Shown here: positions 1 to 64,000 of the stretch, in pieces
Layout: each line of letters opens with the position of its first letter
Position numbering within the stretch: the first letter of the stretch is position 1
From: an uncultured candidatus Porisulfidus sp.
GTDB taxonomy: Bacteria; Pseudomonadota; Gammaproteobacteria; Poriferisulfidales; Poriferisulfidaceae
Direction: 5' to 3'
Length of the DNA: 64,000 nt
NCBI GenBank assembly: GCA_965116525.1
Contig: OZ220694.1
Location: 48,770-112,769, forward strand
Program-made: the position numbers and the translations under genes
The notes under the pieces: model-generated
What the model was told of the DNA's origin: nothing
Databases searched by the model: none
What the model saw: the letters and a program-made list of their open reading frames with translations, nothing else

Positions 1-1602
1 ATGGGCCCGGATGATTGGCGCTGGCATATGTATGACACGGTCAAGGGTTCGGACTGGCTGGGAGATCAGGATGCTATCCAGTACATGTGCCGCGAAGCCA
101 TTCCGGCGATTATTGAACTGGAGCACTACGGCGTCCCGTTTTCACGGACGGACGAAGGCAAGATCTACCAGCGCCCCTTCGGTGGGATGACGACCCATTT
201 TGGCGAAGGGATCGCACAACGCACCTGTGCTGCCGCCGACCGCACCGGCCACGCTATCCTGCATACGCTGTATCAACAATCCCTCAAGCACAACGCCAAA
301 TTCTTTATCGAATACTTCGCCATGGATCTGGTCATGGACGACGAAGGTCGGTGCTGTGGCGTGATGGCTTGGGATCTCGCGACCGGGGAACTGCACCACT
401 TTCACGCACACACGGTTTTGTTGGCGACGGGAGGCTACGGGCGCGCTTATTTCTCCTGTACTTCCGCGCATACCTGCACGGGAGACGGCAACGGCATGGT
501 GCAGCGCGCCGGGTTGCCTTTGCAGGACATGGAGTTTGTACAGTTCCATCCGACCGGCATCTATGGTGCTGGCTGCTTGATTACGGAAGGCGTGCGGGGA
601 GAAGGAGGCTACCTGACGAACAGCAAGGGCGAGCGCTTCATGGAACGGTACGCACCGAATGCCAAGGACTTGGCGTCACGCGATGTGGTCAGCCGCTCGA
701 TGACCATCGAGATTAACGAAGGGCGGGGCTGTGGGTCCGAGGAGGATCATATCCACTTGCACCTGGAGCACCTTGGCGCCGAAGTGATCAAGGAACGCCT
801 GCCGGGTATTGCAGAGTCGGCTCGCATTTTCGCCGGGGTCGACGTGACCCGTGAACCGATTCCGGTCCTGCCGACCGTGCACTACACCATGGGCGGCATT
901 CCGACGAATTACCACGGCGAGGTGGTGACGATGCGGGACGGGAATCCGGATGCGGTCGTGCCTGGGCTGATGGCCATCGGGGAAGCGGCTTGCGTCTCGG
1001 TGCATGGGGCGAATCGCCTAGGATCTAACTCCTTGCTGGACTTGGTGGTCTTCGGGCGGGCAGCGGCCATACGGGCGACCGAACTGGTTAAGCCGGGGGC
1101 CGCACATCCGGAAGCACCGTCTGCATCGGTCGAACGGATCCTGGATCAGTTCGACAAGCTCCGCCACGCCAGTGGCGGGACTCCGACCGCGGAACTCCGC
1201 TTGCAGCTCCAGCGGGCCATGCAGAAACATGCGGCGGTATTCCGGACCGGCGAAACCCTGAAAGAGGGCCTGGAACAGGTCCGGGTCGCCGATCGAGCCT
1301 TCAGCGACATCCACGTCAGCGACCGGTCCCTGATCTGGAATACTGATTTGGTTGAAACCCTGGAATTACAAAACCTCTTGCCACAGGGAGTGGCGACGCT
1401 GGAATCGGCGCTCAACCGTTTGGAGAGCCGGGGCGCCCATGCCCGGGAAGATTACCCAGAGCGGAACGACAGCGAATGGATGAAGCATACCGTTTGTTGG
1501 ACCGACGAACAGGGAACGTGCCGGATTGATTATCGGGATGTCCATATGTACACTCTGGACGACGAAGTGGAAGTGGTTCCACCGAAAGCCCGCGTATACT
1601 GA
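1..1602 (+). CDS. sdhA: Succinate dehydrogenase flavoprotein subunit (5'-truncated by window edge)
   Basis: Motifs [46 protein letters not shown]; followed by sdhB. Confidence 0.97.
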
Positions 1603-1622
1603 TCGCGAACGACAATCGGATC

Positions 1623-2405
1623 ATGGCTCAATTCACTCTTCCGGCAAACGCGGTAGTCCGTAAGCAGGGCAATCAATACGCGGCACCGCCGGATGCGGGA
1701 GAAGTGCGGATCTTCCAGGTATACCGCTACGAGCCGGATGAAGGCGAGAATCCGAGGCTGGACAGTTATGAAGTGGATCTGGAGGAGTGCGGCCCGATGA
1801 TCCTCGACGTGCTCATCAAGATCAAGAATGAAATCGACCCGACCCTGTCGTTTCGCCGCTCCTGCCGGGAGGGGATTTGCGGCTCCTGCTCCATGAACAT
1901 CAACGGCCGGAACACTCTGGCCTGCACTTGCGGGGTGGATCAATTCAAGGGAGACATCCGGATTTATCCTCTGCCGCACATGCCGGTGGTCCGGGACCTG
2001 GTGACGGACTTGTCGGGCTTTTATCGGCAATATGCCGCCGTGGAGCCCTGGTTGAAGAATGGCGCGGACGAGCCGGAGCGTGAACGCCTGCAGCAGAAGG
2101 AAGAACGCGCACGGTTGGATGGTCTCGAAGATTGCATCCTGTGTGCCTGCTGCTCCACCAGCTGCCCAAGCTACTGGTGGAATCCGGACAAATACCTGGG
2201 GCCGGCGGCTTTGCTGCAGGCATGGCGCTGGCTCGCGGACAGTCGCGATCAGGCGACGGGCGAGCGGCTCGAATACTTGGCGGATGCTTTCAAACTGTAT
2301 CGCTGCCACACGATCATGAATTGCACCCAGACCTGCCCCAAAGGGCTGAACCCGGCCCGGGCCATTGCCGAAATCAAGAAAATGGTGGCCCTGAGCAAGT
2401 CCTGA
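1623..2405 (+). CDS. sdhB: Succinate dehydrogenase iron-sulfur subunit
   Basis: [22 protein letters not shown] and [12 protein letters not shown] Fe-S motifs. Confidence 0.97.
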
Positions 2406-2406
2406 C

Positions 2407-2655
2407 GTGTCTGAGCAGGACCGGTTACGCTGGCGCTGCCGGCGTGGAACCCGGGAGTTGGATCTCATGCTGATGCGGTATCTGGATCACGAGTATTCCC
2501 AAGCGTCTCCCGCCGAGCGCGCGGCGTTCGCGCGGCTGCTGGAATGCACGGACCCCAGCCTTCAGGAAATGTTCCTGGGGGTGCAGGCCGCCCCGGACCC
2601 GGACATGGAATCCGTTGCCCGGAAAATTCGATCAGGTACGCCCAGCCGTGACTGA
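2407..2655 (+). CDS. sdhE: FAD assembly factor SdhE (Sdh5/YgfY)
   Basis: RLRWRCRRGTRELD motif; GTG start 1 nt after the sdhB stop. Confidence 0.9.
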   Translation: MSEQDRLRWRCRRGTRELDLMLMRYLDHEYSQASPAERAAFARLLECTDPSLQEMFLGVQAAPDPDMESVARKIRSGTPSRD

Positions 2656-3145
2656 ACGCCCCGCCGTCCTGTCCGCCGTTCCGCAGTCTGCCGAAAACCG
2701 GCATCCGCTTGACCATGCCGCGCTGATGGAACTGTATGACGTCAACTACCAGTGCCTGCTCGCATTGTGCCCCTCGTTGCGGAATCCTGCTTTGCAAATC
2801 CGCCGATATCTTGACGATTCCCTGCCCGACATGCCGGCCCTGCATCTGAAGTTTCACGAGCATACCCGGCACACGGCTACCTTCGGCCTGGCCTGCCGCT
2901 GGGACGATGCGGAGAAGGCGGATCTCCTGCCGGATGTGCAGGTGCGACTGTATCGAGATTCGCGGCAGGCCGAACTGCTCGGCCATTGCGGAATCCCCCT
3001 GATTCCAGGTCGGCTTCCGGAGGGGGGCCTTCAGACGGGATGGCTGCATCGCCGCCATGCCGGGAACCGGTTCCTGTTCAACTGGTTGCGGTACTGCCTT
3101 CGGCAGGGTTATCATCTAGGGAAAGACTCCGGCCGCACGTCATGA
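2648..3145 (+). CDS. DUF1249 (YqiB-like) protein
   Basis: LMELYDVNY..L, PDVQVRLYRDSRQAE and NRFLFNWLRYCL pattern; GTG at 2648 overlaps the sdhE end (start uncertain). Confidence 0.7.
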   Translation: MTERPAVLSAVPQSAENRHPLDHAALMELYDVNYQCLLALCPSLRNPALQIRRYLDDSLPDMPALHLKFHEHTRHTATFGLACRWDDAEKADLLPDVQVRLYRDSRQAELLGHCGIPLIPGRLPEGGLQTGWLHRRHAGNRFLFNWLRYCLRQGYHLGKDSGRTS

Positions 3146-4293
3146 CGCATCCCGATTTCCAGCCCTGCTCGCATGACCGAACTCCGCCGGCTACCCGGGT
3201 CATAAATCTGCCGGGGGATTATGGGCAAACCGATTTCGTCATGCGTCTCGGCGGACGCCTGGCCCAGGTCCAGGTCGGTTATGAGACTTGGGGGACCTTG
3301 TCGCGCAACCAGGACAATGCGATCCTGATCTTCACCGGGCTGTCCCCGACCGCCCATGCCGCATCCAACGAGGAAGATGACACGGCAGGCTGGTGGGAAT
3401 ACATGGTCGGACCTGGCAAGGCGATCGACACGGACCGTTTCTTTGTCGTCTGCGTCAATTCCCTGGGCAGTTGCTTCGGTTCGACCGGACCCTCGTCGCA
3501 CGACCCGGCAACTGGCAAGCCCTACGGGGGGGATTTTCCAGAACTGTCGATCGAGGACATCGCGAAAGCCGGGCACCACGCCATGCGCGAACTGGGCGTG
3601 GACCATGTCCACACGGTCATCGGGCCGTCCATGGGAGGCATGTCTGCATTGGCCTACGCCTTGCAGTACCCGGACGAACTGGATTACCTCCTGGTGATTT
3701 CAGCCGCTTGCCGGGCTCTGCCGTTCACAATCGCGGTTCGGTCGCTGCAGCGGGAAATCATCCGCTGCGACCCAGGCTGGCAAGGGGGCAACTACGAACT
3801 GGACGCTGAACCGCTCTGCGGCATGCGGTTGGCGCGGAAGCTTGGCCTGATGTCCTACCGGGCGGCCCAGGAATGGAGGCAGCGCTTCAATCGCGCCCGG
3901 GTTCCGGCGCACCGGGCTTCGGACGAGATGTTCGGTGTCGAGTTCGAGGTGGAGTCCTATCTCGAATACAACGCAAAGAAGTTCGTCGGCACGTTCGATG
4001 CCAACAGCTACCTGTACCTCTCACGAGCCATGGACCTGTTCGATGTCGCCGAGCATGGCGGCACGGTCAATGCCGGGCTGGCCCGGGTCCATGTGCGCCG
4101 AACCTTGGTGATTGGAGTGGAGAGCGACATTCTCTTTCCGCTTGAGCAGCAGGAAGAAATCGTCACCGGGTTGAACAAGGCCGGACGCGAAGCCGAGCTG
4201 GTCGTGCTCCCGTCCATCCAAGGCCATGATTCGTTCCTGGTCGATGCGGAACGATTCTCGTCTGTCGTTCAGGAATTTTTCGCTCAGATCTGA
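3142..4293 (+). CDS. metX: MetX-family acyltransferase, probably serine/homoserine O-succinyltransferase subgroup
   Basis: TGLSPTAHA, GWWEYMVGPGK, GPSMGG nucleophile elbow, GHDSFL; ATGA overlap with the upstream ORF. Confidence 0.85.
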   Translation: MTHPDFQPCSHDRTPPATRVINLPGDYGQTDFVMRLGGRLAQVQVGYETWGTLSRNQDNAILIFTGLSPTAHAASNEEDDTAGWWEYMVGPGKAIDTDRFFVVCVNSLGSCFGSTGPSSHDPATGKPYGGDFPELSIEDIAKAGHHAMRELGVDHVHTVIGPSMGGMSALAYALQYPDELDYLLVISAACRALPFTIAVRSLQREIIRCDPGWQGGNYELDAEPLCGMRLARKLGLMSYRAAQEWRQRFNRARVPAHRASDEMFGVEFEVESYLEYNAKKFVGTFDANSYLYLSRAMDLFDVAEHGGTVNAGLARVHVRRTLVIGVESDILFPLEQQEEIVTGLNKAGREAELVVLPSIQGHDSFLVDAERFSSVVQEFFAQI

Positions 4294-4300
4294 GCCGAAA

Positions 4301-5587
4301 TCAACTGCGCCGATCGAGTGCGACGTAGTCTCGCTGGGCGTGCCCGGTATATAGCTGGCGGGGGCGGCCGATTCGGAACTGCTCGTCCGTCATCATCTCA
4401 AGCCAGTGCGCAATCCAACCCGATGTCCGGGCCGTGGCGAAAATGACCGTGAACATGTCTAGGGGGATCCCCATGGTCTTGAGGATGATGCCCGAATAGA
4501 AATCGACGTTCGGATAGAGTTTTCGAACCACGAAATATTCGTCGTTCAGGGCCGCCTGCTCCAAGGACATGGCGGTTTCGAGGAGAGGACAGCTCGGATT
4601 GCCTTCCCCATGCTTCTCCAGCAGGTTGTAGCAGATTTTCTGGATTAACTTCGCTCGCGGATCATAATTCTTGTAGACCCGGTGCCCAAAACCCATCAGC
4701 CGGGCATGGCTATTCTTGCTCTTGGTCTGCTCGACGTACTCCTCGACTGAGATGTCCGAGGCATGGATTTCTTCCAGCATCTGGATCACGGCCTCGTTGG
4801 CGCCACCGTGCGACGGCCCCCAAAGCGTTGCCACGCCTGCGGCGACGGCGGCCACCGGGCTGGTCTCGGAGCTGCCGGACAGCCGAACCGTGGAGGTGGA
4901 TGCATTCTGCTCATGGTCGGCGTGCAGGAGGAACAGGACGTCCATGGCATGTGAGAAAAGGGGGTCCGGCTTCGAGCCGAACATCATGTGGAGGAAATTG
5001 GACGTAAAGTCGAGCTCCGGATTGGGATCGACCGGAGATTGGCCTGTCCGGTAGCGGTATCCGAGAGCCGCCAGGACCGGGACCTGCGCAATCAGTCGCC
5101 GCGCCATCCGCTGGCGGTACGCTTTATCGTGCACATCCAGTTCAGAGTGGTAGATCGAGGCCAGATGGGCCAGTCCGGCCATCAGCATGGCCATCGGATG
5201 GGCATCTTTCTCAAACGCCTGCATAAGTTCCCATGAACCCTTAGGAATCTTTGTTTCTGATTTGATTTCACTAGTAAAGACTTCGAGCTGATCTTGCGTC
5301 GGAAGTTCGCCGGTGAGTAGCAGGCAAGCAGTCTCGACATGGTTGCCGAATTCCGCGAGTTGTTCGATCGGATAGCCTCGATAGCGAAGCAGGCCGAGGT
5401 CTCCATCAATGTAAGTGATCTGGCTTTTGCAACTGGCCGTGGAGACAAACCCGGGATCCAGAGAGAAATAGCCCCGTTCTTTGTACAGATTGCTGATGTT
5501 GACCGCAGCCGGCCCTTCGGTCGATTCGGCAATCGACAGTTCGACTTCCTTCCCGCCGTTGACCAGTTTGATTTTTCGCTTGGGCAT
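4301..5587 (-). CDS. gltA: Citrate synthase
   Basis: DHEQNAST, HGGANE, GFGHRVYKNYDPR, YPNVDFYSG. Confidence 0.97.
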   Translation of the reverse strand: MPKRKIKLVNGGKEVELSIAESTEGPAAVNISNLYKERGYFSLDPGFVSTASCKSQITYIDGDLGLLRYRGYPIEQLAEFGNHVETACLLLTGELPTQDQLEVFTSEIKSETKIPKGSWELMQAFEKDAHPMAMLMAGLAHLASIYHSELDVHDKAYRQRMARRLIAQVPVLAALGYRYRTGQSPVDPNPELDFTSNFLHMMFGSKPDPLFSHAMDVLFLLHADHEQNASTSTVRLSGSSETSPVAAVAAGVATLWGPSHGGANEAVIQMLEEIHASDISVEEYVEQTKSKNSHARLMGFGHRVYKNYDPRAKLIQKICYNLLEKHGEGNPSCPLLETAMSLEQAALNDEYFVVRKLYPNVDFYSGIILKTMGIPLDMFTVIFATARTSGWIAHWLEMMTDEQFRIGRPRQLYTGHAQRDYVALDRRS

Positions 5588-5753
5588 AAATGTTCTCAAT
5601 CCGACACCTTTTCACGCATCATCAGCCTGCGTGAACCTCAGGACGGGGTTTTTTGGAATAAGACATTTTACACGCAAGGTGCTACAGCTTTGTTGGGAAC
5701 CCATCGTGCGAGGGGATTCGATTATATGGAATAAGCCGTCAAATCAGGCTTTT

Positions 5754-6269
5754 TTACAGTAGTGTCCGAATAAAGGCTGCAATGGCTGGGGGGTCGTTCA
5801 GGTCGAGGTGTGGCAGTGTCAGCCCGGGCGGAGGAGGCGCGTCGGTCGCCAAGGCAAGGATGTTGGGATCATCCGGGTACAGGTACGAATGCCCCAGATC
5901 CGGCCGGGACAGCTCGATTTTCGGGAAAGATTCGTGCTTGAAGCCTTCCACCAGGATCAGATCGAGTGATGCCGTGTCCAGCTTCGGTAGAAGCTTCGCG
6001 AGGGTCATTTCCTCTTCCTCTGCGCCCAATTCATGCATCAAAGCCCAGCGGCGGCCTGAAGAAATCAGCATTTCTCTGGCGCCGGCCTTGCGCAACCGGT
6101 AACTGTCTTTCCCCGGCTGGTCCACGTCAAACGCATGGTGGGCGTGCTTGACCATGCCGATACGCAATCCCTGCTCGGCTAGTATCGGAATCAGCTGGGT
6201 CAGGAGTTCAGTCTTTCCGGTTCCGCTGAATGCGGCGAAACCCAGCAAAGTAGGAGATTTGGAGCCCAT
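5754..6269 (-). CDS. mobB: Molybdopterin-guanine dinucleotide biosynthesis protein B
   Basis: FSGTGKT P-loop, KHAHHAFDVDQPGKDS, VEGFK. Confidence 0.93.
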   Translation of the reverse strand: MGSKSPTLLGFAAFSGTGKTELLTQLIPILAEQGLRIGMVKHAHHAFDVDQPGKDSYRLRKAGAREMLISSGRRWALMHELGAEEEEMTLAKLLPKLDTASLDLILVEGFKHESFPKIELSRPDLGHSYLYPDDPNILALATDAPPPPGLTLPHLDLNDPPAIAAFIRTLL

Positions 6270-6853
6270 CAGAGCGTCAATTCCTCGTGGGTGTTGATGT
6301 TTCGGAACTCATCGGGATTTTCGAAAGGGACCTCCTCGAAGCCCTGTGCGCCATAGAATTCGTCAATTTTACGCCCGCCGTGGCGGAGAAAATCATCCAA
6401 AGCATCAGAAAGGCCGGTGTGTAGCATGGCAAAGACCGGCTGCAAGCGCCCGGCGCAGCTTGCGACGGCGATCCGGGTTCCCTCCTCGGCAAAAGGGGAG
6501 GCCAGCCTTTCCGCCAGATCCAGGCTGACCTCCGGGCTGTCGCAGGGGACGCACAGCAGCAATTCTGTCTGAGCCGCACGCAATCCGGCGAGAATGCCAG
6601 CGAGCGGCCCCAGAAAGCCGTCCTCCGCGTCCGTGATCACGGGGTGGCCGAACTGCGCGTACTGGTCGTGGCTGCGATTGGCGTTGATCAGCACGGCGTG
6701 AACCTGCGGTTCAAGACGCTCAAGGACATGTGCGATGAGAGGGCGCCCTTGGTAGGAAACCAGCCCCTTGTCCTGTCCGCCCATGCGGCGCGCCTTGCCG
6801 CCGGCAAGGATCATGCCGGTCAGTGGCGGGGGGTGGGCCGGAGGTACAGACAT
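6269..6853 (-). CDS. mobA: Molybdenum cofactor guanylyltransferase
   Basis: ILAGGKARRMGGQDKG, GPLAG, PCDSP, NINT; ATG at 6853 chosen. Confidence 0.93.
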   Translation of the reverse strand: MSVPPAHPPPLTGMILAGGKARRMGGQDKGLVSYQGRPLIAHVLERLEPQVHAVLINANRSHDQYAQFGHPVITDAEDGFLGPLAGILAGLRAAQTELLLCVPCDSPEVSLDLAERLASPFAEEGTRIAVASCAGRLQPVFAMLHTGLSDALDDFLRHGGRKIDEFYGAQGFEEVPFENPDEFRNINTHEELTL

Positions 6854-6959
6854 GGCATTATTGAGCATCTGCCGGAATTGGTTCATTGTAAGGGGAAGGA
6901 ACGGCGCACGGGTTATACTGAATTTCGCCGAAAACAAACCCGTCAGGGCCACGAACACA

Positions 6960-7274
6960 ATGTCGGACATTCCCGAGAACCAGCGCGAGGAGATCGAGGC
7001 GGCCGTCTACCGGCGTCTCGTCGAACACCTGAGAAGCAAGCCAGAGGTCCAGAATATCGACTTGATGAACCTGGCGGATTTTTGCCGGAACTGCCTGTCC
7101 AAATGGTATGTGGCCGCGGCAGAGGAACGGGGTGTCGCGCTGGATTACGACACCGCCCGGGAAATCGTCTACGGCATGCCGTATGCCGAATGGAAATCCC
7201 GCTACCAGAAAGAGGCCACCCCGGAGCAAATGGCGGCATTCGAGGCCGGGGAAAAGGCCAAGCAGGCATCCTGA
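6960..7274 (+). CDS. DUF1244 family protein
   Basis: EAAVYRRLVEHL, QNIDLMNLADFCRNCLSKWY, YGMPYAEWK. Confidence 0.85.
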   Translation: MSDIPENQREEIEAAVYRRLVEHLRSKPEVQNIDLMNLADFCRNCLSKWYVAAAEERGVALDYDTAREIVYGMPYAEWKSRYQKEATPEQMAAFEAGEKAKQAS

Positions 7275-7280
7275 TTCATC

Positions 7281-8045
7281 ATGGGCGCGGAACTGGGCGA
7301 CCCGCAACTCCTACGCTACAACCGGCAAATCGTCCTGCCGGAAGTCGGCATCGAGGGTCAGCAGCGCCTGCTGCAGTCCCACGTCCTGCTGATTGGCCTG
7401 GGAGGCCTGGGTTCTCCGCTTGCCATGTATCTGGCGACTTGCGGTGTGGGCTGGCTGACACTGGCCGATCCTGACCGCATTGAACTGGCGAACCTCCAGC
7501 GCCAGATCCTGTACGGGACATCCAGCCTGGGCCGGGCCAAGACCGAGGAAGCTCGCCGGGTCGTGGAGGATCTGAACCCTGAGATCCGCGTCGAGACCGT
7601 CGCCGAATACCTGAAGGGCGACCTGCTGAGGGAGCAGGTTCAGGCGGCAGACCTGGTCGTGGATGCCACGGACAACTTTGAGACCCGCCTGGCGATCAAC
7701 CAGGCCTGTGTCGAATCTGCCACGCCGCTGGTCTCCGGGGCCGTGATCCGAATGGAGGGGCAGGTGGCGGTCTTCCGCAACCGCCAGAAAGGAGATGTCT
7801 GCTACCAATGCCTGTTCGGCGCCGAGCCCGTGCCGGAAGAAGGCTGTTCTGAAACCGGTGTGCTGGGCCCCGTTGCAGGAGCCGTCGCCAGTGTCCAGGC
7901 GGTCGAGGCGATCAAGTGCCTGCTGTCCATCGGGAACCCCCTGTACAACCGGTTATTGCTTTATGATGCGGCGGAGGCACAATGGCGAACAGTGGAACTC
8001 GTGGCGGACGAACAATGTCCCATTTGTAGTTCCGTTCACAGATGA
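7281..8045 (+). CDS. moeB: MoeB/ThiF family adenylyltransferase
   Basis: RYNRQI, GLGGLG, NLQRQ, CYQC and CPIC zinc pairs. Confidence 0.9.
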
Positions 8046-8055
8046 GAGAGACGGT

Positions 8056-9006
8056 ATGCTGATTCGAGTTCCCAGGCGTTCAGACGAGAAGGAATCCGCG
8101 GTGACGGATCCGGAGATCTACCGGCAGCGCCGCATCTTCATGCAACAGTGCGCGGCCGGGGCTGCAGGCTTGGCGGGCAGTTTGCTGGTGGGCGGGCAGG
8201 CCCAGGCGGGGCTGACGATCGGGGCAGTGCAGTCGAGTCCGTACTCGACCGATGAAGAACTCACGCCCATGCACGCGGCGACCCATTACAACAACTTCTA
8301 CGAACTGGGCTACAAAAAAGAGGATCCCTCGCGCAATGCGGCAGCTCTGATCACCGAGCCTTGGACCGTCGAGGTGGAAGGACACTGTGAGAACCCGGGC
8401 ACCTATGCGATTGAGGATCTGGTGCCGGTGGATCAGCTGGAGGAACGGATTTACCGACTCCGCTGCGTCGAGGCCTGGTCGATGGTGATTCCGTGGCTAG
8501 GCGTACCGTTGTCGGTCGCGTTGAAGAAGCTAAGGCCGACTTCGCAGGCCCGCTATGTAGCCTTCCAGACGATCCTGGATCCGGAAAATCTTCCGGGGCA
8601 GCGTCGCGCCGTGCTGGACTGGCCTTACGTCGAGGGCCTGCGGATGGACGAGGCGATGCACCCGCTGACGTTGCTGACCGTCGGCATGTACGGGCAGGTG
8701 CTGCCGAACCAGAACGGGGCGCCGATCCGGATCGTGGTTCCTTGGAAATATGGCTTCAAAAGCATCAAGTCCATCGTACGGATCCGGTTCGTCGAAGGGC
8801 AGCCTCCGACGGCATGGAACCAAGCCACGCCGCATGAATACGGCTTTTACTCCAACGTAAATCCCGAGGTCAACCATCCGCGCTGGAGTCAGCGGCGCGA
8901 GCGGAGGATCGGGGAATTCCGGAAGCGGAAGACGCTGATGTTCAACGGCTATGCCGAAGAAGTCGCACATCTCTACAGCGGGATGGATCTGCACAAATAT
9001 TTCTGA
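8056..9006 (+). CDS. msrP: Methionine sulfoxide reductase catalytic subunit (Tat-exported molybdoenzyme)
   Basis: RRIF Tat-like motif, [29 protein letters not shown]. Confidence 0.95.
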
Positions 9007-9009
9007 GTC

Positions 9010-9615
9010 ATGCGTGCGCCCACAGCCGCGGGGTGGATCAAGCCCGCGCTTTTCCTGCTCTGCCTCGTGCCGGCGATTGATCTGGCTCATGGCGCCTGGA
9101 CTAACACCCTGGGAGTCAATCCGCTGGAAACCCTGACCCATTCGACGGGAACGTGGACCCTTCGATTCCTGCTGCTGACGCTGCTGGTCACGCCTTTGAT
9201 TCGCCTGATAAAGGCGCCGGTGTTGCTGCGCTACCGCCGGATGCTCGGGCTGTTCGCGTTCTTCTATGTCTCGATCCACTTGGGCACCTATCTCTGGTTC
9301 GACAAGTTCTTTGATTGGCAGGAGATCTGGCTGGACATCCAGGATCGCTTGTTCATCACCGCAGGCATGACGGCCTTTGTTCTGCTGGTGCCGCTGGCAT
9401 TGACCTCGACCCGGCGCGCCCAGCGGGCGCTCGCAAATGCCTGGAACCGGCTTCACCGCTTGATCTATGTCGCGACGACCGCCGGACTTCTCCATTATTT
9501 CTGGCTGGTCAAGGCGGATTACCTGGAGCCGATCATCTATGCTTCCATCTTCGGGGTGCTGATGCTGGCCAGGATCCGGAAGCCGACCGCGGTCAGCGCG
9601 TCCGGGATTTCTTAA
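9010..9615 (+). CDS. msrQ: Methionine sulfoxide reductase heme-binding membrane subunit
   Basis: RRMLGLFAFFY..H, WNRLHRLIY; follows msrP. Confidence 0.93.
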   Translation: MRAPTAAGWIKPALFLLCLVPAIDLAHGAWTNTLGVNPLETLTHSTGTWTLRFLLLTLLVTPLIRLIKAPVLLRYRRMLGLFAFFYVSIHLGTYLWFDKFFDWQEIWLDIQDRLFITAGMTAFVLLVPLALTSTRRAQRALANAWNRLHRLIYVATTAGLLHYFWLVKADYLEPIIYASIFGVLMLARIRKPTAVSASGIS

Positions 9616-10297
9616 GCAGGATATCTCTTGCCTGGTTGATTTTCCGGGTCAGGTAATCATTCCCGCCGCGGTCGGGGTGAAGTTTTTGCGCAAGGGCGCG
9701 ATGCGCGGACCGGATTTCGGATTCCGGCGCCTTGGGGGAGACGCCCAGTATCTGGGCGGCGGTTTCCGCCGACATGGCAGAATCCTCGAAATCGTCCGAC
9801 TCCGTGCTTCTCCCGGGTCCTCTGCCACTCCAGCCGGTATGGGTTCGCGACAGGTAGGTGCGCAGCAGGGCAACCGACTGCGGGTCGCCCTGGCAGGCCT
9901 GCAGCAGGGCCTCCAGCTGCGAAAGATCAAGCTGGGACAGGCGCTGCCCGGCGAAGTCGCCTTGGCGCACACTTCCGTCAATTGTGCCGGTCGTCCGGTC
10001 GATAGTTACGTCCAGCCACGCTGTTTGCAGTTGGATGGAGGCGGAACCATAGGTGCGCCGTGCCCAGGACAGAAACGGGAGCCAGCGCAGCAGGACCGCT
10101 GCCTTGCCGAGGAATGGAAGGATTCCACCGACCACGCCGACGATCCAGTGGGCGCGCCCGGTCAGGACCAGCGCGATCAGGCCGATGCCGGCCAAGGCGG
10201 CAAGCCACTGGTACAACCGCCGGGGGGACTGCCTATACTGCCATCGCAAGAACAGGAATAATCCGAACAGTATCAGGGCGATTAATAGGAATCTCAT
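9593..10297 (-). CDS. Membrane-anchored DnaJ (J-domain) protein
   Basis: Hydrophobic N-terminus; C-terminal J-domain with HPD (KLHPDRGG). Confidence 0.85.
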   Translation of the reverse strand: MRFLLIALILFGLFLFLRWQYRQSPRRLYQWLAALAGIGLIALVLTGRAHWIVGVVGGILPFLGKAAVLLRWLPFLSWARRTYGSASIQLQTAWLDVTIDRTTGTIDGSVRQGDFAGQRLSQLDLSQLEALLQACQGDPQSVALLRTYLSRTHTGWSGRGPGRSTESDDFEDSAMSAETAAQILGVSPKAPESEIRSAHRALAQKLHPDRGGNDYLTRKINQARDILLKKSRTR

Positions 10298-10410
10298 CGA
10301 AGCAAAATCGTCATAGATGCGAGGAATAATTAGGTGTATGATAATGGGAAAGGCAGGGGAAACGCCCTGAAGAAAAATTATAAAAAAGAAAAACCGTAAG
10401 GAGGGAATCC

Positions 10411-11289
10411 ATGAAACAACCGATTAACATCGATGGCTTAGATCTCGAAATCCATATTGAGAAGAAGGGTGATAGTGGTCCGGCACTGCTGATGGTGCAT
10501 GGAATTCCGACAAACAGTCGGTTGTGGCGCCATGCGCAGGAAAGTTTGTCCGACCGCTATCAGACTTATGCAATGGATATGGTGGGCTACGGCCAGTCGA
10601 GCATGCCTCTCGACAAATTCACTCACTCCCTGACGAACCAGGCCGAGGCCATCAAGGCGGTCATTGAAGGGTTGGGCCTTACCGGGAACGTTATCCTGGT
10701 TGGCCACGATCACGGTGGGGGAGCCTGCCAGATCTTCGCCTCGAAGTACGTCGACCACATCAGCCGGCTGGTTCTGATCAATCCGGTTGCTTGGGATTAC
10801 TGGCCGGTGTTGGAGGTGGAAGCCTTCAGTGGCTTGGTGGGCGCTCCGGACGAGGTTCTGGGACCGGCCATGGCTCAGGCGGCAGCGGGCTTTCATGGGC
10901 TCCTGCTCATGGGCAGCCACGACAAGATCGCGTTCACCGACAAGAACGTCAAGGAAAACTATCTCTCTTTCTGGGCTCGCGGGCCGGGATTCACCGGCTT
11001 CAAGTCGCTGATCCATGTTTGCGCGGAGCCGACCAATGAAGAGACCATGAGCGTGGATCACAGCAAGATCACCTGTCCGACCATGGTGTGCTGGGCGTTG
11101 CACGATGCCTGGATGCCGGTCGAATCGGGACGTCGGCTGAAAGATGCCATCTCGGGGCCGACACGGTTCGAGATCATCGAGCGGGCCGGGCACTATGTGC
11201 TGGAAGACCGTCCGGACGCGGTTGTCGACCTGCTCGACGACTTCGTGACCGAATGGGCGAACGTGGATGGCGTAACTCTGAAGAGCTAG
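10411..11289 (+). CDS. Alpha/beta hydrolase, epoxide hydrolase/dehalogenase-like
   Basis: HGIP, GYGQS, GHDHGG (Asp nucleophile), AGHY; strong AAGGAGG Shine-Dalgarno upstream. Confidence 0.85.
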   Translation: MKQPINIDGLDLEIHIEKKGDSGPALLMVHGIPTNSRLWRHAQESLSDRYQTYAMDMVGYGQSSMPLDKFTHSLTNQAEAIKAVIEGLGLTGNVILVGHDHGGGACQIFASKYVDHISRLVLINPVAWDYWPVLEVEAFSGLVGAPDEVLGPAMAQAAAGFHGLLLMGSHDKIAFTDKNVKENYLSFWARGPGFTGFKSLIHVCAEPTNEETMSVDHSKITCPTMVCWALHDAWMPVESGRRLKDAISGPTRFEIIERAGHYVLEDRPDAVVDLLDDFVTEWANVDGVTLKS

Positions 11290-11402
11290 GGTTTTTGCTC
11301 CAATGCAGGAGCGGAAATCCTCGTTTTGACAGCGGAAGACATACCGGGAGGCAATGACTTGCCTCCCGGTAGTTTCGTAAATCAGGGACAGGAGGGGGTG
11401 CC

Positions 11403-13160
11403 ATAGACACCGAGAGTTCTGCCCGACGCACGAGCGTCCGCTACCAGCCAGATGAAAATCCGCCGGCGCCACTCGCGTTCGGCTTGGGTCTGCAACTGGC
11501 CATCCTCTGTATCTCCGGCATCGTCCTGACTCCGGCGATTGTCGCCCGAGCGGCCGGAGGAACCGAAATTTTCCTGTCCTGGATTGTATTCGCCGCTGTT
11601 GCCGTCAGTGGCGTCACCACGATCCTGCAAGCGGTCCGAGTCGGCCGGATCGGAGCCGGCTACACGCTCGCCATGGGTCCGTCCGGGGCCTTTATTGCGA
11701 TCAGCATCACCGCCATCGCGGAAGGAGGGCCGGCAATGCTGGCCACTCTGGTCATCCTCTCCTCGTTCTTCCAGTTCGCGCTTTCCGCGCGACTTTCGCT
11801 GTTTCGAAGGGTTCTGACCCCGGCCGTGGCGGGTACGGTCATCATGCTGGTGCCGGTCACCATCATGCCGATCATCTTTGGCCTGCTGACATCCGTGCCC
11901 GAAGGGACCCCCATGTCGGCTGCCGCGCTGAGTGCCGGCGCGACCCTGCTGGTCATTGGTGGCGTTGCCCTGAAGGCGACCGGCATATTACGCCTCTGGG
12001 CTCCGGTCATCGGGGTTGCCGTCGGTTCGATGGTGGCCGGGTTCTTCGGCCTCTATGAAGTAAGCCGCGTTGGCGAAGCTTCGTGGCTGGGCTTCCCGGA
12101 GGTTGGGTGGCCAGGCTACGACCTCAGTTTCGGGCCGGCATTCTGGACACTGGTGCCGGCATTCGTGTTTGTGACCTTGGTCGGGGCCGTGGAAACCGTA
12201 GGGGACTCCGTCGCCATTCAGCGTGTCGCCTGGCGCCGCCCTCGGGCGGTGGATTTCCGTGCCGTGCAGGGTACGGTGGCAGCGGACGGAGTGGGCAACC
12301 TGTTGTCCGGCCTCTTGGGGACCGTACCGAACACGACCTATTCGACCAGCATTTCCGTTGCCGAGTTGACTGGGGTTGGAGCCCGTAGGGTCGGGGTCGC
12401 CCTTGGCGTGGTTTTCCTTGCCTTGGCATTCCTCCCCAAGGCGCTTGCCATCATCTTGGCGATACCCGGCCCGGTGGCCGGGGCTTATATCGGTGTTCTG
12501 CTGTCGTTGCTTTTCGTGGTCGGCATGAAAGTGGCGATTCAGGATGGCATCGACTATCGAACGGGATTGATCGTCGGAATTTCATTCTGGATCGGAGTCG
12601 GGCTCCAGAACGGATGGATCTATCCCGAGTATGTTTCTGAATTTGCGGGGGGCCTTCTGAGCAACGGGATCACGGCTGGCGGCCTCGTGGCCATCATCAT
12701 GACCCTGTTCATGGAATTGACGAAACCCCGTCGCCACCAGATAAAAGTAGCTCTTGATATTGCAGTGCTCCCGAGGATCGAGGAGTTCCTCCACAAATTC
12801 ACATCCAGCCATGGCTGGGATTCAACAATGATGGACCGTCTTTCTGCCGTCACCGAGGAAACCCTGCTGACGCTTCGCGAGCAAGAAGGCGGAAAGGGGG
12901 CGCGCCACCTGCTCTTGACGGCGCGTCGGGAAGACGACGAAGTCGTTCTCGAGTTTGTCGCTGCGACGGGAGAAGAGAACCTTCAGGACCGGATTGCCTT
13001 GCTTGGCAAGCAATCCATTTCAGCTTCAGTCGAGCGCGAGGTTTCCTTGCGACTGCTGCGGCATTTGGCATCCTCGGTCTACCACCAGCAATACCACGAT
13101 ACGGATATCGTGACCGTACGGGTGGAAATCCCGGTACCGGCCTCCAGCGAAGAGACCTGA
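11403..13160 (+). CDS. NCS2 (xanthine/uracil/ascorbate) permease with a C-terminal soluble extension
   Basis: Many transmembrane stretches, ETVGD, ADGVGN, PNTTYSTS; frame open from 11373; first canonical start is TTG 11484, ATA 11403 proposed. Confidence 0.8.
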   Translation: MDTESSARRTSVRYQPDENPPAPLAFGLGLQLAILCISGIVLTPAIVARAAGGTEIFLSWIVFAAVAVSGVTTILQAVRVGRIGAGYTLAMGPSGAFIAISITAIAEGGPAMLATLVILSSFFQFALSARLSLFRRVLTPAVAGTVIMLVPVTIMPIIFGLLTSVPEGTPMSAAALSAGATLLVIGGVALKATGILRLWAPVIGVAVGSMVAGFFGLYEVSRVGEASWLGFPEVGWPGYDLSFGPAFWTLVPAFVFVTLVGAVETVGDSVAIQRVAWRRPRAVDFRAVQGTVAADGVGNLLSGLLGTVPNTTYSTSISVAELTGVGARRVGVALGVVFLALAFLPKALAIILAIPGPVAGAYIGVLLSLLFVVGMKVAIQDGIDYRTGLIVGISFWIGVGLQNGWIYPEYVSEFAGGLLSNGITAGGLVAIIMTLFMELTKPRRHQIKVALDIAVLPRIEEFLHKFTSSHGWDSTMMDRLSAVTEETLLTLREQEGGKGARHLLLTARREDDEVVLEFVAATGEENLQDRIALLGKQSISASVEREVSLRLLRHLASSVYHQQYHDTDIVTVRVEIPVPASSEET

Positions 13161-13169
13161 CGTTTCCCG

Positions 13170-14153
13170 TCAGGAGAGCAGGTCGGCGATCGTGTCGCGT
13201 TCGCTCAGGAGTTCAGTTTCGTTGGCCGTGATTTGCTCTCGCCCGAAAGCATCCAGTTCCAGTTCAGACACGATGGAATATTCGGAATTCGAGCATTGGC
13301 AAGGGAAGGAGAAAACGATGCCTTCCGCCACTCCGTATGAGCCGTCCGAGAAGACGCTCATGCTGACCCAATCGTTCTTGGCCGTTCCCTGAACCCAATC
13401 GCGCATGTGCAGGATGGCCGCGTTGGCGGCCGAGGCTGCGGAAGAGGCGCCACGTGCCTCGATCACCTTGGCGCCACGTTGCTGGATCCCTGGGATGAAC
13501 TCTTTCTGATACCAGTCCGCATCGACCAGTTCTCTGATCGGAGTGCCGGAAGCCGTGCAGTAGCCAATGTCAGGAAACATCTTCGGAGAGTGGTTTCCCC
13601 AGACCGTCATGCGGGCGATGTTGGCGACCGGCTCGCCGGTTTGATTTGCCAGCTGTGAACGGGATCGCTCGTGATCGAGGCGGGTCATCGCGGAGAATTG
13701 GCGTGGCGAGAGGTCTGGAGCGTGGTTCAGGGCAATCAGCGCATTGGTGTTGGCCGGGTTTCCAATGACGAGAACCCGGACGTCGCGACTCGAAAAATCA
13801 TTGATGGCTTTGCCCTGGGGGCCAAAAATTTTCCCGTTTTCCTGAATCAGGTCGCTACGCTCCATGCCTTTCCCGCGTGGGCGTGCTCCGAACATGAACA
13901 CATAGTCCGCGTCCCCAAAGCCTTTCTCCAGATCATCGCTCAGACGGACGTCGCGCAGCAAAGGAAAGGCGCAATCCTCCAGCTCCATCGCGGTTCCGCC
14001 GAGTGACGGCATGGCGGGAGGGATGTCAATCAGGTTCAAGGCGACAGGTTGCTGATCGCCCAGCAGTTCTCCGGCCGCGATGCGGAACATGGCTTGGTAC
14101 GCGATGTTGCCGGCTGCGCCGGTGATGGCGATTCGCTTCGGTGGGTTCGTCAT
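13170..14153 (-). CDS. mdh: Malate dehydrogenase
   Basis: ITGAAGNIAY, GARPRGKGMERSDL, GNPANTN, WGNHS. Confidence 0.95.
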   Translation of the reverse strand: MTNPPKRIAITGAAGNIAYQAMFRIAAGELLGDQQPVALNLIDIPPAMPSLGGTAMELEDCAFPLLRDVRLSDDLEKGFGDADYVFMFGARPRGKGMERSDLIQENGKIFGPQGKAINDFSSRDVRVLVIGNPANTNALIALNHAPDLSPRQFSAMTRLDHERSRSQLANQTGEPVANIARMTVWGNHSPKMFPDIGYCTASGTPIRELVDADWYQKEFIPGIQQRGAKVIEARGASSAASAANAAILHMRDWVQGTAKNDWVSMSVFSDGSYGVAEGIVFSFPCQCSNSEYSIVSELELDAFGREQITANETELLSERDTIADLLS

Positions 14154-14194
14154 GGTTGTGCTCTTCTGGGAGGATGGAGTGATATTAGCAAGAA

Positions 14195-15289
14195 TCAATG
14201 AAGGAGGTGCGACCGTCCCAGGTATGCCTGGCTTCGCATCTCGTGCAGGCGGCTCGCGGTTCGCTCGAAGATCTGTTTCAGGCGCTTTCCTTGGTACAGT
14301 TGGTCTGGCTCGGCTGCGGCAGAGACGATTAGTGTCACGTTGCGGTCGTAGAATTCGTCGATCATTTCGATGAAGCGCCTCGCGCTGTCGTCCATCGTCG
14401 AATCAAAGACCGGGATGCCCGAAACCAGCACGGTGTGGAAGCAGCGCGCGATTGAGATGTAGTCGGTGACACAGCGGGGAGACTGGCATAGGTCATCGAA
14501 GTCGAACCAAATCGCATCGTGCGACAGGCGCTTGACCGGAATGGCGCGGCCTTCCACTTCAATGGTTGTCTCTTTTCGATCCATTTCTGATGCCAGGTAC
14601 TGGAAATGATCCTGCAGAAGCGGTTCAGCGGTTCCGTTGGCGCTGAGGCAATAGGTCTCGGTTTCGTCCAGGTGCTGCAGACGGTAGTCGCAAGATGTCG
14701 CCAATTCGAAAACCGTCATGTGTTTCTTGATCATTTCGATTGCAGGCAGAAATCGCTCTCGCTGCAGCCCTCCCTCGTAGAGCTTGTCTGGGGCGCAATT
14801 GGAAGTTGTGACCAATGTGACCCGGCGCCGGAACAGGCCTTCCAGGAGGCCGGCCAGGATCATGGCGTCTGTGATGTCCGAGACGAAAAACTCGTCAATG
14901 CAGATCACCTTGAATTTTTTCGCCATGCGGGCGGCAAGGAGATCGATGGGGTCGCGTCGGTCCTGCATGTGCTTGAGCTTGTGATGGATGTGTCGCATGA
15001 AACGGTGGAAGTGCATGCGTCGTTTTTTGCGCAGGGGAAGGGAATTAAAAAACAAGTCCATCAGATAAGTCTTGCCGCTCCCGACCGAGCCCCACAGCCA
15101 CAGGCCGGACATTTGTGTAGGAGAGTTGGATTTCAAGCGGCGCAGCCGATCGTGGATCAGCGCCTTGGCACGCGAGTGCCGAGTCAAGTGGTCGAAGATA
15201 AGTTGGAACTGTTGAGCGGCCTGGTATTGCGATGGATCGGCCGTGAAGTGCCTCTGGGCAATTTTCGCTTCGTAAGCATCAATGAACAT
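14195..15289 (-). CDS. zapE: Cell division ATPase ZapE (AFG1 family)
   Basis: GSVGSGKT, HFHRFM, DEFFVSDITDAMIL, RRFIEMIDEFYD. Confidence 0.93.
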   Translation of the reverse strand: MFIDAYEAKIAQRHFTADPSQYQAAQQFQLIFDHLTRHSRAKALIHDRLRRLKSNSPTQMSGLWLWGSVGSGKTYLMDLFFNSLPLRKKRRMHFHRFMRHIHHKLKHMQDRRDPIDLLAARMAKKFKVICIDEFFVSDITDAMILAGLLEGLFRRRVTLVTTSNCAPDKLYEGGLQRERFLPAIEMIKKHMTVFELATSCDYRLQHLDETETYCLSANGTAEPLLQDHFQYLASEMDRKETTIEVEGRAIPVKRLSHDAIWFDFDDLCQSPRCVTDYISIARCFHTVLVSGIPVFDSTMDDSARRFIEMIDEFYDRNVTLIVSAAAEPDQLYQGKRLKQIFERTASRLHEMRSQAYLGRSHLLH

Positions 15290-15425
15290 AAAGACATGCG
15301 TGGCCGCAAAACCGAACTTCTATTCTACATAGACGCACCGAGTGAATCGACGTTCAGTTCGACCCGAATCAGCGCTCAAACTGTAAGATAGATCTTTCGA
15401 ATTCTGCTTTTGCTTCCCGCCCGGA

Positions 15426-16826
15426 ATGTCCAACCTCGCAGTCCGAACCCGGTTCGCTCCAAGCCCGACGGGTGCTTTGCATTTGGGGGGAGCCCGTACG
15501 GCTCTGTACAACTGGCTTTACGCCCGGCATTGCGGGGGCCAATTCCTCTTGCGCATCGAAGACACCGATCGGGAACGTTCCAAAGACGAGCATTGCCAGC
15601 AAATCATGTCCATGCTGCAGTGGATGGGTATGGACTGGGATGGCGAGGTGGTCTACCAGTCGCAAAGGTCGGAGCGTCATCAGGAAATCATCCAGAAACT
15701 GGTCGACCAGGGGAATGCCTACTACTGTGATTGCCCTCCGGAACGCCTGGAACAACTGCGCAAGGAACAGATGGCGGCGAAGCTCAAACCACGCTACGAT
15801 CGCCATTGTCGCGACCGAGACAATCCCCCGTCGGCACAATCAGTCATCCGGTTCAAAACCCCGCTTGAAGGCGACGTGGTTGTCCGAGACAGCCTGAAAG
15901 GGGAGGTATGCTTTTCCAACTCCGAACTGGACGATCTGGTGATTGCCCGGGCGGATGGGAGCGCAACCTATCACTTGGCCGTCGTGGTGGACGACATGGA
16001 TGCGGGTGTCACGCACATCATCCGGGGAGACGACCACCTCAACAACACGCCGCGTCAGGTTCACATCCTTTCTGCACTGGGTGCGGATGCGCCTGGCTAT
16101 ACGCACCTGCCGATGATCCTCGACGAGGGTGGACGCAAAATGTCCAAACGGAAAGATTCCGCCGACATGGCGCAGTACCGCGAGCAGGGGTATCTGCCCA
16201 CGGCCTTGATGAACATCTTGGCGCGTCTGGGCTGGGCCCATGGAGACGACGAACTGTTTTCGGCCGAAGAGTTGATCCGGCAGTTCGATCTTTCCGGACT
16301 GAACTCAGCCGCAAGCCGGATCGATCCCAAGAAAATGGCCTGGGTCAATCAGCAACAGATGGACCAGGTGTCCGAGAGTGAGATCAATGCCGAATTCGAT
16401 TGGCATTGCGCCCGTCTAGGCCTGAATTCCGATGCCTTGGACTCCTCGAATCGGAACGCACTCATTGAAGTGCAACGCAAACGTTGCCGCAACGTGGCGG
16501 ACATGGCTGCCCAAAGTCGCTGGATGCTGTTGGAAGATCCGGGAATGGACGAATCGGCACGAGAAAAATTTCTTACTCCGGAGGCTCTTTCGATCCTGCA
16601 GGAACTGGCAGGCGAGATGGAGCAGAGTGACTGGAATGCTGAATCCTTGGCAGGTTTGCTTAGTGCCGCCTGCGAGCGCCACCAGGTCAAGCCCGGCAAG
16701 GTCGCGCAGCCGCTACGCGTCGCTGTGACCGGGGGGACGGTCTCGCCCTCCATTGAGGACACTTTGGTTTTGCTCGGGAGGGAACGCGCGATGCGGCGTT
16801 TACGGGCTGCGATTTTTGATGCATAA
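15426..16826 (+). CDS. gltX: Glutamate--tRNA ligase
   Basis: RFAPSPTG.LHLGG (HIGH-type) and KMSKR motifs. Confidence 0.96.
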   Translation: MSNLAVRTRFAPSPTGALHLGGARTALYNWLYARHCGGQFLLRIEDTDRERSKDEHCQQIMSMLQWMGMDWDGEVVYQSQRSERHQEIIQKLVDQGNAYYCDCPPERLEQLRKEQMAAKLKPRYDRHCRDRDNPPSAQSVIRFKTPLEGDVVVRDSLKGEVCFSNSELDDLVIARADGSATYHLAVVVDDMDAGVTHIIRGDDHLNNTPRQVHILSALGADAPGYTHLPMILDEGGRKMSKRKDSADMAQYREQGYLPTALMNILARLGWAHGDDELFSAEELIRQFDLSGLNSAASRIDPKKMAWVNQQQMDQVSESEINAEFDWHCARLGLNSDALDSSNRNALIEVQRKRCRNVADMAAQSRWMLLEDPGMDESAREKFLTPEALSILQELAGEMEQSDWNAESLAGLLSAACERHQVKPGKVAQPLRVAVTGGTVSPSIEDTLVLLGRERAMRRLRAAIFDA

Positions 16827-16827
16827 T

Positions 16828-16857
16828 TTGACGAATAGGGCACTTTTGACTTAGAGT
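16828..16857 (+). promoter_or_regulatory. Putative sigma70 promoter for tRNA-Glu
   Basis: TTGACG-N18-TAGAGT followed by a GC-rich discriminator (GCGCATCC) upstream of the tRNA. Confidence 0.5.
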
Positions 16858-16874
16858 GCGCATCCGACTGTACA

Positions 16875-16950
16875 GTCCCCATCGTCTAGAGGCCTAGGAC
16901 ACTGCCCTTTCACGGCGGCAACAGGGGTTCGAATCCCCTTGGGGACGCCA
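16875..16950 (+). tRNA. tRNA-Glu (anticodon TTC)
   Basis: 76 nt; GTCCCCA/TGGGGAC acceptor stem, CTTTCAC anticodon loop, GTTCGAATC T-loop, encoded CCA. Confidence 0.97.
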
Positions 16951-17023
16951 GTTTTCTAAAAGATACCAGTAGCCTTGAGCCGCGTGGTCCGATTCCAAAG
17001 CCGTATTTTGTGAAAAAGACAGC

Positions 17024-17797
17024 CTAGGGCCGAATGCCGGTGCCCCGCTTGAGTAGCCGCAGGCAGACGTAAGTCAGCACGACGATGACCGCAATAATCA
17101 GAAGCAGGGAATTGACCGTGTCCACTTCCTGAATCCCCATCCAGCCATAGCGGAACAAACCGATCATGTGCAGGATCGGGTTGAACAGGGAGACTTGCTG
17201 CCAGAAGGGGGAGAGCATGTCCAAGGAGTAGAAAATGCCCCCTAGGTAAGTCAGGGGAGTCAGCACGAAGGTTGGAATGATCGAGATGTCGTCGAAGCTT
17301 TTCGCGTAAATGCCGTTGATGAATCCTGCAAGAGAGAACAGGATGCAGGTCAGGACGGCGACCCCCAAGGTCAGAGCAAGATGGGAAAGCGGGATCTCGG
17401 CAAAAAAGACGGTCACCGCCGTGACTGTCAGTCCGACAGATAATCCCCGCATGACGCCACCGCCGATGAAGCCGGTCAAAATCACGAAATTCGGCACCGG
17501 GGAAACCAGTAATTCTTCGATATGCCGTTGGAACTTTGAACTGTAGAACGAGGAGACGACGTTGGCGTAGGCATTGGTGATGACGGACATCAGGATGAGC
17601 CCGGGGGCGATGTAGTCCATGTAGCGATAGCCACCGATATCGGCCAGCTGCGAGCCGATTAGCTCCCCAAAGATGATGAAATACAGGACGGTCGTAATCG
17701 CCGGCGGAATAAGAGTCTGGACCCAGATGCGCATGAACCGCAGATACTCTCGAATCAGCATACTCTGAAGAGCGATAAGTTGCTGTTTCAGTGGCAT
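17024..17797 (-). CDS. yadH: ABC-2 type permease (YadH-like)
   Basis: RIWVQTLIPPAIT, EELLVSP, TPLTYLGGIFYS. Confidence 0.88.
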   Translation of the reverse strand: MPLKQQLIALQSMLIREYLRFMRIWVQTLIPPAITTVLYFIIFGELIGSQLADIGGYRYMDYIAPGLILMSVITNAYANVVSSFYSSKFQRHIEELLVSPVPNFVILTGFIGGGVMRGLSVGLTVTAVTVFFAEIPLSHLALTLGVAVLTCILFSLAGFINGIYAKSFDDISIIPTFVLTPLTYLGGIFYSLDMLSPFWQQVSLFNPILHMIGLFRYGWMGIQEVDTVNSLLLIIAVIVVLTYVCLRLLKRGTGIRP

Positions 17798-17803
17798 GAT
17801 ATT

Positions 17804-18736
17804 TCAATCAAAATGGTGCCCAACCAATTGCAGGAAAAGTTTTTCCAGTCGGTTGGTCTTGTTTTTCATGCTGACGATGTTGATGCCCTGGGCATTGAGT
17901 TCGCCAAACAGTTGGCTCAGGTCGGCGCCTTTGCTGACTGTGGCCTCCAGCGTCCGTGGATCCGGGCAGCGCAGGGCGTAGCCGTCGACCTGCGGACAGT
18001 GGGGTAGGGGGCTTTTCAGATAAAGGACGAAGTGCTCCGAGTCGAGTTGGTCCAGCAGTTCCCGCATCGTGGTATCGGCGCGAATCCGTCCATTGTCGAT
18101 GATCGCGATGGTGCGACACAGCTGTTCCGCCTCCTCGAGATAGTGCGTGGTCAGGATGATCGTCGTGCCCTCGGAGTTGATCTCTTTGAGGTAATGCCAG
18201 AGGGTGCGGCGGATTTCAAGATCTACTCCCGCGGTGGGTTCGTCTAGAATCAGGAGTTGAGGGTCGTGGATCATGGCCCGCGCGATCATCAACCGGCGTT
18301 TCATGCCTCCCGACAGTTCGCGGGCCACTACCGAACGCTTTTCCCACAAATCGAACTGTTCCAAAAGCCTTTGTGCGCGCCTGGCAGCATCTTGGCGGCG
18401 AATGCCGTAGTATCCGGCCTGGTGCACGAGGATATCGAAAACCGGGTCGAACTGGTTGAAGTTGAATTCTTGCGGAACTAGACCGAGGCAGGCGCGGGCG
18501 GCTGCATAGTCTCGAACGATGTCATGTCCGAAGATAGTGACCGATCCCTCTGAAAACGTTACCAGAGAGGAAATGATGCCGATGGCGGTCGACTTTCCCG
18601 CCCCATTGGGTCCGAGAAGTGCGAAGAAGTCTCCGCGCTGTACTTCCAGGTCGATCCCGTGCAGCGCCTCTACGCCACCAGCATAGGTTTTCTTGAGCCC
18701 TTTGATTTGGAGCGCGGGAGTCGGAGGTGGAGTCAT
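17804..18736 (-). CDS. yadG: ABC transporter ATP-binding protein (YadG-like)
   Basis: GPNGAGKS, LSGGMKRR, LDEPTAG. Confidence 0.88.
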   Translation of the reverse strand: MTPPPTPALQIKGLKKTYAGGVEALHGIDLEVQRGDFFALLGPNGAGKSTAIGIISSLVTFSEGSVTIFGHDIVRDYAAARACLGLVPQEFNFNQFDPVFDILVHQAGYYGIRRQDAARRAQRLLEQFDLWEKRSVVARELSGGMKRRLMIARAMIHDPQLLILDEPTAGVDLEIRRTLWHYLKEINSEGTTIILTTHYLEEAEQLCRTIAIIDNGRIRADTTMRELLDQLDSEHFVLYLKSPLPHCPQVDGYALRCPDPRTLEATVSKGADLSQLFGELNAQGINIVSMKNKTNRLEKLFLQLVGHHFD

Positions 18737-18841
18737 TGCGGCCAGAGCCAAACGCGGCTCACTACTATAGCGTCAAAAATCAGCCCCGAAGCAGGGCGCC
18801 AGCTTATCTCGTTGATTTACAATGAGCGTCCGAGGCTTCTT

Positions 18842-19807
18842 ATGTCTGAGCGAATTTTCTGCATTGCCCCGATGATGGACCATACGGACCGTCATTTCCG
18901 GTATTTCCTGCGAGTTTTGTCGCCGCACGCCTGGCTGTTCACCGAAATGGTGGCATCGGGAGCGGTTTTGCACGGAGATACCGAATCCCTGCTTGGATTC
19001 GATCCGGCCGAACAGCCGGTGGCACTCCAGCTCGGTGGCAGCGATCCGGACGATTTGGCCCGTTGCGCCGCCATTGCACAGGATTTCGGCTATGGCGAGG
19101 TGAACCTGAATGTCGGATGTCCAAGCAGCCGCGTCTCAGCTGGGCGTTTCGGAGCCTGCTTGATGAAAGAACCCCTCCGAGTTGCGGATTGCGTGGCGGC
19201 GATGCAGGCAAAAGTCCGCATTCCGGTGACGGTGAAGTGCCGCATCGGCGTGGACCAACAGGATACGGAAGAGGCCTTGGCAGAATTCGTCCAGACCGTT
19301 GCAGATGCTGGCTGCCGAACGTTTTATGTACATGCGCGAATTGCCATGCTGTCCGGGCTGAACCCAAAGCAGAATCGCACGATTCCTCCCTTGAATTACG
19401 AGCGCGTGTGGGCACTTAAGCGCGAATTCTCACATCTAAACATCGTAATCAATGGCGGCATTCGCTCAATTGAAGAAGTGCAACAGCATTTGGGCCAGGT
19501 CGACGGCGTAATGGTCGGGAGATTGGCATGCGAAGACCATTGGGCCATACGCCAGATCGAGAAAGCCCTGTTCCCGGGTTCAAAAGCACCGGAAACGCCA
19601 CTGGAGGCGTTTAACGCCTATTTGCCGTATCTGGAAGAGCAGTGCAGGGCAGGGGTGCCGCTGGCTCGCATGACGCGTCATATCACAGGACTGTTCAGGG
19701 GATGCCCAGGGGCAAAAAGCTGGAGACAGGCTGTCGCCCGTCCGGATTCCTCTGTGTCGGCGCTACAGGCTTTGCGGGAGACCGCTTGCCAGGTTGCATG
19801 CGCATGA
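18842..19807 (+). CDS. dusA: tRNA dihydrouridine synthase A
   Basis: IAPMMD, NLNVGCPS, VKCRIG, HAR.A, NGGI. Confidence 0.92.
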   Translation: MSERIFCIAPMMDHTDRHFRYFLRVLSPHAWLFTEMVASGAVLHGDTESLLGFDPAEQPVALQLGGSDPDDLARCAAIAQDFGYGEVNLNVGCPSSRVSAGRFGACLMKEPLRVADCVAAMQAKVRIPVTVKCRIGVDQQDTEEALAEFVQTVADAGCRTFYVHARIAMLSGLNPKQNRTIPPLNYERVWALKREFSHLNIVINGGIRSIEEVQQHLGQVDGVMVGRLACEDHWAIRQIEKALFPGSKAPETPLEAFNAYLPYLEEQCRAGVPLARMTRHITGLFRGCPGAKSWRQAVARPDSSVSALQALRETACQVACA

Positions 19808-20571
19808 CGCACTGGGTCCGTTTCGAGCATGATGGCCGGGTGAATTTCGGCCAGTTGGAGGGCTCGACCATCCTAGTGTGCGAAGGCGATATGTTCGCGG
19901 CGCCCGTGTTAACTGATCAGACGGTCTCGCTGGGCGAAGTTCGTGTGCTGACTCCGACCATGCCGAGCAAGATGCCTGCGCTTTGGAATAATTACCGGGC
20001 TTTGGCCGACGAGAAGGGGCTGCAGTACCCGGAAACTCCGCTATACCTGTTCAAGGCAAATTCCTCGTTCCTGGCGACTGGCGAGGTGATCAGGCATCCA
20101 GCCTCGGTCACGGAAGACGTGTTTTACGAAGGCGAACTCGGGATTGTTATTGGACAGACCATCAGCGGAGCCTCCCTAGACCAAGCAGAGCGAGCTATTT
20201 TCGGCTATACCTGCATTAACGACGTGACCGCGTTCAGTTTGTTGAAGGAATATGAGGGATTTGACCAATGGACACGGTCAAAAGGGTTTGACACGTTTGG
20301 GGTGTTCGGGCCAGTCGTCGCGACCGGGCTGGATTATCGGGATCTGGAAATCGTGACGCGTGTTGATGGCGAGGAGAAACAACGTTATCCAGCTTCGGAC
20401 ATGATGATGTCGCCAGCGGAGACGGTTTCACAACTGTCCGCGAATATGACCTTGTGCCCGGGAGATGTGATCTGCTGCGGGACCTCGATAGGACTTGGTC
20501 CTATGCCTCGCGGCTGCACGGTGGAAGTCGAAATCGAAGGAATCGGGTGCTTGCGCAACGAGTACCGCTAA
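19804..20571 (+). CDS. Fumarylacetoacetate hydrolase family protein
   Basis: YEGELG, GYTCINDVT, KGFDTF, PGDVICCGT. Confidence 0.9.
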   Translation: MTHWVRFEHDGRVNFGQLEGSTILVCEGDMFAAPVLTDQTVSLGEVRVLTPTMPSKMPALWNNYRALADEKGLQYPETPLYLFKANSSFLATGEVIRHPASVTEDVFYEGELGIVIGQTISGASLDQAERAIFGYTCINDVTAFSLLKEYEGFDQWTRSKGFDTFGVFGPVVATGLDYRDLEIVTRVDGEEKQRYPASDMMMSPAETVSQLSANMTLCPGDVICCGTSIGLGPMPRGCTVEVEIEGIGCLRNEYR

Positions 20572-21356
20572 GCTTTGTGCCCGACCTTGATAATCTTGTT
20601 GGGACTGAAATTAGTTTCTGATTTTTCATTAGGATATCCGCGAGCATTGTTAATAAATCTCGTTTTACCATGTATGAAGTCTTCGGCCTGATGCGTATGG
20701 CCGTATAGCCAGAGATCAGGTTCGTATTGCTCGACTAAGTTCTCGCAGCCCGCAACAAAATAAGGGTTCAGTTGATCGCCCTGATAACGTTCGGCAATGC
20801 ACTGCGAAATCGGCGCGAAATGCGTAATTACCACGTTGTACAGGGCATCTGACGAAGCCAGCGATTCCTCAAGCCAAGTACGCTCCTGGCGATGCAATTT
20901 TGCACAGTCAGTGTGGCGAAAAGCCCTGTTTTCAAAGCCAATTACGTAGAAATCGCTGACTGACTGTTCGGCGTACAGCCCGTATAAATCAGCTTGTTTG
21001 GCTCCAAACAGCGTGAAATCAGACCACAGGGTGCATCCGTGAAATGCGACATCGCCGTACTGAATACGGTCGCAATTCAGCAATTCGATGCCGAATTGGT
21101 CGGTATCGCGCCGGATCCGGTCCAGTGTCTGGTGGTAGTCATGGCGGTAAAACTCGTGATTTCCTGGCAAATAAAGGATTGGGCGGTCTGTACGCGAACG
21201 GTAGTGCTCTAGGACTTCGGTGAGGTTTGCTGGGCTGTCGACGTACTCCGAGATGTCTCCGGCGAGAATCAGGATGTCGTGATCCGGCAATGGATACGGC
21301 CATTCGCTGGAATCCCCGAAATTGTGGTGGGTATCGGACAGTAGGGAAATGCGCAT
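20568..21356 (-). CDS. Calcineurin-like metallophosphoesterase
   Basis: SDTH, AGD, GNHE, THFAP, GHTH motifs. Confidence 0.88.
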   Translation of the reverse strand: MRISLLSDTHHNFGDSSEWPYPLPDHDILILAGDISEYVDSPANLTEVLEHYRSRTDRPILYLPGNHEFYRHDYHQTLDRIRRDTDQFGIELLNCDRIQYGDVAFHGCTLWSDFTLFGAKQADLYGLYAEQSVSDFYVIGFENRAFRHTDCAKLHRQERTWLEESLASSDALYNVVITHFAPISQCIAERYQGDQLNPYFVAGCENLVEQYEPDLWLYGHTHQAEDFIHGKTRFINNARGYPNEKSETNFSPNKIIKVGHKA

Positions 21357-21424
21357 GGTTAGAGCCAGTTTCAGGCTTTATCGTACCGCCGAAGGCGATC
21401 CTGGCATACCTTGATAAATATAAA

Positions 21425-21452
21425 ACTTTACATAATATTCCTTATGCGAAGT
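21425..21452 (-). other. dif-like XerC/XerD recombination site
   Basis: Minus strand ACTTCGCATAA-GGAATA-TTATGTAAAGT has the 11-6-11 layout of E. coli dif (GGTGCGCATAA-TGTATA-TTATGTTAAAT); intergenic. Confidence 0.8.
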
Positions 21453-21545
21453 ATAAGGTTTGGCAATTCGGGGGGGCTGGCACCATAACGGTAAGCGGCC
21501 AAGAGCCGCCTTTTCAGCTAAAACACTAGGAAATCAGCAAGGGAT

Positions 21546-22319
21546 CTAGAAATGCGCTTTGACCATCGCTTGAGCGACTGATTCAGTAATGCCAGGTATC
21601 CCGTACCGGTTATGCCAGTACAGCCATTCCACGCCGGCATAGATCTTCCCTGGTCGATCCAGCAAATGGCCCAGGTCCAGAAGCAACTGCGGTTGGGCGT
21701 GGAAATTGTGCTTCGAATAGGCAAATGTCCCAGACTTTCCTTCGGACCCGGCCCAGTCAATAAAGCCCGAGAAGTTCCAACGTGCCTGGCCGATCTCAAA
21801 ATCAGAACTCCAGATTATGGTCGTTTGCCATGTGGATCCTGACAATTCGGAGTTTTCCCTTAGATACCCATTGACCTGGAAAAAATTGAAGCCTGGCATT
21901 GCGAGGTCGACCGCTCCCCCGATCAGGTAATTGGAGATATCTTCACCCAATTCGACTGTGGCCGACAGGTATACATCTTGAATCGGCCCTGTGGACAAAT
22001 CCTTGCCGGTGATCTTGGATAAGCTCAGCCGTGGCGCCCATTCTCCGTAGAGAGTGTTGTCGCCCTGAACAAAGTTCGTAATGTCGACGAATGCGAAGTT
22101 GTCCCCGTAGGCCCAGCCGTTGGCCCACTCGAGAGTGAGAATGTCGACCTGTTCGGGTTCCAGCTCATAGTTCGATCCGTAAAGATACTGGACGTTGAAG
22201 GCATTCCAGGCCTGAACTGGAACTGGGAGAGATATCGCCACCGTCCCAAGAAAAGAGACAAAGGCCACGCGGATTATCGAAACTTTCCAGGACGATACAT
22301 TCATAGTGAAACGTGCCAT
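21546..22319 (-). CDS. Tsx-like nucleoside-binding outer-membrane channel
   Basis: Signal peptide, GWAYGDNFAFVD, YGEWAPRLSL, QPQLLLDLG, YWHNRYG, C-terminal Phe. Confidence 0.8.
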   Translation of the reverse strand: MARFTMNVSSWKVSIIRVAFVSFLGTVAISLPVPVQAWNAFNVQYLYGSNYELEPEQVDILTLEWANGWAYGDNFAFVDITNFVQGDNTLYGEWAPRLSLSKITGKDLSTGPIQDVYLSATVELGEDISNYLIGGAVDLAMPGFNFFQVNGYLRENSELSGSTWQTTIIWSSDFEIGQARWNFSGFIDWAGSEGKSGTFAYSKHNFHAQPQLLLDLGHLLDRPGKIYAGVEWLYWHNRYGIPGITESVAQAMVKAHF

Positions 22320-22490
22320 GTCTAATAATCAGGTAGATGAGGCGAGAACGAAGATTCTATGCCGAGTTGAATTATTACAATAAAATCTGTACAATCAGCC
22401 CGACGGTGCTCAATGCTTGGTAATCTTACTAGTAATGCGCGCCGCAAAAAGTGCACTAAAAAAACAAAACACAACAACTCTGGAGTTGAC

Positions 22491-22787
22491 ATGGATAAAA
22501 AAGTAAAGGCATTAGCCCTCGGGGCTATATTGAGTGGTGCCTTCCTCACTGGATGCGGCGTTCCTCAGGCGGTCATGGATCACCTTGCAACGTTGGATTC
22601 CCAAGTTGCTGCGGCTCAATCTACCGCAGATGAAGCATTGCGCATGGCCAAAGCGGCAGACCACATTGCATTCCAAGCTAATGAGGCAGCTAGAACAGCT
22701 GACGAGTTGGCGCGTATGGCAATTTCCTGCTGTGATGCGAATTCTCACCGCCTCAATACGATGATGCATAACATGCAGAAGAAGTAA
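22491..22787 (+). CDS. Lpp/OprI-type alanine-zipper outer-membrane lipoprotein
   Basis: Lipobox LTGC, Ala-rich heptads (AQSTADEALRMA), C-terminal Lys; GGAG Shine-Dalgarno. Confidence 0.85.
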   Translation: MDKKVKALALGAILSGAFLTGCGVPQAVMDHLATLDSQVAAAQSTADEALRMAKAADHIAFQANEAARTADELARMAISCCDANSHRLNTMMHNMQKK

Positions 22788-22811
22788 TCTTCAGCAATTG
22801 AATCATCAGAG

Positions 22812-22839
22812 AAAGGGCCTAAACAGGCCCTTTTTCTTT
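22812..22839. terminator. Intrinsic terminator, probably bidirectional
   Basis: AAAGGGCCT-AAAC-AGGCCCTTT plus T tract between convergent genes. Confidence 0.8.
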
Positions 22840-23860
22840 AGCTGGAGTCAGTGGGCTTGTCCAGCCTCCAAAGCAATTCCGGTCTTCCTTCCGGCACGGC
22901 CATTTGCACCTTGCGATCCCAGCCCACTGCGGCAGGCACTCCGAGTCGCTGCCGCGCAACTTCCATCACCTGCTCCCAGTAGATTACGTAGTTTCCTGCC
23001 GGCAGCTGCTCTTCAAGGGCGAAGATCGGCTGCAGGACATCCGTTTCTGTGAACATGGGATTCTTTTCCGGCATCGGAAACTCTTCCAGCGGCTTGGGGT
23101 GCGCTTCCATATAGACGATGCCATTCAGCAGTCCGATCTTGAGTGGCATCGACGTGATCTCGACCGGCGCATCAATGGGAACTCGGTGAATTAGTTCGGC
23201 GATGTCGTCGGAACGTAGTCGGATGCATCCGTGCGTCACTCTCATGCCGATGCCCTGCTCCCGGTTCGTTCCATGAATGAAATACCCGTCGGCTTCAAGC
23301 ATTAGGGCGTATCGCCCGAGAGGGTTGTCCGCGCCCGGGGGAACGACCTTGGGCAATTCCTCGCCCATGGCCGCATGCTCAAGAATGACCGATTTTGGTG
23401 GGTACCAGTTCGGGTTCTCGAGGCGGTCCAAGACCCGGGTGGGTCCGATGGGCGTCACCCAATCAACTCGCCCTGCGCTGATCGGGTAGGTTCGGACTAG
23501 GGACTTTCCGTCGGCATCGGTGTCAAAGTAGTAGAGTCGTAATTCCGCAAGGTTCAGCACTAAGCCCGCGCGAGCCTTTCCCGGTAGAATGTATTGTCTG
23601 GGTATGTGCACCTGGACGCCCTCCCCGGGCATCCAAGTATGTACATTCGGATTGGCCGATAGCAATTCATGGTATCCAATCTGATGCATCTGAGCCAACA
23701 TCGGCGTTGTTTCGCCGTAGTGTGTTGTGATGTTGTAGGAAGTCCCCAGCACCGAATCTCCGTTTTTAGGCAGATCAAGGAGCTCAGCGCCCGCCATAGG
23801 CAGGGCCAGGGCGAAGACCACCCCGCCCCAGAGACTTTTCCAAAAGAACCCGCCCGACAT
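22838..23860 (-). CDS. L,D-transpeptidase (ErfK/YbiS/YcfS/YnhG family)
   Basis: NLAELRLYY, PGADNPLG, IHGT...THGCIRL. Confidence 0.92.
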   Translation of the reverse strand: MSGGFFWKSLWGGVVFALALPMAGAELLDLPKNGDSVLGTSYNITTHYGETTPMLAQMHQIGYHELLSANPNVHTWMPGEGVQVHIPRQYILPGKARAGLVLNLAELRLYYFDTDADGKSLVRTYPISAGRVDWVTPIGPTRVLDRLENPNWYPPKSVILEHAAMGEELPKVVPPGADNPLGRYALMLEADGYFIHGTNREQGIGMRVTHGCIRLRSDDIAELIHRVPIDAPVEITSMPLKIGLLNGIVYMEAHPKPLEEFPMPEKNPMFTETDVLQPIFALEEQLPAGNYVIYWEQVMEVARQRLGVPAAVGWDRKVQMAVPEGRPELLWRLDKPTDSS

Positions 23861-23910
23861 GCCTGCAAATATACTAGTGTGCTGACGGCCGAATTATAAC
23901 CGAATTATCC

Positions 23911-25050
23911 ATGCCTTACAGCGATTTATTTGAATTGAATCCAAACTTGGTTCACCTGAACCATGCAGGGGTTGCCCCATGGCCAAGGACGACGGTCAAG
24001 GCCGTGACTCAGTTCGCTTACGAGAATGCAAGCTGGAGCACTCGCCGTTACGAGACATGGTTGCAGGAGGAGCAGGAACTGCGCGAGCTTGGCCGTTGGT
24101 TGGTGGACGCGGAATCGAAGGATGAGATTGCCTTCCTGAAAAATACTTCCGAGGGGATTTCCTCTGTGGCATTCGGGCTGGATTGGAAAGCTGGGGACAA
24201 CATCGTCTTGGCGCAGGAGGAATTCCCTTCGAACCGGATTCCTTGGGAGGCCGTGGCCGAACGGCATTCGGCTGAGATTCGCTGGGTGGATGTCAATGCG
24301 ACGGAAGCTCCGGAAAACGCGCTTCTCGAACAGGTTGACTCGCGCACTCGGGTTCTGACGACCAGTTCCGTCCACTACGCCTCGGGACTCAAGATGGATC
24401 TTTCCCTGTTAGGCCAGGCTTTACACGATGCCCCTACCCTATTCTGCGTCGATGCAATCCAGAGTTTGGGCGCGCATTCACTAAGTGTGCGTGAAAGCAG
24501 GATTGATTTTCTGGCCGCAGATGCGCACAAGTGGATGCTGGGGCCGGAAGGCATCGCGCTGTTCTGGGTTCGCCCGGAGCTGTATGAACGGCTGAACCTA
24601 TCCCAATACGGCTGGCACATGGTTGCTCGGGCGGGGCAATACGATGAGGCGACTTGGGAGGTGGCCCCCGATGCCCGCAGGTTTGAATGCGGGAGCCTGA
24701 ATACACTCGGCATCTATGCCCTGCGCGCCAGCTTGGACCTGCTGCACGAGGTCGGCATGATGGATATAGAGGAGCGGATTGCGGATCGAATTCAGCAACT
24801 CGATCAATCCCTGCGTGCCTTGGATTGCCGGATCCTGACCCCCTTGGAACCTGACCGGCGTGCAGGAATCCTGACGTTCTCTCCTTCCCGGCAGGAGAGT
24901 GGAAAAGTGTACAGGCAACTAATGGAGCGAGGTATTCTCTGTGCGGCACGCGGTGGAGGCATCCGCTTCTCCCCTCACTTTTATACTCCGGGAAACGCCT
25001 TGCAGTTTGCGCTCGAGACCTTGCAAGAAATTCTCGACAGCGATTCCTAG
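23911..25050 (+). CDS. Class V PLP-dependent aminotransferase/desulfurase-like protein
   Basis: NTSEG, DAIQSLG, HKWMLGP, RFSPHFY. Confidence 0.87.
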   Translation: MPYSDLFELNPNLVHLNHAGVAPWPRTTVKAVTQFAYENASWSTRRYETWLQEEQELRELGRWLVDAESKDEIAFLKNTSEGISSVAFGLDWKAGDNIVLAQEEFPSNRIPWEAVAERHSAEIRWVDVNATEAPENALLEQVDSRTRVLTTSSVHYASGLKMDLSLLGQALHDAPTLFCVDAIQSLGAHSLSVRESRIDFLAADAHKWMLGPEGIALFWVRPELYERLNLSQYGWHMVARAGQYDEATWEVAPDARRFECGSLNTLGIYALRASLDLLHEVGMMDIEERIADRIQQLDQSLRALDCRILTPLEPDRRAGILTFSPSRQESGKVYRQLMERGILCAARGGGIRFSPHFYTPGNALQFALETLQEILDSDS

Positions 25051-26063
25051 CTCGCGCCCCGGGAGGCACCCGTCAAAGCGAGGCATGCCGCCTCCAAGTT
25101 CAACTGCGGCGCAGGAATGCTGGATTCTCGCGCCCGGATCTCCAGCAACTTTTGGTAGACATTGAGGATTGCCTGGACATTCTGTACAGAATCTTTTTCG
25201 TCCACTTTCTTTCGGGCTTCCGCCACCGCCCGGTCGATCAGCCAGACCAGCCGCAGATCCATGGAGATTTCCTCTTGTGGCTCTTCGCTCCCCGATCGGG
25301 CTTTCCCCTTGCTTTGGGCTGGAGTGACATTCCATGCGCTGGCGAAAGCTGACTCCGATTGCTTGCCTTCCAAGACATCGCGCAAGCCTTGTTCGAATTC
25401 GTTTCGGAAGTCCACTTGACCATCCTGCTGCATCTTCAGAGCCCGCATCGGCATGCCGCCCCCTGCGTTCAAGGCGCCTTCGGCCTGTTCAGGAGTCATG
25501 AAGTCAGCCAACCACGCCCGGCTCTGTTCTGGACTCGGTTCCGGCAAGGCATACCTCTGGCACCGGCTTCGGATCGTCGCCAGCAGGCGTCCCGGCTGAT
25601 GGCTGATCAGAAAAAGCATAGTGTCGGGGGGTGGCTCTTCAAGACTTTTCAAGAGCGCATTCGAGGCCGCCCGGGTCATCCTTTCGGCCGGCTCGATCAC
25701 TAAAAGCCTCATACGCCCGTAGTTGGCCTTGAGGGTCAGCCTCTGGATGATTTGGTCTCGGATGTCGCCAATCCCGATGGAGTAGCGGGTGATGGTTAAC
25801 CAGTCAATGTCGGGGTGGGATTTTCTTTCGAGTTGGCGGTATGAAACGTACTGCTTGCACGAAGGACATTCGTTGCAGGGCAGGCCTTGTGCTGTTGGTG
25901 AGTGGCACTGAACGCCGCGCACGAAGGCTTCGACAAGCCAGCGCTTGCCGATTCCGGACGGCCCGGTGACCAGCACTGCGTGTGGCAGCCGGCCTTCTCG
26001 GTAGGCAACCCTCCATTGCTCCCAGATCGGTTCCAGCCAAGTCGGCACTTGCTGTTCGGCCAT
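25047..26063 (-). CDS. holB: DNA polymerase III subunit delta'
   Basis: GPSGIGK, PCNECPSC, HPD, NALLKSLEEPP, TIRSRC; downstream of tmk. Confidence 0.92.
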   Translation of the reverse strand: MAEQQVPTWLEPIWEQWRVAYREGRLPHAVLVTGPSGIGKRWLVEAFVRGVQCHSPTAQGLPCNECPSCKQYVSYRQLERKSHPDIDWLTITRYSIGIGDIRDQIIQRLTLKANYGRMRLLVIEPAERMTRAASNALLKSLEEPPPDTMLFLISHQPGRLLATIRSRCQRYALPEPSPEQSRAWLADFMTPEQAEGALNAGGGMPMRALKMQQDGQVDFRNEFEQGLRDVLEGKQSESAFASAWNVTPAQSKGKARSGSEEPQEEISMDLRLVWLIDRAVAEARKKVDEKDSVQNVQAILNVYQKLLEIRARESSIPAPQLNLEAACLALTGASRGAS

Positions 26064-26674
26064 CAGATCAGCTCAAGCACAATTTCCAAAAGTTCCTGAT
26101 GAACCTCATCCACTGGGCGTTCCGCATCGACCACCCGGTAGCGCTCGGGTTCGGAGGCGGCCTGGTCGAGGTAATACTGTCGCGCACGAGTGAAGAACTC
26201 CACATCGTTTTCTTCATAGCGGTCTTTTTTCTGCCCGCGCTTTTGAACGCGTTCCAACGCCGTGGTCACCGAGGTGTCCAGAACGAGAACCAGGTCCGGG
26301 CGCAAGTCGGGGAGAAGCCATTGCGCCAATTCTCCGACCCGGTCAACGCCGAGCCCCTGACCTGCCCCCTGATAGGCGAAACTGGCATCGAGAAAACGGT
26401 CCGTCAGCACCCATGAACCAGCCTCTAGGGCCGGTTTGATGAGTGTGTGAACATGCTCCGCCCGGGCCGCAAAAAGTAGAAGCAGTTCAGCTTCCACGCT
26501 TGAGGGTGCTTGGGTCTTGGACAGCAGGATTTCCCGGATGCGTTCGCCAAATTCAGTCCCGCCGGGCTCCCGGGTCGGCAGGCAGGAAATCTTGTGGGAC
26601 TCAAGCAAGTCCACGAGAGCCGGCAGATGAGTTGACTTTCCGGCCCCTTCGATGCCTTCAAGGCTGATAAACAT
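26063..26674 (-). CDS. tmk: Thymidylate kinase (original N-terminal codons displaced by insertions)
   Basis: FISLEGIEGAGKST, TREPGG, DRF; the remaining ATG lies inside the 8-bp TSD. Confidence 0.95.
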   Translation of the reverse strand: MFISLEGIEGAGKSTHLPALVDLLESHKISCLPTREPGGTEFGERIREILLSKTQAPSSVEAELLLLFAARAEHVHTLIKPALEAGSWVLTDRFLDASFAYQGAGQGLGVDRVGELAQWLLPDLRPDLVLVLDTSVTTALERVQKRGQKKDRYEENDVEFFTRARQYYLDQAASEPERYRVVDAERPVDEVHQELLEIVLELI

Positions 26675-26675
26675 G
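26668..26675. repeat. 8-bp target-site duplication TAAACATG (copy 1)
   Basis: Identical to 27994-28001; directly abuts the TIR. Confidence 0.9.
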
Positions 26676-26702
26676 GGGAATTACTAACATAACTAGACAA
26701 AC
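26676..26702 (+). repeat. TIR at the tnpB 3' end
   Basis: GGGAATTACTAACATAACTAGACAAAC; contains the tnpB stop codon. Confidence 0.9.
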
Positions 26703-27940
26703 TCGCGCCTGTCCGGTTCTGCAATTTCTTGACGCTTCACAGGCCGACTGTGGCAGGATGCCCCGCCGGTGTCGCCACCTCCACGTCCAGTTGCCCCATT
26801 CCCGAAGGCCAAAATATTCAATGCGGCGTTCACGTCCGCATCGTCTGCGTGCCCGCAAGCGGTGCACTTGAAGTCTGATTGCTTTCTGCTGTCCTTGTCG
26901 ACATGCCCGCACTGGTGGCAGGTCTGGCTGGTGTACGCCGGATGCACCTTGCGTACTTCCGTCTTGTAGTTCAGGCACAATTCCAGCGTGCCCCATGCGC
27001 TGGCCAGAATCTTCCGGTTCAGGGCAGATTTCGCATTGACGCTCTTGCCAGGATTTTCGATGGTTCCCTTGGCGGATTTAGTCATGCCCCGGATTTTCAG
27101 TTTCTCCATGTAGGCCACGTCGTACCGTGAAGCAATGTCCTTGCTGGTGTGGTGCGCCCAGTTAAGCCGTGCGAAGCGTTCGGCCCGGAACGCCCTCTGC
27201 AACCGCACTTTCGTCACCTTCCTGCGATTGCTTCCTTTCACCTGACGCGCCAACTTGCGCTGGTATCGCTTGCGCCGGGCGACCTTTTTCCCAAGGTCGG
27301 GGCCCGGGTGCTTCGTGCCATCCGACAGTACGGCCCAACGTCCCTCCGACACGTTACGGTCGATGCCCACTTCCCGGATGCTGTGCGGAAGACTCGCTTC
27401 TGCCTGAACTTCATAGGTCAGGTAGGCGTACCAGTCTCCGCATTCATGCTTGATCCGGCCGGACTTGAATTCGCCGTCCGGGTACGGATTGTTGCCGTTT
27501 ATCTTCATCCAGCCGATCTTCTGCACGTACAGGCTGTCGCCCACCACCTTCGCGGATTCGTAATTAATTGGAAACGAAGGCGCAGTCGTCCACTTGCCAT
27601 GGAATCGCGGAGGCTTCCGATTGAGTTTGCCTCCCGCTTTCACATCAGCAAAGAATGCCTTGTAGCTCGTCTCGATGGGCTTCAGGGAGATTCTGACCAC
27701 CTTGGACGGATAGTCTTGCAACCATTTTGTCGTGCCATCTTCTCTCCGCATGACGGTGAATACATGGCATAGGGAATAGTGCCGGAAGTCCGGCTTGATG
27801 CCGAACTCGTATTCATCCTTGAGTTTCCCGACCATGTGGTTCCAGACGAACCGACAGGCTCCGGCGGTGCCGTGGAGCAACTGGTGCTTCCGGCTGGAAC
27901 CCGGATGCAGGCGGTAACGAATGGTTCGATGGACTATCAT
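26693..27940 (-). CDS. tnpB: RNA-guided endonuclease TnpB
   Basis: YRLHP...GACRFVWN HTH, RuvC-I VGIDRN, RuvC-II YMEKL, YTSQTCHQCG...CTACG zinc ribbon, RuvC-III DADVNAALNI. Confidence 0.95.
   Translation of the reverse strand: MIVHRTIRYRLHPGSSRKHQLLHGTAGACRFVWNHMVGKLKDEYEFGIKPDFRHYSLCHVFTVMRREDGTTKWLQDYPSKVVRISLKPIETSYKAFFADVKAGGKLNRKPPRFHGKWTTAPSFPINYESAKVVGDSLYVQKIGWMKINGNNPYPDGEFKSGRIKHECGDWYAYLTYEVQAEASLPHSIREVGIDRNVSEGRWAVLSDGTKHPGPDLGKKVARRKRYQRKLARQVKGSNRRKVTKVRLQRAFRAERFARLNWAHHTSKDIASRYDVAYMEKLKIRGMTKSAKGTIENPGKSVNAKSALNRKILASAWGTLELCLNYKTEVRKVHPAYTSQTCHQCGHVDKDSRKQSDFKCTACGHADDADVNAALNILAFGNGATGRGGGDTGGASCHSRPVKRQEIAEPDRREFV
26729..26830 (-). ncRNA. Putative omegaRNA (reRNA) scaffold overlapping the tnpB 3' end
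   Basis: Follows the RuvC-III codons; nested pairings GACG/CGTC, CGAC/GTCG and GGCGGG-GCAT-CCTGCC; ends in TCAA; boundaries inferred. Confidence 0.45.
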
Positions 27941-27946
27941 TGCAGG

Positions 27947-27975
27947 ATTATTGTCCTTGAGTTGTGGTCTGTCAA
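27947..27975 (-). promoter_or_regulatory. Sigma70-type tnpB promoter with its -35 inside the TIR
   Basis: TTGACA-N17-AATAAT, then 6 nt before the tnpB ATG. Confidence 0.7.
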
Positions 27976-27993
27976 GTTATGTTAGTAATTCCC
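27967..27993 (-). repeat. TIR at the tnpB 5' end
   Basis: Reverse complement GGGAATTACTAACATAACTTGACAGAC. Confidence 0.9.
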
Positions 27994-28001
27994 TAAACAT
28001 G
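27994..28001. repeat. 8-bp target-site duplication TAAACATG (copy 2)
   Basis: Identical to 26668-26675. Confidence 0.9.
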
Positions 28002-28005
28002 CCCC

Positions 28006-29310
28006 CTGATTTCAATTAGTAACTGCAACGATTCCGGCAACCGGCGGGAATGGAGAATGAGTTGCGGTACCCTCTCATTGTCAAAAACCGCCTGGATGAG
28101 AGGCAATTATGAGCGGTTACACGCAACTCACCCCGAGACAACGATACCAGATTGAGCTGTATCGGAACGAATACCAACTGAGCCAAGCGGAGATCGCCCG
28201 GCGTCTGGGCATTCACCGAAGCACGGTCGGCCGCGAGCTGAGGCGCAACGGCAGTGGCCGGTCGGGAGGCTATCAGGCCGAACGGGCGCAACAGAAAGCC
28301 GAGCAGCGGCGCCGGCAGAAAACCCGACGGCGGGTTCCGCCGGCCCTGGTGCACCAGGTGGAGGCGCTGCTTCGGCAATACTGGAGCCCGCAGCAGATCA
28401 GCCAATGGCTGCGCAAGGAGAGGCGCCCGAGCGTCAGTCACGAGTGGATCTACCAATGGATCCTGAAAGACAAGCGCGGCGGCGGCGACCTGTACCGTTG
28501 CCTGCGCCATTGCCGGAAGCGGCGCAAGCGGTATGGCAGCGTGCCGCGAGGCTCGACGATTCCGGATCGCACGCCGATCGAACAACGCCCGGCGGTGGTC
28601 GAGACCCGGTCCCGCCTGGGGGACTGGGAAGCCGACACCGTGATCGGATGCCGCAGCAGCGGGGTTCTGGTGTCCCTGACCGAACGCCGCTCCCGGCTGG
28701 TGCGCCTGGCCCATCTCGCCCGGCGCAAGGCCGACGACGTGGCGGCGCAGGTGATCGACCGGCTCCAGCCGCTGGCAGCCTGGGTCCTCACCGTGACGTC
28801 GGACAACGGCACCGAGTTCGCCGGCCACCGCCGGATCGCCCGGCACCTGCAGGCGGCCTTTTACTTTGCCCGGCCCTATGCCGCCTGGCAGCGCGGCAGC
28901 AACGAGAACGCCAATGGTCTGATCCGGCAGTACTTCCCGAAGTCCCACCGCTTCGACACGATCACCGAAGAAGAACTACGCCGGGTTGAGGAGCAACTCA
29001 ACAATCGACCGCGGCGCTGCCTTGGCTGGCGCACCCCGAACGAGGTGTTCTTCGGGCCGGATGCCCCCGTGGCGGAAGCCTGGCGGGAACAGTTGGAACG
29101 GCTTCTGTAAGCGTCTCTTCGTCCCCCACCAAAGCCCGTCTGGCAACGCCAGAACCGCCTCCCTTTGGACGGACGAGCCCGAAAGTGGCTTCGGAACGCT
29201 AGATACCCAGGCTGCCGCTGCCGAGAATCGAAAAAACTTTCCTTGGAGACAGCCGACTGACCGTCTCGCACTTCGTTTTACAATCTGTTGCAGTTACTAG
29301 TTGAAATCAG
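28006..29310 (+). mobile_element. IS30-family insertion sequence
   Basis: TIRs CTGATTTCAA(T/C)TAGTAACTGCAAC at both ends; inserted in a C run consistent with a 2-bp TSD; encodes an IS30 transposase. Confidence 0.92.
28109..29110 (+). CDS. IS30-family DDE transposase
   Basis: HTH IARRLGIHRSTVGRELRRN, WSPQQI, GDWEADT, SDNGTEF, RGSNENANGLIRQYFPK, LNNRPR. Confidence 0.95.
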   Translation: MSGYTQLTPRQRYQIELYRNEYQLSQAEIARRLGIHRSTVGRELRRNGSGRSGGYQAERAQQKAEQRRRQKTRRRVPPALVHQVEALLRQYWSPQQISQWLRKERRPSVSHEWIYQWILKDKRGGGDLYRCLRHCRKRRKRYGSVPRGSTIPDRTPIEQRPAVVETRSRLGDWEADTVIGCRSSGVLVSLTERRSRLVRLAHLARRKADDVAAQVIDRLQPLAAWVLTVTSDNGTEFAGHRRIARHLQAAFYFARPYAAWQRGSNENANGLIRQYFPKSHRFDTITEEELRRVEEQLNNRPRRCLGWRTPNEVFFGPDAPVAEAWREQLERLL

Positions 29311-29324
29311 CCCCCTCTCCGGCG

Positions 29325-30323
29325 TCATTTCTTCCCCAACTGGTATTTTCGAACGGCTTCCACATGTTCCTCATAGGTTTTCGAAAAATAATGGCTCCCG
29401 TCTCCGACTGCGACATAGAACAGGTTTTCGGTTTCCAAGTCCGGCTGGAGCGCGGCTTCCAGGGAACGCCGGCCCGGATTACAGATTGGTCCGGGGGGGA
29501 GCCCATAGATCCGGTAAGTATTGTATGGGTTGACCGCAGGGTCTTCCCGCAGGTGCTTCCGGGTCAGATTGTTGTCGAAATCCGGCCCAAGACCGTAGAT
29601 CACCGTCGGGTCCGTCTGAAGGCGCATGTTCTTGCGCAGGCGGGAAATTATGACGCCCGCAACCTCGGGGCGCTCCTCGTGCAAGGTGGTTTCCGCTTCG
29701 ACGATGGAGGCCAGGATCAGGGCATCCCGAGGGTTGTCGTAAGGCAGCCCCGAGGCGCGCGTGGCCCATAGTTCTTCCAGGGTCTCGCGCATGGCCATGA
29801 TGCACAATTCCAGAATCTTATAGTCCGGATCACCCCGGTAATGCTTATAGGTATCCGGAAGGCATGCCCCCTCCGCTTCTTCCGCTGTGGAGTACCCGAA
29901 TCGCGCCAGGGGGTTCTCCGTTTTCTTTACGGTGGGATTCTTTTTCAGCGCTTCCAGTATTTCCCGAGTGGTCCAACCCTCGAAAAAGGTCTGCCGGTGC
30001 AGCACCCCACCGCCATCGATCAGTTCCTTGAGGACCCTCAACGTGGTCATGGGGCCCAGCAGAACGTACTCGCCCGCCTTGATCCGGGTTTCGGCCCCGA
30101 GCAGCTTCGCTGCGATCCAGGCATACAGTGATCCCGCGACCGCTTCATGCTGAATCAATTTGTCCGTAACTTGCGAGAAGCTGTCGCCCTTGTCGACAGT
30201 CAAAGCGATGACGTGCTCCGCCGGGATCGTGGGCCGGGTCAGGGCATTCCAGACGTGCGCTCCCAGCGCGACCGCGGCAATGAACGCCACCATGGCGGCC
30301 AAGCGCAGATGGTGAGGCTTCAT
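29325..30323 (-). CDS. mltG: Endolytic transglycosylase MltG (YceG)
   Basis: LASIVEAET, LQTDPTVIYG, YNTY...GLPPGPI, LYYVA. Confidence 0.93.
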   Translation of the reverse strand: MKPHHLRLAAMVAFIAAVALGAHVWNALTRPTIPAEHVIALTVDKGDSFSQVTDKLIQHEAVAGSLYAWIAAKLLGAETRIKAGEYVLLGPMTTLRVLKELIDGGGVLHRQTFFEGWTTREILEALKKNPTVKKTENPLARFGYSTAEEAEGACLPDTYKHYRGDPDYKILELCIMAMRETLEELWATRASGLPYDNPRDALILASIVEAETTLHEERPEVAGVIISRLRKNMRLQTDPTVIYGLGPDFDNNLTRKHLREDPAVNPYNTYRIYGLPPGPICNPGRRSLEAALQPDLETENLFYVAVGDGSHYFSKTYEEHVEAVRKYQLGKK

Positions 30324-31129
30324 GAAACCTCCAATCCGTCGATCGTGCGCAACGTCGGCAGCAGGTCCGAGAGCGGATAATCACGACCTTCGAAGGAGCG
30401 AACCGGCCACAGGCCGATCAGCGTGTTGCACAAGAACAGGGCCTGGGCTTCCTCCACCTGTTCTAGCCCGACCTTGGAGATCTCCACCGGAATGCCCAGC
30501 TTGGGGGATCGGTCGATGATCCGTTGCCGGGTGACGCCGGCCACTCCGCACCGGCTCAGGTCTGGAGTCACCAACGTGTTTTCACGCACCAGGAATACGT
30601 TGCTCATGGTTCCCTCGATGACGTTTCCGTCCAGGTCAAGCATCAGGCCCTCTTCCGCCTCATCCTGCCATTCTTGCCGGGCCAACACCTGTTCTAGCCG
30701 GCTGCAATGCTTGAGGCCGGCCAGCGCGGGGTTGTGCCCCAAACGAGTTTGGCATAGCCGGACACGAACGCCTTCCTGCGCATGTTGTGGAGGATGGTCC
30801 GGCCAGTCGTTCGCGATAAGTACCCTGCGGGGGGCGGCTCCCGGTTGAACCCGGTATCCGCGTGGCCCCGAGCCGCGAGTGAGTAGGATTTTGACAACTT
30901 TTCGGTCGGCATTCTTGCTCAGTTCAGAGACTTCGTGTTCCAGCAAGGCCGGATCAGGACACGGCAAGCCCAGCCGTTGGCATCCTTCGCTGAGTCGCCG
31001 CCAGTGATCTTCCCAACAGCGAATCTCCCCCGCGAAAACCGCTAGGGTTTCGAACAGTCCATCGCCATAGTGGAGATTCCGGTCCGTCGCGTCGACCTGA
31101 GATTGTGCGACGCCATCGACCAAAATCAT
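30320..31129 (-). CDS. pabC: 4-amino-4-deoxychorismate lyase
   Basis: YGDGLFET, AGLKH, EGTMSN, GVAGVTR; lies between fabF and mltG. Confidence 0.92.
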   Translation of the reverse strand: MILVDGVAQSQVDATDRNLHYGDGLFETLAVFAGEIRCWEDHWRRLSEGCQRLGLPCPDPALLEHEVSELSKNADRKVVKILLTRGSGPRGYRVQPGAAPRRVLIANDWPDHPPQHAQEGVRVRLCQTRLGHNPALAGLKHCSRLEQVLARQEWQDEAEEGLMLDLDGNVIEGTMSNVFLVRENTLVTPDLSRCGVAGVTRQRIIDRSPKLGIPVEISKVGLEQVEEAQALFLCNTLIGLWPVRSFEGRDYPLSDLLPTLRTIDGLEVS

Positions 31130-31159
31130 GAGCAGGACTCAGTCCGGAACTAGCCCCGT

Positions 31160-32401
31160 TCAGACACGCTTGAGGACCAGGCTGCCATTGGTCCCCCCAA
31201 AGCCGAATGAATTCGACAGAACCACCTCTACCGGTGCTTCGCGGGCTGTATTGGGGACGTAGTCGAGATCGCAGTCGGGATCCGGGTTTTGGTAATTCAT
31301 GGTGGGAGGGATGACCTGGTGGTGCATGGTCAATGCGCTGAAAACCGCTTCGACGCCACCGGCGGCACCGAGCAGGTGCCCGATCATCGATTTGTTGGAG
31401 CTGATCGCCACCGTTTTGGCATGCTCCTGAAATACGGTCTTGATGGCTTCGGTTTCCGCTTTATCTCCCGCTGGGGTCGACGTGCCGTGTGCATTGATGT
31501 AGTCCACCTCTTCCGGAGAAATCTGGGCATCTTCCAGAGCCCGGCGCATGCAACGGGCGGCCCCTTCCCCGCCGGGGCCGGGTTGGGTCATGTGATGAGC
31601 ATCCCCGTTCATTCCGAACCCCATCACTTCGCAATAGATCCGGGCACCCCGGGCCTTTGCGGATTCGTATTCCTCGAGCACCAGCACACCTGCTCCCTCT
31701 CCCAAAACAAATCCGTCGCGCTCGGCATCCCAGGGACGAGACGCAGTTTCGGGATCATCGTTATGTGAGGCGCAGAGGGCCCGAGCCGAGGCAAAGCCAC
31801 CGACGCCAAGTGGACTGGTCGCCATTTCGGCTCCACCTGCCACCATCACGTCGGCATCACCATTGGTGATTGCCCGGGCTGCCAATCCGATGTTGTGCGT
31901 GCCCGTGGCGCAGGCCGAGACAACGGCGATGTTGGGGCCTTTGAGGTTGAACATGACGGACAGGTCGCCCGAAACCATGTTGATGATGCTGCTGGGCACG
32001 AAGAATGGAGAGATCCTGCGCGGTCCGGAAGCCGAGAAGGCACCGTGGTTATTTTCGATGCACGGCAATCCCCCGATTCCAGAGCCGATGGCTACGCCAA
32101 TGCCCGGCGCATTTTCTTCAGTGACCTCCAGCCCTGAATCCCGAATGGCATCCGCGGCAGCGGCAATGCCGTAGTGGATGAAGACATCCATCTTCTTCTG
32201 TTCCTTAGGGGGGATGTAGTCGTCGGCATTGAAGTCGATGACCGAGCCACAGATGCGTACGGAAAAATCAGTCGCATCAAAACGGGTGATGGGTCGGATT
32301 CCGCTGCGGCCCGCCGTTAGATTCTCCCAAGCTTTGGGAACTGTCGAACCAACCGGCGAAACCACTCCAAGGCCGGTGACTACGACTCTACGCCGGGACA
32401 T
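31160..32401 (-). CDS. fabF: Beta-ketoacyl-ACP synthase II
   Basis: [29 protein letters not shown]. Confidence 0.96.
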
Positions 32402-32528
32402 ACGGGAACCGGAATCGGGAGTGGGTCATGAAAAACAGGGCTGTTGGGCGCCGATGACCGTGGAATCCACCAGAATCTTCTTGCGCAGACGATGTTCTGG
32501 GCTGATCAGAGATCCGAAGGGAGAAGAG

Positions 32529-32771
32529 CTATTCGCTGGATCCGTTCGTGATGAAATCCACCGCCTGTTGGACGGTCGTGATTTTCTCGGCCATCTCATC
32601 GGGGATGGTCAGGTCGAATTCTTCTTCTAGAGCCATGACCAACTCCACCGTGTCCAAGGAGTCGGCATCCAGATCAGCAACAAACGCCGATGACAGCGAG
32701 ATTTCGCCCCGGTCAACGCCTAGTTGCTCCGAAACGACTTTCATGACACGTTCTTCGATGTTGTCGCTCAT
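32529..32771 (-). CDS. acpP: Acyl carrier protein
   Basis: [20 protein letters not shown]. Confidence 0.95.
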
Positions 32772-32930
32772 TATGATTATTTCCTCAGGTTGATAAGTGA
32801 ATCGTGGAAGGCTGAAAAATAAGCGATGCGGCAAACGCATCTCCGTCCCACATTCCGGGTCAATTATAGCAATACCGGCGGCGCAGGAATTCCATATGGT
32901 TGTGTCGGCAGGATGGGCGGCCTCCACCGC

Positions 32931-33668
32931 TCAGCCCATGAACATGCCCCCATTGACGTGGAGCGTCTCCCCCGTGATGTATCCCCCTCCTTCTCCGGCC
33001 AGATAGAGGACTGCTGCGGCAACGTCCTCGGCGGTTCCCAGGCGCTGCAGCGGAATCCGCTGCCGCAGTTCGCCCTGCTGTTCGTCCGAGAGTGCCCGGG
33101 TCATGTCTGTCTCGATGAAGCCCGGGGCTACGCAGTTGGCCGTAATGCCGCGCATGCCGACCTCTTGGGCCAGCGCCCGGGTGAACCCGATCAGGCCGGC
33201 TTTGGTGGATGCATAGTTGGTCTGGCCGGGATTGCCGATGAAGGCGACCACGGAGGACAGGCTGATGATGCGCCCATGCCGCGCCTTGAGCATGCCGCGC
33301 AGGCAGCCGCGGGTGAGCTGAAAGACTCCCCGCAGGTTAGTGCTGAGGACATCGTCCCATTCTTCGTCTTTCATGCGGAGCAGGAGGTTGTCCCGGGTGA
33401 TGCCGGCATTGTTGACCAGAATCGTCGGCATGTGACCCTGTTCGCTCAGGCGCGCGAGCAGCGCGCTCACGGATTCCGGATCCTGCAGTTGGAGGGTCTC
33501 CCCTGCCCCCTGCAGCCCTGCCTCGTTGAGAAGCGTGCCGACTTGTTGTGCTCCTTCCTGCGTGGTGGCGGTGCCGGTGACATACGCGCCGTTTTCAGCC
33601 AGTGCCAAGGCGATCGCCCGGCCGATTCCCCGGCTGGCACCGGTTACCAAAGCGTTTTCACCCTGCAT
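32931..33668 (-). CDS. fabG: 3-oxoacyl-ACP reductase
   Basis: TGASRGIG, NNAGITRD, YASTK. Confidence 0.95.
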   Translation of the reverse strand: MQGENALVTGASRGIGRAIALALAENGAYVTGTATTQEGAQQVGTLLNEAGLQGAGETLQLQDPESVSALLARLSEQGHMPTILVNNAGITRDNLLLRMKDEEWDDVLSTNLRGVFQLTRGCLRGMLKARHGRIISLSSVVAFIGNPGQTNYASTKAGLIGFTRALAQEVGMRGITANCVAPGFIETDMTRALSDEQQGELRQRIPLQRLGTAEDVAAAVLYLAGEGGGYITGETLHVNGGMFMG

Positions 33669-34602
33669 CTGCGGTCTCCTCCAATGCTTGATTCAGGCTG
33701 TCCGAAGTCTCCAGACACAGACCGCGCATCGACTTGTCGATGCGCCGGCCTAATCCCGTCAGGATCTTCCCTGGCCCCATTTCGATCTGCAGGTTCACGC
33801 CCTGCTCTGTCATCCACAGTATACTTTCCGTCCAGCGCACCGGCGAGTACAGCTGCCGCTTCAGCGCGTCCCGGATCCGGGCAGGATCCGCCTCCGCTCG
33901 AACGTCGACATTATTGATGACCGGAATTTCCGGGCGAGTAAATTCTGCCGCCTCAAGAGCCTCCGCGTAGCGAGCGACTGCTGCGTGCATCAGGCTGGAA
34001 TGCGCGGGGACGCTGACATCCAGCAACATGGCACGTCGTGCACCAGCTTCTCGGCAAGCTTCGGCCGCCTGCTCCACTGCTGGGCGGTGCCCGGAAAGAA
34101 CCACCTGGCCGGGGGCATTGAAATTGGCGGGTTCGACCACCGCATCTGGAGACGACACCTGCGTACAGATCTCGCGCACCTGTGCATCTTCAAGACCGAG
34201 CACTGCCGCCATACTGCCAATGCCTTCGCCGACTGCCTGTTGCATCAAGTCGCCCCGATGGCGCACCAGCGGAACTGCGCTGGAAAACTCCAGCGCCCCG
34301 GCTGCCACCAAAGCCGAGTATTCCCCAAAACTGTGGCCGGCGAGGTAGTCGGGAGACGGTCCTCCGCGTTGCTGCCAGATTCGCCAGATCGAAGTCTCCG
34401 CCGCCAGCAGAACCGGCTGGGCATTGCGGGTCTGGTTTAACTGTTCGGCCGGACCTTCATCCGCCAGCTTCCATAAATCCTCGCCCAGCGCTTCGGAAGC
34501 TTCTGCAAAGGTCTTTGCAATTTGGGGATACGCCGCGGCAAGGTTGCCCATCATGCCGACCTTCTGGGCACCCTGCCCTGGGAAAACGCAGGCGAAAGTC
34601 AT
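33658..34602 (-). CDS. fabD: Malonyl-CoA:ACP transacylase
   Basis: FPGQGAQ, GHSFGEY, PAHS. Confidence 0.95.
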   Translation of the reverse strand: MTFACVFPGQGAQKVGMMGNLAAAYPQIAKTFAEASEALGEDLWKLADEGPAEQLNQTRNAQPVLLAAETSIWRIWQQRGGPSPDYLAGHSFGEYSALVAAGALEFSSAVPLVRHRGDLMQQAVGEGIGSMAAVLGLEDAQVREICTQVSSPDAVVEPANFNAPGQVVLSGHRPAVEQAAEACREAGARRAMLLDVSVPAHSSLMHAAVARYAEALEAAEFTRPEIPVINNVDVRAEADPARIRDALKRQLYSPVRWTESILWMTEQGVNLQIEMGPGKILTGLGRRIDKSMRGLCLETSDSLNQALEETADAG

Positions 34603-34676
34603 TGTGCCACTCCCTGTAACTTGTGATTCGGTGAGACATGATTGATAATGAGCGCCCCGCAACCCAGCGAAGAAGC

Positions 34677-34895
34677 ATGCCGAAGGAAGAACATATTGAA
34701 ATGGAGGGGGTCGTTGTCGAGACCCTGCCCAACACCATGTTTCGGGTTGAATTGACGAACGGGCACGTCGTTACAGCCCACATTTCGGGTCGGATGCGGA
34801 AACATTACATCCGAATCCTGACCGGTGACAAGGTCACGGTCGCATTAACCCCATACGATCTCAGCAAAGGCCGCATCGTTTATCGAACCCGATAA
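34677..34895 (+). CDS. infA: Translation initiation factor IF-1
   Basis: [13 protein letters not shown]...[16 protein letters not shown]. Confidence 0.97.
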
Positions 34896-34904
34896 ATACA
34901 GTAA

Positions 34905-37175
34905 TTAGTGCACCGTCGCCGGCACATCCTCTTCGGTCGACTCCACAGTAATGCGCAACCCGGCCTTGTTTGCTGTCAGGCGAACCGTCCCGCCTTCACT
35001 TAGGGTTCCGCACAAGATCTTGTCGGCCAGGGGGACGCGGATCTGGTCTCGCATGACCCGCTCCATACAGCGCGCGCCCATTACCGGATCGAATCCTTCC
35101 TTGGCCAGCCAGCGTCGGGCACGGATATCCGCTTTTAGCCAAATCGCCTGCTCGCGCAGGGAGTCCTGAAGTTCACCCAAAAACTTTCCGACCACCGCCA
35201 GGATGCTCTCCTCGTCAAGCGGGGCGAATTGGACGATGGCATCCAGCCGGTTCCGGAACTCAGGCGCGAAGGCCCGCTCGATCTCCCGTTGAATATCGGT
35301 GCCATGATCCTGTGGCGTGAATCCCATGCTGGCGCGACTGGCCTGGCCCGCTCCGACGTTGCAGGTCATCACCAGCAGCAGATTCCGGAAATCCACGGCC
35401 CGGCCGTTGCTGTCGGTCAACTTGCCGTAATCCATGACCTGCAGCAGCACGTTCATGACATCCGGGTGTGCCTTCTCCACCTCGTCCAGCAGTAGCACCG
35501 CGTACGGATGCTGCATGACCGCCTCGGTCAGCAGGCCTCCTTCGTCGTAGCCGACATAGCCTGGTGGGGCACCGATCAGGCGTGCAACCGATTGGCGTTC
35601 CATATATTCCGACATGTCGAAGCGAAGTAATTCCACCGACATCACCTCCGCCAGTTGGCGGCAGACCTCTGTTTTGCCGACCCCGGTCGGGCCGCTGAAC
35701 AGGAAAGCGCCCATCGGACGCTGCTCCGGTTTCAGGCTGGCCCGAGACACTTTGATTGCCTGAGCCAGTTGGTCGATTGATTCGTCCTGGCCGAAGACCA
35801 GGGCCTTGAGTCTCTGATCCAGATCCAGCAGGGCTTTCGCCGATGAGGTGCTGACGCTGCGTTCCGGAATTCGCGCCATTGTTGCGACGGTGCGCTCCAC
35901 ATCTTGGATCTGCACGGCATAAGGCGCTGGGTTGTCCGGTTCCAAGCGGCAACCGGATCCGGTTTCGTCCATCAGGTCGACGGCCTTGTCCGGAAGCTGC
36001 CGGTCGTGCAGATACTTGGCGGACAGATCCACGATTGCCCGGATGACATCTTCGCCATAGGTGACTTGGTGATGTTTCTCGTAGCTTTCTTTCAAGCCTT
36101 CCAGGATCTGGTAGGTTTCCACAATGGAAGGCTCCTCGACTTCGATTCGGCGGAATCGGCGCGCCAAGGCGGAGTCCTGCTCGAAGATCTGCCGGAATTC
36201 GCGGTGAGTCGTGGCGCCGATGCAGCGGAAACCCTCTGTCGTCAGCAGGGGTTTGAGTTGGTCGGCCGCATCCATGGCCATGCCGGAGGCGGAACCGGCC
36301 CCGACCAGCATGTGAATTTCGTCAATGAAAAGAATCGTGTCCGGGCGTTTCTTCAGGCTATTCAGGAAATTCTTCATGCGTTCCTCGAAATCGCCGCGAA
36401 ACCGGGTCCCAGCCACAAGGTTGCCGACATTCAGGGACAGTACCGTCGACGCAGCCAGATTCTTCGGGACATCACCTTGGACGATCCTCCAGGCAAGCCC
36501 CTCGGCCAGTGCCGTCTTGCCGACTCCCGCCTCGCCAACCAAAACCACGTTGTTTTTCCGCCTTCGCCCCAGAGTTCGGATCATCTGGTTTATTTCATCC
36601 TGGCGCCCGATCAGTGCGTCAATCGCCCCTGCCTTCACGCGTTCGTTGAGGTCTATTGCACAGTGCTCCATGGCAACCTTGGAGCGTGCCAAAACCTCCA
36701 TCGGGTCGCCGCGCTGGGGTGATTTCCGCCCTTCGCCTTCTTGCGCGCCAAACCGGACGCGATCCATGCGAACCCGGAATTGTGACACCTGATCGCGGTC
36801 GAGGCCATGTTTCCGGAGCAATTGCACTGCATGCGACTGTGGTTCTTCGAATAGCATTTCCAGTACATGCACACCGGTGGGGATCTCGAAAATCATCTGC
36901 GCGCGCGCCTGCACACGGCTGACGCTGCGCGTCTCCTCCACCTTCTGAGACGTGCTGCCGGTGCGGGGGGTGTGGCGGTCGATGAACTCGAGCAGTTCGT
37001 CCTGGAAGACCGACAAGGCGATCTCGTGTTCGCGGAACAGCCCCTGCGAGGTGGGCTCGTTCAGGATTGCGAGGACGAGGTGTTCCAGGGTCACATAGCC
37101 GTGACCGCGATTCCGAGCGAGCTGCCAGACTTCCGACAGCGCGCGTTCGAATTCCTCTCCGAATGCGCCGCTCAT
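34905..37175 (-). CDS. clpA: ATP-dependent Clp protease ATP-binding subunit ClpA
   Basis: Two AAA+ modules (GEAGVGKT, GPTGVGKT), RFDMSEY; convergent with infA. Confidence 0.92.
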   Translation of the reverse strand: MSGAFGEEFERALSEVWQLARNRGHGYVTLEHLVLAILNEPTSQGLFREHEIALSVFQDELLEFIDRHTPRTGSTSQKVEETRSVSRVQARAQMIFEIPTGVHVLEMLFEEPQSHAVQLLRKHGLDRDQVSQFRVRMDRVRFGAQEGEGRKSPQRGDPMEVLARSKVAMEHCAIDLNERVKAGAIDALIGRQDEINQMIRTLGRRRKNNVVLVGEAGVGKTALAEGLAWRIVQGDVPKNLAASTVLSLNVGNLVAGTRFRGDFEERMKNFLNSLKKRPDTILFIDEIHMLVGAGSASGMAMDAADQLKPLLTTEGFRCIGATTHREFRQIFEQDSALARRFRRIEVEEPSIVETYQILEGLKESYEKHHQVTYGEDVIRAIVDLSAKYLHDRQLPDKAVDLMDETGSGCRLEPDNPAPYAVQIQDVERTVATMARIPERSVSTSSAKALLDLDQRLKALVFGQDESIDQLAQAIKVSRASLKPEQRPMGAFLFSGPTGVGKTEVCRQLAEVMSVELLRFDMSEYMERQSVARLIGAPPGYVGYDEGGLLTEAVMQHPYAVLLLDEVEKAHPDVMNVLLQVMDYGKLTDSNGRAVDFRNLLLVMTCNVGAGQASRASMGFTPQDHGTDIQREIERAFAPEFRNRLDAIVQFAPLDEESILAVVGKFLGELQDSLREQAIWLKADIRARRWLAKEGFDPVMGARCMERVMRDQIRVPLADKILCGTLSEGGTVRLTANKAGLRITVESTEEDVPATVH

Positions 37176-37343
37176 TACACCCTCCCCCGCACTCCGCGGG
37201 ATGCTTTTGACGGTTTCAGCCGCCTTGCTTGCCGAATCCGCCTAGGCGGGCACTCGGACATTAGGAGAAGTGGCTGAAAGTTCGTCTTTTATTGAAATTC
37301 ACTCTATCATATCCTTGCTATAAATTCGGTTTGAGTTCTCACC

Positions 37344-37787
37344 ATGGATTGGACTTCCCACCTAACCGTCGCCGCGATTGCAGAGCGGGACGGCCAGTTC
37401 CTGTTGGTCGAAGAGCAGGTCGGCGGCGCGACGGTTATCAACCAGCCTGCGGGGCATGTGGACGGTGACGAATCCCTGATGCAGGGCTGCGTCCGCGAGA
37501 TCCTTGAGGAGGCGGCCTGGGAATTTCGGCCGGAAGCCTTGGTCGGGGTCTATCAGTACCACCCGCCCGGCCTGTCGCACGTATATCTTCGTTTCGCGTT
37601 CTGCGGGCGGTTGATCCAGGAATACCCTGATCAAGAGCTGGACGACACAATCATCCGAACCGTGTGGATGACGCGGGATGAGATTGCCGCCCTGCCGGAA
37701 CGCCAGCTGCGAAGCCCGATGGTGCTGCAATGCGTCGACGACTACCTGGCCGGAGCCCGGCACCCGCTTTCACTCATCTCTTCCTGA
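37344..37787 (+). CDS. nudJ: NUDIX hydrolase (NudJ-like)
   Basis: NQPAGH...REILEE, YLRFAF, RSPMV; upstream of mnmA. Confidence 0.8.
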   Translation: MDWTSHLTVAAIAERDGQFLLVEEQVGGATVINQPAGHVDGDESLMQGCVREILEEAAWEFRPEALVGVYQYHPPGLSHVYLRFAFCGRLIQEYPDQELDDTIIRTVWMTRDEIAALPERQLRSPMVLQCVDDYLAGARHPLSLISS

Positions 37788-37800
37788 TCGAATTCCCGCT

Positions 37801-38898
37801 ATGACAGCGCAGGTGTTGATTGGGCTGTCTGGCGGCGTCGATTCGGCGGTCGCCGCTTGGAAGCTTCGCGAAAGTGGTGTGGATGTCGAGGCGGTATTCA
37901 TGAAGAACTGGGAGGAAGACGACACTGAGGAGTACTGTGCGGCGGCGGTGGACCTCGCGGATGCCCGCGCAATCTGCGACCTGCTCGACCTGCGACTGCA
38001 CACCATCAATTTTTCCTCGGAATACTGGGATCGCGTATTTCAAGTCTTTCTGGCCGAGTATTCGGCTGGCCGCACCCCGAACCCCGACATCCTGTGTAAT
38101 CGGGAAATCAAGTTTCGGGCTTTCCTAGACTACGCTCGGACGCTTGGCGCGGAACGTATCGCTACGGGGCATTACGCAGGTATCCGATTCCACGGCCTCA
38201 CCCCGGAACTGATCCAAGCCGAGGATCGGGACAAGGACCAGACCTATTTCCTCCACCGCCTGGATCAGCAGCAGATCGTGGCCGCACACTTCCCTCTGCA
38301 CGGCATGACCAAACAGGAAACCCGGGAACAGGCACGCCGGATCGGCCTCCCGGTTCATGACAAGAAAGACAGCACCGGTATCTGCTTCATTGGGGAGCGG
38401 CGCTTTCAAGATTTTCTGGCGAACTACATCCCGGCTCACCCCGGCCCTATCGTCGACTCCTCCGGCCGCAAGCTCGGAGAACACCAGGGATTGGCATTCC
38501 AGACGATCGGCCAACGTACCGGCCTGGGCATTGGAGGGGTCTCTGGAAGCAACGAAGGCCCGTGGTACGTTGTTGGCAAGGATATGGAAAGCGGCCAGGT
38601 GACCGTGACTCAGGATCGGGACCACCCGGCCTTGAATGTGCGCGTGCTGGAGATCGAACCCCCTCACTGGATCGCCGGCATACCGCCGGAGGAACATGCA
38701 CTAAAGGCGCGAATTCGTCACCGCCAGCCCTTGCAAGACTGCCGGCTGGAGCAAGGCGGAGATGTTTATCGAGTAAGTTTTACCGAGCCACAGTGGGCTC
38801 CCGCCCCAGGTCAGTCGGTGGTGTTCTATCTAGGGGAAGTCTGTCTTGGTGGAGGCATTATTCTTAAAGCGCTGTGTGAGAGTGAGCGCCCTTCCTAA
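37801..38898 (+). CDS. mnmA: tRNA 2-thiouridylase
   Basis: SGGVDS, PNPDILCN, ATGHY, KDQTYFL, DSTGICF. Confidence 0.96.
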   Translation: MTAQVLIGLSGGVDSAVAAWKLRESGVDVEAVFMKNWEEDDTEEYCAAAVDLADARAICDLLDLRLHTINFSSEYWDRVFQVFLAEYSAGRTPNPDILCNREIKFRAFLDYARTLGAERIATGHYAGIRFHGLTPELIQAEDRDKDQTYFLHRLDQQQIVAAHFPLHGMTKQETREQARRIGLPVHDKKDSTGICFIGERRFQDFLANYIPAHPGPIVDSSGRKLGEHQGLAFQTIGQRTGLGIGGVSGSNEGPWYVVGKDMESGQVTVTQDRDHPALNVRVLEIEPPHWIAGIPPEEHALKARIRHRQPLQDCRLEQGGDVYRVSFTEPQWAPAPGQSVVFYLGEVCLGGGIILKALCESERPS

Positions 38899-39001
38899 GC
38901 GCATTCGTGCGAAAATAGATACCTTTCGCCGACGGATCTGTGCCAGCAGGATGCTCGCATTCACCTTCTCGGATCACTAAAATTTATTCAATTACAAAAA
39001 C

Positions 39002-41674
39002 ATGGGAAATAGTTTCAACACCAAATCCACGCTCAAGGTGGGCGAGGAAACATATCAGATTTACCGGTTGGCCGACTTAGAGGGAGCCAACCGCCTTCCG
39101 TTCTCCCTGAAGATCCTTCTGGAGAACCTGTTGCGACACGAGGACGGCCGTACAGTCACTTCGGACGATATTCAGGCGCTGCTGGACTGGGATCCCTCCG
39201 CTGAGGCCAGCCAGGAAATCGCCTTCCGCCCCGCCCGAGTGCTGATGCAGGACTTCACCGGGGTCCCCGCCGTTGTTGATCTCGCCGCCATGCGTGAAGC
39301 CATGGGGAACCTGGGAGGCAACCCGGAACGCATCAATCCTCTACAGCCGGCCGAACTGGTCATCGACCACTCGGTCCAGGTCGACCAATTTGCCAGCGAC
39401 CAGGCCTTCGATCTCAACGCGAAGCTTGAATTCGACCGGAACCGGGAACGCTACCAGTTCCTCAAATGGGGCCAAAGCGCTTTCAGTAACTTCAAGGTGG
39501 TGCCGCCGGACACCGGCATCGTGCACCAGGTCAACCTTGAATACCTGGCCCGCGTAATCTTCGCCCAGGAACGCGACGGCGTCCTGGAAGCCTACCCCGA
39601 CACTCTGGTCGGCACCGATTCCCACACGACGATGATCAACGGCATTGGCGTACTCGGCTGGGGCGTTGGCGGCATTGAGGCGGAAGCTTCCATGCTGGGA
39701 CAGCCGATTTCCATGCTGATTCCCCGCGTCGTCGGCTTTCAGTTGACCGGGGCCCTGCCGGAAGGGGCGACTGGAACCGATCTGGTGCTCACGATCGTCC
39801 AGATGTTGCGAGAGCATGGTGTGGTCGGGAAATTCGTCGAATTCCATGGCGACGGTCTGGATCAGCTATCCATCGGCGACCGTGCCACTATTGCCAACAT
39901 GGCCCCGGAATACGGAGCAACTTGCGGGCTGTTTCCGATCGATGCCGAAACAGTCAGCTATCTCCGCCTGACTGGTCGAGATGAGAATCTGGCCGCCCGG
40001 GTTGAAGCCTACGCCAAAGAACAGGGCATGTGGCGCGATGCAGACAGCGAGCCGGTCGAATACAGTGAATCCCTGAAATTGGACCTCAGTTCTGTCGAAC
40101 CTAGCCTGGCCGGCCCCAAACGCCCCCAGGACCGGGTGCCGCTACGCGAGGCTGCCTCGCAGTTCCAGGCCCGGCTCGAAGAACTCAACCAAGCCCGCAA
40201 TAAATCCACCCAGCCCGACTTGGAAGTCGACATCGACGGGCAGACCTGCACCGTAGGAGACGGACTGGTGGCTATCGCCGCCATCACTTCCTGCACGAAT
40301 ACATCCAATCCCTCGGTCATGGTGGCCGCCGGGCTGGTGGCGAAAAAGGCGATGGAACTGGGACTAAAAGCCCGTCCATGGGTCAAGACCTCTCTGGCTC
40401 CGGGTTCGCGCGTAGTGACGGACTATCTCGAGCGGGCCGGGCTGATGGGCCCCTTGAAGCAGCTGGGTTTCCACCTGGTCGGCTATGGCTGCACCACCTG
40501 CATCGGCAATTCCGGCCCTCTGCCGGAGCAGGTCTCGCGGATCATCCGCGATCATGACTTGACCGCTGTCGCCGTGCTGTCCGGCAATCGAAACTTCGAA
40601 GGGCGCATACACGCTCAGGTTCTGATGAACTATTTGGCCTCGCCGCCTCTCGTGGTTGCGTATGCCCTCGCTGGACGGATGGATCTAGATCTGTACCAAG
40701 AGCCACTGGCCACGACACCACAGGGCGAGCCGGTCTATCTGAAGGATTTGTGGCCGACGCAGCAGGAAATCACTGAAGTCATGGGTGGCGCACTGGATGC
40801 CGGGCAATTTCGCGAAAGCTATCAGGACGTGTTCCAGGGCGACGAGCACTGGGCAAAACTCGAAAGTGCGGCAAGCGGCTTGTACGAATGGCCCGAGTCG
40901 ACTTACGTGTCGCACCCGCCCTACTTCGAAGATCTCTCCATGGACGTGTCGGATCCGGTGGATATCCAGCGCGCTCGTGTGCTGGCGTACCTTGGCGATT
41001 CGGTCACGACCGATCATATTTCGCCAGCCGGCTCAATTGCCGAAGACAGTCCGGCCGGGCGTTACCTGGTGGAACGCGGGGTGGGGCCGATCGACTTCAA
41101 TTCCTACGGATCACGTCGCGGCAATCACGAAGTGATGATGCGTGGCACTTTTGCCAACATCCGGTTGCGCAATCGCCTTGCCAACGGAGTCGAGGGCGGC
41201 GTGACCCGGCACCTTCCGGATGGTGAGTTGATGTCGATCTTCGACGCGGCCATGAAATACCGCGAAGAGGGAACTCCTCTGATCGTGTTGGCTGGCAAGG
41301 AATACGGCTGTGGCTCTTCCCGTGATTGGGCTGCCAAAGGCCCGCGGCTACAAGGCGTGCGTGCCGTCATTGCAGAGAGTTACGAGCGGATTCACCGTTC
41401 CAACCTGATCGGCATGGGCATCCTGCCGTTGCAGTTCCAGCCTGGGGAAAATGCAGAATCGCTGGGCTTGACCGGCGAAGAAGTCTTCGACATCCTGGGG
41501 CTCAATGATGCCAGTAAGCCTGGCGGACGATTGGAGGTCCAGGCGACCTCGGTCGACAATGGAGGCGCATCGAAGACGTTTGAGGTGGCTGTACGCATTG
41601 ACACCCCGCAGGAGTCGGAATACTACCGGCACGGGGGAATCCTGCATTATGTCCTGCGCCAGCTTGCCGCTTAA
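39002..41674 (+). CDS. acnA: Aconitate hydratase A
   Basis: QDFTGVP, DSHT, TSCTNTSNP, GCTTCIGNSG, GSSRDWAAK. Confidence 0.97.
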   Translation: MGNSFNTKSTLKVGEETYQIYRLADLEGANRLPFSLKILLENLLRHEDGRTVTSDDIQALLDWDPSAEASQEIAFRPARVLMQDFTGVPAVVDLAAMREAMGNLGGNPERINPLQPAELVIDHSVQVDQFASDQAFDLNAKLEFDRNRERYQFLKWGQSAFSNFKVVPPDTGIVHQVNLEYLARVIFAQERDGVLEAYPDTLVGTDSHTTMINGIGVLGWGVGGIEAEASMLGQPISMLIPRVVGFQLTGALPEGATGTDLVLTIVQMLREHGVVGKFVEFHGDGLDQLSIGDRATIANMAPEYGATCGLFPIDAETVSYLRLTGRDENLAARVEAYAKEQGMWRDADSEPVEYSESLKLDLSSVEPSLAGPKRPQDRVPLREAASQFQARLEELNQARNKSTQPDLEVDIDGQTCTVGDGLVAIAAITSCTNTSNPSVMVAAGLVAKKAMELGLKARPWVKTSLAPGSRVVTDYLERAGLMGPLKQLGFHLVGYGCTTCIGNSGPLPEQVSRIIRDHDLTAVAVLSGNRNFEGRIHAQVLMNYLASPPLVVAYALAGRMDLDLYQEPLATTPQGEPVYLKDLWPTQQEITEVMGGALDAGQFRESYQDVFQGDEHWAKLESAASGLYEWPESTYVSHPPYFEDLSMDVSDPVDIQRARVLAYLGDSVTTDHISPAGSIAEDSPAGRYLVERGVGPIDFNSYGSRRGNHEVMMRGTFANIRLRNRLANGVEGGVTRHLPDGELMSIFDAAMKYREEGTPLIVLAGKEYGCGSSRDWAAKGPRLQGVRAVIAESYERIHRSNLIGMGILPLQFQPGENAESLGLTGEEVFDILGLNDASKPGGRLEVQATSVDNGGASKTFEVAVRIDTPQESEYYRHGGILHYVLRQLAA

Positions 41675-41703
41675 ACGGGCCTAGCTCAATCCAGAAGAAA
41701 CAT

Positions 41704-41729
41704 GAAAGAAGCCCTTACGGGCTTCTTTC
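41704..41729. terminator. Hairpin terminator between convergent acnA and fumC
   Basis: GAAAGAAGCCC-TTAC-GGGCTTCTTTC. Confidence 0.8.
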
Positions 41730-41766
41730 GCTAGGGTTTCTTGATGTTCCAGCAGTAATTTTCCAG

Positions 41767-43137
41767 TTACTTCTGGATACCCCCGCGGGTCAAAGCGCCG
41801 GGGTCCAGAAGACGTTTCAGATCATCTTCGGACAAGTCGGTCTGCTCACGCGCCACATCGATGACCGGCCGCCCTTCGGCATAGGCTTGTTTCGCAATGG
41901 CCGCCCCTTTCTCGTAACCGATTACGGTGTTGAGCGCGGTGACAAGAATCGGATTCCGTTCAAGCGATTTCTGAAGAACTGCCTCATTGACGGTAAAGCC
42001 GGCAATTGCCTGATCAGCCAGAAGTCTCGATGAATTAGCCAGTAATTCAATGCTTTGCAGGAGATTATAGGCAATCACTGGCAACATGACGTTCAACTGG
42101 AAGTTGCCGGACTGTCCGGCTACTGCAATCGTCGCGTCATTGCCCATGACCTGAGCGGCCACCATCGCCGTTGATTCGGGGATCACAGGATTGACCTTGC
42201 CCGGCATGATGCTGCTTCCCGGTTGCAGGGCCGGCAGTGCAATCTCCCCCAGTCCAGCCAGAGGGCCAGAGTTCATCCAGCGCAGGTCATTGGCGATTTT
42301 CATGAGGCTCACGGCCACCGTACGCAACTGCCCGCTTAGCTCCACAGCCGTATCTTGTGCCGCCAACCCTTCGAACTTATCTGGTTTGGATCGGAACTCA
42401 AGCGAAGTGCTGCCTTGAAGCGCTTCAATGAATGCTTCCTCGAAGCCTTCCGGGGCGTTGATGCCACTGCCTACAGCTGTGCCACCCTGCGCCAGTTCCA
42501 GCAACCGGGGCAAGACTGCCTCGATACGCTCTATTCCATAGCGAATCTGGCTGGCCCAAGCTCCGACTTCCTGTGACATCCGGACCGGCATCGCGTCCAT
42601 TAAATGGGTGCGCCCGGTCTTGACTTGCTGATCCAGTTCGGCCGCCTTGGCGTCTGCCACCCGCTGCAAGTGCCGCAAGGCCGGCAGCAATTGCTCATGG
42701 AGCGCCAATGCGGCGCTGGCATGCAGAACGGTTGGAATCACGTCGTTGGAGCTTTGGCTCATATTGACGTGGTCGTTGGGGTGTACCCCCTTCCCTGCCA
42801 GATGCGCAATGACTTCATTGGCATTCATGTTCGTGCTGGTCCCGGAACCAGTCTGGAATACATCTACGGGAAATTCCGCGTCGTGCTGGCCTTTCGCGAC
42901 CTGCTGGGCCGCTTTGATGATGGCATTGGCCTTCTCCCGCTCCAACAGGCCCAAGCTGGCGTTGGCTTCCGCGCAGGCCTGCTTGACCAAGCCGAGTCCG
43001 TACAGGAAGGCACGCGGCATGGCGAGGCCACTGACCGGGAAGTTTTGCACTGCGCGCTGTGTTTGTGCACCGTAGCGGGCATCCTGGGGAACCCGAATTT
43101 CTCCCATGCTGTCTTTTTCTGTGCGATATGAAGCCAT
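41767..43137 (-). CDS. fumC: Class II fumarate hydratase
   Basis: QTGSGTSTNMN, GRTHLMDA, GSSIMPGKVNP. Confidence 0.94.
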   Translation of the reverse strand: MASYRTEKDSMGEIRVPQDARYGAQTQRAVQNFPVSGLAMPRAFLYGLGLVKQACAEANASLGLLEREKANAIIKAAQQVAKGQHDAEFPVDVFQTGSGTSTNMNANEVIAHLAGKGVHPNDHVNMSQSSNDVIPTVLHASAALALHEQLLPALRHLQRVADAKAAELDQQVKTGRTHLMDAMPVRMSQEVGAWASQIRYGIERIEAVLPRLLELAQGGTAVGSGINAPEGFEEAFIEALQGSTSLEFRSKPDKFEGLAAQDTAVELSGQLRTVAVSLMKIANDLRWMNSGPLAGLGEIALPALQPGSSIMPGKVNPVIPESTAMVAAQVMGNDATIAVAGQSGNFQLNVMLPVIAYNLLQSIELLANSSRLLADQAIAGFTVNEAVLQKSLERNPILVTALNTVIGYEKGAAIAKQAYAEGRPVIDVAREQTDLSEDDLKRLLDPGALTRGGIQK

Positions 43138-43209
43138 TTGATTGCCAAAGCAGTTCTTCGTGCCGGACAGTATAATGAATGGGTGAATTTGTTGTAAGAG
43201 ACTACGCGT

Positions 43210-44580
43210 TTGGAACTTTCGCCTTTGACCGCCCTGTCTCCGGTTGATGGGCGCTACTATAAGACCACAAGCACGCGACTGCGTCAGTTATTCTCTGAAT
43301 TCGGCCTGATCCACCACCGCCTCGAGGTGGAGATCGCGTGGCTTCTGGCTTTGTCCGATCATCCCGGCATCCCCGAGGTTCCAACTTTGTCCGATGCGGC
43401 CAGGAAACGGCTGCAGTCGCTGGTCGCGGAATTTTCCCCGGAGCAGGCCCAGCAGGTCAAAGACATCGAAAAGGAGACCAACCACGACGTCAAGGCCTTG
43501 GAGTACTTCCTACGTGAAAAGCTGAAGGAAGACGAGAAATTGGCGGGACTGGAGGGATTCATCCACTTCGCGTGCACCTCCTGGGATGTCAACCACCCGG
43601 CTTACGCCTTGATGCTTGATCGCGCCCGCACCGAGGTCGTGTTGCCGGCACTGGAAAGCCTTGAGCAGAAGATTCAGGGCATGGCCCACGAATACGCCGA
43701 CATTCCAATGCTGTCCCGCACGCACGGCCAGCCAGCCTCGCCGACCACGGTAGGCAAGGAACTTGCGGTGACGGTGGCCCGTCTCCAGCGCCAGTTGGGT
43801 TCACTGCGCGACATGCGCTTCCTGGGCAAAATGAACGGTGCCGTCGGCAACTACAACGCGCATCTGGCCGCCTACCCGGAAATCGATTGGAATGAGATTT
43901 CAGGCAAAGTGCTGAATGCACTCGGGCTGGATTCCAATCCCTATACGACCCAGGTCGAGCCTTACGATCAATTTGCGGAGTTCTTCCATGCCTTGATCCG
44001 GATCAACAATCTGCTGACCGATTTCGCGCGGGACGTCTGGCAGTACATCTCTCTGGGTTATTTCCGGCAGAAGACAAAAGCCGGCGAGGTCGGCTCCTCT
44101 ACCATGCCGCACAAGGTAAACCCGATTGATTTCGAGAATGCAGAAGGCAATCTGGGACTGGCTTGCGCCGAGCTGAACTACTATGCGAACAAGTTGCCGA
44201 TCTCACGCCTGCAACGCGACCTGAGCGATTCCACCGTATTGAGAAACATGGGTGCGACCCTGGCTTGCGGCAACAATGCGTATCTGGCACTCGAGCGCGG
44301 CCTCGGCAAACTGGACGTCGACCCGCAGCGAGTGGAAGGCGATCTGGAAGCCTGCCCCGAGGTCCTGGCGGAAGCGGTACAGACCGTGATGAAGCGATAC
44401 GGCCTGCCGGATCCCTATGAACAACTCAAGGCATTCACCCGGGGACGAGAGATCACCCAGGAAAGCCTGGTCGAGTTCATTACGGGACTGGACTTGCCGG
44501 ACGAGGCCAAGCAGCGACTGATGGCAATGACGCCCCGCGACTACATCGGCGCCGCGGCAGAATTGGCGCGCCAAGTCTGA
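43210..44580 (+). CDS. purB: Adenylosuccinate lyase
   Basis: LSPVDGRY, NHDVKA, RTHGQPA, GSSTMPHKVNP; TTG start. Confidence 0.95.
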   Translation: MELSPLTALSPVDGRYYKTTSTRLRQLFSEFGLIHHRLEVEIAWLLALSDHPGIPEVPTLSDAARKRLQSLVAEFSPEQAQQVKDIEKETNHDVKALEYFLREKLKEDEKLAGLEGFIHFACTSWDVNHPAYALMLDRARTEVVLPALESLEQKIQGMAHEYADIPMLSRTHGQPASPTTVGKELAVTVARLQRQLGSLRDMRFLGKMNGAVGNYNAHLAAYPEIDWNEISGKVLNALGLDSNPYTTQVEPYDQFAEFFHALIRINNLLTDFARDVWQYISLGYFRQKTKAGEVGSSTMPHKVNPIDFENAEGNLGLACAELNYYANKLPISRLQRDLSDSTVLRNMGATLACGNNAYLALERGLGKLDVDPQRVEGDLEACPEVLAEAVQTVMKRYGLPDPYEQLKAFTRGREITQESLVEFITGLDLPDEAKQRLMAMTPRDYIGAAAELARQV

Positions 44581-44615
44581 GCGGAAGCGTTCCTGCGGCA
44601 GGTTTTGAGGGAAAC

Positions 44616-45473
44616 ATGTCGTATTTGAACTTTATTGATCACCCACTGGTGGGCATGCCGTTTGGCGCCGCCCTCGACCTTGCCATAGTTCTGGCGATCA
44701 CATGCTGGCTGTTGTCGGTCATCACGCGCGAGTATTCGTGGGTGGATCGGGTCTGGTCGGTGGTCCCGGCCGTTTTCTGCCTGCAGGTCGCGTCGAGCGC
44801 CGATTTCTCATCACCTCGCCTGAATCTGATGACGCTCCTGATCTGCCTCTGGGCGATCCGCCTGACGTTCAACTATGCAAGAAAGGGAGGCTATCAACCT
44901 GGTGGCGAGGATTATCGGTGGGTTTATATGCGCGAAAAAGCCGGGCCCTTCTGGTTCCAGGTTTTCAATATTTCTTTCGTCGCGCCAGGACAGTTATTCA
45001 TCGTCTGGTTGTTTACTTCTCCCATACACCACGCCTGGACCGCCCTAGAATCCCCATTGAATTGGCTGGATGCACTGGCCGCGGCCTTGTTTGCCATGTT
45101 CTGGGTCGGAGAAGCCGTTGCGGATCAGCAGATGTGGCGTTTCCAGCAGGAAAAGAAGGCACGCCAATCTCAGGGTCTTCCGGTTGAGGTACCGTTTATC
45201 ACCACGGGATTGTTTCGATTCTCCCGGCATCCGAATTTCTTCTGTGAGCTTGGCATGTGGTGGATGTTCTACCTGTTCGCCATCGCCGCAACCGATGAAA
45301 TTCTGAACTGGAGCGCTTTTGGGTTTATTGTGTTGACTGGCGTATTCTTCGGGTCATCCAGGATGACCGAGTCGATCTCCTTGTCGCGCTATCCCTCGTA
45401 CAGCAACTACCAGGCGACGACTCCCCGCCTGGTTCCCTTCACCCGGCTGGGTTGCATCAAACTCGATACTTGA
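44616..45473 (+). CDS. DUF1295 / steroid 5-alpha reductase-like membrane protein
   Basis: SWVDRVWS, GEDYRW, ADQQMWRF, SRHPNFF. Confidence 0.85.
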   Translation: MSYLNFIDHPLVGMPFGAALDLAIVLAITCWLLSVITREYSWVDRVWSVVPAVFCLQVASSADFSSPRLNLMTLLICLWAIRLTFNYARKGGYQPGGEDYRWVYMREKAGPFWFQVFNISFVAPGQLFIVWLFTSPIHHAWTALESPLNWLDALAAALFAMFWVGEAVADQQMWRFQQEKKARQSQGLPVEVPFITTGLFRFSRHPNFFCELGMWWMFYLFAIAATDEILNWSAFGFIVLTGVFFGSSRMTESISLSRYPSYSNYQATTPRLVPFTRLGCIKLDT

Positions 45474-45513
45474 ACTTGTCCGACCTAGCGACGCGGAGGA
45501 CAGGGCCTCCTGG

Positions 45514-46644
45514 TCAGACGCCTAACTTGCTTCCGATCACATCCTTGATGTTTGCCAGGGTGGGCTCGACGCTCTCCAGCTTCACATCCTCGACCACGCT
45601 CGGGTCTTTCAGCCCGTGTCCCGTCAAGGTGCAGACCACGACGCTGCCGTTTTCAATTTTGCCGGAGCGGATGTCCCGCATGACGCCTGCTACCGACACC
45701 GCCGAGGCCGGCTCGCAGAAAACCCCTTCCCGGCTGGCCAGTTGCCGTTGCATGTCCAGGATCTCCTCATCCGTGCATTCGTCGAACCAACCGCCCGACT
45801 CGCGGTGAACCATCCACGCGTAATCCCAACTTTGCGGATGACCAATACGGATGGCTGTCGCCCGGGTTTCCGGTTTCTCCACCCATTCGCCTCGCAGGAA
45901 CGGGGCGCTGCCCGATGCTTGGTATCCCACCATGACCGGGCGCTTGTCGACTTGCTTCGGCACGGCGATGGAGCATGAAGCTAGAGAGGATTCGCAGGCC
46001 TCCGTCACGGAGGACTCGAGATCGGCCAGTTCGCTGTATCCGATCCAATGCGCACTGATGTTGCCGGCATTCCCGACCGGGAGGCAATGATAGTCCGGAG
46101 CATCCCCTAGTGCCTCGACAGTCTCGTAAGCAATGGTTTTCTGGCCTTGCAGGCGGTAGGGGTTGATGGAGTTGACGATGGCGACCGGCATCTCTTCCCC
46201 GACCTCCCGAACCAGGCGCATGCCGTCGTCGAAGTTTCCTTTGATCTGGAGGATGGTGGCGCCATGCATGATCGCTTGGGCGAGTTTTCCGAGTGCTACG
46301 TTCCCTTCCGGGATCAATACGAAGCATTCCATTCCAGCTCGGGTCGCATAGGCTGCGGCAGAGGCCGAGGTGTTGCCGGTGGAGGCGCAGATGATGGCTC
46401 GGCTGCCCTCCTCCAAGGCCCGGGTCACGGCCACCGTCATCCCCCGGTCTTTGAACGAACCCGTTGGATTGAGCCCCTCGAATTTGGCTAGGACTCGACA
46501 GTCTGTGCCCCACTCGCGGGGAAGCCGCTTCAGTTCGATGAGTGGAGTATCGCCTTCGCATAAAGTGATCGCAGGCGTATCCGGCGCGATCGGCAGAAAG
46601 TCCCGATAGCGGTCAATCAATCCAGTGTAGTGCTGTTTTTCCAT
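45514..46644 (-). CDS. thrC: Threonine synthase
   Basis: NPTGSFKDRG, CASTGNTSAS, PVGNAGN; downstream of hom. Confidence 0.94.
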   Translation of the reverse strand: MEKQHYTGLIDRYRDFLPIAPDTPAITLCEGDTPLIELKRLPREWGTDCRVLAKFEGLNPTGSFKDRGMTVAVTRALEEGSRAIICASTGNTSASAAAYATRAGMECFVLIPEGNVALGKLAQAIMHGATILQIKGNFDDGMRLVREVGEEMPVAIVNSINPYRLQGQKTIAYETVEALGDAPDYHCLPVGNAGNISAHWIGYSELADLESSVTEACESSLASCSIAVPKQVDKRPVMVGYQASGSAPFLRGEWVEKPETRATAIRIGHPQSWDYAWMVHRESGGWFDECTDEEILDMQRQLASREGVFCEPASAVSVAGVMRDIRSGKIENGSVVVCTLTGHGLKDPSVVEDVKLESVEPTLANIKDVIGSKLGV

Positions 46645-46662
46645 ATTCGATTAGACCCCCCC

Positions 46663-47985
46663 TCACCTCATAGGTTCGATCCGGATCCTCTGAACCGGTG
46701 CGACGATGTCCTCCTGTGCCTCGATGCGTGAGAGGGCTTGGTTCATGTGGTCTTCCGGGACCTCGTGAGTCAATAGGATCACGGGGACGCTGCCGTCCAC
46801 GGCTGCGATTTCGGGTTCGCGTTGCTGGATCGCTTCGATGCTGATTCCCAGGTTGCCAAGGATGTCGGTGACCGAGGCCAATACGCCGGGGCGATCTATC
46901 GCCTGCAGTCTCAGGTAGCAGGCAGTTGTCACCTGCTCGATCGGCAAGAGAGGAATGTCGCTCAATGCATGGGGCTGATAGGCCAGATGCGGCACTCGGT
47001 TTTCTGCATCGGTGGTCAGCGAGCGCACGACGTCCACTAGATCCGCGATGACTGCCGAGGCCGTCGGGTCTCCGCCGGCACCCGCGCCGTAATACAGGTG
47101 CGCGCCTGCCGCGTCGGACATGACCACCACCGCGTTCATGACGCCGGCGACATTGGCTACCAGACGCGAATCCGGAATCAAAGTAGGGTGAACCCGTAGC
47201 TCGATGCCCTCTTCCGTTCGCTTGGCAATGCCCAAGTGTTTGATGCGATATCCCAAGGAGCGGGCATCCGCAATATTCTCCGATGTGATGTCCGAAATTC
47301 CCTCGACGTGCACCCGGTCGTAGGACAAGGGAATGCCGAACGCGATGGAAGCCAGGATCGTCAACTTGTGCGCGGCGTCCGTGCCGTCGATATCAAAAGT
47401 CGGATCCGCTTCCGCGTAGCCGAGTTGCTGCGCCTCGGCCAGTATTTCCGTAAACGAGCGTCCCCCGTCTTCCATTGCGGTCAGGATGTAGTTCCCCGTG
47501 CCGTTGATGATGCCGGCGATCCATTCGATCCGGTTCCCGCTCAAACTCTCCCGAATGTTCTTTATGATCGGGATGCTGCCTGCGACGGCTGCCTCGAAGG
47601 CAACGTTGACGCCTTTTTGTTCTGCATGCGCGAACACCTCGCTTCCATGTAGGGCGATCAGGTGCTTGTTCGCAGTAATAACCGGTTTACCTTGGTCGAT
47701 AGCGCGGAGAATCAACTCTCGGGCGGGATCGATGCCGCCCATCAACTCGATGACCACGTCCACCTCTGGATGATCCACCACTTGCTGGGGATCCTGCGTC
47801 AGCTGAATCCCTTCGAGGTCGCAGTCCCGCTCCTTGCTCAGGTCTCTGGCGCAGGCCGCCACGATATTCAAACGCCGTCCTGCCCGCCGCTCGATCTCTT
47901 CCTGATTGCGCGACAGTGCCCGGATGACACCGCAACCCACGCAGCCGAGTCCCAGCAGTCCTACGCGCATCTCATTTCCGCTCAT
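46663..47985 (-). CDS. hom: Homoserine dehydrogenase with ACT domain
   Basis: GLGCVG, TANK, EAAVAG, GYAEADP, DRPGVL. Confidence 0.95.
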   Translation of the reverse strand: MSGNEMRVGLLGLGCVGCGVIRALSRNQEEIERRAGRRLNIVAACARDLSKERDCDLEGIQLTQDPQQVVDHPEVDVVIELMGGIDPARELILRAIDQGKPVITANKHLIALHGSEVFAHAEQKGVNVAFEAAVAGSIPIIKNIRESLSGNRIEWIAGIINGTGNYILTAMEDGGRSFTEILAEAQQLGYAEADPTFDIDGTDAAHKLTILASIAFGIPLSYDRVHVEGISDITSENIADARSLGYRIKHLGIAKRTEEGIELRVHPTLIPDSRLVANVAGVMNAVVVMSDAAGAHLYYGAGAGGDPTASAVIADLVDVVRSLTTDAENRVPHLAYQPHALSDIPLLPIEQVTTACYLRLQAIDRPGVLASVTDILGNLGISIEAIQQREPEIAAVDGSVPVILLTHEVPEDHMNQALSRIEAQEDIVAPVQRIRIEPMR

Positions 47986-49163
47986 CAGATGTCCTTCATC
48001 ATGGATTTGATGTTGCGCAGCGCTTGGCGGGTCCGTTGTGTATTCTCGATGAGGCTGAAGCGCACATGTCCGTTGCCATTCTGTCCGAACCCAACCCCTG
48101 GAGACACCGCCACCTTGGCCCGCTTCAGAAGCAGCTTGCTAAATTCAAGCGAACCCAGGTCTGCGCAGACCTCCGGGAGTGGCGCCCAAACGAACATGGT
48201 GGCAGAAGGCTTCTCCACCGGCCATCCTATCGCATTGAGTCCATCGCACAGTACATCCCGGCGCTCCTGGTACATTTGACAGATTTCGCGAACACAGTCC
48301 TGCGGGCCCTCCAGGGCGGCGATGGCCGCTACCTGGATAGGAGTGAACAGGCCGTAGTCCACATAGGACTTGATTCGTGAAAGCGCGCTGACCAGACGTG
48401 AATTCCCGCACATGAAGCCGACTCTCCATCCTGGCATGTTGTAGGACTTCGACAAAGTATAGAACTCGACGGCCACGTCCTTGGCCCCTTTCACTTGAAG
48501 AATGGACGGCACCGTATAACCGTCGAAAGCCAGTTCGGCATAGGCAATGTCCTGGACCACCCACAGTTTGTACTCTTGCGCGATTTCGACCACCTTGGCA
48601 TAGAAGTCCAGTCCCACGCAGTGTCCGGTCGGGTTGCAGGGGAAATTCAGCAACAGCATTTTCGGACGCGGCCAGCAGTTCTCTATGGTTTGCTGCAGGG
48701 AATTCAGGAATTCCTCCTCATCGTCCATGGGAACATAGTTGAGTTCGGCGCCCGCAATCACGCAGCTGTACGGGTGGATCGGATAGGCCGGATTCGGCAC
48801 GACCACCATGTCTCCTGGGGACAGGACTGCCAAGGCCAGATGAGCCAAGCCTTCTTTTGAGCCGATTGTCACGATGGCTTCCGTTTCCGGGTCGAGCTCC
48901 ACGTCGAATTTGCTGCGGTACCAACTGGCGATGGCCTGGCGCAGGCGCGGAATGCCGCGCGAGGTGGAGTAACGATGCGTGTCGCCGCGGGCGACGGTCT
49001 CGCAGAGCTTGTCCACGATGTGCTGCGGTGTGGGCTGATCCGGGTTGCCCATGCCGAAATCGATGATGTCTTCGCCTTTTCGGCGCGCCTTGGACCTCAG
49101 ATCGCTGACGATGCTGAATACATACGGGGGAAGGCGCGAGACGCGCTGAAATTCGTCAGTCAC
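47985..49163 (-). CDS. alaC: Alanine transaminase AlaC-like aminotransferase
   Basis: RLPPYVF, GMGNPD, SKSYNMPGWRVG; GTG start. Confidence 0.88.
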   Translation of the reverse strand: MTDEFQRVSRLPPYVFSIVSDLRSKARRKGEDIIDFGMGNPDQPTPQHIVDKLCETVARGDTHRYSTSRGIPRLRQAIASWYRSKFDVELDPETEAIVTIGSKEGLAHLALAVLSPGDMVVVPNPAYPIHPYSCVIAGAELNYVPMDDEEEFLNSLQQTIENCWPRPKMLLLNFPCNPTGHCVGLDFYAKVVEIAQEYKLWVVQDIAYAELAFDGYTVPSILQVKGAKDVAVEFYTLSKSYNMPGWRVGFMCGNSRLVSALSRIKSYVDYGLFTPIQVAAIAALEGPQDCVREICQMYQERRDVLCDGLNAIGWPVEKPSATMFVWAPLPEVCADLGSLEFSKLLLKRAKVAVSPGVGFGQNGNGHVRFSLIENTQRTRQALRNIKSMMKDI

Positions 49164-49243
49164 GGGAAAACGGCCGCTAGTCGGTTTTCTATAATCGGGA
49201 GCAACGGCTAACGCCCTGCATACCTGCCATTATAGTATTACCC

Positions 49244-49618
49244 ATGCAGTTTGCGGAAGACCACGCGGCGGCGGAATTCGTCATTCACTCATGCGGTGAG
49301 GCGGGAATTCGTGTTAATGATCAGGATCTGTCTGAAAGCTTCATACTGCTGCCCGGGCAACCGGTGCAGTCGTGGCCGGTTGCCGTTGACGAACGACTGA
49401 TGCCAGAACACTTCTCGGCAGTACTTGAACACAAACCAGAATTAGTGATCCTTGGAACGGGCGCAGACCTTCGGCTACCAGACCCGGAGGTGTACGGGGC
49501 GCTGTTGAGCCGAGAGATCGGCCTGGAGGCCATGACCACGATGGCAGCCTGCCGAACCTACAATTTACTGGCCCAGGATGGGCGGAATATCGCGGCCTAC
49601 CTGATTCTGCCGGCTTAG
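49244..49618 (+). CDS. Mth938-like (DUF498) protein
   Basis: PELVILGTG, EAMTTMAACRTYN. Confidence 0.88.
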   Translation: MQFAEDHAAAEFVIHSCGEAGIRVNDQDLSESFILLPGQPVQSWPVAVDERLMPEHFSAVLEHKPELVILGTGADLRLPDPEVYGALLSREIGLEAMTTMAACRTYNLLAQDGRNIAAYLILPA

Positions 49619-50388
49619 GGCAGATACTTCAGCGGGTCGACTGCTTTGCCCTTGTAACGAATCTCGAAGTGAAGCCGCGGCGACTTCGCCGCCGTCTTTC
49701 CCATGTGGGCAATGGTCTGTCCTTTCTTGACCGATTGCCCTTCCTTGACCAACAGGCGGTCATTGTGCGCGTAGGCCGTCAGGAATTCCTTCTTATGTTG
49801 CACGATGATCAGCCTCCCGTAACCGACCAGGCCCTCCCCACTGTAGACCACCTTGCCCGAAGCCGCGGACTTGATTCCTTGCCCCATCTTCCCAGCGATC
49901 GAAATTCCCTGTTTTCCTGATCCTTTGGGAGAGAACTTCCGGATAATCTTGCCCTCGACCGGCCAGACCCAGGCAATGCCGCTTTTTGCTCGGGCTGGTG
50001 CGCGCACAGGCTTGGACGCACTTTTTTTGGCCGTCTTGCTGCCGGCCCCGGTTGCGACCTTGCCCGAACGCGCCGGGATGATGAGTTTCTGCCCGGGTTT
50101 GATGACATTCGGATTCCTGAGCTTGTTTCGGCTGGAGATGTAGTACCAGCGCGTTTTGAAGCATTCCGCGATTTCGCCCAGCGTGTCGCCTTTGCGCACA
50201 ATGTAGACGACGTCTTTGTCTCTAACCGGGTAACAGGATTTTGCCTGCTTCTTCTTGAGCAGCTGCTTCTTCTGGGTCGTAGGTGCCGTCTCGAAAGGTT
50301 TGACCAGTATGTCCGGAAGAACTGAGCAGGAGACCGTCCCCGCGCATAACACTCCAAGAACGAGGGCATGCCAGGCGCCTTTTTTCAT
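49615..50388 (-). CDS. nlpD: LysM/M23 lipoprotein (NlpD-like)
   Basis: Lipobox-like TVSC, LysM (YIVRKGDTL), degenerate M23 (TAYAHN, LHFEIR); in the surE-pcm-yqaA operon. Confidence 0.85.
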   Translation of the reverse strand: MKKGAWHALVLGVLCAGTVSCSVLPDILVKPFETAPTTQKKQLLKKKQAKSCYPVRDKDVVYIVRKGDTLGEIAECFKTRWYYISSRNKLRNPNVIKPGQKLIIPARSGKVATGAGSKTAKKSASKPVRAPARAKSGIAWVWPVEGKIIRKFSPKGSGKQGISIAGKMGQGIKSAASGKVVYSGEGLVGYGRLIIVQHKKEFLTAYAHNDRLLVKEGQSVKKGQTIAHMGKTAAKSPRLHFEIRYKGKAVDPLKYLP

Positions 50389-50966
50389 AGCCATTCGCGG
50401 AACACGAAAATCAAGACCAGAATGGCCACCGCCAGCCAACCCGAAAATTCTATGTGCCGGCGCAGCATCGGCTCATACCGGGCACCCACCCAGCGCACAA
50501 GACCGGCAACGAGGAAGAACCGTGCCGCCCGCCCTGCTGCCGAGGCGATGATGAAAGGCACGAGCGCAAGTGCCATGAAACCGGCGCTGATTGTGAACAC
50601 CTTGTATGGAATGGGGGTGAAGGCCGCCATGAAAACAAACCAAACTCCCCACTCCTGGAATAACTGCTGTGCCTCAGCGAAGGCCGATGCCCCATCGCCG
50701 GTCATAAGCCAGGATGAGGCCCAATCGAATGCCCAGGCTCCCAGCAGATAGCCGAAGATGCCCCCAAGTACCGAAAAGACGGTCGCAAGGGCCGCATAGC
50801 GCAGCCATCTCGACGGTTGCGCTAGCACCATGGGGGCCAGCATGACATCCGTCGGGATAGGGAATATGACGGATTCCACGAAACTCAGTATGCTCAGAGC
50901 CCAGGGCGCCCGCGAGTGCCGGGCCCAACGCAGGGTCTGGTCGTACAGTGGAGCAAACAGGCGCAT
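50385..50966 (-). CDS. yqaA: YqaA / DedA family membrane protein
   Basis: SFVESVIFPIPTD, FTPIPYKVFTI. Confidence 0.85.
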   Translation of the reverse strand: MRLFAPLYDQTLRWARHSRAPWALSILSFVESVIFPIPTDVMLAPMVLAQPSRWLRYAALATVFSVLGGIFGYLLGAWAFDWASSWLMTGDGASAFAEAQQLFQEWGVWFVFMAAFTPIPYKVFTISAGFMALALVPFIIASAAGRAARFFLVAGLVRWVGARYEPMLRRHIEFSGWLAVAILVLIFVFREWL

Positions 50967-50969
50967 GAT

Positions 50970-51656
50970 TTAACTTGCCTGAGACACCAGAGGCACAAAC
51001 AGCACGTCCAGAAGCGCTTCCCGCGTTATGCCTTTCGGGGTCCGGATGTAGCGCACCAGTGTTTGGGTTTCGTGGGGCGAACCTTCCGGAAGTAGCAATC
51101 GCCCTCCTTCGGCCAATTGATCCAAAAGCGCATCAGGCAGGGTCGGGCTAGCCGCAGTCAGCATGATCGCCTCATAGGGCGCGCACTCAGGCCAACCTTG
51201 ACCACCATCCCCCAAACGGGTGGACACATTGTGAATGCCGAGTTCGCGCAGCCGTTGAGTCGACTGCCGGTGTAGCTGGGGAATGCGCTCAATGCTGTAG
51301 ACCCTTCGCACGAGTTTCGCCAGAACCGCGGATTGGTAGCCGGAGCCGGTACCGATTTCAAGCACATCCCGGGGCGGCTCTGGTTCGAGTAAGGCTTGTG
51401 TCATGAAGGCCACGACATAAGGTTGGGAAATGGTCTGGTTATAACCGATAGGCAAGGCATCATCGCGGTAAGCATGACGCGCGACCGCATCGCTGACGAA
51501 ACGATGCCGCGGAGTCTCCAGTATGGCCTGCAACACGGTTTCGTTCTCTATGCCCTTCTCGCGCAGTCGCTCAACCAGGCTTTCCTGGTGCCGCACGGCG
51601 GTCATGCCGGCTCCTCCGCTTTGGGCTGGAATCACAGAGAAATCTTCTGTAGCCAT
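50970..51656 (-). CDS. pcm: Protein-L-isoaspartate O-methyltransferase
   Basis: QTISQPY, LEIGTGSGYQ, FVPL. Confidence 0.95.
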   Translation of the reverse strand: MATEDFSVIPAQSGGAGMTAVRHQESLVERLREKGIENETVLQAILETPRHRFVSDAVARHAYRDDALPIGYNQTISQPYVVAFMTQALLEPEPPRDVLEIGTGSGYQSAVLAKLVRRVYSIERIPQLHRQSTQRLRELGIHNVSTRLGDGGQGWPECAPYEAIMLTAASPTLPDALLDQLAEGGRLLLPEGSPHETQTLVRYIRTPKGITREALLDVLFVPLVSQAS

Positions 51657-52387
51657 TCCGACAAGGTGCTGAAATCGCGATGCCGGGTCAAATCCACTTG
51701 CATTGGCGTGACAGAAACAAAGCCTTCCCGTACTGCGTGGAAATCCGTGCCTTCGCCGCCGTCCTTGTCCGGCCCCGGTGGGCCGACGCGCCAGACGGAA
51801 CGGCCGTTTTCGTTCTCTTGCCGAATCGCAGGTTCCGCGCGATGTCGATGACCGAGTCGCGTCATGCGCAGGCCTCGCAAGTCCTCGAGTGGAAGGTTCG
51901 GGACATTGACGTTGAGAATGATTTCGGGTGGGAGCGCCTGTTCCGACAGGCGGCGGATCAGGGAGCAGGTGATGCGGGCGGCAGCTTCATAATGTTGCGG
52001 GGTACGCGAGTTTATGGACACCGCGATCGCAGGCAATCCCAGCGTTCGCCCTTCCATGGCGGCCGCGACCGTACCGGAATAGAGCACATCATCCCCCAGG
52101 TTGGCCCCGTTGTTGATGCCGGACACCACCATGTCCGGTTCCGGCTCCATCAGCCCGGTGATGCCAAGATGCACACAATCGGTCGGCGTGCCTTCCTCCA
52201 CGTAGTGGAATCCGTTCGGGGCCGTGTGCACATGAAGGTCCTGGTCCAGAGTTAGAGAATTGCTCGCACCGCTGCGGTCGCGGGATGGAGCGATCACGGT
52301 CAACTCAGCCAGTTCGCTTAGATGTTCAGCCAGGCATTCGAGGCCAGGGGCCTGATAGCCGTCGTCGTTGCTCAGCAGTAGGTGCAT
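51632..52387 (-). CDS. surE: 5'/3'-nucleotidase SurE
   Basis: LSNDDG, GTPTDCV, SGIN.GANLG, YSGT. Confidence 0.96.
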   Translation of the reverse strand: MHLLLSNDDGYQAPGLECLAEHLSELAELTVIAPSRDRSGASNSLTLDQDLHVHTAPNGFHYVEEGTPTDCVHLGITGLMEPEPDMVVSGINNGANLGDDVLYSGTVAAAMEGRTLGLPAIAVSINSRTPQHYEAAARITCSLIRRLSEQALPPEIILNVNVPNLPLEDLRGLRMTRLGHRHRAEPAIRQENENGRSVWRVGPPGPDKDGGEGTDFHAVREGFVSVTPMQVDLTRHRDFSTLSEWLQKISL

Positions 52388-52529
52388 GATGGTGCGCGAT
52401 TGCAGGAAAGCTAATACCAACCCAACCGGCACATTTTAAACCTATGCTGCTACCATTGGAGATATCGAGGCGCTCCTGAGAATCGCTTCGGTATACTTGA
52501 GCGGTGAATGAACCCCCTTTACCCGCATC

Positions 52530-53054
52530 ATGGACAAAGCCCGCGACGAGGATTTAAAGGCGCTTGAGCAGGCCATGACGGGAGTTGCGCCGCTTGGCAG
52601 CCGATCCCGGTCTGATCATGCGCCCTTCACGCCCGAATCGCGCCCCGCCTCGCCACACAGAGCTGAACCTGCCCGGACGACCGGGGTGCCAAATGCGCGC
52701 CCCATGGACGGTCGGGAGATCCTGGATTGGCGGCGTCCGGGAGTGCTGGACAAGGATTACCAGAACCTGCGCCGGGGGCGGCTGTCTCCCTCTCCCGAAG
52801 AAATCGACCTGCATGGGCAGGATACACAGGAGGCCTGCGACACCATCGCCGAGGCCATTGCTCACGCGCAACAGGTGAACCGGCGATCCTTGTGCCTGAT
52901 TCACGGCAAGGGGCATCATTCCGAGAGCCGTGGCTCGCGGCTTAAGGGACTGGTTGATGCCGTACTGCGCGAACATTCGGAAGTCCTTGGCTTTCACAGT
53001 GTCCCCGGCAATACCGGGGCGGTCAACATCCTGCTGAGACGGTCGCGCAAATGA
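52530..53054 (+). CDS. Smr/MutS2 domain protein
   Basis: IDLHG, IHGKG, GNTGA. Confidence 0.88.
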   Translation: MDKARDEDLKALEQAMTGVAPLGSRSRSDHAPFTPESRPASPHRAEPARTTGVPNARPMDGREILDWRRPGVLDKDYQNLRRGRLSPSPEEIDLHGQDTQEACDTIAEAIAHAQQVNRRSLCLIHGKGHHSESRGSRLKGLVDAVLREHSEVLGFHSVPGNTGAVNILLRRSRK

Positions 53055-54313
53055 GCCCGGAGACTTCCTTCAGTTGCATGGATGATTTTGATCCGGAATC
53101 GATCACTCCGGATCAGGCTACTGAACACATCCAGTCCGCCATTCGGCCCGTGACCGATACGGAAATGGTGGCCACCATGGAGGCGTTGGACCGCGTTCTG
53201 GCCGTCGAGGCGCACTCGGAGATCGACGTGCCCGGGCACACGAACTCGGCCATGGACGGTTATGCCGTACGTGGGCAGGACTTGGCCTCTGACTCCCCCG
53301 AAACCTTCACCCTCATTGGGACGTCGTTCGCTGGACACCCCTATGACGGATCGGTAGGAGCCGGAGAATGCGTTCGCATCATGACGGGAGGTGTTATGCC
53401 GGATTCTGCGGATACTGTCGTGATTCAGGAGAGGGTTCGCATACTCGGCGACACGGAAATCGAAATCCCGGCTGGCGAGAAGCCCGGACAAAATGTCCGG
53501 GCGGCAGGCGAAGACATTGCCGCAGGAAGCATCATCCTGGAATCTGGCCGCCTGATCGGGCCCGCAGACCTGGGCTTGCTTGCTTCGGTCGGCATTGCCG
53601 ATGTCTCTGTCCTGCGGCGTATCCGGGTGGCTTTTTTCTCCACTGGCGATGAATTGCGAGAGGTCGGCGAGCCTCTGCAGGAAGGTCAGATCTACAACAG
53701 CAATCGCTACACCCTCTCCGCCATGCTCCGCCGCCTTCATGCTGACGCCCTGGACCTGGGCGTGGTCCGCGATGATCGTGTCGCGGTCGCAGAGGCATTT
53801 CGTGAAGCCTCCGAACGGGCAGACATGGTGATTACATCCGGCGGGGTTTCGGTTGGCGAGGCCGATTATGTGAAGGATGTCCTCGGTGAGCTGGGCGATG
53901 TGAATTTCTGGAAAGTGGCGATCAAGCCCGGGCGCCCGCTGGCGTTCGGTCAGATCGGGTCTGCAAAGTTTTTTGGCCTGCCAGGCAATCCGGTCTCGGT
54001 CATGGTCACGTTCTACCAGTTCGTACGGCCAGCCCTACTCCGCATGGCCGGCATGGCCGAGCAACCGCCACTGGCTCTTCAGGTCCCGGTCATCTCGCCG
54101 TTGCGCAAGCGGCCGGGTCGAGTGGAATATCAGCGAGGAATTCTTAGCCAGGCACAGGACGGAAGTTACACGGTCGCCTGTACCGGGGCACAGGGATCCG
54201 GCATCCTTACATCGATGAGCCAGGCAAATTGTTTTATTGTGCTGCCGATGGAACGAGCCCGCGTTCAGGAGGGAGAAACGGTCGAGGTCATTCCGTTCAG
54301 CGGAATCACCTGA
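53051..54313 (+). CDS. moeA: Molybdopterin molybdotransferase
   Basis: SAMDGYA, STGDE, SGGVSVG, KPGRP, GLPGNP. Confidence 0.95.
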   Translation: MSPETSFSCMDDFDPESITPDQATEHIQSAIRPVTDTEMVATMEALDRVLAVEAHSEIDVPGHTNSAMDGYAVRGQDLASDSPETFTLIGTSFAGHPYDGSVGAGECVRIMTGGVMPDSADTVVIQERVRILGDTEIEIPAGEKPGQNVRAAGEDIAAGSIILESGRLIGPADLGLLASVGIADVSVLRRIRVAFFSTGDELREVGEPLQEGQIYNSNRYTLSAMLRRLHADALDLGVVRDDRVAVAEAFREASERADMVITSGGVSVGEADYVKDVLGELGDVNFWKVAIKPGRPLAFGQIGSAKFFGLPGNPVSVMVTFYQFVRPALLRMAGMAEQPPLALQVPVISPLRKRPGRVEYQRGILSQAQDGSYTVACTGAQGSGILTSMSQANCFIVLPMERARVQEGETVEVIPFSGIT

Positions 54314-54320
54314 GTGCCCC

Positions 54321-54761
54321 TCAACCTGGGGTGTTTCCCTCCACCCAGCGCCGCTCCCCTCCTTCAAGGGTTTCCTCCTTCCAGAAAGGCGCGGTAGATT
54401 TCAGATCTTCCATAAGGAATCGGTTGCCCTCATACGCAGCTTTCCGGTGCTCCGCCCAGACTGCGACCAGGACGATTTCCTCGCCCGGCAGGATTTCCCC
54501 GACGCGATGACGTAGAAGAACAGCTGAGAGACTGAATTGGTCCTGCGCCTGACGCGCAATCTTCTCCAGGTGGGCTTGGGTCATGTCCGGATAGTGTTCA
54601 AGCCGCATGGATTGCACGGCATCTCCCTCGTTCTGCGCCCGCATGGTGCCGACGAACACCACCATCGCCCCGCACTGCCCACGCAGTTCCTCATGGGCCG
54701 ACAAGAACTCTTGAATCTCTCTCCAGGGATCGAGAGGCTTTGTGATTACGCGCACATCCAT
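54321..54761 (-). CDS. moaE: Molybdopterin synthase catalytic subunit
   Basis: FVGTMR, LEHYP, HRVG, HRKAA, APFWKEE. Confidence 0.93.
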   Translation of the reverse strand: MDVRVITKPLDPWREIQEFLSAHEELRGQCGAMVVFVGTMRAQNEGDAVQSMRLEHYPDMTQAHLEKIARQAQDQFSLSAVLLRHRVGEILPGEEIVLVAVWAEHRKAAYEGNRFLMEDLKSTAPFWKEETLEGGERRWVEGNTPG

Positions 54762-54817
54762 GGTTTGAACCGAAGACTTTGCAGTGGACTCCCGGACACG
54801 GCATTGTACTTGCCCAT

Positions 54818-54847
54818 AAAAAAAGCGCCGCACAAGTGCGGCGCTTT
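54818..54847 (-). terminator. Intrinsic terminator after fae
   Basis: GCGCCGCA/TGCGGCGC stem followed by T7 on the minus strand. Confidence 0.85.
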
Positions 54848-54865
54848 CTCGGGCATGATGCCTGA

Positions 54866-55390
54866 TTAGAAGCCTTGGAACGGATGGTCGGTGCTGTCCT
54901 TTTGGGAAAGCATGTCGTCCACGGTGGGAACTCCGTTTACGGCGTTGGCGATCGCCTGCTTGGTTGCTTTGTAATTGTTTTCATAGATCGCCGCATCGCT
55001 GTCAGCCTCCCAATGGATGAACACGCCAACACAAACGTACAGGTTGCCGCTTTCTTCCTTCGGGATGACCCCAGCCTCAACTGAATCCGCAACAGCCATG
55101 GCGACAGCCTTCTGGGCGGGTCCGAACATCTGGACGGCCTGTTTGGCGCCCTTGATCGTGACCTTGTTGTACATCATGGTGTCCGGCTTACACTGAAGAT
55201 TCGGTGCCACTACAGCGAGCAGTGTCGTGAATCCATCCTTGTTGTTGACCATACCGTTGCAAAAAGCCGTTTCCACGGCAGAGCCACGCGGGCCAATAAG
55301 AAGATCGATGTGAGCGATTTCAGCCATTGTCCCCGAAGGGTCATTATCATTGACCAAAGCCTCTCCAACGAGAACTTTATCGATTGCCAT
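54866..55390 (-). CDS. fae: Formaldehyde-activating enzyme
   Basis: [34 protein letters not shown]. Confidence 0.95.
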
Positions 55391-55443
55391 TGTTGATTTA
55401 CTCCAGTTTTTGTTTTTTGTTTGCAAACAACGGATCCGTCAAA

Positions 55444-56379
55444 TCATACAGACGCACCCGGTGGGTTTCGGGAATCATCTCCCTGTGACAAGGACGTCCC
55501 GCCCTTGTCGTCACTCCACCCGTCGAGCCGTGCGGCGAGAACCCCCGCTAGGGTCAGATCCGCCGTGGTTCCCGGGCTGAGACCGGAGCTTTTCAAAAAA
55601 GCATCCAGTTCCAGGAGCCTGGGCCGATAATTTTCCGGGGACTCAGCCCCGCAGAATTCATCGGCTAACTTTTTAATCTTACCACTAACTGACCTTGCTA
55701 CCTCTTCGCCATGCACACGAGCGATGTGAGAATCTGGATAACGACCGAGAAGAGTCAGAAAAACTCCAGCCATCGCCCACCGCTCATCGCCCCAGCGAAG
55801 GCACAGTGCTTCCCACTGTGGGCGGGCTTCATTGAAGATGATGGGAAACCCATCCCGATACTCCGCTGCGACCCGATCCCGCTCAGCGGCCAAGGCCATG
55901 GCCTCACGCAATGCGATCTTCGGGCGATCACGGACATCGGCCTGTGGCACCCGCCCCAGTCCTGCCGGTTTCATCAACTGGATGGCCCGGTATACGTCCC
56001 GCGCGTCGTCGACCGTAGTTTCAGCCAGGACCTCTTCCACTCGCTGATTTAGAACCGGAGGGTTCTCCCGGTAATAGGCGGAAACAAGCGGTGCGGTCAA
56101 GAGCAGGACACCGATATTGGTATTACAGCCCGCCACGCCCCAACTTGCCCGGGCCGCTTCACGCACCCGGCGACCCAAGCTCCAATCCGGATGGGTGATG
56201 AGCTCAGCCGCTGCTTGGGCACTTCGTCGGAAGTCCTGAGTGGTTTTTCCGTGCCCTTCCCCGTGCAGCCCGACATTACCCGGCTTCAAGGCTTGCAGGT
56301 CCAGCAGGCAGGCGTAAAGGAACTGTCGCGAGGCAAAACGCCAGGGAGGATCGTAGTAGGCTCGCAAGTACTTGGCCAT
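55444..56379 (-). CDS. CitG-like protein (Orf7 of the H4MPT/methanofuran cluster)
   Basis: ALKPGNV, NTNIG, DSHIAR, SPGTTADL. Confidence 0.85.
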   Translation of the reverse strand: MAKYLRAYYDPPWRFASRQFLYACLLDLQALKPGNVGLHGEGHGKTTQDFRRSAQAAAELITHPDWSLGRRVREAARASWGVAGCNTNIGVLLLTAPLVSAYYRENPPVLNQRVEEVLAETTVDDARDVYRAIQLMKPAGLGRVPQADVRDRPKIALREAMALAAERDRVAAEYRDGFPIIFNEARPQWEALCLRWGDERWAMAGVFLTLLGRYPDSHIARVHGEEVARSVSGKIKKLADEFCGAESPENYRPRLLELDAFLKSSGLSPGTTADLTLAGVLAARLDGWSDDKGGTSLSQGDDSRNPPGASV

Positions 56380-56391
56380 CGAGATCTCCGT

Positions 56392-57303
56392 TCAGGCAGG
56401 CGAAGCTCCTCCGTGGCAGTGATCCAGAAATCCCCCGATCAGGAGATCCGCGATATTCTCCGAGTGTACCTCCTGTAAGCCTCGCCACGCCGGAATGCTG
56501 TTGACTTCGGTGACCCAAGCGGTCTCCTGCCGATCGCGCATCAGATCCACTCCGGCGTACGGCATCGCGACTGCGGCCACTGCACGCTCCGCCAACTGGG
56601 TCAATTCCGGCTCCAGCGCAGCCGGGTGACCTTGACCGCCATTGGCAATGTTGCTGATCCAACCCTCGCCTTCTCTTCGCATGGCTGCCACCGCCCGGCC
56701 CCCGATAACCAGCACCCGCCAGTCGCAGCTACGGGACGCGACCGGTTCGATATATTCCTGCAGGTAGTAGATTCCACGGGACAGATCGTAGTCGGGGTGA
56801 GGGTCGTCCCGCGATAAGAGTTTTAGTCCTTTGCCCTGAGAACCGAAAATGGGTTTCGCCACGACATGGCGGTGACTCTCGAACCAGTTGCACAGGAACT
56901 CGCGCATCTGTCCAACATCCCGTACTGCAAAAGTCCGAGGGGTTGGAACGCCATGAAGTGCAAACAGAAAACTGGCGCGGACTTTATCGACGCTGCGCTC
57001 GATCGCGCCTGCATCGTTATAGACCATAATGCCCAAAGCTTCCAGGGCGTGCAGGATATCCAGATAGAAGATAACCTCTTCGAGGCTCCCCCCTGGCACC
57101 TCGCGGATAAACACTCCCGATGGCAGTTCGTCCTCAAAACCGGGAATGCCGATTTTTGGCGCGCCGTTTTGCACTTCCAAGCGACATTCCTGCAAACGCA
57201 CGAAGTCGCTTTCCAGGCCCTTGGCTTCCAGAGACCGACGCAGCTGGTGGCCGTGCCAGCCCGGCTGATCGGTCACGATGGCATAACGCCCGTGCGCGAT
57301 CAT
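56392..57303 (-). CDS. RimK-family ATP-grasp glutamate ligase (Orf5)
   Basis: IERSVDK, KPIFGSQGKG, DWRVLV, EVNSIPAW; cluster context. Confidence 0.87.
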   Translation of the reverse strand: MIAHGRYAIVTDQPGWHGHQLRRSLEAKGLESDFVRLQECRLEVQNGAPKIGIPGFEDELPSGVFIREVPGGSLEEVIFYLDILHALEALGIMVYNDAGAIERSVDKVRASFLFALHGVPTPRTFAVRDVGQMREFLCNWFESHRHVVAKPIFGSQGKGLKLLSRDDPHPDYDLSRGIYYLQEYIEPVASRSCDWRVLVIGGRAVAAMRREGEGWISNIANGGQGHPAALEPELTQLAERAVAAVAMPYAGVDLMRDRQETAWVTEVNSIPAWRGLQEVHSENIADLLIGGFLDHCHGGASPA

Positions 57304-58262
57304 TCCTTGAATGACTGCTCTAGTAAGTCGAGATCGATGGCGCCGGCGGAAAAGGAGCGACCCGTCCGGATATTGTTGACCAAAACCCGGGCCGGGCTGA
57401 ACAGCATTGGATCGATCTGGAAGAAGTCGTGGTCATGCTCCTTGAAAACTTCAGCGAAGGGTTTGCCGTAATCTCGGGATGTACTGCTGGGTAGCTCCGT
57501 GGCGAGCCTTTCCGCTTCCTCGTCGCTGGACTGGACGAACAGCTTGATCTGTCCGCCGAACAGGATGGCGTCGTTGGTGCGGCCCATCATCCGCACCATG
57601 TCCGAATTATCCAGCGGCGGAATCGGCGCGCTGCCAATGCCGTCCACCACGCAGTTCAGGTCGAAACCCAATTCATGTGCCTTGTGCAGCCCGACCTCCA
57701 AGACCCGACCGACCACCTGTACCGTTCCGGCGAGGCTTGTGGTGGGGGTCAGAATTAAAGTCAGGTTGTACGGTTCGACTCCACAATCCTGGCAGATTTT
57801 CTCGCGCACCGCGCGTGGTGGCACCTTGTCGACTTCCATCACCAACGTCGTGTAGATATATGAATCCTTGTAGCCGATCTTCTCGAACAAGTCTTCCTTT
57901 TGTGCCATGCTGCGGGCCGGTCCGGAACCCAGCGCATGAAACCCGCTTTCCTTGTCGCTTAGAGACCATCCCGCGTATTGGCTTGCCAGACAGGCCAGGA
58001 CCGGATGCTGGGTGTGGACGTGTATGGTGAGGGGCCACTCTGCCGACCCGCCATAGGTCAGCGTGGCCTGTCCCATCCCGCCCATGCAGATTTCCGCAAT
58101 TTGGCGCCCTGCCTCGATGCCTCCGATCGCATTAATGCCGGCATCCACCACCCAGACCCCTTCTTCCGTAGGGGATTCCACGATGCGCAGGCTCCAGGCC
58201 TGATCGGACAGAGAGCGAACTAGAGGTTCAACCTGGCGGTTGAGGCTAATGGGCAACTTCAT
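57300..58262 (-). CDS. mch: Methenyl-H4MPT cyclohydrolase
   Basis: ACLASQYAGW, GSGPAR, MGRTNDAILFGG, IDPMLFSPA. Confidence 0.95.
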   Translation of the reverse strand: MKLPISLNRQVEPLVRSLSDQAWSLRIVESPTEEGVWVVDAGINAIGGIEAGRQIAEICMGGMGQATLTYGGSAEWPLTIHVHTQHPVLACLASQYAGWSLSDKESGFHALGSGPARSMAQKEDLFEKIGYKDSYIYTTLVMEVDKVPPRAVREKICQDCGVEPYNLTLILTPTTSLAGTVQVVGRVLEVGLHKAHELGFDLNCVVDGIGSAPIPPLDNSDMVRMMGRTNDAILFGGQIKLFVQSSDEEAERLATELPSSTSRDYGKPFAEVFKEHDHDFFQIDPMLFSPARVLVNNIRTGRSFSAGAIDLDLLEQSFKE

Positions 58263-59415
58263 GGGCTAGGCATCCGGAGGAAATCGAGTGGAGGGAATCG
58301 GGGTTTAGGAGTGTCAGAATTTGGTGGCGAAGATCCTGCAGGCCGGCATGAGCCTCGTCTGCATCGTGGTAATGGCCTCGCACGGTACACAAGGGTTGCC
58401 CGGCATCAATACTGGTTTTGGCATTAGGCAGGTCGGCAGTTCCGGCTGGCCACGCCCAATTTTCCGCACCAGCAACCGGGCATGGAGCATAGATGACCTG
58501 CATTCCCCGAACGTTCTGCCCCCGTTCTGAGGCGGGAGCCAAGTGTCCGTTCGGGTTTCCGGTGAGGCAGGTTTCAATGTGTGCGCTCATGTAATCGGAG
58601 ATAAAACAGTCCGCGTAAAGCTCGCAGGTGGCCACCAATCTTGGATTAAGATCCACAACTTGTACTTCTTTCTTGGAATCAACTATGAAATCAATACCGC
58701 AGAGGCCGAGAAGATCAAGATCGCGTGCTAGGATTTGTACCACCCATTGTACTTGCTTGAAAACCTTAGGCAAAACCTTGATCGGGCCGATTGCACCACT
58801 CCAGGCATAGGGCGCGTCTGCCTTTCCGGAAGGCAATAATTCGCTGATTCCGACGACTTGGGCTTTCCTTCCCCCTGCCAAGAACAGTGCAGAATGCGGT
58901 GTGCCGGCACATTGGCGCTGCCAATAGCAGGAACTCGGACTGTCTGGGGTTCGCGAGGCCGGATGCACGTGACATCCTCCCGAGCGCCCTTCTTTCTTGA
59001 CAAGCCAGCCTTTCAGAGAATCCGGCAGCTGGCTTCGGGTTTCCGGGCCGGCTATTCCAAGTTTCGCAAAACGGTCCGACAACCGTACAGGGTCGGCACA
59101 CAGGCGAATGATATCGGGGGCATTGCCCAGAACCTGGGCGGAGGCTTGCAATCGCTCCAGCAGTTCCGGATGGGCTTCGAAGCCGGAACCGTAGGCCAGC
59201 AGATCCCCTGGACGGCTTCTCTTGGAGACGATTTCCAGGATTTCCAAAGGGAACTGGCCGTCTTCCAGAGTTGCTTGAGCAACCTCGTCGGCGTTCAGAT
59301 CCGCATCGAGAAATCCATCGACCGCCACAACCGGGCGCTGACGATGCATGGCCGCTTGCGCATGCGCCCGCGCCGAAGCAGACAGCAGGAATAGCTTCCT
59401 GCTATTCCGCGGCAC
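58246..59415 (-). CDS. ATP-grasp protein (OrfY of the H4MPT cluster)
   Basis: SARAHAQAA, D.F.DAD, GIDF, LNPR; lies between mtd and mch; start uncertain (GTG 59415 or TTG 59433). Confidence 0.78.
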   Translation of the reverse strand: MPRNSRKLFLLSASARAHAQAAMHRQRPVVAVDGFLDADLNADEVAQATLEDGQFPLEILEIVSKRSRPGDLLAYGSGFEAHPELLERLQASAQVLGNAPDIIRLCADPVRLSDRFAKLGIAGPETRSQLPDSLKGWLVKKEGRSGGCHVHPASRTPDSPSSCYWQRQCAGTPHSALFLAGGRKAQVVGISELLPSGKADAPYAWSGAIGPIKVLPKVFKQVQWVVQILARDLDLLGLCGIDFIVDSKKEVQVVDLNPRLVATCELYADCFISDYMSAHIETCLTGNPNGHLAPASERGQNVRGMQVIYAPCPVAGAENWAWPAGTADLPNAKTSIDAGQPLCTVRGHYHDADEAHAGLQDLRHQILTLLNPDSLHSISSGCLAHEVAH

Positions 59416-60301
59416 ACTGACGCGCCACTTCAAAGGCGTGTTCGAAATGGAAATAGACCGGTTCTTCCGTCTCCCGCATCTGTTGGAGCAATCGATGCTG
59501 GGTTTGATATTTCACATTTCCGATGGCAAGCGCCCCAATGCCGACAGCCCCGCTCTGGGAATCCTCGATTGGGCTGGCGTCGTCCATCACCCCGAGGCCG
59601 TGAATGCCGGAAGGTGGGATCGCATTGACATCCGCCGCCACCTTCAGTTTCGGGGCATTCGACATCTGCTCCTTCGACACCAATTGAATCCCGGCAGCGG
59701 CCGATGCGAACACGACATCGGTATCGCCCAGCAACTGGTCGAGCTGGTCGTTGGCTTCTCCGTCAACGGCCGGATCCGCACCGTATTTCTGGTTGCATAA
59801 CTCAGCGGCTTGGTCGCTTTTCTCTTTCTTGCGTCCCAAGATGGTGACGCGGGCCCCCGCATTCGCAGCAATCACCGCTGCTGCCGAACCGACCGGTCCG
59901 GTCCCGCCAAGTGCCAGGACGCGCTGTCCCGAAAGCTCCGTGCCATGTGTATCGCGTAAAGCTTTCTCAACTTTAGCGACCATGGCCGCTGCCGTCGTGA
60001 ATGCCCCGCTGGGATCGGCAAACGCCGAGACCACGAACGGAGGAACCATGGATTTCTGGCAAACTTCCAGCGCTTCCATGGCTTGGTGCATGTCGCGCCC
60101 GCCGATAAACAAGCCGGTGCGCTTGACGCCATTCGGCCCCCGCGAGAAGATCGCGTCCTCCACCAGGCCCTTAACTTCGTCAGTTTCCACCTGGATATAG
60201 GGGATACAGGCATCCCAGCCTGCGTCGTAGGCCATGTTGGCATCAAACGGACTCAGGTTCTTCGCCGAAGTCAGCATATGTAAAAGGTATTTTTTCTCCA
60301 T
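59402..60301 (-). CDS. mtdB: NAD(P)-dependent methylene-H4MPT dehydrogenase
   Basis: SPFDANMAYDAG, DAIFSRGP, DPSGAFTTAAA, GGTGPVG, GALAIGNVKY. Confidence 0.9.
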   Translation of the reverse strand: MEKKYLLHMLTSAKNLSPFDANMAYDAGWDACIPYIQVETDEVKGLVEDAIFSRGPNGVKRTGLFIGGRDMHQAMEALEVCQKSMVPPFVVSAFADPSGAFTTAAAMVAKVEKALRDTHGTELSGQRVLALGGTGPVGSAAAVIAANAGARVTILGRKKEKSDQAAELCNQKYGADPAVDGEANDQLDQLLGDTDVVFASAAAGIQLVSKEQMSNAPKLKVAADVNAIPPSGIHGLGVMDDASPIEDSQSGAVGIGALAIGNVKYQTQHRLLQQMRETEEPVYFHFEHAFEVARQCAAE

Positions 60302-60314
60302 GAAATTTCCTTCA

Positions 60315-61319
60315 TTAGGTTTTTGTTTGAGATCCCAGTTCTTTATAGTCGGATCCCGTTTCCTCCATTCCTGCCATGACGGTCAATTGATGGCCATGGT
60401 TGGAGGCGCCGACGATTCGGAGTTCCAGTCCTACATCAATAGGCTGAAGCTTCCGAACGAGTGCATGAGCCTGAGTTTCGCTGTCCGTCAAGATGAATCC
60501 AGTCGGACCCCAGGAACTTTGCCCAACCCCTTGAAAACCAAGTTGTTTCGCTTGTTTCAGGAGGTGCCTGATATTCAGGTGTGAAAATTGCCCGCCTTGG
60601 GCAGGGGCGAAATAATCTCCGATCTTGTCCTGCAGTTCGCCGATTCCCTGGGTGAACCCCGACAAGTCCGATTCAAGCAACGATGGCAGGATGCGCATGA
60701 GGGTCAGGCGGCATAGATGCGCCGCGTCCGAAGCGGGAAATTCGGGAAGAGTGCCAAAAGCCCGACGTTCTGCCTCTCCTGAGAGTCCTTCTTTGTCGCT
60801 TCGCGCCATCAACAGCACGATCCGCCAATGTTCAGGGAAAGGATGCCGAGCAATAATCGGCGGGAGCTGGTTGCCGTCCCCTCTTCCGCCATCGACCAGA
60901 AAACCGCCCTGCTCGAACGAGCCAATGCCGATCCCGGAACGTCCTCCCCGGGCAAGTTTCTCCGCAATTTCGTAGGGAGCCAAGCCTAATTTGAACAGGT
61001 GATTGACGGCGGTGCCGACGGCCAAGGCCATCTGCGTGCCAGATCCGAGCCCCGCATGCTGTGGTATTGCCTGTCGAACCTTGATGCTGATCGCATCTTC
61101 GCGTCCCATCATGCTCAGCAGGCGTCGGGCATACTTGAGCGCGCGTTCTGAATCAGGCCCTTTGGCGGAGTATTCCTTACTGCGGGCGCATTCCACGCAG
61201 GTCTGGATTTCCTTCAGGCTGACCCCAATTCCGCCGAAACGTCGCCCGAGGTCTCCCTGGAGATCCAGGAAACCGAGATGCAGACGCGCTGGCGCCTCGA
61301 CTTGGATGATTTGATCCAC
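60315..61319 (-). CDS. mptG: Beta-ribofuranosylaminobenzene 5'-phosphate synthase (GHMP family)
   Basis: PARLHLGFLDL, HAGLGSGTQ, RSGIG, GQSSWGPT. Confidence 0.9.
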   Translation of the reverse strand: MDQIIQVEAPARLHLGFLDLQGDLGRRFGGIGVSLKEIQTCVECARSKEYSAKGPDSERALKYARRLLSMMGREDAISIKVRQAIPQHAGLGSGTQMALAVGTAVNHLFKLGLAPYEIAEKLARGGRSGIGIGSFEQGGFLVDGGRGDGNQLPPIIARHPFPEHWRIVLLMARSDKEGLSGEAERRAFGTLPEFPASDAAHLCRLTLMRILPSLLESDLSGFTQGIGELQDKIGDYFAPAQGGQFSHLNIRHLLKQAKQLGFQGVGQSSWGPTGFILTDSETQAHALVRKLQPIDVGLELRIVGASNHGHQLTVMAGMEETGSDYKELGSQTKT

Positions 61320-61361
61320 CTGTCAGCTTGGGAATGGTTGACCGAAAAAGTATACAGGAAA

Positions 61362-64000
61362 TCAGCCTTTTTCGCCCACCCAAGCCCGTGCATTCTGGAA
61401 AAGGCGCAGCCATGGGGCGTCCTCTTCCCATTCCGGCGGATGCCAGGAATGCTGCAGGGTGCGAAACACCCTTTCCGGGTGCGGCATCATGATGGTAAAA
61501 CGCCCGTCCGTGTTGGTCAGGGCCGTTATTCCCCTCGCCGAACCGTTCGGATTGGTGGGGTAATCCTCGGCGACGGCCCCATTCGCATCGATATAGCGTA
61601 GGCAAGCGGACTCTTCGAGGGCCATCACGTCGCATTGCGGGTCGATACGGCCTTCCCCGTGCGCAACCACGATCGGAAGACGGCTGCCAGCCATATTCCG
61701 GAGCAGGATGGAAGGTGATTCGAGAATCTCGACTTCGCACAGTCGGGCCTCGAATTGCTCGCTGAGATTCGACACGAAGCGCGGCCAGTGCGACGCACCC
61801 GGAATCAGTTCCTTCATCTGGGAAAGCAGCTGGCAACCATTGCAGACGCCTAATGCAAAAACCTCCGGTCTCTCAAAAAAGTTTTTGAATATCTCGCGTA
61901 ACTCTTTGTGATAAAGGATATTTTTTGCCCATCCGCCTCCGGCTCCGAGAACATCGCCGTACGAAAACCCACCGCAGGCAGCTAGGCCCGAGACGTCATC
62001 CAGAAGGTGCGGGTCGCGTTGGAGATCGTTCATATGCAGATCCTTGCAGACGAAGCCGGCCCGGGAGAACGCGGCCGCCATCTCGACCTGCCCATTGACG
62101 CCCTGCTCTCTCAAGATCGCGACAGTCGGCGATACACCCGTATGGATGTAGGGTGCTGCTGGATTCTCCTTGATTTCGTAGGACAATTCCGAGAAAAGCG
62201 GCGGGGCGCCCCATTGTTCCCCGTTTTCGTATTCGCTGCGGGCGCATTCCTCGTGATCCCGGCGCCGGGCGACCTCGTAGCTGGTGCGGCTCCACAATTG
62301 CTGCAGTTCGGGCAGCGGCCACGCGCTTTTTTCCTCTCCCCTGCAGCAAAGTCGGAGTACGGGTTCAGGGTTCAGGGTGCCAATTGATTCGCAGATCAGA
62401 CCAGCCTCCTCGAATCGATCTGCGATTTCCTTCGCCTGTATGCTTCGAACTTGCAGTACGGCTCCGATTTCCTCGTTGAACAGGCAGCTCAGCAAATCGT
62501 CTGCCGCAACCGGAAGATCAATGTCCAGGCCCACATGGCCGGCAAAGGCGCATTCGCAGAGGCAGGCCAACAATCCCCCGTCGGAACGATCGTGATAAGC
62601 CAGAATCGCATCTTCGTCCAGTAATGCTTGGATTTGGTCAAGAAAGGCTGCCAAGCGGGAAGGATCGTCCACGTCCGGAGTGTCCGATCCCGTTTGTCCG
62701 TATGCCTGTGCCAGTGCCGATCCGCCTAAACGCCGACTTGAATTAAGACTCACCAGCAACAGGCATGAATCGGGATTGTCCTGCAATTGAGGCGTGGCAT
62801 GGCGTCTGACATCCTCGACCGGCGCAAATGCCGAGACGACCAGCGATACCGGCGAGGTAACCTGCTGGTCTTCCCAAGCCGCCTGCATGGACAGCGAATC
62901 CTTGCCCACAGGAATGGCAATGCCGAGTTGCGGGCACAATTCCAAGCTAATCGCCTCGACGGCCTCGTACAGCCCGTACAAGGATTCCACTTCGGAACCT
63001 GCAGCCATCCAGTTGGCGGACAGGCGAACCCGGGTGCGGTCGCACACCCTTACGCTGGCCAGGTTGGTAAGAGCCTCCGCTACCGCCATGCGTGCGGAAG
63101 CAGCCGGTCGATGGATGGCCAGGGCGGGCCGCTCCCCCATTGCCATGGCCTCGCCTCCCGTTCCTTCGAAATCGCAGGCTGTCACCGCCGCATCTGAAAC
63201 CGGGACTTGCCATGGTCCTATCATCTGGTCCCGGGCTGTGAGCCCGCCCACCGAACGGTCCCCGATGGTGATCAGAAATGCCTTTGAGCCCACACTGGGC
63301 AACGTCAGCACCCGCTGTACCGCTTCCGATAGGTCGATGCCCTGTAAATCAAGCGGCACATCCGGCCAGTTCACCGAGGGGACGGTCATGTCCATTCTGG
63401 AGGATTCCCCAAACAGGAACGACAAGGGCACGTCTGCGGCGGCTTCACCGAAGCGTGGGTCGGCCAGATGCAACTGTCCATCTGCCGCCGCTTTCCCGAT
63501 TGTCGCGAACGGGCACCGTTCCCTCCGGCACATTTCGGCAAAATCATCAAGCGCCTCTTCCCGGATCGCCAACACGTAGCGCTCCTGGGATTCGTTGCAC
63601 CAGATTTCCCGTGGCGACATTCCACTGTCGGCGCAAGGAATCTCCCGCAGATTCAGTCCGGCCCCGCCCGGTTCCCCGTCGATTAACTCCGGAATGGCAT
63701 TGGAGAGCCCTCCGGCCCCCACATCGTGCACAGACAGGATCGGGTTGTCCACCCCCCGCGCCGTACATTGTTCGATGACCTCTTGGGCACGGCGCTGCAT
63801 TTCGGGATTGCTGCGTTGTACCGAGGCGTAATCCAGCCCTTCGTCACTGGCTCCCGTATGCTGTGACGATGCAGCTCCACCCCCCAAGCCGATCAACATG
63901 GCGGGTCCCCCCAAGACCACGATCAGGGCCCCTTCGGGAATCGGCTGCTTCTGCACATGGTCGACGCGGATGCTGCCGACACCCCCTGCGATCATGATGG
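61362..64000 (-). CDS. purL: Phosphoribosylformylglycinamidine synthase (5'-truncated by window edge)
   Basis: HDVGAGG, NESQERY, GKDS, GVCNGCQ, MPHPER. Confidence 0.96.
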   Translation of the reverse strand, partial: IMIAGGVGSIRVDHVQKQPIPEGALIVVLGGPAMLIGLGGGAASSQHTGASDEGLDYASVQRSNPEMQRRAQEVIEQCTARGVDNPILSVHDVGAGGLSNAIPELIDGEPGGAGLNLREIPCADSGMSPREIWCNESQERYVLAIREEALDDFAEMCRRERCPFATIGKAAADGQLHLADPRFGEAAADVPLSFLFGESSRMDMTVPSVNWPDVPLDLQGIDLSEAVQRVLTLPSVGSKAFLITIGDRSVGGLTARDQMIGPWQVPVSDAAVTACDFEGTGGEAMAMGERPALAIHRPAASARMAVAEALTNLASVRVCDRTRVRLSANWMAAGSEVESLYGLYEAVEAISLELCPQLGIAIPVGKDSLSMQAAWEDQQVTSPVSLVVSAFAPVEDVRRHATPQLQDNPDSCLLLVSLNSSRRLGGSALAQAYGQTGSDTPDVDDPSRLAAFLDQIQALLDEDAILAYHDRSDGGLLACLCECAFAGHVGLDIDLPVAADDLLSCLFNEEIGAVLQVRSIQAKEIADRFEEAGLICESIGTLNPEPVLRLCCRGEEKSAWPLPELQQLWSRTSYEVARRRDHEECARSEYENGEQWGAPPLFSELSYEIKENPAAPYIHTGVSPTVAILREQGVNGQVEMAAAFSRAGFVCKDLHMNDLQRDPHLLDDVSGLAACGGFSYGDVLGAGGGWAKNILYHKELREIFKNFFERPEVFALGVCNGCQLLSQMKELIPGASHWPRFVSNLSEQFEARLCEVEILESPSILLRNMAGSRLPIVVAHGEGRIDPQCDVMALEESACLRYIDANGAVAEDYPTNPNGSARGITALTNTDGRFTIMMPHPERVFRTLQHSWHPPEWEEDAPWLRLFQNARAWVGEKG

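What the first reader, a model, noticed from the sequence alone, without database searches (positions are those of the whole stretch)
26668..28001. TnpB nuclease carried in a TIR- and TSD-bounded, transposase-less element
Seen: tnpB fills almost all of a 1318-bp unit bounded by 27-bp inverted repeats (GGGAATTACTAACATAACT(A/T)GACA(A/G)AC, 25/27 identical) and a perfect 8-bp direct repeat TAAACATG. The three RuvC acidic residues (GID, YME, DAD) and the zinc ribbon are present. There is no TnpA (Y1 or serine recombinase). Established: prokaryotic TnpB normally sits in IS200/IS605 or IS607 elements, which lack TIRs and make no TSD; ~25-bp TIRs with an 8-bp TSD are typical of DDE families such as IS1595/IS1. 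Inference: this is a non-autonomous DDE-type element, mobilised in trans, that has captured an RNA-guided nuclease. It would be a prokaryotic parallel to Fanzor capture by eukaryotic TIR transposons. I do not know of a description of this arrangement but could not search for one.
Basis: partly seen in the sequence, partly recalled or inferred. Interest (0 to 1): 0.92.

Follow-up and report, generated by a model that had tools for sequence, protein, structure and literature searches.

The report
TnpB nuclease riding a transposase-less IS1595 element
This is a small mobile DNA element that carries an RNA-guided nuclease gene (tnpB) but no transposase, and whose ends match those of IS1595-type jumping genes in related bacteria, so it shows a bacterial guide-RNA nuclease living inside a cut-and-paste type transposon.

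Summary
A 1318-bp unit (26676-27993) has 27-nt inverted ends (25/27) and a perfect 8-bp duplication, TAAACATG. It holds only a 415-aa tnpB.

- Related sponge-symbiont genomes (Ca. Porisulfidus-type MAGs) carry many copies of the same tnpB unit. After removing duplicates, 14 of 26 insertion sites have a flanking 8-bp repeat matching at 7 or 8 of 8 positions.
- The same genomes hold IS1595-family transposase elements and a 565-bp MITE. Their inverted ends are up to 25/25 identical to those of tnpB units, and all six have perfect 8-bp duplications.
- All 11 relatives examined lack the insertion at this site and carry the target once.
- No unit carries both tnpB and a transposase.
- This genome has only a truncated IS1595 transposase, so its single copy looks stranded.

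The nuclease looks functional. It has the D-E-D triad and the zinc finger. A promoter in the upstream end implies a leaderless mRNA. A roughly 150-nt conserved, covarying RNA ends exactly at the element tip.

DDE-transposon-associated TnpBs with inverted ends, and solo copies moved in trans, were reported in 2023 (PMC10691335). IS1595 is not named there. I therefore call this a new variant of a known kind.

The parts
26668..26675 (.). Target-site duplication copy 1 (TAAACATG). It contains the ATG of tmk on the minus strand.
   Evidence: Sequence read. The same 8-mer occurs once at the empty site of relatives.
26676..26702 (.). Inverted terminal repeat on the tnpB 3' side (the 'right end' in tnpB orientation). 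It contains the tnpB stop codon, and its tip is the 3' end of the predicted guide-RNA scaffold.
   Evidence: the repeat finder I1, 25/27. The covariance-model match ends exactly at 26676.
26693..27940 (-). tnpB, 415 aa, with an intact RuvC D194/E279/D369 triad and a CxxC..CxxC zinc finger.
26676..26828 (-). Predicted omega/reRNA scaffold (about 153 nt). It overlaps the last ~45 codons of tnpB and the right inverted repeat. The guide would start at 26675 and run into tmk.
   Evidence: Synonymous-codon identity rises to 0.82-0.91 over the last ~70 codons, against 0.49-0.75 elsewhere. Model R1 matches the 3' ends of distant lineages. 93.2% of cells are paired and 21 of 31 pairs have two-sided changes.
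26798..26803 (-). Internal GGGAAU segment predicted to pair with the last six bases of the element (26676-26681), closing the scaffold next to the guide.
   Evidence: Helix 1: 4 of 6 pairs have compensatory changes, e.g. A-U in 10 sequences and C-G in 9.
26695..26714 (-). Hairpin whose 3' arm is the inner part of the right inverted repeat.
   Evidence: Terminator-like scan. The arm sequences differ but stay complementary between end subtypes in the alignment.
27947..27975 (-). Sigma-70-like promoter: TTGACA, 17 nt, AATAAT. The -35 box lies inside the left inverted repeat. The -10 box ends 6 nt before the tnpB ATG, implying a leaderless or near-leaderless mRNA.
   Evidence: 11 of 12 matches; 1 site found against 0.7 expected. 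In 17 of 23 family copies the best -10 also ends 6 nt before the ATG.
27967..27993 (.). Inverted terminal repeat on the tnpB 5' side (the 'left end').
27994..28001 (.). Target-site duplication copy 2 (TAAACATG).
26063..26674 (-). tmk (thymidylate kinase), the flanking host gene. Its ATG now lies 18 nt downstream of the tnpB stop codon, and its first bases would be the guide sequence.
   Evidence: Pfam Thymidylate_kin 168.2 bits; sequence.

Best explanation
The unit is a non-autonomous member of the IS1595 family of DDE transposons. It is a 'mobile insertion cassette': IS1595-type inverted ends, an 8-bp target duplication, no transposase. Its only cargo is a tnpB gene with its guide-RNA module.

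Shown:
- It inserted as a whole into the 15-17-bp spacer between mltG/yceG and tmk.
- Sister copies in related genomes sit at many different sites with their own 8-bp duplications.
- The same genomes hold IS1595 transposase elements with near-identical ends.
- tnpB and the transposase are never in one unit.
- This genome has no intact IS1595 transposase.

Inferred:
- The element is moved in trans by IS1595 transposases that recognise its ends. The window's single copy is currently immobile.
- tnpB is transcribed as a leaderless mRNA from a promoter partly inside the upstream end.
- The last ~150 nt of the transcript fold into the guide-RNA scaffold, and the closing helix of that scaffold uses the very tip of the downstream inverted repeat.
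- The guide is therefore the flanking DNA. Here that is the 8-bp duplication plus the first bases of tmk.
- By analogy with IS605 TnpB, the nuclease would cut the unoccupied allele (target = duplication + right flank, with the left flank supplying the TAM). Recombinational repair would then copy the element back in, so a DDE-type cassette would gain a homing or retention drive.
For: Anatomy.

Empty site: 11 of 11 relatives have tmk directly after mltG with one copy of the target. TAAACATG is exact in 3 of them and matches at 7 of 8 in 4 more.

Family moves as a unit: 29 elements were examined (8 with 8/8 and 6 with 7/8). After de-duplication to 26 sites, 9 are 8/8 and 5 are 7/8. Displaced control 8-mers never exceed 4/8.

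Transposase partner:
- Units L049-L053 carry 307-314-aa proteins. Pfam gives DDE_Tnp_IS1595 at 144-148 bits plus Zn_ribbon_IS1595 for 2 of the 5 tested. NCBIfam transpos_IS1595 gives 171 and 188 bits for 2 tested. All 5 are hit by PF12762 in the genome search.
- Their ends are GGGAATTATGTAGCAAAATCTGCAA or GGGAATTATGTAGGTAACTTGRCAG. These are the same subtypes as tnpB units; L033, for example, is 25/25 identical to L051.
- 6 of 6 units, including the 565-bp MITE L054, have perfect 8-bp duplications.

No unit has both genes in 5 genomes.

Own genome: the only PF12762 hit covers profile positions 73-153 in a 103-aa ORF, below the NCBIfam cut-off (53.3 against 75).

Nuclease integrity. 26 of 27 copies keep ORFs of 411 aa or more.

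Promoter.

Guide-RNA module.

Clade: in a 68-row tree, all 15 TnpBs labelled as having GGG-type inverted ends, plus 4 unlabelled, form one side of a branch (SH-aLRT 99). All 7 with IS605-like hairpin ends are on the other side.

IS1595 relatives make 8-bp duplications (PMC10045372, passage). Transposase-less cassettes can be activated by a cognate transposase, and IS1595 members carry passenger genes (PMC3129680, passages).
Against: - No transposase element with the window's own end subtype (GGGAATTACTAACATAACTTGACAG) was found. In 6 genomes that subtype occurs only on the window copy, on one tnpB copy in G001 and as one orphan end in G004. The nearest transposase-bearing ends (L049) match at 19 of 25 by my own count from the and print-outs.
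- G001 has at least 9 tnpB copies but only fragments of an IS1595 transposase.
- 12 of the 26 sites have a flanking repeat of 6/8 or less. One of these is a script mis-anchoring that reads 8/8 by eye (L027).
- Trans-mobilisation, RNA expression, guide boundaries, TAM and cleavage are all untested.
- The covariation counts were made on an alignment fitted to the model, and part of the modelled RNA is also coding sequence.
- A DDE excision already leaves a break, so the benefit of a homing nuclease is less obvious than for IS605 (argued in PMC13565253, passage).
- The left-flank bias that might be a TAM is weak: a purine at -1 in 13 of 13 sites. It may instead reflect transposase target choice.
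Confidence: 0.8

Rival explanations
1. The tnpB cargo is functional, but its RNA uses a fixed guide made of the outer ~18-20 nt of the inverted repeat, downstream of the conserved hairpin. The nuclease would then cut at the ends of elements of its own end subtype and take part in excision, rather than targeting the flank.
For: A conserved hairpin sits just inside the right end, leaving 18-21 nt of end sequence 3' of it. A conserved TTGACAG motif lies where a TAM would sit relative to that segment in five of six end subtypes. The distance from that motif to the element tip is similar to TnpB cut distances; that figure is recalled, not tested.
Against: The last six bases of the element pair with an internal GGGAAU segment, with compensatory changes in 4 of 6 pairs. 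This places the tip inside the scaffold, as with the long-range pairing next to the guide described for TnpB reRNAs (PMC10711439, passages). The commonest end subtype lacks TTGACAG. TTGACA is also explained as the -35 box of the tnpB promoter.
Confidence: 0.05
2. tnpB is a mere passenger with no role for the element: a neutral hitch-hiker, or one on its way to decay or domestication. One possibility is that it is kept here only because its promoter and read-through now express the essential tmk gene.
For: The insertion separates tmk from its former ribosome-binding site and puts its ATG 18 nt after the tnpB stop on the same strand. The copy is single and cannot move in this genome. It is present in contigs of all 4 runs laid, from 2 studies, with no contig joining across it.
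Against: Across the family, 26 of 27 copies at many unrelated sites keep full-length ORFs with an intact catalytic triad. The 3' RNA module is under strong extra constraint and covaries. The inverted-end TnpB clade is old, down to ~35% identity across two phyla, yet remains intact.
Confidence: 0.08
3. A canonical IS605/IS607-type tnpB element inserted once into a pre-existing MITE, so the inverted ends and the duplication have nothing to do with tnpB.
For: MITEs with these ends exist (565-bp L054). More distant TnpB homologues (28-37% identity) show IS605-like palindromic hairpins at both ends (L104, L134, L136, L137, L159, L160, L165, judged by eye).
Against: The whole unit recurs at at least 14 different sites with its own duplications. 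There are only 26 nt between the left end and the ATG, and they form the promoter. The stop codon lies inside the right end. The end tip covaries with an internal RNA segment. No IS605-type hairpin ends fit inside the unit.
Confidence: 0.02
4. The ends belong to some other transposase, for example the IS630-like or IS4-like genes seen inside some Caldilineaceae copies, or the neighbouring IS30, rather than to IS1595.
For: L184 has DDE_3 and HTH ORFs, and L182 has a DDE_Tnp_1 ORF, between the same kind of ends. An IS30 element lies 4 bp from the window unit. PMC10691335 describes an IS630-linked TnpB branch with a separate HTH protein.
Against: The IS630-like segment in L184 is a nested insertion. 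It has its own inverted ends and sits inside the left end, and homology to an uninterrupted copy resumes after it. Its flanking TA is my own reading of the printed junctions. In L182 the extra ORF splits tnpB. The IS30 element has unrelated 24-nt ends. Only IS1595 elements share the ends over 25 nt together with the 8-bp duplication.
Confidence: 0.03

Closest known systems
DDE-transposase-associated TnpB branches (DDE-1 to DDE-6) of Altae-Tran et al. 2023, PNAS (PMC10691335; section 9 read in full, other passages via find)
   Same: Prokaryotic TnpB sits inside transposons with inverted terminal repeats. The tnpB 3' end lies close to a transposon end. Solo TnpBs are flanked by the same ends and proposed to be moved in trans.
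   Different: The partner family here is IS1595. It is not named in that paper's main text (0 occurrences) or in the 2026 review's list of ISL2, IS630 and IS1031 (PMC13565253, passage). Here tnpB and the transposase were never found in one unit (7 genomes). I could not test whether this clade is one of DDE-1..6 because the supplements are closed.
IS1595-family insertion sequences with passenger genes, and their MITE/MIC derivatives (Siguier et al. 2009, cited in PMC3129680; only the citing passages were seen)
   Same: About 25-nt inverted ends starting GGG. An 8-bp duplication (PMC10045372 passage for IS1016/Merlin). Cargo genes: N6/N4 DNA methylases in L050, L051, L056 and L186 (the L051 methylase is by my reading of its translation, it was not run through Pfam). 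Transposase-less derivatives also occur.
   Different: The cargo is an RNA-guided nuclease whose RNA scaffold is built partly from the transposon end itself. The cassette lacks the transposase altogether.
IS200/IS605 and IS607 tnpB elements, including TnpB-only 'IS1341-type' elements
   Same: Same protein family (Pfam and NCBIfam guided_TnpB; 35% or lower identity to plasmid TnpBs). The guide-RNA module is at the 3' end of the gene and ends at the element boundary. The RNA model also weakly matches hairpin-type relatives (L136 at E 3e-4, L044, L160).
   Different: Those elements have no inverted terminal repeats and make no target duplication (PMC3627910 and PMC13565253, passages). This one has both. 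It scores below the NCBIfam IS200_TnpB (153.9 against 425) and IS607_TnpB (80.8 against 350) cut-offs.
Fanzor1/Fanzor2* in eukaryotic cut-and-paste transposons (PMC3627910; PMC10711439, passages)
   Same: A TnpB-type nuclease captured by TIR/TSD transposons, often as a non-autonomous single-gene element. [quoted passage not shown]
   Different: This case is prokaryotic. The 8-bp duplication is variable in sequence, so it cannot be scaffold and should be the first part of the guide. No descent relationship to Fanzors was tested.

Membership tests
TnpB (RNA-guided nuclease, OMEGA system) | OrfB_IS605 / TNB zinc-ribbon / HTH_OrfB domain set | tested here: met
   Pfam PF01385, PF07282 and PF12323 all above cut-off. 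NCBIfam guided_TnpB 209.8 bits against cut-off 100.
TnpB (RNA-guided nuclease, OMEGA system) | RuvC D-E-D catalytic triad and C4 zinc finger | tested here: met
   D194, E279, D369 and C341/C344/C359/C362 are invariant in 8 sequences. They align to the ISDra2 TnpB structure chains.
TnpB (RNA-guided nuclease, OMEGA system) | Structured guide RNA encoded at the 3' end of the gene and ending at the element boundary | tested here: met
   Computational only. Excess synonymous conservation. Covariance model R1 hits the 3' ends of distant lineages and stops at the element tip. 21 of 31 pairs show two-sided changes. No Rfam family matched. No RNA data.
TnpB (RNA-guided nuclease, OMEGA system) | RNA-guided, TAM-dependent DNA cleavage | not testable with these tools
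   Needs a biochemical or plasmid-interference assay.
IS200/IS605 family element | Subterminal hairpin ends, no inverted terminal repeats, no target duplication | tested here: not met
   27-nt inverted ends and an 8-bp duplication. The empty site shows a true duplication.
IS200/IS605 family element | Y1 (HUH) TnpA in the element or family | tested here: not met
   No such ORF in the 1318-bp unit. The genome was not searched for Y1 transposases. NCBIfam IS200_TnpB is below cut-off.
IS607 family element | Serine recombinase TnpA; no TIR or TSD | tested here: not met
   No such ORF in the unit. TIR and TSD are present. NCBIfam IS607_TnpB 80.8 bits against cut-off 350.
IS1595 family (autonomous IS) | Encodes a DDE_Tnp_IS1595 transposase with an N-terminal zinc ribbon | tested here: not met
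   None in the unit. The genome has only a truncated copy elsewhere.
IS1595 family (non-autonomous derivative, MIC/MITE-like) | Inverted ends matching those of transposase-bearing IS1595 elements | tested here: met
   Family-level match of up to 25/25 (L033 against L051). The window's own subtype matches L049 at 19 of 25 by my own count. No transposase element of the exact window subtype was found.
IS1595 family (non-autonomous derivative, MIC/MITE-like) | 8-bp target-site duplication | tested here: met
   Window 8/8. 14 of 26 family sites at 7/8 or better. 6 of 6 IS1595/MITE units at 8/8. The literature value is 8 bp (PMC10045372 passage).
IS1595 family (non-autonomous derivative, MIC/MITE-like) | Mobilised in trans by an IS1595 transposase | not testable with these tools
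   Inferred from shared ends and co-occurrence in 4 of 5 Porisulfidus-type genomes with intact transposases.
DDE-associated TnpB branches of PMC10691335 | TnpB clade placed in one of DDE-1..DDE-6 | not testable with these tools

The most novel reading that the evidence does not exclude
An old TnpB clade, down to ~35% identity and present in sponge-associated Gammaproteobacteria and Chloroflexota, has co-evolved with IS1595-type ends. The transposase-recognised tip of the inverted repeat doubles as the guide-adjacent closing helix of the omega RNA, and the upstream repeat doubles as the promoter of a leaderless tnpB mRNA. The clade lives only as transposase-less cassettes. The guide is 'duplication + flank'. 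With a very relaxed, purine-type TAM supplied by the opposite flank, the nuclease would cut the empty allele. That would give a DDE cut-and-paste cassette a homing drive, and would make it a natural TnpB with near-TAM-less targeting.
Probability: 0.3. Interest if true: 0.75.

Novelty: new variant of a known kind. Interest (0 to 1): 0.55.

Why it matters
TnpB biology has been worked out for IS605/IS607 elements, which excise without scars and have neither inverted ends nor duplications. How the guide-RNA module coexists with a DDE transposase that needs symmetrical ends and makes a variable duplication is poorly documented for prokaryotes.

This family gives a clean, multi-copy natural example with the following features:
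- the cognate transposases are identifiable;
- empty sites are available;
- there is a testable RNA model in which the transposon tip is part of the scaffold;
- end subtypes appear to have been swapped between closely related nucleases.

It is a direct bacterial counterpart of Fanzor capture. It would let one test whether homing works for DDE elements, and what TAM such a nuclease tolerates.

For this genome, it also shows two insertion sequences packed into a 15-17-bp spacer in front of an essential gene.

Tried and rejected
- Rfam scan of 26300-28300 at E up to 1: only a chance P9 sRNA hit inside tmk (E 0.33). No known omega-RNA family matched.
- RNA evidence: the look-up of sequencing runs listed 5 holders and none is on record as RNA ('no RNA holder listed'), so expression could not be examined.
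- Read laying on 4 contig-type runs from 2 studies: contigs bridge both junctions of the element. No joint skipping the element was listed, but contigs cannot show absence of rare empty alleles. Part of the cover over the tnpB 3' region comes from related copies in other organisms (loose ends at 26724-26877).
- Plasmid collection, protein mode: 3858 records, all below 60% identity (best 35%). Nothing informative on context.
- Even sample of the phylum: 1 of 401 genomes, the window's own, has a match at E <= 1e-60. The clade is not common, but this is a sample only.
- Search for an autonomous element with the window's exact end subtype: none found in 6 genomes. One orphan end in G004 lies next to ordinary genes.
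- Target-site/TAM logo: a purine at -1 in 13/13 and at -3 in 12/13 on the left flank, with no mirror bias on the right (+1 pyrimidine in 6/13). IS1595 and MITE units (n=6) read R|N8|Y in 5/6 on both sides, by my own reading of the flanks printed. The sample is too small to call a TAM. This is kept as a lead.
- First pass for inverted ends with a gapped local aligner over-extended into flanks and mis-set boundaries. It was replaced by motif-anchored scoring. That scoring still mis-anchors L027 (a 2-nt deletion in its left end; 8/8 by eye) and the Caldilineaceae copies L040-L042, whose left ends lie further upstream.
- Classification of 68 of 80 metagenome loci that had at least 120 nt of flank. 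Only L096-L099 and L101 show GGG-type ends; L096 and L098 had their boundaries mis-set and were re-anchored. The 'hairpin' labels for 7 loci are by eye. The other 56 are unclassified, so the tree (quick search, LG+G4, SH-aLRT only) shows clustering of labelled rows, not a full census. L101 sits on a long branch.
- The idea that IS630-like genes in L184 are the partner transposase was rejected as a nested insertion.
- Supplementary files of PMC10691335, which may already list this clade, could not be read.
- Structure prediction, complex prediction, the protein atlas and the large homology searches were not run. The questions here did not need them.


Full report
WHAT IS THERE. The stretch 26668-28001 reads: TAAACATG, then a 27-nt end (26676-26702), then the reverse strand of a 415-aa ORF (27940..26693), then the inverted copy of the end (27967-27993), then TAAACATG again. 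The two arms are 25/27 complementary and are the best inverted pair in the region. The ORF is a TnpB. Pfam gives OrfB_IS605, Cas12f1-like TNB and HTH_OrfB_IS605 above their cut-offs. NCBIfam guided_TnpB scores 209.8 bits against a cut-off of 100, while the IS200/IS605-specific and IS607-specific TnpB models stay far below theirs. The best matches among solved structures include ISDra2 TnpB (E 2.1e-26). D194, E279, D369 and the four zinc-finger cysteines are invariant in an alignment reaching 33% identity. The unit has no second gene. The stop codon lies inside the 3'-side repeat, and only 26 nt separate the 5'-side repeat from the ATG.

IT IS A REAL INSERTION WITH A REAL TARGET DUPLICATION. 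The element sits on the start of tmk (Pfam Thymidylate_kin); the tmk ATG lies within the left copy of the 8-mer. I pulled the tmk region from 11 genomes of the same genus. In all 11, tmk follows the 3' end of the YceG/MltG gene (Pfam YceG for the window's copy) after about 15 nt. None has an element there, and each has one copy of the target. TAAACATG is exact in 3 and matches at 7 of 8 in 4 more, including the closest genome, which has 94% tmk identity. In the window the same short spacer also received an IS30-family element at 28006-29310. It has 24-nt ends that are 96% complementary and scores 298 bits on NCBIfam transpos_IS30. Its ends are unrelated to those of the tnpB unit.

THE UNIT MOVES AS A WHOLE. 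The window's genome (1.57 Mb, one contig, 97.8% complete) has one copy. The 19-nt end motif occurs only at its two ends. A scan of one genome per species found 37 loci encoding relatives. Most are in Ca. Porisulfidus-type and other sponge-associated gammaproteobacterial MAGs at 66-83% identity, with several copies per genome. Four loci are in two Caldilineaceae MAGs at 39% identity.

Motif-anchored scoring of 29 full-length elements gave GGG-initiated inverted ends in nearly all. The flanking 8-mers matched 8/8 in 8 elements and 7/8 in 6. Control 8-mers taken 8 nt further out never exceeded 4/8 (the printed tally counts the window twice). Adding genus and metagenome copies and removing orthologous duplicates reduced 47 rows to 26 sites. 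Of these, 9 are 8/8, 5 are 7/8, 3 are 6/8 and 9 are lower. One of the low ones (L027) is a mis-anchoring and reads 8/8 by eye. In the genus, 8 of 16 genomes carry the family at E <= 1e-100. The complete genome G012 (90% tmk identity) has none. The nearest relative, G011 (94%), has 2 copies elsewhere but not at tmk.

THE ENDS ARE IS1595 ENDS. I searched five relatives for the 13-nt end motif. Besides pairs about 1.3 kb apart, this gave pairs 2.2-3.1 kb apart and one pair 565 bp apart. Five of the large units each encode a 307-314-aa protein of the IS1595 transposase family. Pfam gives DDE_Tnp_IS1595 at 144 and 148 bits plus Zn_ribbon_IS1595 for the two tested. NCBIfam transpos_IS1595 gives 171 and 188 bits for two tested. 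All five are hit by PF12762 in the genome search. They often carry a DNA methylase as well. The 565-bp unit is a MITE. All six have perfect 8-bp duplications, and their ends are the same subtypes as those of tnpB units. For example, L051 and the tnpB unit L033, from the same MAG, are identical over 25 nt. IS1016/IS1595 relatives are known to make 8-bp duplications (PMC10045372, passage).

No unit carries both genes in these five genomes. In the window's genome the only IS1595 match is a 103-aa C-terminal remnant followed by a methylase-HNH gene. The window copy therefore has no resident enzyme to move it. The window's own end subtype was found only on one other tnpB copy and as one orphan end. 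Its closest transposase-bearing relative (L049) shares 19 of 25 positions by my count.

AN OLD, DEDICATED TnpB LINEAGE. Other, much more distant TnpB lineages in the same genomes also sit between GGG-type inverted ends with 7-8-bp repeats.
- The L177/L178 family includes a second element in the window's own genome, L009, at 83% nucleotide identity over 1459 nt with L178.
- The L181 family also has such ends.
- So does a metagenome copy, L101.

The two Caldilineaceae genomes contain many end pairs; at least 9 in G036 are 1.38-1.61 kb apart. They also hold intact IS1595 transposases. I examined the ends of one of these (L186), and they are related to the tnpB-unit ends. Two larger Caldilineaceae units are tnpB cassettes hit by other insertion sequences: an IS630-type element nested inside the left end of L184, and a DDE_Tnp_1 gene splitting tnpB in L182.

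By contrast, 68 of 80 metagenome loci had enough flank to examine. Only the four close relatives and L101 have such ends. Among the 28-37% homologues, several show IS605-like palindromic hairpins at both ends.

In a 68-row tree, all 15 rows labelled with inverted ends, plus 4 unlabelled rows from the same genomes, form one side of a branch (SH-aLRT 99). All 7 hairpin-labelled rows are on the other side. The search was quick, the labels are partly by eye, and 42 rows are unlabelled. An even sample of 401 genomes of the phylum had no other member at E <= 1e-60. End subtype does not follow TnpB phylogeny. The window (subtype with CTAACATAAC) and L014 (commonest subtype) are 81% identical proteins. 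This suggests that ends are exchanged.

HOW IT PROBABLY WORKS. Transcription: the left repeat contains TTGACA at positions 19-24. After a 17-nt spacer comes AATAAT, and this -10 box ends 6 nt before the ATG (11 of 12 matches). In 17 of 23 family copies the best -10 likewise ends 6 nt before the ATG. This implies a leaderless mRNA with no Shine-Dalgarno sequence.

Guide RNA: the last ~200 nt are far more conserved at the nucleotide level than a TnpB C-terminal tail needs. Identity of synonymous codons is 0.49-0.75 along residues 1-346 and 0.82-0.91 over residues 347-413. I built a covariance model from the last 150 nt of 22 copies. It matches, full length, the 3' ends of the distant inverted-end lineages. 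Matches include L179-L181 and L176 at E 1e-10 to 4e-14, and L101 and the Caldilineaceae copies at about 5e-5 to 6e-4. Where I had mapped the right end independently (L043, L040-L042, L181), the match stops at the element tip. The model also matches hairpin-type relatives weakly.

On the resulting alignment 93.2% of cells pair, against 76% in shuffles and 28-50% with slid partners. 21 of 31 pairs have two-sided changes. The caveats are that the alignment is fitted to the model and that part of the region is coding. The outermost helix joins an internal GGGAAU (26803..26798) to the last six bases of the element. Where the tip reads ...AGUCCC, the internal partner reads GGGACU (A-U in 10 sequences, C-G in 9). 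This is the same logic as the long-range pairing next to the guide described for TnpB reRNAs (PMC10711439, passages). It places the scaffold end at the transposon tip.

The guide should therefore be the flank: the 8-bp duplication followed by downstream DNA. Here that is the first bases of tmk. The matching target exists intact only on an unoccupied allele, where the bases to the left of the 8-mer would serve as the TAM. The left flank shows a purine at -1 in 13 of 13 well-defined sites and at -3 in 12 of 13, with no mirror bias on the right. IS1595 and MITE units show a symmetric R|N8|Y tendency in 5 of 6, by my reading of the flanks printed. The left-flank bias may therefore be target choice rather than a TAM, and I leave it open. 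Homing or retention by cutting the empty allele is inferred from IS605 biology, not shown.

WHAT IS KNOWN. Classical descriptions say TnpB-only elements lack inverted ends and duplications (PMC3627910 passage; PMC13565253 passage). Altae-Tran et al. 2023 (PMC10691335, section 9 read in full) report six DDE-transposase-associated TnpB branches, all with inverted terminal repeats. They also report solo TnpBs with nearly identical ends, which they suggest are mobilised in trans. Only IS630 is named in the text, and IS1595 does not occur. A 2026 review lists ISL2, IS630 and IS1031. Two full-text searches combining TnpB with IS1595, or with DDE, inverted-repeat, omegaRNA and non-autonomous terms, found no description of this pairing. 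The supplements were closed, so prior listing cannot be excluded.

The kind is therefore known. What appears new is the partner family, the strictly transposase-less life style of the clade, the use of the end tip in the RNA scaffold and of the other end as promoter, and the apparent end swapping.

VERDICT. Interest is 0.55. Confidence that this is an IS1595-type non-autonomous tnpB cassette is about 0.9. Confidence in the flank-derived guide is about 0.6, and in a homing or retention role about 0.35.

Noticed in passing
window 28006-29310: A complete IS30-family element (transposase 28109-29110, 24-nt ends 96% complementary) is inserted 4 bp from the tnpB unit, in the same 15-17-bp mltG-tmk spacer. 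In all 4 runs laid, its contig depth is about 4 times that of the flanks, and loose ends at both tips point to several copies elsewhere.
   Followed up: partly
window 26660-26700 and 27994-28020: The insertion separated tmk from its former ribosome-binding site, which now precedes a 7-codon ORF running into the left repeat. The tmk ATG now lies 18 nt after the tnpB stop on the same strand, so this probably essential gene seems to depend on read-through or coupling from the element.
   Followed up: no
own genome G000:C1 about 184.16-185.62 kb (L009 818-2276), outside the window: A second tnpB cassette from a different, distant lineage (33-45% identity to the window protein). It has its own ~20-28-nt inverted ends and is 83% identical in DNA to a copy in another genome (L178).
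   Followed up: partly
own genome G000:C1:831.4-833.8 kb (L056), outside the window: A 5'-truncated IS1595 transposase (103-aa remnant) is followed by a 584-aa N6/N4 DNA methylase with an HNH domain, and by one GGG-type end. IS1595 units with a methylase cargo recur in relatives (L050, L051, L186).
   Followed up: partly
L184 (Caldilineaceae) 316-2836; L182 236-3328: These are tnpB cassettes hit by other insertion sequences. An IS630-type element (split HTH and DDE_3 ORFs, own inverted ends; flanking TA by my reading) is nested inside the left repeat of L184. A DDE_Tnp_1 gene splits tnpB in L182. Such nesting could mimic a TnpB-IS630 'association' in neighbourhood surveys.
   Followed up: yes
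L054 (G001:C1:16578-17142): A 565-bp MITE with the commonest end subtype and a perfect 8-bp duplication (AAAATCGC). It lies in a genome that has at least 9 tnpB cassettes but only fragments of an IS1595 transposase.
   Followed up: partly
family-wide: At least six end subtypes differ at positions 9-18 and do not track the TnpB tree. This suggests exchange of ends between cassettes, perhaps to match whichever transposase is available.
   Followed up: no
left flanks of 13 family insertions: A purine occurs immediately 5' of the duplication in 13/13 and at -3 in 12/13, and the first duplicated base is C or A in 12/13. There is no mirror bias downstream. This could be a degenerate TAM, transposase target choice, or small-sample noise.
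   Followed up: partly
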